From assembly GCA_030390025.1 (NCBI GenBank), contig CM059432.1, forward strand, positions 9,610,001 through 9,674,000: a stretch of 64,000 bases of DNA. The letters run 5' to 3'. How positions within the stretch are numbered: the stretch's first letter is position 1; every line of letters starts with the position of its first letter. The notes under the pieces were generated by a model. It was given only the letters and a program-made list of their open reading frames with translations, was not told the DNA's origin and ran no database searches. The DNA comes from Squalus acanthias. Lineage: Eukaryota. The position numbers were made by a program, and so were the translations under genes. Of the stretch, positions 1-64,000 are shown piece after piece.

Positions 1-108
1 TTTTCACAGGGCTGTGGGGAAAGAGAGGGGCTAATTGGATCGCTCTCGCAAAGAGCCGGCACAGGCACGATGGGCCGAATGGCCTCCTCCTGTGCTGTGT
101 CATTCTGT
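1..108 (+). mobile_element. CR1-group LINE 3' end fragment
   Basis: Recurrent 3' UTR motif GAGCCGGCACAGGCACGATGGGCCGAATGGCCTCCT, seen elsewhere in the window directly after CR1 ORF2 C-termini. Confidence 0.75.
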
Positions 109-420
109 GAAAGGGAGAAAAGAATCGAAGTGGCTGTGGCAAAACCCTCGAGTGTGCTGATGAATGGAGCCATGACATGGAGTCACTGTGACAGGAACAG
201 CTTCCGAGCCAAGAAATCACACGCAAAGCAAGCCTCAGTCTATCTGCTGAATCTAATCATCCAGTGCAGCCCGAAAAAGCACTGTTGGCGATTACTGGAA
301 TTCCGTGACGTTCCTGCATTTTAATACGGGCGTTCGCCCATTTAAATGGAGCACTAACACATATGTTAAAATAGTGGACAGAGGAATATCACACCCACAA
401 CAACGACAACTTACATTTAA

Positions 421-795
421 TAAGAATATAAGAATTAGGAGCAGGAGTCGGCCATACGGCCCCTCGAGCCTGCTCCGCCATTCAATAAGATCCTGGCAGA
501 TCATCCACCTCAACTCCACTTTCCCGCCCGATCGCCATATCCCTCGATTCCCCTAGAGTCCAAAAATCTATCTTTCTCAGTCTTGAATATACTCAACGAC
601 TCAGCATTCACAGGCCTCTGAGGTAGAGAATTCCAAAGATTCACAACCCTCTGAGTGAAGAAATTCCTCCTCATCTCAGTCTTAAATGGCCGACCCCTTA
701 TCCTGAGACTGTGACCCCTAGTTCTAGACTCTCCAGCCAGGGGAAACAACCTCTCAGCATCTACCCTGCAAATCCCCCTCAGGATCATGTTTCAA
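421..795 (-). mobile_element. CR1 LINE 3' fragment
   Basis: ORF 510-788 has the CR1 ORF2 C-terminus (TRGHSLRI..FFTQRVVNLWNSLP), followed by 3' UTR and microsatellite tail. Confidence 0.9.
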
Positions 796-950
796 CGAGA
801 TCACCTTTATGTAGCACCTTTAACACAGTAAAATGCCCCAAGGTGCTTCACAGTGCACTGCGCTGGTCCACTGGTATCACCAGCAGTAATCTCTAGGTTT
901 ATATTGGCTCTGAGTCTGTAGAGGAATAGACTTCCCTTATGTGACTCAAC

Positions 951-1700
951 AGGGTCGTTTTAAAACTCGACCCGCCCCCGGTGAAAACAGGGCGGGTGGC
1001 GTAGTTAAAATGGCTGCGGCGAACACATTGCCATGTCCCCGCTCCGCCGTCATATTTACCGGGGCCTTCCAATGGGAGTTTACTGCGGTGACAAGAGACA
1101 TTTTAAATTCGATACAGTTTGAATAAAACAAAAGCACTGAATGATTCGTGAAGCGGCACTTTCGGAGCGATTTTAACCCTGCCCGCCCAGCACAGCCCAT
1201 CGAGGTTCCGCTGCTCTTCGCGCAGGTTCCCACTTTAACCTGCGGGGTCCTCGTCAAGTAGGCCGATCGGGGCTCCGACGATGTCATCAGGGCCAGACTG
1301 CAATTTTAACCCGAGGCCCGCCTGAGGAAGCCCGAGTGGCTTTTCCGCCAGAGCAAAACTTCCAGGAGGTGGGGGCCAGAAGAGGCCCAAAAAGAACATT
1401 TTTATGGGGCGAGGCGGGGCAGGATGCTCTTACCCGAGGGCGGGGTTTGCGGGGGGGAAATGGGGGGGGGGGTCCCGGTTCCGTCGGGAAACCCCGGCAG
1501 CTGCCTCCTGGCATGGCGACGTTCCACTCCCGCCGTCGGTTATCTCCCGGGCATCTGGTTGGCGCAGCTTGCCGCGACCCGCCCGGACGCCTGCCAACCC
1601 GAGTTCGAATCGGGCCTTTTGTCTTCCTCTACGGCGGCAGGCCACACACACGCTGCGATCCAGGAGCCGCCTCAGAGAGCAGACACCGCGTCACAGGAGC
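951..1700. mobile_element. GC/CpG-rich segment, possible non-autonomous DNA transposon remnant
   Basis: Composition resembles the TIR-bounded elements elsewhere in the window; no TIR pair identified. Confidence 0.3.
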
Positions 1701-1710
1701 AAGAACGAGC

Positions 1711-2235
1711 AAGGAAGGATGTTCTTGCCATGGAAGGAGTTCAGCGAAGATTCACAAGGCTGATACCTGGGATGGCAGGAATGACATATGAGGAGAGATT
1801 GGGTCGATTGGGCTTATACTCACTGGAGTATAGAAGAATGAGAGGGGATCTCATCGAAACATATAAAATTCTGACTGGTCTGGACAAACTAGATGCAGGA
1901 AGAATGTTCCCGATGGTCGGAGAGTCCAGAACCAGGGGTCATAATCTAAGGATAACGGGCAAACCATTTAGGACAGAAATGAGGAAGAATTTCTTCACCC
2001 AGAGAGTGGTGAACCTGTGGAATTCTCTACCACAGAAGGTAGTTGAGGCCAAGTCATTAAATATATTCAAGAATGAGTTAGATATATTTCTTAAAGCTAA
2101 AGGTATCAAGGGATATGGGGAGAAGGCAGGTACAGGGTACTGAGTTTGGATGATCAGCCATGATCTCATCGAATGGCGGAGCAGGCTCGAGGGGCCGAAT
2201 GGCCTACTCCTGCTCCTATCTTCTATGTTTCTATG
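1711..2235 (+). mobile_element. CR1 LINE (HER1-like family) 3' fragment
   Basis: MEGVQRRFTRLIPGM..YEERL..RMRGDLIETYKIL..FFTQRVVNLWNSLP; tail TTCTATGTTTCTATG. Confidence 0.92.
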
Positions 2236-2777
2236 AGAAACACGGCCAAAAGGGACGTTCCCCACCGACCCACCCCCCCCCCACCCTAAGGCCACTATGG
2301 GATAACTTGACCGATCTGGTGGAAAACGTGCGAATCTTTCAAAGAATGGCAGCGAGTTATAAACAGCTTGACTTTAGAGAGATGTTCGCTGAAGAATAAA
2401 TTCGAAGAGAAGGTGCCTCAGATTGCGGCCTTCGATGGTAAGCGGCTCTGCAGGGGGGTGGGGGGGGGGGGGGGAAGAAAGGGCCTCACTTATCAGAACG
2501 AGCTGATGGAAAATAACGGATCTTCAAAAGGGCGGAATAAAGAAATTCCTCGATACCATCGGAACGACTCGTCACTTGACCGAAATGCTGGTGTTGTACG
2601 ACATTTGCTGGGAGCATTGTATGATTTAAGTGAGAAATATCCCAAAACAGCTGCTCTAAAGTGGCGTGACTCCACTCAAAAAAATAATTAGGCCGAAGTC
2701 AGCCTTTGTGCGGCAATTCCTTCAGAGCAACTTCTTAAAAAGCAGCCAGCGCAGCAAGGGGAATGAAAAGGAGCCCG

Positions 2778-2781
<4 letters not shown>

Positions 2782-2809
<28 letters not shown>
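2782..2809. repeat. (TG)14 microsatellite
   Basis: Directly visible. Confidence 0.95.
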
Positions 2810-2814
<5 letters not shown>

Positions 2815-3615
2815 AAACATTCAGTTTAAAGGAATCCATTCTCTGCCATTGAATTGTTGGCAGTTCTTTAAAAAGATATTACCCTTAGTCGCTTGAGAGG
2901 TGGCAGATGCTGGAGGGGTTGTGCCCATTCTGCTTCAGAGCGAAGAAAGAACAAGCGAAGGTCATAAAGAGAGAAGAAATGAAAAAAAAAGAGAGAAACT
3001 TGCTTTAAATGGTTGAACCGTTGGGTACCTCCCCCTCCCGCCCCCCCCCCCCACCCCCCCCCCCATCCCCCGCCGGGCCCCCCCCAGCAAATGTGTTCAC
3101 ACACACGCCTGACTGGCACAGTTGAAAAGCTGAACCCTCCGCATTGCAGTCCAGGGTCAAGCCTCCTGCTCAGCCCCCAACGACCCCAGCTCCATTCGCA
3201 TTCAAACAGCTGGCGGTGACAGGCGGAACGGATCGAGAGGGATTCCAGCCACCAGCATGGGAACAGGGGGAGGTCTGTTCACAACAACCCAGGGAAAAAA
3301 AAAAGAAGTGTGGAAGTTTTTGAAGAAAAAAAAAACGCCAACACACACACACAGGACCCACCGGGGCTGCCCCACAATGGCACCGTAGGATTAGATTTGA
3401 TACACTCAATATTAAGACATGGCCCCGTTCAAAAAAGTAGGTAGTAACGACATCGGAGCCTCACAGCCGCATCACTACAGGGAACAGAAGAAAACCATGT
3501 CGTATAATTTATTGAGTTACACCGAATTACAAACCTACAGCCGGGGTGGTAAAGAAAGTGCGGCAAAGAGGACAGAGAAAAGACACTGGGATCAAAGTAC
3601 TGAGTGCAGAAGGTG

Positions 3616-4155
3616 CAACAACAACAACAACTTGTATTTATATAGCGCCTTTAACGTAGTAAAACCTCCCCATGCGCTGCACAGGAGTATTTTAAGACAA
3701 AAAATTTGACACCGAGCCACATAAGGAGAAATTAGGGCAGGCGACCAAAAGCTTGGTCAAAGAGGAAGGTTTTAAGGAGCATCTTAAAGGAGGAAAGAGA
3801 GGTAGAGAGGTGGAGAGGTTTAGGCAGGGAATTCCAGAGCTTAGGGCCGAGGCAACAGAAGGCACGGCCACCAAAGGTTGAGCGATTATAATCAGGGATC
3901 CTCAAGAGGGCAGAATTAGAGGAGCGCAGATATCTCGGGAGGGTTGTCGGGCTGGAGGAGATTACAGAGATAGGGAGGGGCGAGGCCATGGAGGGATTTG
4001 AAAACAAAGATGAGAATTTTGAAATCGAGGCGCTGCTTAACCGGGAGCCAATGTAGGTCAGCGAGCACAGGGGTGATGGGTGAACGGGACTTGGTGCGAG
4101 TTAGGACACGGGCAGCCGAGATTTGAATGACCTCAAGTTTACATAGGGTGGAAGG
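3616..4155 (-). mobile_element. L2-clade LINE 3' fragment
   Basis: SPITPVLADLHWLPVKQRLDFKIL and GGRAFCCLGPKLWNSLP motifs; (TTG)n tail. Confidence 0.88.
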
Positions 4156-4507
4156 TGCAGAACCCATTAACATGATTGAAAAAAATATACCAATTCGTAT
4201 CATAAAACATGATGCTGTCCATTGCAAGATCGCTGGCGTAGTCTCTGGGAATACATTGTTGTGCACCAAGCAATGTGAAATATTTACATTGTACACATTG
4301 GGTCTTGTACATACCTTGCCATCTGGGGTTAAGATTGGAGATCTTTTGTGCTGTCTTAAAATGGATTTCACTCCAGTGCCAGACACTAATGCGAGCTCGT
4401 ACTAACAGTGCATGTGTATAAACATAGCTTTCACGGCATAACTGCCTTGAATGAATCAATAGAGATTGTCAGCATTTTTGCACCTGATGGCCGTGTGCAA
4501 TAAGATT

Positions 4508-4952
4508 GCACAGAAACAGGCCATTCGGCCCAACTGGTCCATGCCGGTGTTTATGCTCCACACGAGCCTCCTCCCCACCCCTACTTCATCTCACCCTATC
4601 AACATAATCTTCTATTCCTTTCTCCCTCCTTAAACCCTTCCCCTTAAATGCATCTATATTATTCGCCTCAACTACTCCCTGTGGTGGCGAGTTCCACATT
4701 CTCACCACTCTCTGGGTAAAGAAGTTTCTCCTGAATTCTCTATTGGATTTATTAGTGACTATCTTATATTTATGGTCCCTAGTTTTGGACTCCCCCACAA
4801 GTGGAAACATCTTCTCTACGTCTACCCTATCGAACCCCTTTATAATTTTAAAGACCTCTATCAGGTCACCCCTCAGCCTTCTCTTTACTAGAGAAAAGAG
4901 CCCCAGCCTGTCCTATCTTTCCTGATAGGCATAACCTCTCAGTTCTGGTATC
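4508..4952 (-). mobile_element. CR1 LINE 3' fragment
   Basis: ORF 4586-4810: TRDHKYKIV..FFTQRVVRMWNS. Confidence 0.88.
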
Positions 4953-4979
4953 ACAGTTCCTTAGGAGTTGAAAGACAAT

Positions 4980-5724
4980 GGCCCAGAAATTCGTCCCAAT
5001 ACGGGAGAGTACGCACTGTGTACTCACCCGTATTCGGTCCCGAAGTGCCGGTTTATGTATGCACTGCGCATGCGCGGGAAACCGGTACTTCCGATATTGC
5101 GAAGGGGGCAGTTCCTAAGTGAACCGCGTGCGCACTACAGGCTGTGCGCACGCAGCACACTTAGGTTTTTTTTCAGGTTTGAACGCGAGGGTAAGTATGG
5201 AAGATTTTACACATGGAAAAAGGAGGCGTAAGACCCCCTTTTAACAAGGTAAGTAGTTAATTAAGTATTATTTTAAATTTTTTTCAACAGGTTTATCTTT
5301 TTTAGAGACTTTAAAGAAAGGTAAGTTTATTTTTATAACTTTTAAAAAGAATTTAAATTTTTGTTTAAAGTGGTTAATTTATTTAACTATAGTTATTTTA
5401 TTAATGTAATGGGTTTTTTTTAAATTTAATTGAGGTTTAGCTGTTCTTTTGGGGGCAAGTTGTATTCATAGTTTTGACAGTTCTCCTGTCAAAACTATGA
5501 ATGAAAGATGGTGTGCTGCCATTGGCTCTAACTGGCCCACGTGATCCCAGAGGTCGCATCGAACTAACTGCGCCTCTGGGACACGCACACACTGCGCGCC
5601 GGCACCAGGGAGAGGCCCAGGACCAGACATTCGTGTGGGCCCAAACCATAAAGGCAGGTGCGGTAGGTAAGATCGCGCCGGATCCTTACCCCCGCGGCAA
5701 CCATCGAAGTCTCATTTCTGGGCC
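4980..5724. mobile_element. MITE, Harbinger-type (11-bp TIR, 3-bp TSD)
   Basis: TIR GGCCCAGAAAT (4980-4990) / ATTTCTGGGCC (5714-5724); AAT on both sides; AT-rich non-coding core. Confidence 0.7.
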
Positions 5725-6049
5725 AATAGCCCCGGTGTTGACCGTGACCGTCCGACAGGAACGGGCCAGGTGTGTGGTTAGAATACCGGTAGAGCATTCA
5801 CCGCCATGTACCCAACGCACTCCGGCTGGTCCCATCCACGCCTGGAGTTAAATTCGGGACTGATATTTCTGTTCTCATCAGGACTTTAAAAAAAAAACAC
5901 CTCAGTCATTCAGGAGGATCATTCCTTTCTGATTCCCTGGGATTTGGAGTGTGTTTCATAGAGTTCTTCTCAACAGATCAGGTGAGGCAGTCCACTGGTG
6001 CTGGTTAGTAATTCGGCTTGGCTACATTTCTAGGACTCTTACTGTTAAG

Positions 6050-6470
6050 ACAGAAAGAAAGATTTGCATTTATATGGCGCCTTTCACGACCACCGGACGT
6101 CTCAAAGCGCTTTACAGTCAATGAAGTAACTGTTGTAATGTGGGAAACACAGCAGCCAATTTGCGCACAGCAAGGTCCCACAAACAGCAATGTGATAATG
6201 ACCAGATCATCTGTTTTTGCTTTAGGGATAAATATTGGCCAGGACACCATAGTGCCAAGGGATCTTTTACATCCACCTGAGAGAGCAGACGGGGCCTCGG
6301 TTTAACGTCTCATCCAAAAGACGGCACCTCTGACAGTGCAGCACTCCCTCAGCACTGCACTGGGAGTGTCAGCCTAGCTTTATATACTCAAGTCCCTGGA
6401 GTGGGACTATGAACCCACAACCTTCTGACTCAGAGGCGAGTGTGCTACCCACTGAGCCACAGCTGACACT
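6050..6470 (-). mobile_element. Deu-domain SINE (SacSINE1-like)
   Basis: tRNA-like head (GTGGCTCAGTGGGTAGC), Deu-like core GATGAGACGTTAAACCGAGG..AAAGATCCC, L2-like tail. Confidence 0.85.
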
Positions 6471-6994
6471 GACAGCGGACAGCAAGAACTTAAACGCATG
6501 ATTTTCGACTGCCAGCCACACAAAAACCAGGTGACCAGCAGAGAAAAGTTGGGTGGGCAGCTTGGAGACTCCTTTGATATCCAAGGCCCACCTGATTCGA
6601 ATTATCAGACAGGCCTCTAAATGGCTGTCCAAGATAGGTGGGCGGGCTGTTTGAATATGCAAACGGGGGTCCTACACCACTGGTAGGACCCCCATTCATG
6701 CACAAGCGGACAAGGCGTGCGACGTGCTCACCAGGTCCAGTAATGGCAGGCCTGAATGCCCTCACTGGCGGCCCTTAAAGGGACCACTGTAAGCCACTCA
6801 GGAAAGAGGGTTTTTGGATTGTTACGATTGCGGAGTTTGATGCTAACAATAGGTGACCATGGGTGTAAAGAGTTCCCTTGCCCCGACAAGCACAAAAAGA
6901 AAACCAAACATGTATTCCTTATTTTATCCGCCCTTTAAATTTGCGGTGGACTTCAACATGTTTGTCTGAAATGTTCCTGAAAGATTGGGAACAC

Positions 6995-7335
6995 AGGAAC
7001 ATAGGAGCAGGAGGAGGCCATTTAGCCTCTCGAGCCTGCTCCGCCATTCGATGAGATCATGGCTGATCTGCGACCTAACTCCATAAACCTGCCTTTGGCC
7101 CATATCCCTTAATACCTTTGGTTAACAAAAATCTATCAATCTCTGATTTAAAATTAACAATTGATCTAGCATCAACTGCTGTTTGCGGAAGAGAGTTCCA
7201 AACTTCTACCACCCTTTGTGTGTAGAAGTGTTTCCTAACTTCACTCCTGAAAGGTCTGGCTCTAATTTTTAGACTATGCCCCCTAGTCCCAGACTCCCCA
7301 ACCAGTGGAAATAGTCTCTATTCTCTACTCTATCT
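6995..7335 (-). mobile_element. CR1 LINE 3' fragment
   Basis: CR1 3' UTR and tail plus degenerate ORF2 end. Confidence 0.8.
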
Positions 7336-8061
7336 GTTCTGTTGGAAAGAGTGCAGAGTTCTTTTTTATGTACTTGATCAGAAATGTAAGCTTCTAAGTA
7401 TCTATGGAATATCATACCTGTTACTGGTTATGTGTCTTTTATTAACCCAAAGCAGAAGCCTGTTAAACAACAACAACATATTTTGTGTGTGTAGCTCCTT
7501 TAACACAGTAAAACGTCCCAAGGCGCACTTAAGGTTATGGATAGCAATTGTTAGAAGACATTTAAAATAAACAGGTTAATAATACGTCTGTTTAAATAGT
7601 GGAAGAAGAAATTTGAAACGAGCGTGTGAAGTGTTTGTGTGCTAAATAGCACAAGGTGTAATTTCAGGGCCATTCTATTTAAAGGCGACCTCCTTGGGAC
7701 AAATAGCATGGTTCTTTAGTCCCTGTGGACTGAAAGGTTTTACAGCTGCCTGATGGCTATTTAGGAAAGACAAAGGATTCAGTTGCCAATAGTGACCGTA
7801 TCTTACTGACGTCACGCACAGCTTCAAAGAGTGATCTCGGAGTATGCTCAGTTTGACATGCTCAGTAATGATGTCGAGGCGCCAGCCTGTTTATCAACGA
7901 CGGTTTTCAATTTGACAAGGCCCATTTGGGACAGCAGAGGGTCCTTTAAGACTGCTGGTGTAACTTAGTAGAGTACAACACATTGGCGTCTGCGGTCCAC
8001 TATTTTATGGTACTGTACAGCACGGCAATCTGTGATGAAGTGCTGTGATAAGCGGCTTTTG

Positions 8062-8885
8062 TCCTTGATGAGTTGCTCTCCGTTCTTGGCCCGCAGTGGG
8101 GTAGGACCTTGGGTGCTTGGGCCATAGGTGGTCTTGACTGCGCTAAAGAATCCACGCACGGCGTGGTTGTCCGCTAGCTGCTGGATCTCCTGCGCTTTCT
8201 CCACCCACCATCTGTTCTTTAGGTGGCGAGTTTTTTGTTGGACCTCGGCCTTCAGGCGTCTGTAGAGCTGCTTTCTTGCTCTCGAGTTGTGTTGCTGTTT
8301 CCAGATCAGGAATGCTTTGCGCTTGCGACTTATTAGCTCCTGGATCTCCTGGTCGTTCTCGTCGAACCAGTCTTGGTGTTTCCTGGTCGAGTGACCGAGC
8401 GTCTCTTCACAGGTGCTGATTATGGAGGCCTTGAGTGCAGACTGATGGATGGGTCACACCGTCCGCATGTCCGATACGAGACTCCCAAAACAAGCGCTCT
8501 ATTCGGAGCTCTGACACGACAAGAGAGCCCCAGGTGGACAGAGGAAACGCTTCAAGGACACCCTCAAAGCCTCCTTGAAAAAGTGCAACATCCCCACCGA
8601 CGCCTGGGAATCCCTGGCCCAAGACCGCACAAAGTGGAGGAGAAGCATCTGGGAAGGCGCCGAACACCTCGAGTCTCTTCGCCGGGAGCAAGCGGAAGCC
8701 AAGCGCAAGCAGTGGTAGGAGCGCACGTCAACCCAAACACCCCACCCACCCGCCCCTTCAACCACCGTCTACCCCACCTGTAACAGAGACTGTAGGTCCC
8801 GCATTGGACTCATCAGTCACCTGAGAACTCATTTTTAATGTGGAAGCAAGTCATCCTCGGTTCCGAGGGACTGCCTAAGAAGAAG
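8062..8885 (+). mobile_element. RTE-clade LINE with 5' inversion
   Basis: Plus part encodes GQRKRFKDTLKASLKKC and ends in a (AAG)n tail; 8062-8441 inverted (HQDWFDEND..WWVEKAQEIQ); TSD AAGCGGCTTTTG at 8050-8061 and 8886-8897. Confidence 0.88.
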
Positions 8886-9279
8886 AAGCGGCTTTTGAAA
8901 TTCAGCTTGCATACTTCAAGGGTGGAGTCCTGTCATCTCCGTCTCACTTAACCAAAGAAAACTTTTCCTTCCATTTTGTACAAGACACTGACTGGTGACT
9001 GCATCATTTTGGGCTTTTTTTTGTTGAAACTTTACTAACACTACATTTGATAATGAATGACGAGTTGGAACTATAGACCAAATTGTGACTCCCAGGCTAC
9101 TCCCTCACTGAGACCAGCTACTTCAGCTCGGATTGAAGATTGAACTACACATCCACTTGCTGAATCTCTAGAAGCAACCAAACGCTATCTCCTACCTGTA
9201 TCCCAGGTTATGTTGACTTGGTTCAGGTTCGCCTGGTTTGGATTTTCATGCATTTTGATGTACTGCGTGTTATAAACTC

Positions 9280-9645
9280 CAGTGCAGTGCTGAGGAAGGG
9301 CTGCACTGTCAGAGGTGCCGTCTTTTGGATGAGACGTTAAACCGAGTCCCCCATCTGCCCTCTCGGGTGGACGCAAAAGATCCCACGGCTACTATTTCGA
9401 AGAAGAGCGGGGGGAGTTCTCCCTGGAGTCCTGGCCAATATTTATCCCTCAACCAACATCACTAAAACAGATTATCTGGTCATTATCACATTGCTGTTTG
9501 TGGAGCCCTGCTATGCTCAATTGGGCTGCCACATTTCTGAGAATACAACAGTGACTACACTTCAAAAGTACTTCATTGGCTGTAAAGTACTTTGGGACGT
9601 CAGGAGGTCATGAAAAGCGCTCGAGAAATGCAAGTTCTTTCTTTT
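9280..9645 (+). mobile_element. Deu-domain SINE, 5' truncated
   Basis: Core and tail match the other copies. Confidence 0.85.
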
Positions 9646-9929
9646 ATAAATGAGGCAAATCATATCTTGTAGTTGCGCCACAGCGCCAGAGCAGGGAAAG
9701 CTTGTGTCAGTGATGGACGAGCAGGTACTAGTTCTTTCCCATCTCAGACTGGCACAGCGGGTAATGTCTCCAGTATAAATGATGCCTGTCCCTTGCACAA
9801 ATGCTGCATGGTTCTCCCACAAGAGACAAGCAGCTCTCATATGATAGGCATGTAATAGTTGTTACCTTTTACCTTGTGTGTACCGGATTCCTCAAAGGAT
9901 GAGTTCGTAGGCGGCCGACCATATCATCG

Positions 9930-10268
9930 GAACATAGGAACAGGAGGAGGCCATTCAGCCCCTCGAGCCTGTTCCGTCTTTCAATTAGATCGTGGCTGAT
10001 CTGTGACCTAACTCCATCTACCCGCCTTGGGTCCGTAATACCCTTGCCTAACAAAAATCTATCAATCGCAGTTTTGAAATTTTCTATTGACCCCCCAGCC
10101 TCAACAGTTTTTTGGGGGAGAGAGTTCCAGATTTCCGCTCCCCTTTGTGTGAAGAAGTGCTTCCTGACGTCACCCCTGAACGGCCTGACTCTAATTTTAA
10201 GGTTACACCCCCTTGTTCTGCGCTCCTGTATCAGAGGAAATAGTTTCTCTCTATCTACCCTATCAACT
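9930..10268 (-). mobile_element. CR1 LINE 3' fragment
   Basis: ORF 9869-10276: REKLFPL..FFTQRGAEIWNSLP. Confidence 0.85.
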
Positions 10269-10611
10269 CCTCCCATTTTGCTTCAGATCATTTTGATTGA
10301 CTCACGAGATTTGCTCACCTCAGGGCTAGTTTCATTTGTTCACCAGTCAATATCTCTTCAAAATAAAAGTCTTTCTTTTCGGGCTTAAAGATGCATTGTG
10401 CGACATGAGAAAGGATACACATTCAAGGATGCGCATGGATCTCCTGTGTTCGCTATTTTAACAGTTGCATTTATTCTAAGGGGACCAAAATAAATAGCGA
10501 TTTGATATGATATGAATGTTTTCATATGCTGGTTACTAATTTTGTATCTGTTATTTCAATCATTTCTAGACTACTCACAGATAAAAGTGACCAAAACAAC
10601 TGAATCATCAA

Positions 10612-10900
10612 ATGATACAGCACTGAAGGAGGCCATTCGGCCCATCGTGCCTGTGCCGGCTCTTTGAAAGAGCTCTCCAATTAGTCCCACTCCCCCCTGC
10701 TCTTTCCCCATAGCCCTGCAAATATTTCATCTTAAAGTCTATATCCAATTCCCTTTTGAAAGATACTACTGAATTTGCTTCCACCGCCCTTTCAGGCAGC
10801 GCGTTCCAGATCACAACAACCCGCTGTGTAAAAACATTTCTCCTCATCTCGCCTCCGGTTCCTTCTCCATAGTCCTGCAAATGTTTCCTTTTCAAGTATA
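10612..10900 (-). mobile_element. CR1 LINE 3' fragment
   Basis: FTQRVVVIWNALPERAVEA. Confidence 0.85.
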
Positions 10901-11419
10901 AATCTAATTCCCTTGCATTGTCGGAAACACTAATTCAAGCCTAACCTGCACCACTTGTGTCCTCACTACCAGCCTTTCCTTCTGCAGCTCAGACTCCCCT
11001 AATCCGCTCAGTTTAGCTCGGATTGCGAAGAGAGATAAATAGAAAGGAATGGAAAGGTTTTTTTTGTTACCATTGCAGGTACTGAGATATTTCAGCACTT
11101 TTACCCCACCCAGTGGTCACATCGTTTTTACACAACTGTTTGCTGCTTCTTAAAAGTAAAAGCAAGGGCAAATATTTAACGATGAAAATTACTGTTAAGC
11201 CCTCAACAAAAAGCAACAGATGCCTCCTGCATTATCGGGTGTGTTAGCCTCTCATCACCAGCGGTGACACCGACATCTGTACCGTGCTCTGGGGCAAAGC
11301 AGGGGGGTTCCGACAACTCATGCACAACTGGCAGATGCTACTTCCAACGGCAAGATATATGTGGAAGCTCTGTGTATCGCCTATGGATTCAGACACAAAG
11401 GAGCATGAACACGTCACAG

Positions 11420-12283
11420 GCCTTCTCCTCCCCTCCTCCCCTCCTCCTCTTCCCCTCCTCCCCTCCTCCTCTTCCTCCTCTTCCTTCTCCTCCCCTCCTC
11501 CTCTTCCTCCTCTTCCTTCTCCTCCCCTCCTACTCTTCCTTCTCCTCCCCTCCTCCCCTCCTCCTCTTCCTCCTCTTCCTTCTCCTCCCCTCCTCCCCTC
11601 CTACTCTTCCTTCTCCTCCCCTCCTCCCCTCCTCCTCTTCCTTCTCCTCCTCCTCTTCCTTCTCCTCCTCCTCTTCCTTCTCCTCCCCTCCTCCCCTCCT
11701 CCTCTTCCTCCTCTTCCTTCTCCTCCCCTCCTCCTCCTCCTCCTCTTCCCTCTCCTCCCCTCCTCCCCTCCTCCTCTTCCTTCTCCTCCCCTCCTCCCCT
11801 CCTCCTCTTCCTCCTCTTCCTTCTCCTCCCCTCCTCCTCTTCCCTCTCCTCCCCTCCTCCCCTCCTCCTCTTCCTCCTCTTCCTTCTCCTCCCCTCCTCC
11901 TCTTCCCTCTCCTCCCCTCCTCCCCTCCTCCTCTTCCTTTTCCTCCTTCTCCCCCTCCACCCGCTTCTCCCCTCCTCCTCTCCCCTTCCACTCCTCCACT
12001 CCTCCTCTCCCCTTCCCCTCCTCCTCCTCATTCTCCCCTCCTCCTCTCCCATTCATCCTCTACACTCCTCCTTCCTCCTCCTCTCCTCATCTTCCATCTC
12101 CCCTCCTCCTTCTCCCCCACCTCCTTCCTCCTCCCACTCCTCCCTTTCCTCCTTGCCCTCCCCTTTCTTCCCTCCTCCTTCCTTCTCCCCTCCTCTGTCC
12201 TTTGCCTCCTTCTCATCCTCCTTATCCACACCTCCTCCTTCTGCCCTTTCTACTTCCTTCTCGCCCTCACCCTCCTCCTCCTC
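11420..12283. repeat. Polypyrimidine/polypurine low-complexity tract (CTC/CTT units)
   Basis: About 860 bp almost entirely C/T on the + strand. Confidence 0.95.
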
Positions 12284-12619
12284 AAATACAAATCAATCGT
12301 GAGTCCGTAGAAGAATAAAGCAATCATTAGGTGAATTGTAAATCCAGTCAGGGACACACAGGGGCCTATGAGAGAGGATACAATTATATAATCGAGAGTT
12401 CTGATTCACTGCAATCTGGAGTAGTAGAAAGTTACATCAAGTGTACAGCACAGAAACAGGCCATTCGGCCCAACTGGTCTGTGCCAGTGTTTATGATTTA
12501 AACGATCCTCCTCCCACCCTATTTCATCTAGTCCCATCATCATATCCTTCTATTCCTTTCTCCCTCATGTACTTAGCTAGCTTCCCCTTAAATGCATCTA
12601 TGCTATCTTTTTTTTTAAT

Positions 12620-13625
12620 TCATTTTTTATGTGATGTTGGCGACGCTGGCAAGGCCAGCATTTATTGGCCATCCCTAATTGCCCTTGAGAAGGTGATGGT
12701 GAGCCGCCTTCTTGAACCGCTGCAGTCCGTGTGGTGAAGGTACTCCCACAGTGCTGTTAGGGAGGGAGTTCCAGGATTTTGACCCAGCGACGATGAAAGA
12801 TCAGCGATATATTTCCAAGTAAGGATGGTGTGTAACTTGGAGGGGAACTTGCAGATGGTGGTGTTCCTATGCGCCTGCTGCCCTTGTCCTTCTAGGTGGA
12901 AGAGGTTGCAGGTCTGGGAGGTGCTGCCGAAGAAGCCTTGGCGAGTTGCTGCAGTGCATCTTGTAGATGGTACACACTGCAGCCACGGTACGCCGGTGGT
13001 GGAGGGAGTGAATGTTTAAGGTGGTGGATGGGGTGCCAATCAAGCGGGCTGCTTTGTCCTGGATGGTGTTGGAGCTTCTTGAGTGTTGTTGGAGCTGCAC
13101 TCATCCAGGCAAGTGGAGAGTATTCCCTCACACTCCTTACTGTGCCTTGTAGATGGTGGAAAGGCTTTGGGGAGTCAGGATGTGAGACTCTCGCAACAGA
13201 ATAAATAGCCGCTGACCTGCTCTTGTAGCCACAGTATTTATGTGGCTGATCCAGTTAAGTTTTTCGTCAATGGTGACCCCCCAGGATGTTGATGGTGGGG
13301 GATTCGGCGATGGTAATGCTGTTGAATGTCAAGGGGCGGTGGTTAGACTCTCGCTTGTTGGAGAAAGTCATTGCCTGGCACTTGTGTGGCGCAAATGTTA
13401 CCTGCCACTTATCAGCCCAAACCTGAACATTGTCCAGGTCTTGTTGCATGCAGGCATGGACTGCTTCATTATCTGAGGAGTTGTGAATGGCACTGAACAC
13501 TGTGCAGTCATCAGCGAACATCCCGATTTCTGACCTTATGTTGGAGGGAAGGTCATTGATGAAGCAGCTGAAGATGATTGGGCCTAGGACACTGCCCTGA
13601 GGAGTGTTGAGCTTCTTGAGTGTTG
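12620..13625 (-). mobile_element. Second CR1-group LINE family (family B), 3' fragment
   Basis: MFADDCTVF RT motif, IQDKAARLIG, 3' end as at 59300-59400. Confidence 0.88.
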
Positions 13626-13767
13626 TTCCATATTCTCACCACTCTTTGGGTAAAGAAGGTTCTCCTGAATTCCTTATTGGATTTTTTGTGACTTTTGTGT
13701 TACCATGGCAAATAGTTAAAAAAAAGTATATTAAAATAACAAAATACAGAATAAGAATCTTTTTTAT

Positions 13768-14075
13768 TTGTTCATGGGATGTGGGTGTCGCTGGCAAGGC
13801 CAGCATTTATTGCCCATCCCTCATTGCCCTTGAGAAGGTGGTGGTGAGCCACCTTCTTGAACCGCTGCAGTCCGTGTGGTGAAGGTACTCCCACAGTGCT
13901 GTTAGGGAGGGAGTTCCAGATTTTGACCCAGCGACGATGAAGGATCGGCGATATACCTTGAAGTCAGGATGGTATGTGACTTGGAGGGGAACTTGCAGGT
14001 GGTGGTGTTCCCATGCGCCTGCTGCCCTTGTCCTTCTAGGTGGAAGAGGTCACGGGTTTGGGAGGTGCTGTCGAA
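13768..14075 (-). mobile_element. LINE family B 3' end
   Basis: Same 3' terminus as other family B copies. Confidence 0.85.
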
Positions 14076-14494
14076 TCTTCTGTTACCTTGGTAAGTAGTT
14101 AAGAGTCAAAGGGAAATCATCTCACGTTACCATGATAAATACATGCGTCAAGATAAATTCAGGAAATGTTTCCTAAGTTGGCAAAGTAAATAATGAATAA
14201 ACTAAAGTTTTATGGTAAGTACTTGAGAATCTAGGCAATCCAAGAATGATGGGATATGTGTACGACTCTTTTTTCCCCAGATACTGAGCTTTTGTTTATT
14301 TTCCAAGAAAATGTCAAGTTAGGAGCGGGAATCAATATTATATGTTACTGCTGCCAACGAGGACAGAAATTTTATATTACAAACTGTCAGTAATATCTTT
14401 TACACACTTTTGTCACTTTCTCTCATTTATTGGTGATGTAATTTTCAAAAATCTACTTTTCTACTTTTATCCGGTTATATATATGTTTTCTAGT

Positions 14495-15175
14495 TAAAAA
14501 AAGACTTGCATTTCTATCGCGCCTTTCACGACCTCAGGACATCCCAAAGCGCTTTACAGCCAATGAATTACATCGGATTCCATAGGATATACGGCACAGA
14601 AACAGGCCATTCGGCCCAACCAGTCCATGCCGGCGTTTATGCTCCACTCGAGCCTCCTCCCATCTTTTCTCATCTAAATCTATCAGCGTAACCCTCTATT
14701 CCCTTCTCCCTCATATGCTTGTCTAGCCTCCCCTTAAATGCATCTATACTGTTCGCTTCAGCCACTCCCTGTGGTAGCGAGTTCCACATTCTCACCACTC
14801 TCTGGGTAAAGAAGTTCCTTCTGAATTCCCTATTGGATTTCTTGGTGACTATCTTATATTGATGGCCTCTAGCTATGCTCTTCCCCACTTTTGAAGTGTA
14901 ATCACTGTTATAATGTAGGAAATGCAGCAGTCACTTTGAGGTCCCACAAACATTAATGTGACAATGACCAGATAATCTGATCTAGTGATAAATATTGGCC
15001 AGGACACCAGAGAGAACTTCCCTGCTCTTCTTCGAATAGTGCCACGGGATCTTTTACGTCCAACTGAGAGAGCAGACGGGGGCCTCGGTTTAACGTCTCA
15101 TTCGAAAGATGGCACCTCCGACAGTGCAGCACTCCCTCAGCACTGCACTGGGAGTGTCAGCCTAGATTGTGTGCT
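14495..15175 (-). mobile_element. Deu-domain SINE split by a CR1 3' fragment (about 14570-14888)
   Basis: SINE tail at 14495-14566 and SINE core at 14889-15175 flank a CR1 piece (ORF 14670-14888). Confidence 0.8.
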
Positions 15176-15209
15176 CGAGTGTGCACTGTGGGAGTACCTT
15201 TTTTAAAAT

Positions 15210-15642
15210 TCGTTTATGGGATGTGGGCGTCGCTGGCAAGGCCAGCATTTATTGCCCATCCCTAATTGCCCTTGAGGAGGTGCTGGTGAGCCGCCTTCTT
15301 GAACCGCTGCAGTCCGTGTGGTGAAGGTACGACCACAGTGCTGTTAGGGAGGGAGTTCCAGGATTTTGACCCAGCGACGATGAAGGAACGGCCGATGTAC
15401 TTCTAAGTCAGGATGGTGTGTGACTTGGAGGGGAACTTGGAGGTGGTGGTGTTCTCATGCGCCTGCTGCCCTTGTCCTTCCAGGTGGAAGAGGTCGCGGG
15501 TTCGGGAGGTGCTGCCGAAGACCGTCACCACACGGACTGCAGCGGTTCAAGAAGGCGGTTCACCACCACCTTCTCGAGGGCAGTTAGGGATGGGCAGTAA
15601 ATGCTGGCCTTGCCGGCGATGCCCAACATCCCCATGAACGAA
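15210..15642. mobile_element. Two LINE family B 3' ends in inverted orientation
   Basis: 15210-15520 on minus, about 15525-15642 on plus. Confidence 0.8.
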
Positions 15643-15969
15643 TAAAAGAAAAAAAGTCTCTGGAGTGGGGCTTGAAGCAACTCAGAGGCCAGAGTGCTAC
15701 CCACTGCGCCACAGCTGACACCTTGTGCTGGTTTAATGGTCGACGGGAGATGAGACAATTGGAACCCCTGCACAGCATAAGCAGCTGAAGGAAGTGCAGA
15801 GGGGTAAACTTCCCGAGACTCACTAAAATCGCAAGCTTTCAAGAAATCATACAGATTTGCAGGTATGTCAGCATTAAAAAGAGAAGCCCAGCCACAAATG
15901 ATTAGGAATGTTTCTAAAATCTGTGAATTTATCAGCAAAATCTGAAAACGAAGAAGTTTATATTTGTGA

Positions 15970-16610
15970 CACAACAACAACAACAACAACATGAACAATA
16001 TTCTCATTGATATAGCTCATTTAACGTAGTAAAACATGCCAAGGGCGCTTCACCAGAGCGTCCATCAAACAAAATTTGTCACCGAGCCACATAAGCAGAT
16101 ATTAGGACAGGTTTGGTCAAAGAGGTAGGCTTTAATGAGCGTCTTAAAAGAGGAGACAGAGGTAGAGAGGCGGAGAGGTTCAGGGAGGGAATTCCAGAGC
16201 TTAGGGCCCAGGCAGCTGAAGGCACGGCCGCCAATGGTGGAGCGATGAAAATCGTAAGATGCACAAGAGGCCAGAATTGGAGGAACTCGGAGATCATGGA
16301 GGGTTCTAGGGCTGGAGGAGGTTACAGAGATAGGGAGGGCTGAGGCCTTGGAGGGATCTGAAAAAACAAGGATGAGAGTTTTAAAATTGAGGTGTTGCTG
16401 GACCCGGGAGCCAGTGTAGGTCAGCGAGCACAGGGGATGATGGGTGAACGGGACTTGGTGCGAGTTAGGACACAGGGCAGCAGCGCTTTGGATGAGCTCA
16501 AGTTTACGGAGATGGGTGGAATGTGGGAGGCCGGCCAGGAGAGCGTTGGAATAGTCGAGTCTAGAGGTAACAAAGGCATGAGGTAACACGAGGGTTTCAG
16601 CAGCGGATGA
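15970..16610 (-). mobile_element. L2-clade LINE 3' fragment
   Basis: HAFVTSRLDYSNALLAGLP and GGRAFSCLGPKLWNSLP. Confidence 0.88.
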
Positions 16611-17359
16611 AGCACAAGGAAACCCAAGGGGCAGCCACGAGTCTGCAGACAAGTGAGGAATCGGCAAAGGCATCCTTCGCGCAGTCTGATGGCCGATTAG
16701 GTGGTGCCGTGGGAGGTGATTGCAAGGACAAGATAGTCCACTGCGCCCCATTCGCAGCACCATCGCCTTAGGTCAGCATTGAGCCTTGCCTGCAAGGAGG
16801 TGGAGCTGAGGTTCAGGCCACAGCTGACTATTATAGTCACTGGATACACCAGCCTATCGTTGCCCGGTAGCAAAGGGGGCAAAACCTTCATATTAAAGCT
16901 AGGCCATTCAGGGGTGATGTCAGGAAACACATCTTCACACAAAGGCTAGTGGAGATCTGGAACTCTCTTCCCCAGAAAGCTGCTGAGGCTGGGGGTCAAT
17001 TGAAAATTTCAAAACTGAGATTGATTTTTGTTCGGCAAGGTCAGGTTACACAACCAAGGCGGGAAGATGGAGTTAAGATAGAGATTAGCCACGATCTAAT
17101 TGAATGGCTCGAGGGGCGGCATGGCCTCCTACTGTTCCTATGTTCCTAACATAGTGACAGGGCAAGTACTTCAAGTCCCTCAATACTGCTCATTCAATTA
17201 TCGCATTCCTTCCTGGTCCGGTATCCTTATATATTATTTATAAAAATTAGCAGCCATGAATCCCTTTAGCAGCAAGGAACAAGTCTATTTCCTTTAGGAG
17301 ATGGAGCTGTGCTTCAGGCCACAGCTGACTATTATAGTCGCTGGATGCACCAGCCCATT

Positions 17360-18572
17360 GCTGGCTGCCAAAACCACTCGGCTCCAGACCTCATTACAGC
17401 CTTGGTCCAAACATGGACAAAAGAGCTGAATTCCAGAGGTGAGGTGAGAGCGACTGCCCTTGACATCAAGGCAGCATTTGACCGAGTGTGGCATCAAGAA
17501 GCCCGAGTAAAATTGAAGTCAATGGGAATCAGGGGGAAAACTCCCCACTGGCTGGAGTCTTACCGAGCACAAAGGAAGATGGTTGTGCTGGTTGGAGGTC
17601 AATCCTCTCAGCCCAAGGACATCACTGCAGGAGTTCCACAGGGCAGTGTCCTAGGCCCAACCATCTTCAGCTGCTTCATCAATGACCTTCCCTCCATCAT
17701 AAAGTCAGACATGAGGATGTTTGCTGATGACTGCACAGTGTTCAGTTCCATTCACAATTCCTCAGATAATGAAGCAGTCCATGCCCGCATGCAACAAGAC
17801 CTGGACGACGTTTAGGCTTGGGCTGATAAGTGGCAGTTAACATTCACTCCAACAAGCGAGAGTCTAACCACCGCCCCTTAACATTCAACAGCATTACCAT
17901 CGCCGAATCCCCCACCATCAACATCCTGGGGGTCACCATTGACGAAAAACTTAACTGGACCAGCCACATAAATACTGTGGCTACAAGGGCAGGTCAGAGG
18001 CTGGGTTTTCTCCTGACTCCCCAAAGCCTTTCCACCATCTACTAGGCACAAGTCAGGAGTGTGATGGAATAGTCTCCACTTGCCTGGATGAGTGCAGCTC
18101 CAAAAACACTCAAGAAGCTTGACACCATCCAAGACAAAGCAGCCCACTTGATTGGCACCCCATCCACCGCCTTAAACATTCACTCCCTCCACCACCGGCG
18201 TACCGTGGCTGCAGTGTGTACCATCTACAAGATGCACTGCAGCAACTCGCCAAGGCTTCTTCAGCAACACCTCCCAAACCTGCGACCTCTACCACCTAGA
18301 AGGACAAGGGCAGCAGGCGCAAGGGAACACCACCACCTCCAATTTCCCTCCAAGTCACACACCATCCTGACTTGGAAATATATCGCCATTCCTTCATCGT
18401 CGCTGGGTCAAAATCCTGGAACTCCCTCCCTAACAGCACTGTGGGAGCACCTTCACCACACGGACTGCAGCGGTTCAAGAAGGCGGCTCACCACCACCTT
18501 CTCAAGCGCAATGAGGGATGGGCAATAAATGCCGGCCTTGCCAGCGACTCCCACATCCCGAGAATGAATAAA
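17360..18572 (+). mobile_element. LINE family B, RT and 3' end (decayed)
   Basis: ALDIKAAFDRVWH, GVPQGSVLGP, MFADD; stops and frameshifts. Confidence 0.9.
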
Positions 18573-19157
18573 AAAATGTTTTTTAAATGGTGGATGAACA
18601 GACCGTGACTTTCCATCCATGGGATACGGTCCATGATTTCCTGAGGTTCACTTACCGCAAGGACTGCTTCCCAGTTCAGGTGAACATCCTGTCCTATCCC
18701 TAGAACGCCATTGAGTCCTTTGGATCTTATCCTTCCTGAATACCATTCTATCAGTACAGAATCCAGCGCTGACTCTCACAAATATCCCTGTGTAGAATCA
18801 AGAGTGGGAATATTGGGATAATTGAAGTTTCAGTGCAGCAGGAATCAGGCATCAAAGACGAGCAGAGTCTCAGCTTGGCACTGCTGAATCTCTGTCTGAA
18901 CCTATTAGATTTTTCATTAAAATTTACCCTGAGCCTGCTGATCTCTACTGGACTTCTTATATTTGCTGGGTAGCCTCAGCCTACTTTTAACCAATTTGGG
19001 TTTTTTTCCGCTGTATACAGAATTCCAGAACCAGGGATCAGATATACAAGATAAGGAAAGCTAAACTTCCGCGCCCAGAGCGTGCTGAGAATGTGGAACT
19101 CGCTATCACACGGAGTAGTTGAGGCGAATAGCGTAGATGCATTTAAGGGGCGGCTGG

Positions 19158-19299
19158 CGATGTTCCCTTTAAGCGGCGTGGCCGTACAGCGCACCAGGGC
19201 TCCCGCGCAGCTGGTGGGCCGGCTTTTAAATTTAAATTTTTAAATTGAAGAAACCTTTAATGCGACGCGCGACCCCAAAGAAACTTGCGGGGAACATTG
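19158..19299. mobile_element. Small hAT-type MITE inside a CR1 3' fragment
   Basis: TIR CGATGTTCCC / GGGAACATTG; imperfect 8-bp TSD GCGGCTGG (19150-57) / GCAGCTAG (19300-07). Confidence 0.65.
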
Positions 19300-19391
19300 G
19301 CAGCTAGATAAGTACAGGAGGGAGAAAGGAATAGAAGGATGTGCTGATAGGGTAGGAGGAGGCTCATGTGGAGCCTGAACACCGGCATGGA

Positions 19392-19830
19392 ATATAAGAA
19401 CATAAGAAACAGGAGCAGGAGTCAGCCATTTGGCCCCTTGAGCCTGCCCCGCCATTCAATATGATCATGGCTGATCTGATCTTGGCCTCAACGCCACTTT
19501 CCCGCTCTCTCCCCATAACCCTTGACTCCCCTATAGTTCAAAAATCTGTCTATCTCCGCCTTGAATATATTCAATGACCCAGCCTCCACAGCTCTCTGGG
19601 GTAGAGAATTCCAAAGATTCACGACCCTCTGAGATAAGAAATTCCTCCTCATCTCCGTTTTAAATGGGCGACCCCCTTATTCTGAAACTGCCCCCTAGTT
19701 CTAGATACCCCCACTAGGGGAAACATCCTCTCTGCATCCACCCTGTCAATCCCCCTCAGAATCTTATATGTTTCAATAAGATCACCTCTCATTCTTCTAA
19801 ACTCCAGTGAGTATCGGCCCAACCTGCATA
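19392..19830 (-). mobile_element. CR1 LINE 3' fragment
   Basis: Tail, 3' UTR and ORF2 end. Confidence 0.85.
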
Positions 19831-20084
19831 GACCCCCCCCACCACCCTCAGGGTGAGAAAGGTTCTCCTCAACTGCCCTCTAATCCTTCGACCAATTACT
19901 TTAAGTCTGTGTCCCCTGGTTATTGTCCTGGATGGTGTCGAGCTTCTTGAGTGTTATTGCAGCTGCACTCATCCAGGCAAGTGGGGAGTATTCCATCACC
20001 CTCCTGACTTGTGCCTTGTTTCCTGAGATGTTCTCCCGCTGAGCGACACTGCTTGCTGGCAATTCCTGGATCGTGGGATAAAGA

Positions 20085-20522
20085 AAGAAAAGAAAGACTT
20101 GCATTTATATAGCGCCTTTCATGACTTCCGGACGTCTCAAAGTGCTTTACAGCCAATGAAGTATTTTTTGAAGTGTAGTCACTGTTGTACTGTGGGAAAC
20201 GCGGCAGCCAATTTGCGCACAGCAAGCTCCCACAAACAGCAATGTGATAATGACCAGATAATCTGTTTTTAGTGATGTTGGTTGAGGGATAAATATTGGC
20301 CCCAGGACACCGGGGATAACTCCTCCTGCTCTTCCTCGAAATAGTGGCCGCGGGATCTTTTACATCCACCTGAGAGAGCAGACGGGGCCTCGGTTTAACG
20401 TCTCATCCAACAGACGGCGCCTCAGACAGTGCAGCACTCCCTCAGCACAGCAGTGGGAGTGTCAGCCTAGCTTTATGTGCTCAAGTCCCTGGAGTGGGAC
20501 TTAGACCCCCCCACAACCTTCT
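20085..20522 (-). mobile_element. Deu-domain SINE
   Basis: Core and tail match the other copies. Confidence 0.88.
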
Positions 20523-20847
20523 GAAAATGAACTAAAATGCAATTGAGTGTTTTCGATTTGTTTTACACGTGACTCGAGGTTCTTGGTTCGACGGGACAGC
20601 GGTTGCTATCTGGACGTCCAGTGCGTGGTAGAGGCAGCCTTGGTATTTAAATTCAGGCCAGGAAAGCAACGCGCGTCGGAGCTTTGGGTCAGGAATCTGG
20701 CTGCCAACAACGTTTCAAGAAATTGTTACTTTAAATGAAAAACAATATGCGAGTCTTACCTGCACACATTGGGAACTTGATCCGGTTATCTAAAAGGACC
20801 AGTCAGAAGCTAAAACAATCAGCGTACCAGACTAAATATAGGGGAAC

Positions 20848-20995
20848 AAAGGCAAAATTCTGCAGATGCTGGAGATCTGAAATATAAACAGCAAATGCTG
20901 TAAATACTCGGCAGGTCAGGCAGCGTTGGTGGAGAGAGAAACAGAGTTAACGTTTCAGGTCTATGACAAAAGGTCAACGACTTGAAACGTTAACT
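20848..20995 (-). mobile_element. Short Penelope-like terminal insertion (family 1) with inverted end
   Basis: Matches the 3' end of the Penelope at 34150-34245; 16-bp TSD CTAAATATAGGGGAAC at 20832-47 and 20996-21011. Confidence 0.8.
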
Positions 20996-21209
20996 CTAAA
21001 TATAGGGGAACCAGTAATTATCTGCAAAGGGAGAGAGGGAAACTGCACTCCCTTATAACATAAAATTACGTTGTGTTTACAGCACAGAAACAGGCCATTC
21101 AGCCCAACAGGTCCATGCCGGTGTTTATGCTCCTCACGAGCCTCCTCCCACCGTTCTCCATCTCACTCTATCAACATACCCTTCTATTGCTTTTCCCGCA
21201 TACTTATCC

Positions 21210-21525
21210 ATCTTTCGGATGAGACGTTAAACCGAGGGCCCCGTCTGCTCTCTCAAGTGGACGTAAAAGATCCCACGGCACTATTTCAAAGAAGAGCAGG
21301 GGAACTCTCCCAATATTTATCCCTCAATCAGCATCACTAAAAAAAAACAGATTATCTGGTCATTATCACATTGCTGTTGGTGGGAGCTTGCTGTGCGCAA
21401 ATTGGCTGCCGCGTTTCCCACATTACAACAGTGACTACACTTCAAAAAGTACTTCATTGGCTGTAAAGCGCTTTGGGACGTCCTGAGGTTGTGAAAGGCG
21501 CTATATAAATGTAAGTCTTTCTTTT
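21210..21525 (+). mobile_element. Deu-domain SINE, truncated, inside a CR1 3' fragment
   Basis: Core and tail match; CR1 3' UTR on both sides. Confidence 0.8.
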
Positions 21526-22335
21526 TCTTTTATCTAGCTTGCCCTTAAATGCATCTAATTCGCCTCAACCACTTCCTGCAGTAGCGAGTATGTGTGAGTC
21601 TTACATATAGGCTACCTGTTGGTCTTATTCTAATTGTGACGAGCATTTCACACACTCAGATTATAAATTAGGCTTCTTATGGCGTTCCTCAATAGAAGCA
21701 ACCGAGAATCTTAATCCGAATGAGAAATAAGCCCCTGATTTGCTGTGTTGCAGGTGCTGTATTATTTTTAGTGCATGATAGCAAACAGCGGTACTGCACA
21801 CACTGTGCACTCAGTGATATAATCAAAGCTAAAATCGAATGCATAATCATCAATACAATTCCTCCCCGCTGCAATCTTACGGAATGTTTTTAAAGGCTAC
21901 AGATGACCAGCTCTGTGAGAACTGTCAGATTTTTGCACTAAAATGAAAAAAGAATTCAAAAATGAGGGGGCAGTCCCAGGGTTTCAGTGCTGTCATGTGC
22001 TGACATATTACATTTGGGAAGTGTTGGTGATGCAAGTTCCACTCTGCCATTTCCCACACGGTGTATTACGAAGTATTTACAGCACAGAAACAGGCCATTC
22101 GGCCCAACTGGCCCATGCCGGTGTTTATGCTCCACACCAGCCTCCTCCCACCCTTCTTCATCTCACCCCATCAGCATATCTTTCTATTCCTTTCCCCCCT
22201 CATGTACTTATCCAGCTTCCCCTTAAATGCATCTGTGCTATTCGCCTCAACCACTCCATGTGGTAGCGCGTTGCACATTGTAAACACTCTCTGGGTAAAG
22301 AAGTTTCTCCTGAATTCCCTATCGGATTTATTAGT

Positions 22336-22638
22336 CATGATGCGGAGATGCCGGTGTTGGACTGGGGTGGACGAAAGTGAGAAGTCGCACAACACCAGGT
22401 TATAGTCCAACAGTTTTATTTGAAATCACAAGCTTTCGGAGCGCTGCTCCTTCGTCAGGTGAAGTGAAGGAATACGAATTGGCAAAGCATATATAGACAG
22501 AGAACAATGCATTGTTCTCTGTCTATATATGCTTTGCCAATTCGTATTCCTTCACTTCACCTGACGAAGGAGCAGCGCTCCGAAAGCTTGTGATTTCAAA
22601 TAAAACTGTTGGACTATAACCTGGTGTTGTGCGACTTC
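22336..22638 (-). mobile_element. Penelope-like terminal insertion (family 2) forming a perfect palindrome
   Basis: Arms 22379-22509 and 22510-22640 are exact reverse complements and match 41408-41538; TSD TCGGATTTATTAGT at 22322-35 and 22639-52. Confidence 0.85.
22557..22593 (+). ncRNA. Minimal hammerhead ribozyme motif (mirror copy on minus in the left arm)
   Basis: TCAC-CTGACGA-A-GGAGC-AGC-GCTCC-GAAA-GCT-T-GTGA. Confidence 0.65.
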
Positions 22639-23477
22639 TCGGATTTATTAGTGACTATCTTATATTTATGGCCCCTAGTTCTGGTCTCACCTGCAAGTGG
22701 AAACATCTCCTCTCCGTCTACCCTATCAAACCCTTTTATAATCTTAAAGACCTCTAGCAAGTCAACCCTCAGTCTTCTCTTTTCTAGAGAAATGTGCCCC
22801 AACCTGTTCAATCTTTCCTGATAGGTATAACCTCTCAGCTCTGGTACCATTCTAGTAAATCTTTTTTGCCAATGCCGCTATATCTTTTTTTATAATATGG
22901 AGACCAGAACCGTTCACAGTCCCCCAAGTGTGGTCTAACCAAAGGTCTATACACGTTTAACATAACTTCTCTGCTTTGCAGTTCTATCCCTCCAGACATA
23001 AACCCTCGTGCTTGGTTTGCAATTTAATGGCCTTATTAACCTGCGTCGCTACTTTTAATAATTTGTGTATCTGCACCCCCAGATCCCTCTGTTCCTTTAC
23101 CCCATTTAGACACTATCCAAGGAGTGTGTGGCCCCCTTCTTCTTCCTACCAAAATGTACCACCTCACACTTATCTATATTGAAGTTCATTTGCCAATTAC
23201 ACTCCCATTCTTCAAGTTTATTAATGTCTTCCTGTAGTTTGTCGCAGTCCTCCTCTGTATTAACTACACCTCCCAATTTGGTGTCAGCCGCAAATTTTGA
23301 AATTGTACTTCCTGTGTGTGATATTCGAGGTAAAGTCACACGGCCTAAAGTGGTGTAGAACAGAATGGACGCATTGCTTCCTGAGAAGTAGAAGGAATAA
23401 ACAAGGAGGGTGAGTCAATCACCTTTGTCCTGCATCATCTACTAGAACAGCAATAGAAGCCTGGAAGAGGTTTGTAG

Positions 23478-23925
23478 AATCATAGAATGATATAGCACGG
23501 AAGGAGGCCATTCGGCCCATCGTGCCTGTGCCGGCTCTTTGAAAGAGCTATCCAATTAGTCCCACTCCCCTACTATTTCCCCATAGCCCTGCAAATGTCC
23601 CCCCTTCAAATCTGTATTCAATTCCCTTTTGAAAGTTATTGAATCTGCTTCCACCACCCTTTCAGGCAGCGCATTCTAGATCAAAACAACTCACTGCCTA
23701 AAAAAAATTCTCCTCATGTCACCTCTGGTTCTTTTGCCAATTATCTTAAATCTGTGTCCTCTGGTTACCGACCCTCCTGCCACTGGAAACAGTTTCTCCT
23801 TATTTACTCTGTCAAAACCCTTCAGGATTGTGAACACCTCTATTAAATCTCCTCTTAACCTTCTCTGCTCTAAGGAGAACAACCCCAGATTCTCCAGATT
23901 ATCTCCAGATAACTGAAGTCCCTCA
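23478..23925 (-). mobile_element. CR1 LINE 3' fragment
   Basis: LGLFSLEQRRLRGDLIEVF..TRGHRFKII. Confidence 0.88.
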
Positions 23926-24139
23926 TCCATGGTTGCCTGCCTATCCTGGTCACAAAGCATTCCACACGGGAAGGACACAAAGAAACCATTCATGGGGAAG
24001 GGAGGGGCACAATATCAATGAAATATTATTTGTTCGTAAAATCAAGGTGAAATAATATTTAGTTATTGTTGTTACTTCTCCAATCCTACTATATTGTGTG
24101 ACATTTAAAATTGATGGGAAAAAAAAAGAAATCCCATCA

Positions 24140-24365
24140 CAGGACGCGGCGAGTTGTTGTGATCTGGAATGCGCTGCCTGAAAGGGCGGTGGAAGCAGAT
24201 TCAATAGTAATTTTCAAATGGGAATCGGATAAATACTTGAAAAGGAAACATTTGCAGGGCTATGGGGAAAGAGCAGGGGGGAGTGGGACTAATTGGATAG
24301 CTCGTTCAAAGAGCCGGCACAGGCACGATGGGCCGAATGGCCTCCTTCTGTGCGCCGTATCATTC
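24140..24365 (+). mobile_element. CR1 LINE 3' fragment
   Basis: RVVVIWNALPERAVEA plus 3' UTR. Confidence 0.82.
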
Positions 24366-24719
24366 AAAGGTTTGCAGTTTGCCAAGTGCGATAGGTTTAA
24401 AGATGCTTATCTGTTGCTGCTGCACTCCTTGCTTTTTCCTGGTCTGTGCATCCATCAGATCTGATACTTCTCAAAGAGGCAAGCAAACGAGGTTTCCTAA
24501 TTGCAGATTATTTATAGCGTGGAGCGTGGCAGCTGTTTGAGCAATTGATAACAGGCTGATTGATTTTAACCTCCTTCTTTGCCCCTAGCAAAAAGTTAAT
24601 TACAAAAACGTATGATTCTGTTGCCACTACCTGATCCAGAGCACTTTCAGCGACACAGACGGTACATCTGAGTTCTTCCGGTGGGGCCGATTTAACAGAA
24701 CCCAGTTCCAGCTAGGCCT

Positions 24720-24972
24720 TTCCTGACTTTAAGACGCTCCTTAAAACCTATCTCTTGGACCCTCCGCTCTGGAATTCCCTCCCTAAATCTCTCCGCCTCT
24801 CTAACCTCTCTCTCCTCCTTTTAAGACGTTCCTTACAATCTACCTCTTTGGCCGAGCTTTTGTCCTAATATCTCCTTATGTGGCTCTGTGTCAGATTGTG
24901 TTTGATAACCACTCCTGTGAAGCGCCCTGGGACTATGTTAAAGGCGCTATATGAATGCAAGTTGTTGCTGTT
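24720..24972 (+). mobile_element. L2 3' end
   Basis: CTCTGGAATTCCCTCCCTAAA..AAGGCGCTATATGAATGCAAGTTGTTG. Confidence 0.8.
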
Positions 24973-25649
24973 ACGATAAGAGGGAGAGAATGCTCAGGGG
25001 TAAAGTAAACGGGTGTCCCTTGTGGGGGATGGGGGCATGACACATGTAATGAGTTGAGTCTTCACATTGTAAAGGTGATTCTAATGAGCTTAAACAATAG
25101 GCAGTCTGGATTCAGCAAGATTAGCAGGCATGTTTGTGTTGCTGGAATTTAAACAGGAGAAACATTATAATTACCGGTTCGCAACAAGGTTAATAATCAG
25201 TAATTAAACTATTTCTCCTGTTTAATAATCAGCATCAGCATTAAAATAGAATCACTAACAATGCTCTTAAATCTTAAAGACCTATTATAGAACGTAAATT
25301 AAATTAAATATTCATGCAGCCAGATACAGAAGTTAAACAGTCAAAGGATTACTGTGTTTTTTTTAATAAGCCTACCAACATGGCAATGTAGAGCTAATTC
25401 ATAACTACTGAAATCTGATAACTATAAATCTGCCCCAACTTTGTTGAAAGAATTCCATAGGATCTGTTTAAAACACTTTAATAAAGATTACTTTCGTAGG
25501 CTTTTAAATAATGACCGTATTGGTCGATTCCCCGAAGCAACTCATCACTTCATCTACTCAGTATTCTTTTTCTCCTGTGTTTATACCTTCTCTTTGCTCC
25601 TGAAGGCACTGACTCACACTGGGAAACGGGGGGTGAAATTGGTATTCAG

Positions 25650-26105
25650 CAGTGGCCCTGGCTCAGTTGAAAGCACCCTCGCCTCTGAGTCGGAAGTCTG
25701 TGGGAGCACAAAAATCTAGGCTGACACTCCCAGTGCAGTGCTGAGGGAGCGCCGCACTGTCAGAGGCGCCGTCTTTCGGATGAGACGTTAAACCGAGGTC
25801 CCCATCTGCTCTCTCAGGTGGACGTAAAAGATCCCGCGGCCACTATTTCGAGGAAGAGCAGGGGGAGTTATCCCCGGTGTCCTGGGGCCAATATTTATCC
25901 CTCAACCAACATCACTAAAAAACAGATTATCTGGTCATTATCACATTGCTGTTTGTGGGAGCTTGCTGTGCACAAATTGGCTGCCGCGTTTCCCACATTA
26001 CAACAGTGACTGCACCTCAAAAAAGTACTTCATTGGCTGTAAAGCACTTTGAGACGTCCGGAAGTCATGAAAGGCGCTATATAAATGCAAGTCTTTTTTT
26101 TCTTT
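25650..26105 (+). mobile_element. Deu-domain SINE
   Basis: Head, core and tail present. Confidence 0.88.
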
Positions 26106-26180
26106 CTTTATCCCACGATCCAGGAATTGCCAGCAAGCAGTGTTGCTCAGCGGGAGAACATCTCAGGAAACAAGGCACAA

Positions 26181-26628
26181 TTCGATGATATAATGGCTGA
26201 TCATCCAAACTCAGTACCCTGTACCTGCCTTCTCCCCATATCCCTTGATACCTTTAGCTTTAAGAAATATATCTAACTCATTCATGAATATATTTAATGA
26301 CTTGGCCTCAACTACCTTCTGTGGTAGAGAATTCCACAGGTTCACCACTCTCTGGGTGAAGAAATTCTTCCTCATTTCTGTCCTAAATGGCTTACCCCTT
26401 ATCCTTAGATTATGACCCCTGGTTCTGGACTCTCCGACCATCAGGAACATTCTTCCTGCATCTAGTTTGTCCAGACCTGTCAGAATTTTATATGTTTCGA
26501 TGAGATCCCCTCTCATTCTTCTATACTCCAGCGAGTATAAGCCCAATCGACCCAATCTCTCCTCATATGTCATTCCTGCCATCCCAGGTATCAGCCTTGT
26601 GAATCTTCGCTGAACTCCTTCCATGGCA
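26181..26628 (-). mobile_element. CR1 LINE (HER1-like family) 3' fragment
   Basis: ORF 26211-26732 nearly identical to the 1711-2143 copy. Confidence 0.92.
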
Positions 26629-27148
26629 CTGCACTGGAGTGTCAGCCTAGATTTTCGGTGCAAGTTCCCGGAGTGGGGCTTGAACCCACAATTGCCTGAC
26701 CCAGAGTGAGAGCACTGCACACTGAACCACACTCTGAATGACTGAACTCTTAAAAAACTAATGCTGTGCTTCTGCTAGGTGCCAACTGAGCAGCAAGAGG
26801 AAGTGAGGAGGCTTTCTGTTGCGTTCCTCTATGAACCTCTTGAAGTGGCCCTTTTCTCCTGGAAACCAAGTCCTGTAGGCTACATCTCTTGCGCAGGCGC
26901 ACGGGACTGCTGGTCAGGCATTGGATTGGAGGTGGCTGGGGTCTGCGTTTACATCTAATGAAAATAACAATCGGGAGAGATGTAAAACGGGCTGCCAACT
27001 CGTTATCACGTGTTTTACACTGTCGCACAAAGTCAAGACAAGAATTACATAGAAAATACAGCACAGAAACAGGCCATTCGGCCCAATTAGCCTGTGCTGG
27101 TTTTTATGCTCCACACGAGACTCCTGCCATTCTATTCGCCTCAGCTCA

Positions 27149-27604
27149 GGGCAACACGGTGGCATAGTGGTTAGCACTGGTGCCTCACGGTGGCATAGTG
27201 GTTAGCACTGGTGCCTCACAGTGCCAGGGACCCGGGTTCGAATCTGACCTCGGGTGACTGTCTGTGTGGAGTTTGCACATTCTCCCCGTGTCTGCGTGGG
27301 TTTTCTCCGGGTGCTCCGGTTTCCTCCCACAGTCCAAAAATGTGCGGGTTAGGTTGATTTGGCTATGATAAATTGACCCTTAGTGTTAGGGGGGGGATTA
27401 AATATGTGGGGTTATGGGGATAGGGTGGGATATGTTAGGGGGAATTAAATACATGGGGTTACAGGGGTAGGGTGGGATATGTGTATTGTGGGGATTAAAG
27501 CAGGGACAGGGTACTGGACTTGGATGATCAGCCATGATCGTATTGAATGGTGGAGCAGGCTCGATGGGCCGAATGGCCTACTCCTGCTCCTAGATTCTAT
27601 GTTT
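27149..27604 (+). mobile_element. HE1-like V-SINE
   Basis: tRNA-like head (GTGGCATAGTGG..GGTTCGAAT), V domain TGTGTGGAGTTTGCACATTCTCCCCGTGTCTGCGTGGG..TTTCCTCCCACAGTCCAAA, CR1-type 3' tail. Confidence 0.88.
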
Positions 27605-29374
27605 CAGCCTTTCAGCATATCTCTCTATTCCCTTTTCTCTCATGTACTCGTCCAGTTTCCTTTTGAAACCATCGAAGCTATCTACCCCTTTGGAGTGAAA
27701 AAACACTTCCAGGTGGAGGCTGCAGATGTACAGGGGCATCACACAGTCTCCTGGGCATTGATCATATTCAATTCAAGACAGTTGGACAGAACGTGAGGGA
27801 GGGAGAGACAATTTTCAGTGGTGGGCATGCCTGGTATGGTGCATTCTAGGCAGATGTGACTGGCTCCTCCCACCTTGCCTGCCTGATGGTACTGAGTTGC
27901 TGTGTGTGGTCACGGTCAAGTTGGCACTGGCTGCCCTGGCCATCTTCTACCATCCCTGCTGCGCTGGTAGCCTTGGGGCCCACATTGAGCCGTGCAAATG
28001 ATCCCTCCCACCTCTGCCTAACTTCATGTAAAACCACTTTTACACCTTCAACCGTGGACCGTGGGGCTTTTCTTCTGGTGCTTTTGAAGAGTCAAATTGA
28101 GAAGCAGAAGAGCTAAAATAATCCATGAGAGAAATTTGGCACAATGCCACAGCAGGGTAGATCTTCACTTTGGGTAGACTTCGACCAGCCAGCTGGATGT
28201 GCTCTGGTGCCATCTGCCCAAAGTCCCCTTGCAAAGATGCCCGAGACCACCCCCCCCCCTTGGAGATCCGGGCCTCATTTCCAAAATGGCGGTAAGCTGC
28301 GGGCACCGCTCAGACGCTCACAGCAGCTTGCTGGTCGGAGAGAGAGGGGGGCGAGGGGCAGGAGTTGTGGCCGCGCAGCTGGGCTGGAGACCATCGCGAG
28401 GGGGAGGCTTGGCCGAGACGGACTGGCAAGCATTTTTCAGCTACACAGGAAATGCATTCTTTTGATTGGCGCTTCCTTTTAACATGCGTTTCTGAATTGA
28501 CACGAAATCCCAAAGCTAGAAGTTTTCACAAACGCACTGGCCGCGCTGCTCACATCGTGACCGTGTGAACTCTTACCCTCCTAGTTTTTCTCAGTGCTCA
28601 TTCAAGTTTATTATTAAAAAAAAAAATACTGGCTCTCTTTTGTCTCTCACCAAAGTTCTCCTCCAGATTGCCTTCCCTTCCCGCCCCTCCTCTCCTGCAC
28701 ATGTTGGCTTCTTCCTGGGGTAGCTATGGTTCCACCAGAGCTGTTGCCCTGATATCTCGCCCCTGTGCCCCATTATCCATGTGTGAGGTTCCACCTCGAA
28801 GCCAAATGTTGCTCTCCGATTTGGCACCATTTCTGGGGGGAAGAGAGAGAGAGGGAGAGAGATTGGTCACAGTTGGTGGCCTCTCCTTCCTCGAACCTCC
28901 CAACCCTATGAGGACAAAGCCACGGATCTCCTGCGGGAGGCTGACAGCAGGAGGCAACCGGGAGTGAGTGGCCCACCGTCAGCTGCACATTCATCACGAC
29001 TTTCTGCTGCTCCTCCTTCCCATGCTACGGGACCCCCCCCCCCCTGTCAGAAAGTTATGGCGTAAGCCAGATGAGGAGAAAGATCTGCCAGGACCCTCCT
29101 GCTTCAAGCTCCGTCATGCACTTTCTCACATGCCAAACCTCAGCCCAAGGGGCATTGGAACCATGAGCCTGAGGGGAATACAAAAAGGGTGACACACAGA
29201 GCACGAGTTTTTCTTTCGGTCGATTTATTTGGTGTACGAATGCGGGTGATTGTTTTTAGAACTGAATGATTTTCTAGGCTATTTCAGTGTCGTACTTGGA
29301 GGGGTAGAGCTTCCGCTCTGGGCGCAGTCGGGAAATAGTGCCCAAAATGCGCTTGACATTGCGCTGGTTAGGTT

Positions 29375-29680
29375 AGAATCAGAGAATGGTTACAGCACAG
29401 AAGGAGGCCATTCGGCCCATCGAGCCCGTGCCGGCTCTCTGCAAGAGCACTTCAGCTAGTCCCACTCCCCCGCCCTTTCCCCGTAGCCCTGCAAATGTTT
29501 TTCCTTCAGGCAGTTATCCAACTCCCTTTTGAAAGCCACGATTGAATCTGCCTCCACCACCCTTCCAGGCAGCGCATTCCAGATCATAACCACTCGCTGC
29601 GTAAAAACATTTGTCCCCACGTCGCCTTTGGTTCTTCTGACAGTCACTTTAAATCTGTGTCCTCTGGGTCTGGACCCCTC
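29375..29680 (-). mobile_element. CR1 LINE 3' fragment
   Basis: RGHRFKV..FTQRVVMIWNALP. Confidence 0.85.
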
Positions 29681-29757
29681 AGGATTCTGCAAAAATTCAT
29701 TTGCATCTTCACAAACGTAAAATCTTCCTTGAACCAGCGCAATCGGGCAGCGTAATG

Positions 29758-31816
29758 AACATAAGAACATAAGAACATAAGAAATAGGAGCAGGAGTAGG
29801 CCAATCGGCCCCTCGAGCCTGCTCCGCCATTCAATAAGATCATGGCTGATCTGATCCTAACCGCCAATCTACTATCTATCACAGAACCATCTCCTGCATC
29901 TAACAGAATTGCACACACGAAATAGGAGCAGAATCAGGCTACAAGGTCCCTGGGCCCGCTCCACTACCCACAGGGCCATGACCGATCCGAACCTAGACTC
30001 ATGTCCAAATTCCTGCCCGCTCCCCGTAACCCTTAATGCCCTTTACTTCTAGGAAACTGTCTATTTCTGTTTTAAATTTATTTAATGATGTAGCTTCTAC
30101 AGCTTTTTGTGGCAGCATATTCCATGGACCTACCACCCTCTGAGTGAAGTAGTTCCTCCTCATCTCAGTTTTGAAAGAGCAGCCCCTTATTCTAAGACTA
30201 TGTCCCCTAGTTCTAGTCTCACCCATCATCGGGAACATCCTCCCCGCATCCACCCGATCCAACCCCTTCACAATCTTATATGTTTCAATAAGATCGCCTC
30301 TCATTCTTCTGAACTCCAATGAGTAGAGTCCCAATCTACCCAACCTCTCCTCATATGACCACCCCCTCATCCCCGGGATTAACCGAGTGAACCTTTTTTG
30401 CACTGCCTCGAGAGCAAGGATGTCTTTCCTTAAGTAAGGACACCAAAACTGTATGCAGTATTCCAGGTGCGGTCTCACCAATACCTTGTACAACTGAAGC
30501 AATACCTCCCTATTTTTATATTCTATCCCCCTAGCAATGAAAGCCAACATTCCATTTGCCTTCTTAATCACTTGCTGCACCTGCATACTAACCTTTTGAG
30601 TTTCGTGCACCAGGACCCCCAGATCCCTTTGCACTTCAGTACTCTCCAGTTTCTTGCCATTAAGATAATAAATTGCTCTGCTATTTTTCCTGCCAAAGTG
30701 CATCACCTCACACTTTCCAGTGTTGTATTCCATCTGCCAAATCTCTGCCCACTTACTTAGCCTGTCTATGTCCCCTTGCAGGTTTTTTATGTCCTCCTCA
30801 CTCACTACTTTCCCTCCCATCTTTGTATCATCTGCAAATTTTGATATGTTACACTTGGTCCCTTCCTCTAAATCGTTAATATAGATTGTAAAGAGTTGGG
30901 GACCCAGCACTGACCCCTGTGGAACACCACTAGTTACTGATTGCCAGTCTGAGAATGAACCATTTATCCCAACTCTTTGCTTTCTGTTAGATAGCCAATC
31001 CTCTATCCATGCCAGAATATTACCCCCAATCCCGTGATTTTTTACCTTAAGCAATAATCTTTTGTGTGGCACCTTGTCAAATGCCTTTTGGAAGTCTAAA
31101 TACACTACGTCCACTGGTTCCCCTTTATCCACTCTATATGTTACTTCCTCAAAGAACTCCAGCAAATTTGTCAAACATGACTTCCCCTTCGTAAAACCAT
31201 GCTGACTTTGTCCTATTAAATTATGATTATCCAAACGTCCTGTTACTGTTTCCTTAATAATGGACTCCAAAATTTTACCTACCACAGATGTTAGGCTAAC
31301 CGGTCTATAGTTACCAGCCTTCTGTCTACTGCCCTTTTTAAATAAGGGTGTTACATTAGCAGTTTTCCAGTCTGCCGGGACCTGAGCGGAATCCAGGGAG
31401 TTTTGAAAAATTATTACCAATGCATCTACAATCCCTACCGCCACTTCCTTCAAGACTCTAGGATGTAAGCCATCAGGTCCAGGTGATTTATCCGCCTTGA
31501 GTCCCATTATTTTACCGAGTACCACTTCCTTAGTGATTTTGATCGTGTTTAGCTCCTCTCCCCCTATAGCCCCCTGTTTGTCCAGTGTTGGGATATTCTT
31601 AGTGTCCTCTACTGTAAAGACTGATACAAAATATTCATTCAGTGTTTTTGCCATCTCCATATTTCCCACCATTAATTTCCCGGTCTCATCCTCTAAGGGA
31701 CCAACATTTACTTTAGCCACCCTTTTTCTTTTTATGTAACTATAAAAACTCTTACTATCTGTTTTTATATTTTTTGCTAATTTACTTTCATAATCTATCT
31801 TCCCTTTCTTAATCAA
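29758..31816 (-). mobile_element. 5'-truncated, apparently young CR1 LINE
   Basis: Uninterrupted 605-codon ORF2 fragment, 3' UTR and (CTTATGTT)n tail. Confidence 0.95.
29999..31816 (-). CDS. CR1 ORF2 reverse transcriptase (partial; endonuclease domain missing)
   Basis: KSPGPDGLHPRVLKE, NYRPVSLTS, YLDFQKAFDKVPH, GVPQGSVLGP, KFADDTK. Confidence 0.92.
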   Translation of the reverse strand: MIKKGKIDYESKLAKNIKTDSKSFYSYIKRKRVAKVNVGPLEDETGKLMVGNMEMAKTLNEYFVSVFTVEDTKNIPTLDKQGAIGGEELNTIKITKEVVLGKIMGLKADKSPGPDGLHPRVLKEVAVGIVDALVIIFQNSLDSAQVPADWKTANVTPLFKKGSRQKAGNYRPVSLTSVVGKILESIIKETVTGRLDNHNLIGQSQHGFTKGKSCLTNLLEFFEEVTYRVDKGEPVDVVYLDFQKAFDKVPHKRLLLKVKNHGIGGNILAWIEDWLSNRKQRVGINGSFSDWQSVTSGVPQGSVLGPQLFTIYINDLEEGTKCNISKFADDTKMGGKVVSEEDIKNLQGDIDRLSKWAEIWQMEYNTGKCEVMHFGRKNSRAIYYLNGKKLESTEVQRDLGVLVHETQKVSMQVQQVIKKANGMLAFIARGIEYKNREVLLQLYKVLVRPHLEYCIQFWCPYLRKDILALEAVQKRFTRLIPGMRGWSYEERLGRLGLYSLEFRRMRGDLIETYKIVKGLDRVDAGRMFPMMGETRTRGHSLRIRGCSFKTEMRRNYFTQRVVGPWNMLPQKAVEATSLNKFKTEIDSFLEVKGIKGYGERAGIWT

Positions 31817-31881
31817 TAATGGGACGCAATCGTTCCTTTTTTATTCTTTCTTTCTTCCTGGATGTGTTTAAAAGCGGTGAG

Positions 31882-32071
31882 CAATGTCCCCCGAGGGGAG
31901 CAATGTCCCCCGAGGGGAGCAATGTCCCCCGAGGGCGCGCAGGCCGCGCATCAACCAGGAGGTCCAGTGCAGGCCGCTCACAAGCTGCTGCTGCTGGAAG
32001 ATACCGCACCTGCGTGTCCGCGCAACAAATTTAAAGGGACTGCGCACGAAAAAAAATTAGAGGGAACATTG
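31882..32071. mobile_element. hAT-type MITE with triplicated left end
   Basis: Right end TTAGAGGGAACATTG; left CAATGTCCCCC inside a 19-bp x3 tandem repeat (31879-31935). Confidence 0.55.
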
Positions 32072-33032
32072 GTGGTTACCTGGTGCAGTTTTATTGATAC
32101 AACTGAACATGGATTTATCACCAAAAATTAGCACTTTTAATAACAGTCCACCACCTGTGAGTAACCCGATTTAAAATGATGGAAAATGACTTTAAAAAAA
32201 AACCATACTGAACCGTTTAATAGTTTCATTGGTGTGCACTAGTCAGTTTCTTAGTAAAGGTTCACTAATGTCCGTTAGGGAAGGAAATCTGCCGTCCTTA
32301 CTCAGTCTGGCCTCTATGTGACTCCAGACCCACAGCAATGTGGTTGACTCTTAACTGCCCTCTGAAATGGCCCAGCAAGACACTCAAGGGCAATTAGGGA
32401 TGGGCAATAAATGCCGGCCTTGCCAGCGACGCCCACATCCCGTGAATGAATAAATTTTTTTTTAATACTTATTGATATGAAAAAAACTTTTAAAACGTGC
32501 CGACTGGTGCCTGTGCGCCTCAGACAATGAGCGCAGTTTGAAGAGCCTTCCCGAACCAGCGCTATCGGCGGAATCTCGCAATGTCCACCTGGGGGGGGGG
32601 GGGGGGGGGCGGTGGCGTGACCGGTTCTGTGGGCGGGGCCTGATCCGGGCGAATTGAAGGTTGAACCAGCGGAAAAGGTCGCAGAAAACACGGGCATCAG
32701 TGGTTTTGGGCGTAACCCACTTACGTTTCAAATTCGCTGGTATGGCCAATTCCGCCTGGATTGAGCTGATTTAACAAGCGGAAACGAGCAGATACTTGAA
32801 CCCTGTATTCTGACTATTTGATGGGGGGGTCGCGGGGTGGGCGTCACAACGGAGGCAGATCCCATTCTCACTACGTGTCCACTTTCCAGCAGGCTTCACT
32901 GTTTTGCAGTCAGGCCTGATTTGTCACTTCCTGCTACTTGCCAATTTGAATCGCTAATTTGTCAACAACCAAGGATATATTTCGGTCAAGTTTGATCGGG
33001 TTTCCAAGTGAACTTTAGCTTTAGGTTGTTTC

Positions 33033-34245
33033 AACAGAAAATGCTGGAAATACTCAGCAGGCCAGGCAGCATCTGTGGAGAGAGAAACAGAGTTACCGGC
33101 TGGAATTTTCTGGGGTGGTAGCGGGCGCGATCGGTGGCAGGTCGGGTGGGAAAGTTGTTATTTTTTGACAGTGGGTCGGGAACCCGCCATCATCTCGCTC
33201 CCACGTGCCTTTCCCCCAAGCAAGTCTGTGATCGCACAGCTGACCCGACCGGCAGCAGCGGGCGACCCAATGGAAATCATTATCAGGTAGTTTACAGGCG
33301 TTTAAGAGCACCGATACAGTCATCAATGTACCAGAAAAAGAGGTGAGGGAGGGGACCTGAGTAGGACTGGAACAAAGAATGTTCCACATATCCCACGAAA
33401 AGGCAGGCTCCCTCTGCAACACCCTGGTCCACTCCTCTATCACCCCCAACACCCCTTCCCCTTCGCCCGGCACCTTCACGTGCAAGCGCAGGAGATGCAA
33501 CACCTGCCCTTTAACCTCCTCCCTTCCCACTGTCCAGGGCCCCAAACACTCCTTCCAGGTGAAACAGTGATTTACTTGTACTTCTTGCAATTTAGTATAC
33601 TGTATTCGCTGCTCACGATGTGGTCTCCTCTACTTTGGGGAGGTGACCGCTTTGCAGAACAGCTCCGTTCAGTCCGTAAGGGGGACCCCGAGCTTCCGGT
33701 CGCCTGTCACTTTAATTCTCCACTCCACTCCCACTCTGACCTCTCCGTCCTCGGCCTCTTACACTGTTCCAATGAGGCTCAATGTAAGCTCGAGGAACAG
33801 CACCTCATCTTTCGATTAGGCACTTTACAGCCTTCTGGACTCAACATCGAGTTCAACAATTTCAGACCATAACCTCTGCCCCTATCTTTTAAAAAAAAAA
33901 TTCTCTCTCTCACATGGCAGCTGTCGATCATTCTGCCATTGCCATTCACACGTCATCTAGAGTCATCTTTTGTTCCTTAACTTGTCTCATTACCATCTCC
34001 TTTTGCCTTGCACCATCATCCCTTTTGTCTCTTAATCTCTCCTGCCTTCCATCCTATCACAGACCTTCCCTTTTGTTCTTTCCTCCCCTCCGCCCTTTCC
34101 CTGCCCCTGCACTTGCTTAAAAGCCTGTTCCATCTCCAACTTTTTCCAGTTCTGACGAAGGGTCGCCGACCTGAAACGTTAACTCTGTTTCTCTCTTCAC
34201 AGATGCTGCCTAACCTGCTGAGTATTTCCAGCATTTTCTGTTTTT
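33033..34245 (+). mobile_element. Penelope-like element (family 1), 3' part with inverted terminal copy
   Basis: Decayed GIY-YIG region (CKRRRCNTC..FTCTSCNLVYCIRCSRCGLLY..PVACHFN..KLEEQHLIFRLGTLQPSGLN); 33033-33095 is the inverse of 34180-34242. Confidence 0.88.
34148..34184 (+). ncRNA. Minimal hammerhead ribozyme motif
   Basis: AGTT-CTGACGA-AGGGTC-GCC-GACCT-GAAA-CGT-T-AACT. Confidence 0.65.
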
Positions 34246-34289
34246 AAGCCACTTCTAAAGGTGCACACAAATCAGTCCAAGAGTGCCCC

Positions 34290-34470
34290 AAAAAAGTTAG
34301 CGCCTCCCGCGCCCGAAATTCACTGGTAGTGCCCCAAGGGAGGCAGGGCGCTACTGGAAGTTCTGAATTTTGCGGGAGGCGTTAGTGGCGCCGCGCCCGG
34401 GCACTAATTGCTTTGCACCCTGTTAGCGCCCTCTTTAACGGGAGGTGCAAATCAACCGAATTTTTCCCCC
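34290..34470. mobile_element. Harbinger-type MITE terminal fragment
   Basis: Ends ACCGAATTTTTCCCCC, the same TIR as at 37445-37460. Confidence 0.7.
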
Positions 34471-34471
34471 T

Positions 34472-35435
34472 ATAACTATCAGGAAAGATTGAACAGGCTG
34501 GGGCTCTTTTTTCGAGAAAAGAGAAGACTGGGGGGGTGACCCGATAGAGGTCTTTAAGATTATGGAAGTGTTTGATAGGATAGACATAGAGAAGATGTTT
34601 CCACTTGTGAGGGGGACCAAAACTAGGGGCCACCAATATAAGATAGTCACTAATAAATCCAATAGGGAATTTAGGAGAAACCTCTTCACCCAGAGAGCGG
34701 TGAGAATGTGGAACTCGCTACCACAGGGAGTGGTTGAGGTGAATAGCAGAGATGCATTTATAGAAACATAGAAGATAGGAGCAGGAGTAGGCCATTCGGC
34801 CCCTCGAGCCTGCTCCGCCATTCGATGAGATAATGGCTGATCATCCAAACTCAGTGCCCTGTCCCTGCTTTCTCCCCATATCCCTTGTTACCTTTAGCCT
34901 TAAGAAATATATCTAACTCCTTCTTGAATATATTTACTGACTTGGCCTCAACTGCCTTCTGTGGTAGAGAATTCCACAGGTTCACCACTCTCTGGGTGAA
35001 GAAATTCCTCCTCATCTCAGTCCTAAATGGCTTACCCCTTATCCTTAGACTGTGACCTCTTGTTCTGGACTCACCCGCCATCGGGAACATCCTTCCTGCA
35101 TCCAGTCTGTCTAGCCCTGTTAGAATTTTATAAGTTTCAATGACATCTCCTCTCATTCTTCTAAACTCCAGCGAGTATAAGCCCAATCGACCCAATCTCT
35201 CCTCGTACGTCATTCCTGCCATCCCAGGTATCAGTCTGGTGAATCTTCGCTGCACACCCTCCATGGCAAGAACATCCTTCCTCAGATAAGGGGAAGCTGG
35301 ATAAACGCATGTGGGAGAAAAGAATAGAAGGATAGGCTGATAGAATGAGATGAAGTAGGGGTGGGAGGAGGCTCATGTGGAGCATAAACACCGGCACGGA
35401 CCAGTTGGGCCGAATGGCCTGTTTCTGTGCTGGAC
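34472..35435. mobile_element. CR1 fragment (+) interrupted by a HER1-like CR1 fragment (-, about 34760-35287)
   Basis: ORFs 34562-34771 (+) and 34851-35264 (-); host CR1 resumes at 35288. Confidence 0.85.
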
Positions 35436-36247
35436 AATATATGTAATTCTGTGTAAGAACCATAGAGGTTACGTATCACAAATTACAGTTTCGCTGCAAG
35501 GTGGTAGAAGCTGATTCCATAAATAATTTTGAAAGGGAGTTGGTCAGGTACTTGAGGATGAGGAGCTCAGAGGGTTACGGACAAGAAGCGGGGGGGGGGG
35601 GGGGGTGGGACTGAGCACGACGGCTCCTTCAAAGAGCCAGCACAGGCACGACGGGCCGAATGGCCTCCTTCCGTGCTGTAAGATTGAATGATTCCATGAT
35701 CACAGTGTCTTCTCCGATCCTCCCAGCTGAAGGAAGAATGTGTGTTGGGGGGTGGGGAGGTGGGGAGGTGGGGAGGTGTTGAGCCTGTGATGATTCCATT
35801 ACACTCAGCTTACAGCTTTCCACTGTATTGACAGCAAAGTACTTCCTGATGATAAAGAGCTTTGACATACTTAGAATGTAATATACATTTTGCATGACTC
35901 CATAAAAATGAAAACACATTAAAGAGTGCTTTATAATAGGCACCTTGCTCAATATATTTGTGTATGCTTTGAAAGATAGCAGGCTACAGAGACTGTCGAC
36001 TAATCTTGAAATAAATTGGATTTCTACCCAAATGCAAGGAGTATATAGTGCGCGGTTGTTCTTTATGTAGCAACTGAATTACAAATCTGAAGATCTAACA
36101 ACCATGACATGTTAAACAACGAGAGGAATAAAACACTCAGATGAGCCTTTTAGGATATATCTGCCAGTAGAGCCAATAGTGCCGTCACAAAAATCTCTTA
36201 CATCTGGGTCAGAAGGTCATGGGTTCAAATCCCCCTCTAGAGACTTA

Positions 36248-37460
36248 GGGGGAGAAATTCGGTATCGTCCCGTTGGGGGCTCAATTATCGGCTGGGCGCA
36301 AAGTTTAGCGCCCGGCGCTAATTATCGCCTCCGACTGCAAACTTGGCTTCTATCGCCCCTGGAGGTGATTGGAGCGCTAAATCAGGCGCTACACACCTCT
36401 CTTAAAGCGCTAACGCTGAGGAGCGAGGCGCTACCTCAGAGCGCTGGCGAAGCTCATGTGATGTCAGTCAGCAATGGAACACAGACACACTGGCGCCGGC
36501 CAGTTCTTAAAGGGGAGGGTCGATCTTGCTCTCCAGCCACACCCTGCTCATTGCAGCCTTGAATCTCGGCCTGGAGAGACCTGTACATCAATTCTGCTGG
36601 AAAGAACAATGGAGAGGCCCAGGGAAAGAGCTCAGAGTGCAGCCCCCATAGTCTCTTCTAAATTGATGCAAGGAAGGGCAAATCAAAATGAACCTGCAAA
36701 GTACTGCTCAGTACCCAAAACTCCTTCACACAGCATTGAATCTCTCCAGAAGTCTCTCTCTCTCTCTCTCAGAATGCATGGCGCAAAAATGTCGCCGACA
36801 AAAAAAGGCAGGAAGCGGCCGCCTTTAAATAGCACTCCCCCAGTCCCTTCCTGACTGCAAAACGTTCCCCTCTACCTGTCGTTGCTAGCGGCAGGCGGAA
36901 AGGCAGGGGACGCCACTCAATATCCGATCCGGGGCGCTACGGGGCGTTGCACGCTCGACTGACGTCACGATCTGTGGGCGCAGGAGATCGTGGCGGTAGT
37001 GTTTAGCGCCACCGCAAAATGTCTGGTCAATTTCGTGAGCAGCGCAAACGTCGCTGCGCCCGGGCGCTAGTTGCTTTGCGATCCAGAACCAGGGGTTACA
37101 GTCTAAGGATAAGGGGTAAGCCATTTAGGACTGAGATGAGGAGGAATTTCTTCACCCAGAGAGTGGTGAACCTGTGGAATTCTCTACCACAGAAGACAGT
37201 TGAGTCCAATTCATTAAATATATTCAAGAAGGAGTTAGATATATTTCTTAAGGCTAAGGGGATCAAAGGATATGGGGATAAAGCAGGGACAGGGTACTGA
37301 GTTTGGATGATCAGCCATGATCTCATTGAATGGCGGAGCAGGCTCGAGGGGCCGAATGGCCTACTCCTGCTCCTATCTTCTATGTTTCTATGGTTCTATG
37401 ACCCGTTAGCGCCCTAAGAGGGCGCTAACGGGAGGCGCAAAGCAACCGAATTTTTCCCCC
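36248..37460 (+). mobile_element. Harbinger-type non-autonomous element (with a CR1 insert at 37081-37398), inserted in a Deu SINE
   Basis: TIR GGGGGAGAAATTCGGT / ACCGAATTTTTCCCCC; TTA TSD at 36245-47 and 37461-63. Confidence 0.85.
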
Positions 37461-37890
37461 TTAAGCATTAAAATCTAGGCTGACACTCCAGTGCAGGGCT
37501 GAGGGAGCGCTGCACTGTCGGAGGTGCCGTCTTTCGGATGAGATGTTAAACCGAGGCCCCGTCTGCTCTCTCAGGTGGAGGTAAAAGATCCCATGGCGCT
37601 ATTTCGAAGAAGAGCGGGGGACTTCTCCCCGGAGTCCTTGCCAATCTCTCAATCTCTCAATCAACATCACTAAAAAACGGATGATCTGGTCCTCATCACA
37701 TTGCTATTTGTGGGAGCTTGCTGTATGCAAATTGACAGGTAAAGTACTGAAGATGCCCCTCTCTTCCCCACAGTACTGTTTCCTACATTACAACAGTGAC
37801 TGCATTTCAAAAAGTACTTCATTGGCTGTAAAGCGCTTTGGGACGTCCTGAGGTCCTGAAAGGCGCTATATAAATGCAAGTCTTTCTTTC
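37461..37890 (+). mobile_element. Deu-domain SINE body (head at about 36195-36247)
   Basis: Core and tail match. Confidence 0.82.
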
Positions 37891-38220
37891 TACTGTGGAA
37901 CTCCACTACTGACCCTGCTGAGATGTGTGGGATTGGGGCCAGGACCTGGGCCAGGACCTCAGGAGCAGGTCTTCAGTGTTGTGGGGAAGGGAGAGGGGTC
38001 TTCAGTACCTCATCCCCGCTCCCCCACCCCCTGCCTCGCTGTCCTAGTGACAACTTGTGATGACTGTGATCAGCCAGGTTTGGGGGGGTGCTGGGACACT
38101 GGGACGCTCCCCATAGAAAACGGAGGACCATGCCTCCACAGCCCCCTGTTTTGGAGGAAGGTTTAAACATTGTTTTTCAAACTTTTTGCCCAGTGTTGCA
38201 CTGTCGGAGGTGCCGTCTTT

Positions 38221-38305
38221 CGACCTGAAACGTTAACTCTGTTTCTCTCTTCACAGATGCTGCCTGACCTGCTGTGTATCTCCAGCATTTTCTGTTTTTA
38301 TTTCT
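38221..38305 (+). mobile_element. Penelope family 1 terminal fragment
   Basis: Matches 34168-34245. Confidence 0.75.
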
Positions 38306-38364
38306 ATAAAGACTATCAATGGCTGTAAAGCGGTTTGACACGTGAAAGTTGTTACAGAAATAAA

Positions 38365-38830
38365 GAAAGAAAATAAAGACTTGCATTTCTACAGCGCCTT
38401 TCACAACCACCGGACGTCCCAAAGCACTTTACAGCTAATGAAATACTTTTGAAGTGTGGCCACTGTTGTAATGTGGGAAGCGAGGCAGCCAATTTGCGCA
38501 CGGCAAGCTCCCACCAACAGCAATGTGACAATGACCAGATAATCTGTTTTTGTGATGTTGGTTGAGGGATAAATATTGGCCAGGACACCGGGGATAACTC
38601 CCCTGTTCTTCTTCAAAATAGTGCTATGGGATCTTTTACGTCCACCTGAGAGAGCAGACGGGGCTTTGTTTTAACGTCTCATCCGAAAGACGGCACCTCC
38701 GACAGTGCAGCACTCCCTCAGTGCTGCGCTGAAGTGTCAGCCTAGATTTTTGTGCTCAAGTCCCTGGAGTGGGACTTGACCCCACAACCTTCTAACTCAG
38801 AGACGAGGGTGCTGCCCACTGAGCCACTGC
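38365..38830 (-). mobile_element. Deu-domain SINE
   Basis: Near full length. Confidence 0.88.
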
Positions 38831-39509
38831 ACCCCTATGTTTCTAAGTTCCATTTTTCAGGCAATTGATAACATTTTGATTCAATTCAGTTTTGCTGAGG
38901 ATTTGTGAGTAACTGTTGAGGATCAATTGACCTCTATTGGTGCAACTCTTGTTTTAAATCTCTTGCTGGCTGGTCACACATTGACCACTTATTCAAAGTT
39001 CAGCATCTCTTACAGATATTCGCCACGGAACCCGGCGCGGCCACCAACCCGCCTGACTACTTTTGTCACAATCGACGGGCAGAATCGGCCACCTTTCTGT
39101 CGGAGCCAAATCAGAGCAGCGGAGGGAGAGGGTTCCTCGGCTCGGTCTTGGACCGTGCATGCTGCGACAGATGGTACACCTGCAACTTGGAGACAAGCTC
39201 GGAGGGGATTGATGACTGATGCTGATTCTGCCGTGGAAAACATGCTCCTGGGGGAGAGACCTCACACGCTGCAGTATTTTCAATCGAAACTCCCTGCTGA
39301 GCTCTGCAGCACCTTCATCGCAAAAACAAATCAATGCCCGCTGAAAGATTCCGCAGGAATTATCAGCAGACACTTTAACAGCGCAGAAAATAGAACACCA
39401 AAAGTCTCCATATTGACTTTCACTCTGGCTGGTTTTGCCACTGTCAAAAGCAACTTCAAAGTTTACTGATTTGTCGCTGTCTTATATGTTTATACCAATG
39501 TTGGCATCC

Positions 39510-40005
39510 AAAACTCGGCTGCCCGTGTCCTAACTCGCACCGAGTCCCGTTCACCCCTCACCCTCTGTGCTCGCTGACCTGCACTGGCTCCCGGTCACGC
39601 AACGCCTCGTTTAAAAAATTCTCATCCTAGTTTTCAAATCCCTCCACGGCCTCGCCCTCCTCCCCAGCTCTGTAACTTCCTCCAGCCCCACGACCCTCCG
39701 AGATCTCTCCCATCCTCAAATTCTGACCTCTTGCGCAATCCCTGATTTTAATCGCTCCACCATTGGCGGCCGTGCCTTCTGTTGCCTGGGCCCCTCAGCT
39801 CTGGAATTCCCTGGCTAAACCTCTCCGCCTCTCCGCCTCTCTCTCCTCCTTTAAGACGCACCTTAAAACCTACCTCCTTGACCAAGCTTTTGGTCACCTG
39901 CCCTAATATCTCATTATGTGGCTCGATGTCAAAATAACGTTCCCGTGAAGTGCCCCGGGACGTTTTACTACGTTAAAGGCGCTGTATGAATACAAGTTGT
40001 TGTTG
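39510..40005 (+). mobile_element. L2 3' fragment
   Basis: Homologous to 3616-4155. Confidence 0.85.
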
Positions 40006-40919
40006 CTGCTGCTTGCATACCTAATAACTATGTTGGTGGTATGAGGGCGAATGTAAAACGGTACCAGAGATTAAAGAGATACAAATAAACAAAGTACAAC
40101 TACATTCGCCAGCAACAATAACAACAACTTGCATTTATGTAGCCCCTTTAATGTAGAAAAACATCCCAATGTTTTAAAATCATTGGCAAAATATCTAGAG
40201 GGGAGATAAGGAGATTTTTTTCACTCCGAGAGTTGGCGGGCTCTGGAACATTCGATCTGAACAGGTGGTGGAAGCTGATTCCATAAATCATTTTACAAGG
40301 GAGTTGGATGGGTCCTGGAGGATGAGGAACTCACAGGGTTACGGACCAAAAGTGGGAGTAATCATGTCTACTCTTTCAAAGAGTGTGACGGGCCGAATGG
40401 CCTCCTGCTGTGCTGTAAGTTTCTATGGGCTGGAGATTGGCCTCCTCAGCACCTCCTGTTAGCGCCTCCGGGGGGCGGTAAGGGGGCGCTAATGACTTGC
40501 CGCCCGGGCGCGGCGAGATGAACGACTCCCACTGACTTGGCCGGGAGGTTTGCGGCGGCGGTAACACTTTGCGCCGCGGTCTCCGGAGATCGTGGCGTCA
40601 CTGCCGTGCGCGTCGCCCCCCGTAGCGCCCCGGACCCCAACTTCGGTTCCGCCCCCCCTGCAGCATCGCCGGGCGAAAACACCGAGAGCTGCCGGAGGCG
40701 TTGTTCGGGAGGCCGGGCGCTTCGGGGGCGGAGGTTAAAGGGGAGGTTGCCGAGGTAAGTAGGAAAATTTCTGAAATGGAGTTTTTCAATTTTTTTCAAT
40801 TCCCCTGGGCCGCGATCGATCAGGCCGGCGCTCTGCTGGAGTGCATGGGGCTGATCGGGCTGGATCGCAGCTGCCGTCGGGGACCAGCTAACTGGTCCCA
40901 ATGCAGAGCCTTTTTAAAA

Positions 40920-41370
40920 ATTCATTTATGGGATGTGGGCGTCACTGGCAAGGCCAGCATTTATTGCCCATCCCTAGTTGCTCTTGAGAAGGTGGTGGTG
41001 AGCCGCCATCTTAAACCGCTGCAGTCCGTGAGGTGAAGGTACTCCCACAGTGCTGTTAGGGAGGGAGTTCCAGGATTTTGACCCAGCGACGGTGAAGGAT
41101 CGGCGATATACTGCCAATTCAGGATGGTGTGTGACTTGGAGGGGAACTTGCAGGTGGTGTTGTTCCCCATGCGCCTGCTGCCCTTGTCCTTCTAGGTGGA
41201 AGAGGTCATGGATTTGGAAGGTGCTGCTGAAGAAGCCTTGGTGAGTTGCTGCAGTGCATCTTGTAGATGGTACACACTGCAGCCACGGTGCGCCGGTGGT
41301 GGAGGGAGTGAATGTTTAAGGTGGTGGATGGGGTGCCAATCAAGCGGGCTGCTTTGTCCTGGATGGTGTC
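40920..41370 (-). mobile_element. LINE family B 3' fragment
   Basis: IQDKAARLIGTPSTTLNIHSLHHRR. Confidence 0.85.
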
Positions 41371-41407
41371 AATGGCCCTTCCTGCAGCGATGGCCCTTCC
41401 CTTTAAT

Positions 41408-41965
41408 GAGAAGTTGCACAACACCAGGTTATAGTCCAACAGTTTTATTTGAAATCACGAGCTTTCGGAGCGCTGCTCCTTCGTCAGGTAAAGTGAAGGA
41501 ATACAAATCAGCAAAGCATATATAGACAGAGAACAATGTGTAGCGTACAATGTCAGACGACTACAGTAAATCTTACTGACTGCCCTCCATCACACCTCTG
41601 CAGAGATACAATCAGGTCAGTCAGGAAGGCATTACATCAAAGACACAGCAAAATACAGCTAAGACAATGAGGTGGGGTCACAGGGGGTCCAACGTGTCAA
41701 ATGCTGCAGTCTGTATGGTTAAGCTTTTTACTTTTTTAAAAAACTGGAAATCACATCTGTGAACAAGCCAACGACGACTCGAGTCTGGATGACTCTACGT
41801 CATGTGGCGTGACATGAACCCAAGATCCCGGTTGAGGCCGTCCTCATGGGTGCGAAACTTGGCTATCAGTTTCTGCTCGATGATTTTGCGTTGTCGTGTG
41901 TCTCGAAGGCCACCTTGGAGAACGCTTACCCGCAGATCCGAGGCTGAATGTCCTTGACTGCTCAC
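41408..41965 (-). mobile_element. Penelope-like element (family 2), 3' end
   Basis: GIY-YIG C-terminus HSASDLRVSVLQGGLRDTRQRKIIEQKLIAKFRTHEDGLNRDLGFM, then 3' UTR with hammerhead. Confidence 0.82.
41455..41491 (-). ncRNA. Minimal hammerhead ribozyme motif with canonical UC cleavage site
   Basis: TTAC-CTGACGA-A-GGAGC-AGC-GCTCC-GAAA-GCT-C-GTGA. Confidence 0.7.
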
Positions 41966-43094
41966 CTTCCCTTTAAGGGAGGGAAGGAGCCTCGGATCGC
42001 GACAGCGCTGCACCCCTCCTGCCCCGCCTGGGTCCTTTAGCGCTCCAGGAAAGAAGACACTGCAGCCACGGTACGCCGGTGGCGGAGGGAGTGAACGCTG
42101 AAGGTGGTGGATGGGGTGCCAAACCATTTGTATGCATTGTATACATCAGAGTCTCTGCCGGACAAACAGGTGCCATTTAGTATTTATGAGGGTTTATACT
42201 ACGCAACAAAATGATTCAAATGGCTTATTACCTCAGTCTGACCTAGTATTACAGTTAACAAAACACTTCAGTCCCAATTACACAGAAGCTAAATTGCGTT
42301 TTTAAACCAAGGCGCCACTCTTCCCCACATTCCTTTCTCTTCATTGTAATAGAAACGTCTGGAGGCAGAATCTGAATACATGCGAGTGACAAGAGAGAGA
42401 TTAGTATGGAATTACTAGGTAACATCTGTTTAGAGGGAAAATGAATCAGACTGAACCGTAAAAATCACACGGGCGAATCGGAACCTATGAGTGTAAAAAT
42501 GAGGCCAGGTTTTAATTTAAAAAAAAAATACACATTACCGCTAAGTGATTATCAAATTGTGATAACTCTGAAACATATTCTACACCGCCTGTTTGCTCCT
42601 GTCGGGGGAGACTGACCTCCGCGCATTGTTCCCGCTGCTATATTTGTAAATTCAGATGGCTTTCAGGTGCCAAGGCATTTCCATATAAAAGGATTGTATT
42701 GTTCCCTATAGATCTCTTGTGCAGCTGTGCATTTAAAGACGTCTTAACTATTGTACCAGGATTCACTCAGGGGCCTGCCAGTAATTCTGTAACTGTATCC
42801 TATTGTCTGCAATTCCAAAGAACATACTCGTCCTCACTTCACGGCAAGCATGAGTCCATACAACTCATGTATTGTTATCTGCAGCAACCCACAGCTGCGA
42901 TTATATTTTCCCTTGTTTTATTTCAGATACTGGGAGATTCGGTTCCAGGCATTTAGACTGACAAATCCAGCTCCTTATCTCAGCATTAGACTTGTTGGCC
43001 TGGCTCTTATTGTGGGCCCGCGCCTCGGCCGCTGGGAGAATGGAGTCGCGGTATCGTCACGTAAAGAGAGGGAGGGGGCCAACAGATGGATGGG

Positions 43095-43560
43095 TGGTCT
43101 CAGCCGTGGCTCCGAGGGCAGCACTCTCGCCTCTGATGGCAGAAGGCGGCTGTGGGTTCAAGCCACCACTCCAGAGGCAGGTAGCGCATGATATAGTCTG
43201 CCTCTCTCAGTGCAGTAGTTAGGGAGCGCTGCACTGTCGGAGGTGCTGTCTGTCTTCCGAGTGAGACGTTAAACCGAGGCCCCGTCTGCCTCCCTCGGTG
43301 GGCTTGGCACTATTTCGAAGAAGAGCAGGGGAAGGGTTCCCTGGCCGAATACTTAACCCTCATCCAACGTCACAAAAAAACCCAGATGAACTGGTCACTA
43401 TCGCATTGCTGTTTGTGGGAGCTTGCTGTGCGCAAATTGGCTGCTGCGTTCCCTACATTACAACAGTGACTACACTTCAAAAAGTACTTCATTGGCTGCA
43501 AAGCTCTTTGGGATGTCCTGAGGTTGTGACAAGCGCTGCAAAAATGCAATCCTTTCGATT
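43095..43560 (+). mobile_element. Deu-domain SINE (diverged)
   Basis: Head, core and tail present. Confidence 0.8.
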
Positions 43561-43798
43561 TTCTTACACACTCTGCATGACAAACTGCAGATGTTTTCGT
43601 CAGCCACTTCTCACTCGGCTCTCCCTTCACACTAAAAGCTAATCCACGTCCCCGTCTTTCATTTCAGGTGCTAAAGATGTGGGCGCCCCTCTGCCACTTG
43701 AGGAAGAGGAGGCCAGCCTCGTTGAAGATGTACCGTCATCCAATCTGACCCTGGCGAGCATCAGCTCAGAGACTGGCGGCATGCGTACTTCAGAGGCT

Positions 43799-44429
43799 TG
43801 CTCCCGGCGAAGAGACTCAAGATGTTCGGCGCCTTCCCGGATGCTTCTCCTCCACTTTGTGCGGTCTTGGGCCAGGGATTCCCAGGAGTCAGTGGGCATG
43901 TTGCACTTTTTCAAGGAGGCTTTGAGGGTGTCCTTGAAGCGTTTCCTCTGCCCACCTGAGGCTCTCTTGCCGTGTCGGAGCTCCGAGTAGAGCGCTTGTT
44001 TTGGGAGTCTCGTATCGGGCATGCGGACGATGTGACCCGTCCATCGGAGCTGATCGAGCGTGGTCAAAGCTTCGATGCTGGGGATGTTGGCCTGAGCGAG
44101 AACACTGACGTTGGTGCGCCTATCCTGCCAATGGATTTGCAGGATCTTGCGGAGGCAGCGTTGGTGGAACCTCTCCAGTGCTTTGAGGTGCCTGCTGTAC
44201 ATGGTCCATGTCTCTGAGGCATACAGCAGGGCGGGTAAGCAGCCAAGCGCAAGCAGTGCAAGGAGCGCACGTCAACCCAAGCACTCCACCCACCCGCCCC
44301 TTCAACCACCGTCTGCCCCACCTGTGACAGAGACTGTAGGTCCCACATCGGACTCATCAGTCACCTGAGAACTCATTTTTAATGTGGAAGCAAGTCATCC
44401 TGGGTTCCGAGGGACTGCCTAAGAAGAAG
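43799..44429 (+). mobile_element. RTE-clade LINE with 5' inversion
   Basis: Inverted part encodes LERFHQRCLRKIL..RLPKQALYSEL; plus part ends in (AAG)n; TSD ACTTCAGAGGCT (43787-98) / ACTTTAGAGGCT (44430-41). Confidence 0.88.
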
Positions 44430-44832
44430 ACTTTAGAGGCTCGGCTAGAGGAGAGGGCCTTCAAGTGGTGAATTACTGGGCACAAGTGTGCAGGAGCTGG
44501 AGCAAGTGGGGTAAGGCGGCGCGGGTGCCAGCTGACAGGAGGGCGAGATCGTAGACTAGCTCTGCTGCAGAGCACTCAGATGTTAACTTCGAGGGCCCAG
44601 CTTTTTGGTATGAGTGATAGGACCGCTGATCTAAACCACAAGAGGATGCTGACAGCCACAAAGCCTGGGGCTGTATCTGTGAGCCTCTTAACCACAGATA
44701 ATGTGGCCTTGGCTGCGGGAGTCATAAAGGAATAATAAAGCGGGAGCTGCAAAGTGTAACTGCAAAGGGGAGTAGCTCTGTTCGGTGAAAGCAGAGCCCC
44801 CTTAAATGAATACTTGAAGTCACAGAGTCATA

Positions 44833-45724
44833 GGGGGAAAAATTCAGTTGGTTGCGCCTCCCGTTAGCGCCTTAAGAGGGCGCTAATGGGGCGCAAAGCA
44901 GCTAGCGCCCAGGCGCGGTGATGTTTGCGCCGCTCGCGAACTTAACTAGACATTTTGCGGTGGCGCTAAACACTACCGCCACGATCTCCTGCGCCGGCAG
45001 ATCGTGATGTCAGTCGAGTGCGCAACGCCCCGGTATCGCCCCGGAGCAGATATTGAGTGGCGCCCCCTGCCTTACCGCCTGACGCTAGCAACGACAGGTT
45101 GAAGGGAGCGAATTGCAGTCATGAAGGGACTGGGGGAGCGCTATTTAAAGGCGACCGCTTCCTGCCTTTTATTGTTGGTGCCATTTTTGAACCACGCATT
45201 CTGAGAGAGAGAGAGAGAGACTTCTGGAGAGATTCAATGCTGTGTGAACGAGTTTTGGGTACTGAGCAGCACTTTGCAGGTTCATTTTGATTTGCCATTC
45301 CTTGTATCGATTTAGAAGAGACTGTGGGGGCTGCACTCAAAGCTCTTTCCCTGGTACTCTCCATTGTTCTTTCCAGCAGATTTGATGTGCAGGTCTCTCC
45401 AGGCAGAGATTCAAGGCTGCAATGAGCAGGATGTGGATTGAAAGCAAGATCAACCCTCCCTTTAAGAACTGGCCGGTGCCATTGTGTGTGTGTTCCATTG
45501 CTGACTGACATCACATGAGCTTTGCCAGCGCTCTGAGGTAGCGCCTCGCTCCTCGGCCTTTGCGCCTTAAGATAGGTGTGAAGCGCCTGATTTAGCGCTC
45601 CAATCACCTCCAGGGGCGATAAAAGTCAAGTTTGCAGTCGGTGGCGATAATTAGCGCCAGGCGCTAATCTTTGCGCCCGGCCGATACTTGCGCCCCAAAT
45701 GGGGCGATACTGAATTTCTCCCCC
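44833..45724 (-). mobile_element. Harbinger-type non-autonomous element (892 bp), same family as 36248-37460
   Basis: TIR GGGGGAAAAATTCAGT / ACTGAATTTCTCCCCC; ATA on both sides. Confidence 0.85.
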
Positions 45725-46652
45725 ATAGAGTTGTACAGTCATAACAGCACAGAAGGAGGCAATTCGGCCCATCGAGTCTATGCCAGCTCTCTGTAGAACA
45801 ATCCAGTCAGTCCCATTCCCCCGCTCTATCCCCGTAGCCCTGCAAGTCTCTTTCCCTCAAGTGCCTATCCAGTCTCCCCTTGAAAACATTGAGTGTCGCC
45901 GCTTCCACCACTTCCGTCGGCAGCAAATTCCAGGTCCTCACCACTCGCTGCGTAAAAAAGTTTTTCCTCACATCCCCCCTGTATCTCTTGCCCAAAACCT
46001 TAAATCTGTGTCCCCTAGTCCTTGTGCCATCAACTAGTGGGAACAGCCTTTCCCCGTCTAGCCTATCCAAACCCGTCATAATCTTGGACACCTCTATCAA
46101 ATCACCCCGCAACCTCCTTTGCTCTGATGAAAACAAATCCAGCTTCTCCAACCTGTCCTTGTAGCTAAGATCCCCCATCCCCGGAACCATTCTGGTAAAT
46201 CTCCTCTGTACACCCTCAAGGGCCTTCACATCCTTCCTAAAGTGTGGTGACCAGAACTGGACGCAATACTCCAGTTGTGGCCTAACCAGCGCTTTATAAA
46301 GGTTCAGCATAACTTCTCTACTTTTGTACTCAATACCTCTATTTATGAAGCCCAAGATCCCATATGCTTTGCTAACCACTCTCTCAATATGTCCCGCCAT
46401 CTTCAGGGACCTATGCACATTAACTCCCAGGTCCCTCTGTCCCTGCACACTCTTTAAAACTGTGCCATTAAGTGTATATTGCCTCTCCCTGTTCCTTCTG
46501 CCAAAATGCATCACCTCACACTTCTCTGTATTAAATTCCATCTGCCACTTGTCTGCCCATTCTGCTAGCCTTTCTATGTCCTGTTGCAGTCGATTGGTAT
46601 CCTGCTCACTCTTTGCCACACCCCCAAGTTTGGTGTCATCAGCAAATTTAGC
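45725..46652 (-). mobile_element. CR1 LINE 3' fragment (open ORF2 end)
   Basis: ORF 45807-46766 from KFADDTKLGG to the stop codon. Confidence 0.92.
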
Positions 46653-47002
46653 AAGTGTCTCAGATCGAGCTGTTGCAAATGTAAATGACAATGCAGTACA
46701 TTGTGAGGCCAGGAGAATCGTTCGAATGATGCAACAGTGGATTGCGCCATTCACAAGGATGCACAATTACGCAAAAAATGGCCGTAATGAGAAGGAGCAC
46801 AAGATTAGGTGTGCAGCACAATGCACAGAAACTGTGAGGAAGTATCCACTAAATTTAGAGGCACATCACCTTTTGCATAATAAAGTATGGTGGCACTGCA
46901 GTTACAGTATCTGCCGACAGTTTCATTTGTCCTGTGGCTGTGGGGAGTGCAGTGAAGAAGAGATAAATAAGGGCAACAGTACAAATGGTGAAGATGGTGA
47001 TT

Positions 47003-47519
47003 GCCATGGAAGGAGTTCAGCGAAGATTCACAAGGCTGATACCTGGGATGGCAGGAATGACGTATGAAGAGAGATTGGGTCGATTGGGCTTATACTCGCT
47101 GGAGTTTCGAAGAATGAGAGGGGATCTCATTGAAACTTATAAAATTCTGACAGGACTGGACAGACTAGATGCAGGAAGGATGTTCCCGATGGTGGGGGAG
47201 TCCAGAACCAGGGGTCACAGTCTAAGGATAAGGGGTAAGCCATTTAGGACAGAAATGAGGAGTAATTTCTTCACCCAGAGAGTGGTGAACCTATGGAATT
47301 CTCTGCCACAGAAGGCAGTAGAGGCCAATTCATTAAATAGATTCAAGAAGGAGTTAGATATATTTCTTAAGGCTAAAGGGATCAAGGGATATGGGGAGAA
47401 AGCAGGGACAGGGTACTGAATTTGGATGATCAGCCATGATCTCATTAAATGGTGGAGCAGGCTAGAGGGGCCGAATGGCCGACTCCTGCTCCTATCTTCT
47501 ATGTTTCTATGATTCTATG
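47003..47519 (+). mobile_element. CR1 LINE (HER1-like family) 3' fragment
   Basis: ORF 46985-47419 and tail. Confidence 0.92.
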
Positions 47520-47569
47520 AATGGAGAAGCTGCAGGGAGGATGCTGACGCAAAGGGTGGGCGGGTTTGA

Positions 47570-48400
47570 TTCGGAGACAGCGGCCTCTTTGAGTGTCTGC
47601 TGAGCGGCTCTGGCAGCTGTCAAGAGTGCTTGTGCTGCTTCATCCGCTGGTTCCTCGAGCTCCCCAACAATGTCTCCGACCTGCTCTTCAAAGGCCTCCT
47701 GCTCCAGCTGCATCGTATGGACACCTCACTGCATCGCGAAGTCCTGGAGAGCGTGCCACTCGCCACCGCGATTTTGAAAGCTGGAGGATGCTCCCTGGCA
47801 TGTCAAGGTATTCGAATTATTGCTTGAGTGGACTGTGGTGAGTTTGATGGTGGAACTGACCTCATCATACCTGCTTTCCTGCTCTTTGCAGATGCAACAG
47901 AGAGTTCAACGACCCAACGCTATAGCAGTTTCCTAGAATCCAGGTGTTTACTTTCTGGCCATTAGCAAATAATGGGAGGCCTGGCGGATTGCTGTTGAAT
48001 AATGGTGTCGTGATTCCCGCTGGGAAATCAGGCAAAGACCTGCACTGCCCTGTGCTGAGGGTACACACTTATACGGTGATGTGGAAGAGACTGACTGCGG
48101 TTGCAGACCTCCCCGTTGGCAGCCTGGAAGGAGCCCGAGGCAAAAGGAACATCAAGGCTGCTGTGATGTTCGCTGCCGCCGGCAGTGCTTTGCCTGCCCT
48201 GCGGGTCCTCTTGGAGCATGCTGCACAACTGTATCACCACTGCCCTGATGCATCTGAGCTTTCGCAATCATCGTTCCTCCAGCAAACCGAGATAATTCCA
48301 CCGCAGTCGGTACATTCAGTTTGCAGTGTAATGGCGAGGATGTGTGCGCCTCCTGAAATGTGTCTGTACAGCCCTGGCATTGAAAATGTCCTCCTCTTTC
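47570..48400 (-). pseudogene. Decayed PIF/Harbinger (HARBI1-like) DDE transposase
   Basis: Colinear across frameshifts: YRLRWNYLGLLEER*LRKLR, ALPAAANITAALMF/FASGSFQAANGEVC, QVFA*FPSGNHD, WILGN, ESRYDE, FEYLDMPGSILQ, KIAVA..DFAMQ*G, acidic tail, AARAAQQTL. Confidence 0.8.
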
Positions 48401-48424
48401 CCCAGGTAACACAAACTTACCCCC

Positions 48425-48562
48425 TTTGACCAAACTTTTGGCCACTTGTCCGAATATCTCCTTATGTGGCTCGGTGTTATTTTGCGTCTGATAACGCTCC
48501 TGTGCCGCACCTCGGGCGGCTTTACTGCGTTAAAGGCGCTGTGTAAATGCAAGTTGTTGTTA
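48425..48562 (+). mobile_element. L2 3' end
   Basis: L2 terminal sequence and (TTG)n tail. Confidence 0.75.
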
Positions 48563-49509
48563 TGCCGTGGCATTCTGAAAGTGCCAACCATCGTACAAAG
48601 GGGTGTGATGGGAGTGGTGATCTACGAACCCCAAAGGCGGCCAAACAGACCCTGGACTCACACACACGGAGCGCTAAAGAAGCTTGAAATTCACTGGGGA
48701 AAAAAAACTCAGCAAAAAAATGCCCTTAAACTCAAAACCAAAGCTGTCGTCTGCCCCTTTGAAGGCCTTTGGCCTAAAGGCAGAGCCCAACATCTCGGCT
48801 GGGTGTTCATAGAAGCTGCACCAAGTCAGGAAAGCAAGGCAGAAGGCATTATTATGTCGTTTCTTTGTCATTTACATTTTGTTTGTCAGCTTCCATCTGC
48901 CCCTTTTACCCATTGTAAATGCACACATGGGGTATAATGACAAGACAATGCAGCCCGTGCAGTGTTACTGTATCACAACAAGGTGGGTCATTCTCTTTGA
49001 GTGAACCTGATTTTGAACCTCATCGGTAACAGAATGAAGGAAGCTAATACCATGATACATCACAGAGAAAATATGCTTAATTTTGGTCGCAACTTCTACC
49101 TCACAATTAGGAACATAGGAACAGGAGAAGGCCATGCAGCCCCTTGAGCCTGTTCCGCCATTCAATTAGATCATGGCTGATCATGTATCTTAACTCCATC
49201 TACCCGCCACCTTGGTTCTTTTTTTTATTCATTCATGGGATGTGGGCGTCGTTGACAAGGCCGTCATTTATTGCCCATCCCTAATTGCCCTTGAGAAGGT
49301 GGTGGCGAGCCACCTTATACAACTGAGTGGCTTGCTGGGCCATTTCAGAGGGCAGTTAAGAGTCAACCACATTGCTGTGGGTCTGGAGTCACATATGGGC
49401 CAGACCGGGTAAGGACGGCAGATTTCCTTCCCTAAAGGACATTAGTGAACCAAATGGGTTTTTACGACAATCCAATAGTTTCATGGTCACTGATACTACT
49501 GATACTGAT

Positions 49510-49870
49510 ACCACTGAAGGAGCACTGCACTGTCAGAGGGGCTGTCTTTCAGATAAGATGTTAAACTGAGGCCCTACTTGCTCTCTCAGGTGGGTGTAAA
49601 AGATCCCATGGCACTATTTGGAAGAAGAGCAGGGGAGTTCTTCCTGGTGCCCTGGACAATACCTATTCCTTAACCAACATCACTAAAAACAGATTATCTG
49701 GTCATTATCTCATTGCTGTTTGTGGGAGCTTGCTGTGTGCAAATTGGCTGCTGTTTCCTACGTTACAACAGTGACCACACTTCAAAAAGTACTTCATTGG
49801 CTGTGAAGCACTTTGGGACATCCTGAGGGCATGAAAATCACTATATAAATACAAGTCTTTCTTTCTTTCA
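49510..49870 (+). mobile_element. Deu-domain SINE
   Basis: Core and tail match. Confidence 0.85.
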
Positions 49871-50324
49871 TTGCACCGTTACCTTGGAGACCTCCGAGGA
49901 TCTATCCTTTGCCTCCCCTCCTCTTCCTCATCCGAAGGCGATGCCACCCCTACCTCAGCTAACCTCCTGCTAAAACCCTCATCCATGCGTGCGTCACTTC
50001 CAGACTCGACTATTGCAATGCTCTCTTGGCTGCCTTCCCATCCTCCACTCTTTATAAACCTCAGCTGATCCAAGCCTCTGTTGCCTGTATCCTATCTGAC
50101 AGCAAGCCCTGCTCACTGTCCTCGCTGATCCCCGCATTGATGCCCAGTTTCCCAGTGCCTCCAATTTAAAATTCTCATCCTCGTTTTTAACTCCCTTCAT
50201 GAGCTCGGCCCCTCCCTATCTCTGTAAACTCCTCAAGCCCAACAGCACCCCCTCAAACACTTTGGGGGAAAAATTGGGCGTTGCCCCTTTTGGGGCGCTA
50301 ACGCCGCCGGGGTGCTAATTTTGG

Positions 50325-50700
50325 GCTGACACAGTGCTGCGGGAGCGCTGCACTGTCGGAGGTGCCGTCTTTCGGATGAGACGTTAAACTGAGGTCCCCG
50401 TCTGCTCTCTCAGGCGGACGTAAAAGATCCCATGGCACTATTTCAAAGAAGAGCAGGGGAGTTCTCCCCGGTGTCCCGGCCAATTTATCCCTCAATCAAC
50501 ACCACTAAAACAGATTATCTGCTCATTATCACATTGCTGTTTGTAGGAGCTTGCTGTGAGCATATTGGCTGCCACGTTTCCCACATTACAACAGTGACTC
50601 CACTTCAACAAAAAAAAGTACTTCATTGGCTGTAAAGCGCTTTGGGGCGTCCTGAGATCGTGAAAGCTGCTATATAAATGTAAGTCTTTCTTTCTTTTTT
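50325..50700 (+). mobile_element. Deu-domain SINE
   Basis: Core and tail match. Confidence 0.85.
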
Positions 50701-51484
50701 TACTGAGTACTAGAAACATGAATTCAACCAGAAGTCCTTGCACCAATATAGCAATTCCGAGACCATTACCAAGACCTGACACAGTAACTGGAATAATAAG
50801 CACAGTTAAGTTCATAGCATCCTACCTTATTGTGTATTTCCCTATCTGCACAGGTCTTGCATTCAGTTTCTGAAAGAGCAAAGCTTAAGTTATTTTGCAC
50901 AGTCACAATGGCATATCTTCTGAAGAGATTTTCCATCCATGCAAAATCCCCAATTAATCTTTTGTCAGACAAAAATTAAGCCAGTTGCTATTTATTCCCT
51001 TATTGTTTTCTTGCTGGCAGAATTATTAACATTTTCGATGAATTTAGCACCTAAGCCCATTAAAATAAATCCATCACACCACTGCATGACTTTTCTGACA
51101 CGGAGTCTGCATAATCCTTTCAATCATTTCATTCCCGTGAATCCACCATGACAATGAGTTCTGGTGCCGAGTCCTTGCAGAGATCTGGCAGCTTCCTTCG
51201 AGGACCCACTTCTCAATCAGTGTAGCAAATTGACTTTGAAATGTCCTACTCCAAATTAATTAGCTCTACATGTGGTTCATTGAAATGGGAAGAACCCCAG
51301 CCCCATTCCCAGTTTGCATCCGAATAATTGTTTAATTACACATTTCAAGAAAGAGGTTCAGAAGCCAGAATCCCAAAAATGAGTATCACAAGAATGCAGC
51401 AAGCAGGTTTTTATTTTATTTTAAATGTAGACCTGAATTTTCAGCATGTTTGTTTGATGTGCGTTCACTGCCTTTTTTTGAGGT

Positions 51485-51935
51485 GTTGTCAGCTGTGACT
51501 CAGTGGGTAGAGTGCTCACGTCTGAGTCACGAATGGTTGTGGGTTCAAGTCCCGCTCCAGAGACTTAAGCACAAACTCTCTCGGCTTCTGACACTCCCAG
51601 TGCAGTGCTGAGGGAGCGCTGCACTGTCGGAGGTGCCGTCTTTCGGATGAAATGCTCATCGGATGAAATGTTAAACCGAGGCCCCCCCGTCTGCTCTCTC
51701 AGGTGGACATTAAAGATCCCACGGCCACTATTTCGAAGAAGAGCAGGGGGAGTTCTCCCCGGTGTCCTGCCCAACATTTATCCCTCAATCCACATGACAA
51801 AGAGAGATTATCTGGTCATTATCACATTGCTGTTTGTGGGATCTTGCTGTGCGCAGATTGGCTGCTGTGTTTCCTACATTACAACTTCTAAAGTGCTTGA
51901 GGTTGTCGCTGTAAAAATGCAAGTCTTTCTTCTTT
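51485..51935 (+). mobile_element. Deu-domain SINE with tRNA-like head
   Basis: GTGACTCAGTGGGTAG..GGGTTCAAGTCCC head, core, tail. Confidence 0.85.
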
Positions 51936-53283
51936 CTTAACTGTGTAATCAACTCACCCCAGTATGAAATGTATTTGTGCAGAAACAAGGTTGAATTATC
52001 TTGCATCTATATCATATAAAATGCGACATGATTAGAATACAAATATTAGAGGTGTCTGGGTTCCTAACTGATGCTTGCATGTACCCTGCTTTAGGGAAAA
52101 TGTCAGGGCCATGGAGATAGTGGAGAGGATGAGGCTTTAGCTATGAGGAGAGACTAGAAAAATTGGGATTTTTAATTAATTATAACAATTAGAAAAATGA
52201 GAAACTGTTTCCTCTGGCAGGAGGGTCGGTAACCAAAGGATACAGATTTAAAATAATTGGCAAAAAAGGCGGGGGGCGGGGTGAGGAGAATGTTTTTTTA
52301 CGCAGAGGTGTTAGGATCTGGAACGCACTGTCTGAAAGGGTGATGGAGGCAGGTTCGGTAGTGGCTTTCAAAAGGGAGTTGGAGCTCTACTTAAAAAGGA
52401 ACAACGAGGTGAGGCAATCACCCAGTTTTGGGTGAGCGGGGGGGGGGCCTCGGGCCCGGTTGGAGCAGGCTCTGTCTGCACGCTGTTGGTTATGGGCCAA
52501 AAACGGGCAGTCAGCAATTTTTACCTTCCACATCTCTTTGCATTTCACTCACTCGGAAGGTTGAGTTTCCACCATTAATGAGTTCCTGCATCTGTCCAAA
52601 TCTACCCTAGAAGCTGTAAGTAATTATTGAAATGGACTGCCCCATAAAAATTGAGCGCTATTACTCTCTTTCCACCCTGGAGAGATATGCACCAGTTCTT
52701 AACTATTTGGAACTGACTTAGCCCTGTGTCTGAAAATTGGCCGCACAGTGATTCTATAAATTTCTCATTTCTATTGCATCTCCTTGCGTTAATAAAGAAT
52801 TGAGCAGCATGATATGATTTATTTATTTCTAATAAGTTGGGAATGGAAAACATACTGAAAGGAAGGTGAATGACTCAAGGCCATGTAGTAACGTTATATG
52901 GTGCTGGGTCCTTGCATGATATGAATCTATAAATGTTGAGATTATTTCTCAGTGATATTCTATCTAGATGTGAAATGACAACCCAATTTAACTGAGCGGT
53001 ATTAAGCACAACTCTGACACTCTGAACTTGGACCTGTCCATTGACATTGCTCCAAAGTTTATTTACAAATTAGTGCAAATTCTCTCTCTCTCTCATGCAT
53101 TTCTTTAAGCAGCATTTTATATGCCATGATTGGCCGGATTTCAAAGGATGAAGAAACACCTATGATTTCAAAGCTGCTCAGAAAGCAAACTATTTAAAGC
53201 TAATGTCTGTCTCAGCATACCATCGCTTATTAAAATGTCTCTCACAGGTAGAGGAGGAAATGAGATCTCTGTATAGGTCACCC

Positions 53284-53875
53284 ATAGAAACATAGAAGAT
53301 TGGAGCAGGAGTAGGCCATTCGGCCCCTCTAGACTGCTCAACCATTCAATGAGATCATGGCTGATCATCCAAATTCAGAACCCTGTCCCTGCTTTCTCCC
53401 CATATCCCTTGATCCCTTTAGCCTTAAGAAATATATCCAACTCCTTCTTGAATCTATTTAATGAATTGGCCTCAACTGCCTTCTGTGGCAGAGAATTCCA
53501 CAGGTTCACCACTCTCTGGGTGAAGAAATACCTCCTCATTTCTGTCCTAAATGGCTTACCCCTTATCCTTAGACTGTGACCCCTGGTTCTGGACTCCCCG
53601 ACCATCGGGAACATCCTTCCTGCATCTAGTTTGTCCTGTCCTGTCAGAATTTTATAAGTTTCAATGAGATCCCCTCTCATTCTTCTAAACTCCAGCGAGT
53701 ATAAGCCCAATCGACCCAATCTCTCTTCATACGTCATTCCTGCCATCCCAGGTATCAGCCTTGTGAATCTTCGCTGAACTCCTTCCATGGCAAGAGCATC
53801 CTTCCTCAGATAAGGCGACCAAAACTGCACACAGTACTCAAGGTGTGGTCTCACCAAGGCCCTGTACAACTGCAG
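53284..53875 (-). mobile_element. CR1 LINE (HER1-like family) 3' fragment
   Basis: ORF 53375-53869: RPHLEYCVQFWSP. Confidence 0.92.
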
Positions 53876-53989
53876 CAGGACATCCTTGTTCCTGCACCCA
53901 AACCCAATATGGCCCTAGAAGTGAGTTTCCACCTGTTTCCTGTGCTTCCTTGGATCTATGTACAGCAGGATAACCGTCTAATAAAAACC

Positions 53990-54753
53990 GTCGAAGGGAC
54001 CGCTCCCTCCGCCACACCCTGGTCCACTCCTCAATCACAGCCAACAGCCCCTCCCCTTCCCACAGCACCTTCCCGTGCAAGCGCAGGAGATGCAACACCT
54101 GCCCTTTAACCTCCTCCCTTCCCACTGTCCAGGGCCCCAAACACTCCTTCCAGGTGAAACTGCGATTTACTTGTACTTCTTGCAATTTAGTATACTGCAT
54201 TCGCTGCTCACGATGCAGGTCTCCTCTACATTGGGGAGACCAAACGCAGATTGGGTGACCGCTTTGCGGAACACCCCCGTTCCGTCCGTAAGAGTGACCC
54301 CGAGCTTCCGGTCGCCTGTCACTTTAATTCTCTGCTCCACTCCCACTCCGACCTTTCTGTCCTCGGTCTCTTATACTGTTCCAATGAAGCTCAACGTAAG
54401 CTCGAGGAACAGCACCTCATCTTTCGATGAGGCACTTTACAGCCTTCTGGACTCAACACTGAGTTCAACAATTTCAGACTATAACCCCCCATTTTTTCAG
54501 GTGGCAGCTGTTGATGATCCTGCCATCCCCATTTGCAACATTTAACCACTCCTGCCTTCCACCCCATCACAGACCATCCCTTTTGTGCTTTCCTCCCCCT
54601 CCCCCCTTTCCCTGCCTCTGCACCTGCTTAAAATCTGTTACATCCCTAACTTTTTCCAGTTCTGATGAAGGGTCACAGACCCTGAAACGTTGACTCTGTT
54701 TCTCTCTCCACGGATGCTGCCTGGCCTGCTGAGTGTTTCCAGCATTTTCTGTT
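53990..54753 (+). mobile_element. Penelope-like element (family 1), 3' part
   Basis: Close paralogue of 33400-34245, including the GIY-YIG region. Confidence 0.88.
54658..54695 (+). ncRNA. Minimal hammerhead ribozyme motif
   Basis: AGTT-CTGATGA-AGGGTC-ACA-GACCCT-GAAA-CGT-T-GACT; perfect 6-bp stem II. Confidence 0.7.
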
Positions 54754-55094
54754 GTTAATGGAAACACCATCTCATTTCATCAGTCCTTCAACATATTCCT
54801 CACTGGCGTAGCTGAGTGAAAAGATAAGCGAAAGTTATTTGACCTGTTCCACACTGGGCTATAATGGAGGACACCCTCACTCCATTTCATTAACCCATGT
54901 TTGTCTACTTTGTATTTCTGAATTTCGAAGTCAGCACCATGTCGTGCCATACAAATTAAATCATTATCTTGCATTGCAATTTGTAAGTTCTTTGTTTTTA
55001 TCTTCCAGCATTAGGATTGGAGTGAACCTCTCTGGGCGGACTTCAGTGTTGAATTTGTTCTTTGGGCGCTGTGATGTTGGGTCCACTCGCAGAA

Positions 55095-55320
55095 GGGTCG
55101 GTAACCAGCGGACACAGATTTTAGATAATTGGCAAACGAGCCAGAGGCGGGATGAGGAATTAAGTAATAGTAACTTTCAAAAGGGAATTGGATAAATACT
55201 TGAAGGGGAGAAATTTGCAGGGCTATGGGGAAAGAGCAGGGGGAGTGGGACTAATTGGATCGCTCTTTCAAAGAGCCAGCACAGGCACGACGGGCCGAAT
55301 GGCCTCCTTCTGTGCTGTAT
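55095..55320 (+). mobile_element. CR1 LINE 3' fragment
   Basis: 3' UTR motif as at 1-108. Confidence 0.8.
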
Positions 55321-55564
55321 GGATCGATTAAATCACTAGCCCTCTGAAAAAAATTGGACCATCGTTGTGCAAAAATAGAAATCAGCACACTTTGTAAAGT
55401 GTTGAGAGATGGAAAGGATCACATGAAACTATTAAAATGCCTGCTTCAATTGAAGACTGTTTACAATAACAAATATCTGAAGAAGGAAAGGCGCGCAACT
55501 ACAAGAAGAAACTCCGCTAATGACAAGTACAGTGATAGCCAAATAGTTCTCGGTGAAGGATACC

Positions 55565-55857
55565 TGAAGAGAGAGGTGGAGAGGCGGAGAGGTTTAGGGA
55601 GGGAATTCCAGAGCTTAGGGCCCAGGCAGCTGAAGGCACGGCCGCCAGTGGTGGAACAAAGAAAATCGGGGACGCTCAAGAGGCCAGAATTGAAGGAATG
55701 CAGAAATCTCGGAGGGCTGGAGGAGGTTACAGAGTTAGAGGGGGGGGTGAGGCCATGGAGGGATTTTGAAAACAAGGCTGAGAATTTTAAAATCTCGGCA
55801 TTGCCGGACCGGGAGCCAGTGTAGGTCAAGTTACACAAGGGTGATGGGTGAACGGGC
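55565..55857 (-). mobile_element. L2 fragment
   Basis: GGRAFSCLGPKLWNSLPKPLR. Confidence 0.8.
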
Positions 55858-56399
55858 ATTACATCCCTGAAGCTATCCTAATTCAGTAAGTGATGTCTGC
55901 TCTGCACTCCAGCTTTTCTTCCTCCACTGCTGAAAATCAAGTACAGCACAAGTTGCAAATCTATCCCAATGCTTCTACCTATGTTGAACAGATAGGTTTC
56001 TTTCTGTCAGTTTCTTTGCCCAATGTCTACATTCCGCCTTTTCTTTTGACCAGTGTCGTTGTTCCTCCTCCATGGACCGTTCTCCATTCCCATTGCGTGC
56101 ATAGGTCAAAGCCCTGCCTATTCACCCTCTTTGTTAAAGTTTCTGGAAACATTCATGGTGCTCTCTTTGATCCTGCTTCCATTATTACTTTTATGTCAAA
56201 TGTGGCTGGGGGCTTGTGTTCGTTGCAAAATACTTTTTCCGCAAAATGTTGCCTTTGAATATGTCTCCTAAGCAACCATTCAGAACAATGCGCGCACTTA
56301 ATGCAATGCAAATAGATTTACTGCACACGAATTGACTAAGAAAAATTTTAGATTATACGTTAGTATTGCTTCGTGATGCACCAGTAGGATGGATGCATT

Positions 56400-56845
56400 C
56401 AGTTAACGTAGTAAAATGTCTCAAGGCGTTTAACAGGAGCGATTAGCAAATGAAATTTGACACCGAGCCATATAAGGAGCTATTAGGACAGGTGACCAAA
56501 AGCTTGGTCAAAGAGGTAGGTTTTAAGGAGCATCTTAGAGGAGGAGAGAGAGGTAAGAGAGGTTTAGGGAGGGAGTTCCAGAACTTAGGGCCGAGGCAGC
56601 TGAAGACACGGCCGCCAATGGTGGAGCGGTGAAAATCGGGGATGCGCAAGAGGCCAGAATTGGAGGAGAGCAGATATCTCGGAGGGTTTTAGGGCTGGAG
56701 GAGGAAGTTACAGAGATGGAAAGGGACGAGGCCATGGAGGGTTTTGAAAACAAGGCTGAGAATTTTTAAATCGAGGCATTGCCAAATGTTGGTCAGCGAG
56801 CACAGGGGTGATGGGTGAATGGGACTTGCTGCGAGTTAGGACATG
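56400..56845 (-). mobile_element. L2 3' fragment
   Basis: SPITPVLAD and GGRVFSCLGPKFWNSLP. Confidence 0.82.
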
Positions 56846-57644
56846 GCCAGTTACTGAAGAAAACAGCAAACAAAAACTGTACTGAAATCTAAGGATGGAA
56901 CAGATGGCAGAGATTAACATGGGAATAATGTAATGAAGATTAAGAAATTTGTCAGTGGAAACTAATATAGAAAATGAGATTAAAGATTGCCAGGAATTTG
57001 GAATGCAATGTGAAAGCTTTAATAATTATATTGGTAGCAAACAGGCTGTTAAGTAAACAGCATGATGTCTGAGGGATTCGAGAAACAAAGGTGTCTTAAA
57101 TACTTTGATGATACCAAGCTGAAAAAAGTGGGCCATGGGGGGAGGGTTGGGTGCAAATAATAGGATGCAACTAGATAAAATACAAGTGGATAGATTGAGA
57201 AACTGAAATTAAGTGGTATTTTTTTTTTAAAGATGATTCGAGGATTCTATGAAGATGATTAACGATGGAATGTTAAGATTGTGAAAAGGAATAATGTGAG
57301 CTAAATGGTATTACTGACATAAGAACAGGATGTGGGGTTACTGAGAGATGGATCGCTGAAACCAGACGCAGTATAGAGAGTAAACAAGATCCTGGTGTGT
57401 ACAGACAGAGGCATGAAGCAGAGGTAGCAACAGGGTAAGGGGTGAAAGCGGTCTTTCAGGATAGCGCAAAATGGGCGACAGTGAATCGGCAGCCCGTTTT
57501 ACATCTCTCCTGATTCTTTTTCTATCGTAGCTCCCATATCCTGCAGGAACTGCACATCACTGTCGCCTTCTGTGCTGCCATTATTATTATCAATATTATT
57601 TAAGTTATAGTTAAGTTTATTTTCTTTAGCTACTTAGAATTTTA

Positions 57645-59400
57645 AAATATCCCCGTCCTCAATGATGGTGGAGCCCAGCACGTGAGTGCAAAAGACAAGG
57701 CTGAAGCGTTTGCAACCATCTTCAGCCAGAAGTGCTGAGTGGATGATCCATATTGGCCTCCTCCTGAGGTCCCCACCAACACAGAAGCCAGTCTTCAGCC
57801 AATTCGATTCACTCCACGTGATATCAAGAAACGGCTCAACGCACTGGATACAGCAAAGGCTATGGGCCCCGACAACATTCCAGCTATCGTGCTGAAGACT
57901 TGTGCTCCAGAACTAGCCGTGCCTCTAGCCAAGCTGTTCCAGTACAGCTACAACACTGGCATCTATCCGACAATGTGGAAAACTTCCCAGGTATGTCCTG
58001 TCCACAAAAAGCAGGGCAAATCCAACCCAGCCAATTACTGCCCCATCAGTCTACTCTCAATCATCAGCAAAGTGAAGGAAGGTGTCGTCGACAGTGCTAT
58101 CAAGCGGCACTTACTCACCAATAACCTGCTCACTGATGCCCAGTTTGGATTCCGCCAAGACGACTTGGCTCCCGACCTCATTACAGCCTTGGTCCAAACA
58201 TGGACAAAAGAGCTGAATTCCAGAGGAGAGGTGAGAGTGACTGCCCTTGACATCAAGGCAGCATTTGACCGAGTGTGGCATCAAGGAGCCCTAGTAAAAC
58301 TGAAGTCAATGGGAATCGGAGGGAAAACTTTCCACTAGCTGGAGTCATACCTAGCACAAAGGAAGATGGTTGTGGTGGTTGAAGGTCAATCGTCACAGCC
58401 CCAGGACATCGCTGCAGGAGTTCCTCAGGGGATGTCCTAGGCCCGACCATCTTCAACTGCTTCATCAATGACCTTCCCTCCAACATAAGGTCAGAAATGG
58501 GGATGTTCGTTGATGACTGCACAGTGTTCAGCACCATTCCCAACTCCTCAGATAATGAAGCAGTCCATGCCCACATGCAACAAGACCTGGACGACGTTCA
58601 GGCTTGGGCTGATAAGTGGCAGGTAACATTCGCGCCACAGAAGTGCCAGGCAATGACTATCTCCAACAAGCGAGAATCTAATCACCTCCCCTTGACATTC
58701 AACGGTATTACCATCGCCGAATACCCCACCATCAACATCCTGGGGGGTCACCATTAACCAGAAACTTAACTGGACCAGCCACATAAATACTGTGGCAATA
58801 AGAGCAGGTCAGAGGCTAGGTATTCTGCGGCGAGTGTCTCACCTCCTGACTCCCCAAAGCCTTTCCACCATCGACAAGGCACAATTAAGGAGTGTGATGG
58901 AATACTCTCCACTTGCCTGGATGAGTGCAGCTCCAACAACACTCAAGAAGCTCGACACCATCCAGGACAAAGCAGCCCGCTTGATTGGCACTCCATCCAC
59001 CACCTTAAACATTCATTCCCTCCACCACTGGCGTACCGTGGCTGCAGTGTGCACCATCTACAAGATGCACTGCAGCAACTTGCCAAGGCTTCTTCGGCAG
59101 CACTTCCCAAACCCGCGACCTCTTCCACCTGGAAGGACAAAGGAAGCAGGTGCATGGGAACACCACCACCTCCAAGTTCCCCTCCAAGTCACACACCATC
59201 CTGACTTAGAAATATATCGCCGATCCTTCATCGTCGCTGGGTCAAAATCCTGGAACTCCCTTCCGAACAGCGCTGTGGGAGCACCTTCACCACACGGACT
59301 GCAGCAGTTCAAAAAGACAGCTCACCACCACCTTCTCAAGGGCAATTAGGGATGAGCAATAAATGCTGGCCTTGCCAGCGACGCCCACATCCCATAAACA
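57645..59400 (+). mobile_element. LINE family B, RT through 3' end (decayed)
   Basis: KAMGPDNIP, NYCPISLLS, QFGFRQ, LDIKAAFDRVWH, MFVDD, WNSLP. Confidence 0.92.
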
Positions 59401-59650
59401 AATTTTAAAAAAAATGAAGTACGCCGCTCTTCTGACACCTTCGACTTCTAAGTCCCACTGTAGCCAAATTCCGGTTTTAGAAGTAGTCAATAGTGCCCTG
59501 GCCAATATTGATCCCCTCAATCAACATCACTAAAACAGATTATCTGGTCATTAACACGTTGCCATTAGTGGGAGCTTGCTGTGCGCAAATTGGCAGCTGC
59601 GTTTCGTGCATTACAACAGTACTTCATTGGTTGTGAAGCGCTTTGGGACG

Positions 59651-61191
59651 TGTAAGGTTTCCAAAATTTACAGATCCCCAAAACCTAAGGAAAAAGGACT
59701 TTGGAACTACCTCAGAGTGATAAAAATGCGTTTGGGCCTAACATAAGGAATTTAAGACCAAAAACCAAGTTTGGGCATTTTAAAACTATGTCTGGGCCTG
59801 TAAAGGGACAAGGAGGTGGAATCGACCTGTGTAAAAGCAGTTTGGTTATTGCAGTTAATTGCACTGTCTGAGGAACCAGGATGACCTCACTCAAGCCCCA
59901 GCAGACATTAACATTTGAACAATAGACCCTGGGAGAAGACAGTCCCACCCAAAATAACAGGCCCCATCAAACCGATTACAGGGCCCATCAGAAAACATGC
60001 ATAACAAAACCCACTCAGGACCATTCTATAGAAAAGACCGAGTCCAGCCTAGAAACCCAAAACATGAAATCAATCACCAGTGATCAACCAAGGAGATCGA
60101 CAGGATGCAAACCATCCCAAAAGGCCATTTGACACTTACAGAGCAGTTACTGGTAACAGGCCCACCAAAATCAGACAATGAACTGAGTAGATTTGGCGGG
60201 TAGATAAGGCCACTTCAATTTAGTATAATTGAAGGCCCATCAAGCAGTTCAAGGTCGAGCAGTCAGTCGCAACCGGTGGTCATCAGAAGAAGAAGAAACC
60301 AGGAAGAAGGCAAACCGAGCTGGAAGCGAGTCGGCATCGCTCACCACTCAGACACACCTGAGTCCAACCCGTGAAGATACCACCTCGACGGACCTCCAAC
60401 AACGGTCCCCAACACAGTCACCCGGAGCAACAAGCAGCAAGAAGACATCGACAGCTCCACAAGGTCGACCGACACACTAGGCAAGGCCTAAAGCCATCGC
60501 GGAAACCAAAGGCCTCACGAAACCAACAACCGCACATTACCCCCAACTGACCGGGTAATCGCAGGCCACCGCGACCAACAAAGACCAACTCAAGGAAAGA
60601 AAACCCAAAGAACCGCAAAGTTTCCACACTACAAACTACTCCTGACTTACCCCTGGGTAAGATTTCTACCAAAAGACTCTAAACCCTACTCCTAACCAAA
60701 GGAAATTGGGTACTCACCTGATAGATCCAAAACGCACCCTACCGCATCAGCGGACTCGCGAAGACTGACCAGAGACGCAGGTGAAGTCCTCTACCACGTA
60801 TGGGGTACGGCAGACACTAACCGCCATAAACAGCGAACCCCAAAACCGCGATTTAGCCCAACTGTCAAAGGATTCGTTTGGTGAGCATTATCCCTGGTCC
60901 TCCACAGCCCAACTTAGCTAGTGAAGTGGGATTGGGAGGGATGAAGTATTCTTTTAATGTTATTTCCCTCGCTTGTACCGAAGTGTTCCCCACCTTTAGA
61001 GTGATAAGAGTGTTGTCATTTGTGTTTTACCTTTTGAATAAAGATTGAAGTTCTTTCATCAAACTCAGTTGTCTGCTGCACCTTTTATCACAACCCCCAA
61101 ATAAGTCCAAGGTCTAGAACCAAGGGAGTGGGAGCGATTCGAACCGCTCAGAAGTCAGAGGTGAAGCTGACACAAACCACCACCCGCTACA
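59651..61191 (+). mobile_element. Solo LTR (1541 bp) inserted in a Deu SINE
   Basis: TGTA...TACA ends; GACG TSD at 59647-50 and 61192-95; TATA-like at about 60224; AATAAA at 61037-42; SINE rejoins across the insert. Confidence 0.82.
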
Positions 61192-61579
61192 GACGTCCTG
61201 AGGTTGTGAAAGGCACAATATCAATGCAAGTCTTTCTTTCTTTCTTTTCTCACTCTGTGCCTACATTACCCCATTACCAGATGATGTTGTGCTGTGCTCT
61301 CCACTGGAGCTTTCCCATCGATCCCCTGGACATGGAATCAGTATATTATGTGGGTCCTGAAATATGGATAGACAACCTCCACTGCCACACCCTTGTCCAC
61401 CAGATCTGTAGCTTCCTCGGGAAAGGTCTCTGGACGCGATACCGATTTTGGAGGGAGCCCAACCTGGAGAACTGTGTCCAATTCTGGCCAACAGAGGGGC
61501 CATCATGGCTTTGGGCCACGCACGGCAAAGGCAATTCACTGGATATTTGGGATAAGGCAAGAAATCCACGACGGGGGAA

Positions 61580-61832
61580 GATGTGGAGAATTTCTTTTAC
61601 GCAGCGAGTTGTTATGATCTGGAATGCGCTGCCTGAAAGGACGGTGAAAGCGGATTCAATAGTAACTTTCAAAAGGGGAATTGGATAAAGACTTGAAAAG
61701 GAAAAATTTGCAGGGCTATGGAGGAAAGAGCTGGGGGAGTGGGACTAGTTGGAGAGCTCTTTCAAAGAGCCGGCACAGGCACAATGGGCCGAATGGCCTC
61801 CTTCTGTGCAGTATCATTCCATGATTCTATGA
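61580..61832 (+). mobile_element. CR1 LINE 3' fragment
   Basis: FTQRVVMIWNALPER plus 3' UTR. Confidence 0.82.
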
Positions 61833-62419
61833 TGGAAGGGAAACTACAGGAATTTAAATTTCAGAAGAAAGGGCTCAGAGAAAGAAAAGATCTTGTCAAA
61901 GTATTCCAGAACTTAGGTGGTAGAGAAAACTGAAGCTTAATAATATGCTGAACAGAGTGACATGGACTCAAACTCAATGAGGAAAGGTGATGAAGCTAAT
62001 TTACCGTGTCCTTAAGTAAATGGGGATGCTGTAACTTGACACAACGAAGCAGCCCGTTCTGGGGACGGGAGGGCTTGTCGGGTTAAACCTCTCTTGATAA
62101 AAGCGGTTAACGCACAAAGGAATTACTTGCGCTTTTGAGAGGAATCGGCAGTGATGTTACAATTGCCTTCAGCCATCTGCTGCTAATGGATGTTTCAGGG
62201 CCAGCTACTAACACCAGTCACCTTTCAGCATGAGCGAGGTAATGGGTCATTCCATCAATATCCAGACATTAAACGAAAGCGCATGGTTTGAGCTAAGTAT
62301 ATATATATAAAAATATATAAATGCAATCAGGGCATCGGTCCGATTTAGTTACAAGAGGTGTTGAGGTGATGGAATGTAACTGTAACTGGGGATGGATTGG
62401 CTGGTTACGGTGTTTTTTT

Positions 62420-62908
62420 ACATTCGTTCCTGGGATGTGGGCGTCGCTGGCAAGGCCAGCGTTTATTGCCCATCCCTAATTGCCCTTGAGAAGGTGGAGG
62501 TGAGCTGCCTTCTTGAACCGCTGCAGTCCGTGGGGTGAAGGTACTCCCACAGTGCTGTTAGGGAGGGAGTTCCAGGATTTTGACCCAGCGACGATGAAGG
62601 ATCGGCGATATACTTCTAAGTCAAGATGGTGTGTGACTTGGAGGGAACTTGGAGGTGGTGGTGTTCCCATGCGCCTGCTGCCCTTGTCCTTCTAGGTGGT
62701 AGAGGTCGCGGGTTTGGGAGGTGCTATCGAAGAAGCCTTAGCGAGTTGCTGCAGTGCATCTTGTAGATGGTACACATTGCAGCCACGGTACGCCGGTGGT
62801 GGAGGGAGTGAATGTTTAAGGTGGTGGATGGGGTGCCAATCAAGCGGGCTGGTTTGTCTTGGATGGTGTCGAGCTTCTTGAGTGTTGTTGGAGCTGCACT
62901 CATCCAAG
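62420..62908 (-). mobile_element. LINE family B 3' fragment
   Basis: Matches 58920-59400. Confidence 0.85.
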
Positions 62909-63014
62909 CCGTGCAGTTTCAAGTCTGCATTGCCCGTTTCCTCCCGACCCCTGAACCCCCATACCCTGAAAATTAGAGCTAGGTTGTTCAGGGGTTATGT
63001 CAGGAAGCACGTCA

Positions 63015-63390
63015 CAGAGCAGGCTGAGGGGTGACCTAATAGAGTACTTTAAGATTATGAAAGGTTTTTGAGAGGGTAGATGTGGAGAAGATGTTTCCAC
63101 TTGTGGAGGGGAATCCAAAACTAGGGGCCATAAATATAAGACAGTCACCAATACATCCAATAGGGAATTCAGGAGAAACTTCTTTACCCAGAGAGTGGTG
63201 AGAATGTGGAACTCGCTATAACAGGGAGTGGTTGAGGCGAACAGTATAGATGGATTTAAGGGGAAGCTAGATAAACACATGAAGGAGGAAGGAATGGAAG
63301 GAAATGCTGATCGGGTGAGATGAAGTAGGGTGGGCAGAGACTCGTGTGGAGCCAGCATTGACCAATTGGGTCGATTGGTCCGTTTCTGTG
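63015..63390 (+). mobile_element. CR1 LINE 3' fragment
   Basis: RLRGDLIE..RGHKYK..FFTQRVVRMWNSL. Confidence 0.82.
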
Positions 63391-63825
63391 ATGTTAGTTC
63401 TATGTAATTAGATTTAATTAATTTACCTTGCAGGTGGTGAATGTGTGAAATGGACTGCCTGAGGGAGACAGTGGAGGTGGATTGTGCTGATAGATTCAAG
63501 AGGGAGTTTGCATGAATATTTAACAAGGGAAGTGATCAAAGGATATGAGAGCGTGATTATATGATAGTTTTCAGACTTTGAGACTGGCTTGATGAATCAC
63601 AATGGTCTTTGCAGTCCTGGACATCCATAACGTTTGTTAATTCATTATAAGGTGCTAAGAATCATAGGAGAAACACTCACGTTTGAATGATCTGTTAGCA
63701 CATTGTCTCCCAGACCCTAGCATTTTTTTAATGAACATATACTTTGTCAATACATAGATTAAACTGAGGAATTTTGTGCTCAAAGATTTAAAAAAAGTTA
63801 AACACCCAATTTTCCCAGATATACT

Positions 63826-63920
63826 AAAAACAGAAAATGCTGGAAACACTCAGCAGGTCAGGCAGCATCTGTGGAGAGAGAAACAGAGTTAACTTTCCAG
63901 GTCGATGACCTTTTGTCAGA
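63826..63920 (-). mobile_element. Penelope family 1 terminal fragment with degenerate hammerhead
   Basis: Minus strand reads TCTGACAAAAGGTCATCGACCTGGAAAGTTAACTCTG. Confidence 0.75.
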
Positions 63921-64000
63921 TAAGGTAATTCATACGGAGGTTAAAAAAAATTTAGGGGGCGTATTTGAAGCAACTCAATATATCTAAATAATCAAACGAT

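Follow-up and report, generated by a model that had tools for sequence, protein, structure and literature searches.

The window considered here is the whole 64-kb stretch of DNA that was analysed. An exhaustive scan of it finds one exact spacer-less palindrome of 262 bp (22379-22640), whose arms of 131 nt meet at an axis between 22509 and 22510, with ATG on the left and CAT on the right. The runner-up in the 64 kb has arms of just 7 nt, and a palindrome of this structure is present in one copy in the window. A 43-nt extension (22336-22378) is found on the left side alone. An earlier note, made from the letters, had described the palindrome, its centre and this left-only extension, and the scan confirmed all three. 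The features of the locus and of the related Penelope-like element (PLE) copies are as follows, with TSD denoting the target site duplication.

22065..23315, minus strand: host CR1-type LINE relic, ORF2 C-terminus and 3' region; ends approximate
22322..22335, no strand: left TSD copy, 14 bp (12 bp without the first two nucleotides), exact repeat
22336..22378, minus strand: PLE tail, 43 nt; the element's tail-bearing 3' end lies at its outer end
22379..22509, minus strand: left arm (pseudo-LTR), last 131 nt of the PLE 3' end, 95.4% identical to 41408-41538
22426..22462, minus strand: left-arm hammerhead, minimal type I, with C3 at 22458 and a predicted cut after 22430
22507..22512, no strand: self-complementary centre ATGCAT, candidate annealing point of both copies
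22510..22640, plus strand: right arm, 131 nt, fully (100%) complementary to the left one; it terminates at the tail-less end
22557..22593, plus strand: right-arm hammerhead, minimal type I, with C3 at 22561 and a predicted cut after 22589
22639..22652, no strand: right TSD copy, its first two nucleotides common to the arm
41407..41964, minus strand: tail-less direct copy of the same family, 558 bp, 5'-truncated, endonuclease C-terminus at 41801-41962, with its own hammerhead
20832-20847 / 20996-21011: TSD of a second-family insertion, 16 bp

The 14-mer of the target site occurs exactly twice in the window (22322-22335 and 22639-22652), and its recurrence at a fixed place by chance would have a probability of about 5e-9. 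The duplicate is thus as exact as previously described, but its length is 12-14 bp and not simply 14 bp, because the first two nucleotides of the right copy double as the last two of the palindrome. The four closest CR1 paralogs carry T at the second target position, where the locus has C, and this does not settle the length. If the insert and one duplicate are removed, a continuous CR1 ORF2 frame results (...HKYKIV joined to TNKSDREF...). Among 28 BLAST matches to this empty-site model, all six that span the junction are without the insert, and the four closest matches (81-87%) contain the target once. The restored frame and the insert-free paralogs corroborate the claim that the insertion sits within a CR1 copy between the duplicated target. 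The host LINE, which we take to be CR1 from its protein motifs, shows ORF2 C-terminal motifs in translation with several breaks, is 81-87% identical to four paralogs in the window, and is related to a window ORF that matches RVT_1. The CpG observed/expected ratio is 0.9 in the palindrome versus 0.41 in the host CR1. Retained CpGs together with identical TSD copies suggest that the insertion is young. The arms face outward from the centre, so that their 5' ends lie together and their 3' ends at the flanks, one of them with the tail. Together these observations support the view that the palindrome is a young, single-event, head-to-head product of a PLE.

Several other features of the window may be mentioned here. 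An uninterrupted CR1-type reverse transcriptase (RT) frame of 613 aa (29999-31840, minus strand; RVT_1, E 1.8e-30) belongs to a young 5'-truncated LINE, and about 900 bp at 11400-12300 are a pyrimidine-rich low-complexity repeat of CCT/CCTT type. Two small inverted repeats, at 5464-5502 (17-bp arms, 5-nt spacer) and 25149-25225 (14-bp arms, 49-nt spacer), were set aside as they have no TSD of at least 7 bp and no second match in the window. Pattern scans of metagenome, viral and genome contigs gave no match, and three distant plant-metagenome loci (29-31%) from a search for related loci were discarded.

The arms differ from 41408-41538 at six positions (95.4% identity), and this segment is contiguous with a 54-aa endonuclease frame. 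The match of the arms to a GIY-YIG element proposed earlier therefore holds, but the element at 41 kb is only a 558-bp stump that retains the last 54 endonuclease codons. Its TSD is 12 bp long (41395-41406 / 41965-41976). The frame shares 94% identity with the C-terminus of P0002, its closest named homolog, a cartilaginous-fish protein with an RT domain (RVT_1), a CX4CX2C linker and a GIY-YIG domain (YLIRC...YIG); the 55-aa endonuclease piece by itself gave no significant Pfam match. A CX2-5CxxC linker upstream of GIY-YIG is found in P0002 and 15 others of the 60 proteins retrieved. The 41-kb window copy is cut below this motif, and the linker was read from P0002. Such a linker is typical for the Neptune and Nematis clades and not for Penelope/Poseidon (PMC8557442). 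The arms are thus the 3' end of an endonuclease-bearing PLE, which the linker motif of this homolog places as probably of Neptune/Nematis type.

Neither the right arm nor the 41-kb copy has the tail, and their ends are only 1-3 nt apart. In other copies of the family (three contigs) the tail is contiguous with the arm, and translated look-alikes are present in P0013 and P0023. In EN+ PLEs the tail is expected to correspond to the sequence behind the upstream pseudo-LTR of a tandem, towards the start of the ORF; none of the 60 proteins retrieved continues the tail frame into an ORF. The tail region folds no better than shuffled sequences (z -1.1 to -1.4), of which 27-41 of 300, and 45 of 200 in a second run, fold as well as its stem-loop; a conserved tail structure was therefore dropped. 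As a side observation, the TSD of the 41-kb copy ends in TTTAA, and the empty site is an imperfect inverted repeat around TTAA.

As had been noticed before, each strand carries a hammerhead, one minimal motif per arm. A purpose-written descriptor returns five motifs in the 64 kb, every one within PLE copies: two belong to the palindrome (one per arm), one to the 41-kb copy, and two to a second PLE family. In the arm motifs the core is intact, stem I has 4 bp, an A is bulged, stem II has 5 bp with G10.1-C11.1, and a palindromic AGCU stands for helix III. Rfam gave no hammerhead match; its plant miRNA precursor matches were below the gathering scores, are expected of any long hairpin, and were rejected. 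The predicted RNA of the palindrome is a hairpin of 129 bp with a 4-nt loop (-256 and -246 kcal/mol for the two strands). A read-through RNA of either strand would contain one sense hammerhead, which in silico is fully paired within this stem. A double-stranded hairpin hiding its own ribozyme had been anticipated with a stem of 131 bp, so the burial (about -250 kcal/mol) stands and the stem is slightly shorter. The earlier note also considered such an RNA a possible endo-siRNA or ADAR substrate and suggested that the DNA could extrude a cruciform. Because the motifs are on opposite strands, one RNA holds only one of them and a dimer cannot form in cis, and co-folding of two hammerhead monomers did not return the catalytic dimer fold. 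The arms run 80 nt upstream past the ribozyme cut site, and the RNA template was therefore uncleaved. When 243 non-repeat frames were ranked by length and the 150 longest compared with Pfam, two weak sub-threshold matches resulted and no host exon was identified in the window.

For comparison with sequencing data, 4 of 24 listed runs were aligned, all as Logan contigs. The unique flank 21800-22092 is present at 99% or more in two samples of organism A (1-2 differences), either of which may have been the one assembled, and at about 95% in organisms B and C. The depth of 0 in B and C at four listed positions within 22476-22543 merely reflects lack of cover at 91% likeness. The family is abundant, with a summed arm depth thousands of times the flank depth, a ratio that is not a copy number. 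The arms agree with the family majority at all sites listed (40 of 45 rows) except 22480 and its mirror 22539, where the letter of the palindrome accounts for at most 0.47% (X1) and 1.3% (X2) of the family depth. This variant, a CpG-type transition, is the same in both arms, so both arms derive from one source. The tail has one rare variant in its 43 nt, and the 262 nt of the arms are free of asymmetric differences.

Among the best 15 of 953 joints listed, 11 are head-to-head joints of other copies, with arms of 51-88 nt, asymmetries of 1-34 nt and overlaps of 0-4 nt. Overlaps of 3-4 nt occur in 4 of these 11 versus 9% expected (p about 0.013), a weak statistic since the rows are selected and alignment edges can inflate overlaps. 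For ten of the 11 joints the interval between the arms is flagged as not known, and the remaining joint contains 11 additional letters in one run; many of the joints are located where alignments to related subfamilies may end. The match of one family contig to the left arm continues 1 nt beyond the axis, so that some copies carry a 2-nt GC overlap at the centre; the 41-kb copy has neither such an overlap nor a palindrome at this position. We also observed that the joints of other copies are concentrated at the upstream border of the hammerhead (22446-22466 to 22554-22590), which may partly reflect alignment edges, and that the joint from 22463 to 22590 lies on the predicted cut site, its 4-nt overlap being the stem-I complement. 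The depth of individual joints was rejected as a sign of multi-copy mini-families because contig depth is averaged over the high-copy arms.

Another head-to-head insertion (20848-20995), of the second PLE family, is located 1.3 kb upstream of the palindrome. It consists of a 35-nt one-sided extension, an 85-nt antisense arm and a 34-nt sense piece with a decayed hammerhead core, joined with a 4-nt overlap. The short arm stops 6 nt past the hammerhead cut site and not at the family end, and it has 3 mismatches to its partner over 25 sites. The predicted protein P0013 contains the antisense tail with the same start point, about 22 nt of arm, and then the sense endonuclease C-terminus, and reads as a head-to-head copy with strong asymmetry. 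The second family is represented by five further stumps (33033-33098, 33407-34246, 38221-38304, 54002-54757, and 63825-63920), whose ends all fall a few bases or less from a single site. Hammerhead motifs of this family are located at 34152 and 54662, and the stump 63825-63920 starts right at the hammerhead core. In addition, translated pieces of the PLE family are found in the shark isoforms P0003, P0014, P0016, P0023, P0024, and P0027 (XRCC5, PPP1R12A-like, FAM210B, septin 5a, FAM204A, and epsin 2), representing either exonisation or annotation artefacts.

The architecture of the locus is already known from PLEs, and what is unusual here is the degree: termini only, equal arms, and no spacer. 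Insertions of endonuclease-bearing (EN+) PLEs contain an inverted 5'-truncated copy and optionally a tail of 30-40 nt at one end (Craig et al. 2021, PMC8557442), and palindromes are found at the inverted junctions (Arkhipova et al. 2013, PMC3846280; PMC8969392), which Arkhipova et al. read as self-priming (PMC3846280). The insertion described here shares with them the head-to-head arrangement, the tail at one end, the TSD around the whole unit, the junction palindrome and the terminal hammerhead. In contrast to them it has no ORF and no direct pair of pseudo-LTRs (pLTRs), and only the two termini are left. Because the arms are equal and have no spacer, the whole unit is one palindrome of 262 bp, whereas the published junction palindromes, as far as described in those papers, measure 18-38 bp (PMC8557442, PMC3846280). 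The tail is 43 nt compared to 30-40 nt (PMC8557442), and the TSD 12-14 bp compared to 8-10 bp in Adineta (PMC8557442, PMC3846280).

The one PLE studied in vitro is PAc, a Poseidon-clade element from Anolis carolinensis, whose protein cleaves and extends both target strands (Frangieh et al. 2024, PMC11167929). Two-strand nicking by a PLE is known in vitro only from this element. Two RT start sites bracket the PAc tail, and unprocessed RNA is the main template (PMC11167929). The RNA is needed about 50 nt past the start, up to +172, with RT starting at +111 to +118 (PMC11167929). The study does not discuss inverted insertions (PMC11167929). Our locus resembles PAc in the two end positions bracketing the tail, the AT-rich target with ATT, and the hammerhead left uncut in insertions (PMC11167929). 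It differs in the CX4CX2C linker, in that no open frame overlaps the hammerhead in this family, and in a tail that folds like its shuffles. The hammerheads match the minimal ones of metazoan PLEs, whose monomers are inactive and whose dimers are weak (Cervera and De la Pena 2014, PMC4209133), in core, 4-bp helix I, extra nucleotide after position 9, G10.1-C11.1, and palindromic 15.2-16.2 (PMC4209133). Helix II has 5 bp here versus 7-8 bp in Schistosoma, where opposite-strand hammerhead pairs occur 100-700 bp apart (PMC4209133). Being short, non-coding and hammerhead-bearing, the unit is like metazoan retrozymes (PMC7229834), and being bounded by inverted repeats with a TSD it is like MITEs, which are also short and non-coding (PMC8969392). 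It is unlike both in that it is not a direct tandem unit, has a tail at one end, and consists entirely of a PLE 3' end.

Retrozymes are direct tandem units bounded by same-strand hammerheads. Here the motifs are on opposite strands in inverted arms, and the unit was not classified as a retrozyme. In twin priming of L1, both target strands prime cDNA in one event, resulting in an inversion within one TSD. The second L1 primer begins upstream on the RNA so that the inverted parts do not overlap, whereas both arms here copy the same 131 nt.

We consider the palindrome a dead-on-arrival product of one insertion by an endonuclease-bearing PLE, in which both nicked target strands were extended and then joined, and give this reading as a whole a probability of about 0.55. 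The GIY-YIG nuclease would nick both strands of the AT-rich site in the old CR1, 12-14 nt apart. Each freed 3' end would then prime reverse transcription on the uncleaved element RNA, the top strand starting at the outer (tail) site and the bottom strand at the inner (tail-less) site; the end positions are seen in the insertion, and the priming is deduced from them. Both cDNAs would be cut short and meet at the same position, where they may anneal via a self-complementary motif of 2-6 nt or join blunt. Two antisense cDNAs would pair only at inverted microhomologies, and a self-complementary motif would result in an exactly symmetric centre. Each cDNA would finally template the second strand of the other, and repair would fill the TSD. 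As part of this same reading, the two hammerheads would be passengers of the duplicated terminus and not a functional pair.

Priming from both ends is favoured by the clean TSD and the restorable CR1 frame, and by the right arm ending 1-3 nt from the 3' end of the direct copy at 41407, which must be a priming start. It is further favoured by PAc extending both strands and having two start sites around its tail, and by the arms passing the cut site by 80 nt, as expected from a mainly unprocessed template like that of PAc. The rare variant common to both arms, together with the 3-4-nt overlaps in 4 of the 11 listed joints, and the second-family insertion with its 4-nt overlap and 16-bp TSD, point in the same direction. 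However, the 41-kb copy is without a palindrome at the centre position, the second-family insertion fits only in part given its short-arm end and mismatches, and PAc as a Poseidon-clade element may not model a Neptune/Nematis-type family. The shared rare variant is equally predicted by fold-back and by conversion from arm to arm.

Fold-back in the literal sense, in which the 3' end of a tail-primed cDNA snaps back at the centre and copies itself and the endonuclease cuts or resolves the second arm at the tail-less site, seems rather unlikely to us. It would produce identical arms, a common rare variant and a zero spacer all at once. Palindromes at inverted PLE junctions have been interpreted in this way before (PMC3846280), and the tail has been attributed to endonuclease resolution (PMC8557442). 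However, snapping back at ATGCAT gives only 1-2 bp beside a 4-nt loop, and copying would continue through tail and flank unless stopped, but halts at the very start site of the direct copy. Later in vitro work places both tail ends at RT start sites (PMC11167929). A recent fold-back product had been proposed in the earlier note; a young head-to-head insertion made in one event is retained from this proposal, and the fold-back itself is less favoured because the right arm stops at the tail-less end of an ordinary direct copy, to which a second priming fits better. It is improbable that a less symmetric inverted PLE insertion was perfected later by gene conversion, spacer loss, or assembly polishing. 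Perfect palindromes tend to lose symmetry and not to gain it, and there was little time given the identical TSD copies and the CpG ratios. The variant in both arms is a transition of a type that normally arises in genomic DNA, the tail has a rare variant of its own in 43 nt compared to no arm asymmetry in 262 nt, and the other listed joints are all asymmetric by 1-34 nt, which would speak for later perfection; however, a donor locus that already had both variants needs no extra steps.

The same earlier note had alternatively suggested a non-autonomous, ribozyme-bearing mini-element; as such, the insertion would itself be copied as a 305-bp unit. The TSD and both element ends are indeed present, and non-autonomous PLE derivatives such as MRC1 exist (PMC8557442). 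However, this centre is found in none of the 11 listed head-to-head joints (best 15 of 953), the diagnostic variants are rare in the family, and the RNA would be a 129-bp hairpin that buries the hammerhead and the inner start site. In addition, PAc needs about 50 nt of RNA beyond the start site and nothing past the tail is present in this stump. Thus, we regard the mini-element as very doubtful. An artefact of assembly or library fold-back is the least credible, and the palindrome is real as far as the assembly shows. The best 32 of 214,828 contig pieces include none that spans the palindrome centre or a junction, but a perfect palindrome is a place where de Bruijn contigs should break, and this absence is therefore uninformative either way. 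A TSD of 12-14 bp, a tail on one side, collinear CR1 flanks and a right terminus at the family end would not result from an artefact, and the unique flank was recovered from both samples of organism A.

Within two-ended priming, we tentatively put forward a more specific and less probable variant, in which a dimeric PLE enzyme uses a single RNA molecule for priming from both target ends. The inner site would be served by one subunit and the outer (tail) site by the other, and the two copies would reach the same RNA 5' end or anneal near it. If true, this would explain the one-sided tail, the arms identical down to rare variants, and the often near-equal arm lengths (asymmetry of 1-34 nt in the 11 listed joints and 0 at this palindrome). 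The very unequal arms in P0013 and 20848-20995 count against it as a general rule. It would also tie the two-strand extension by PAc to the long-unexplained inverted pLTR. We have not found this model stated in the literature surveyed, which does not cover several classic PLE papers. Likewise, the survey, with the classic 2005-2008 papers outside its range, returned no report of ORF-less, spacer-less PLE palindromes in sharks and none linking two-strand extension to the inverted PLE copy, and the literature search found no paper on palindrome stability.

The locus is one of many PLE stumps and probably without function. Its value is that of a clean record of PLE insertion chemistry, hinting at how both halves arise in one insertion, and the origin of the inverted copy and of the one-sided tail is still called unresolved (PMC8557442; PMC11167929). 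Perfect palindromes of more than 200 bp are rare in the human genome, for which 718 near-perfect ones are cited, and have been linked to breakage (PMC7999016). If insertions like the one described here are common, PLEs would be a steady source of perfect palindromes of more than 200 bp, and inside transcribed regions such palindromes are predicted to give long double-stranded RNA, as a general consequence. Shark genomes with thousands of such stumps would permit a direct test of whether both halves are copied from one RNA.
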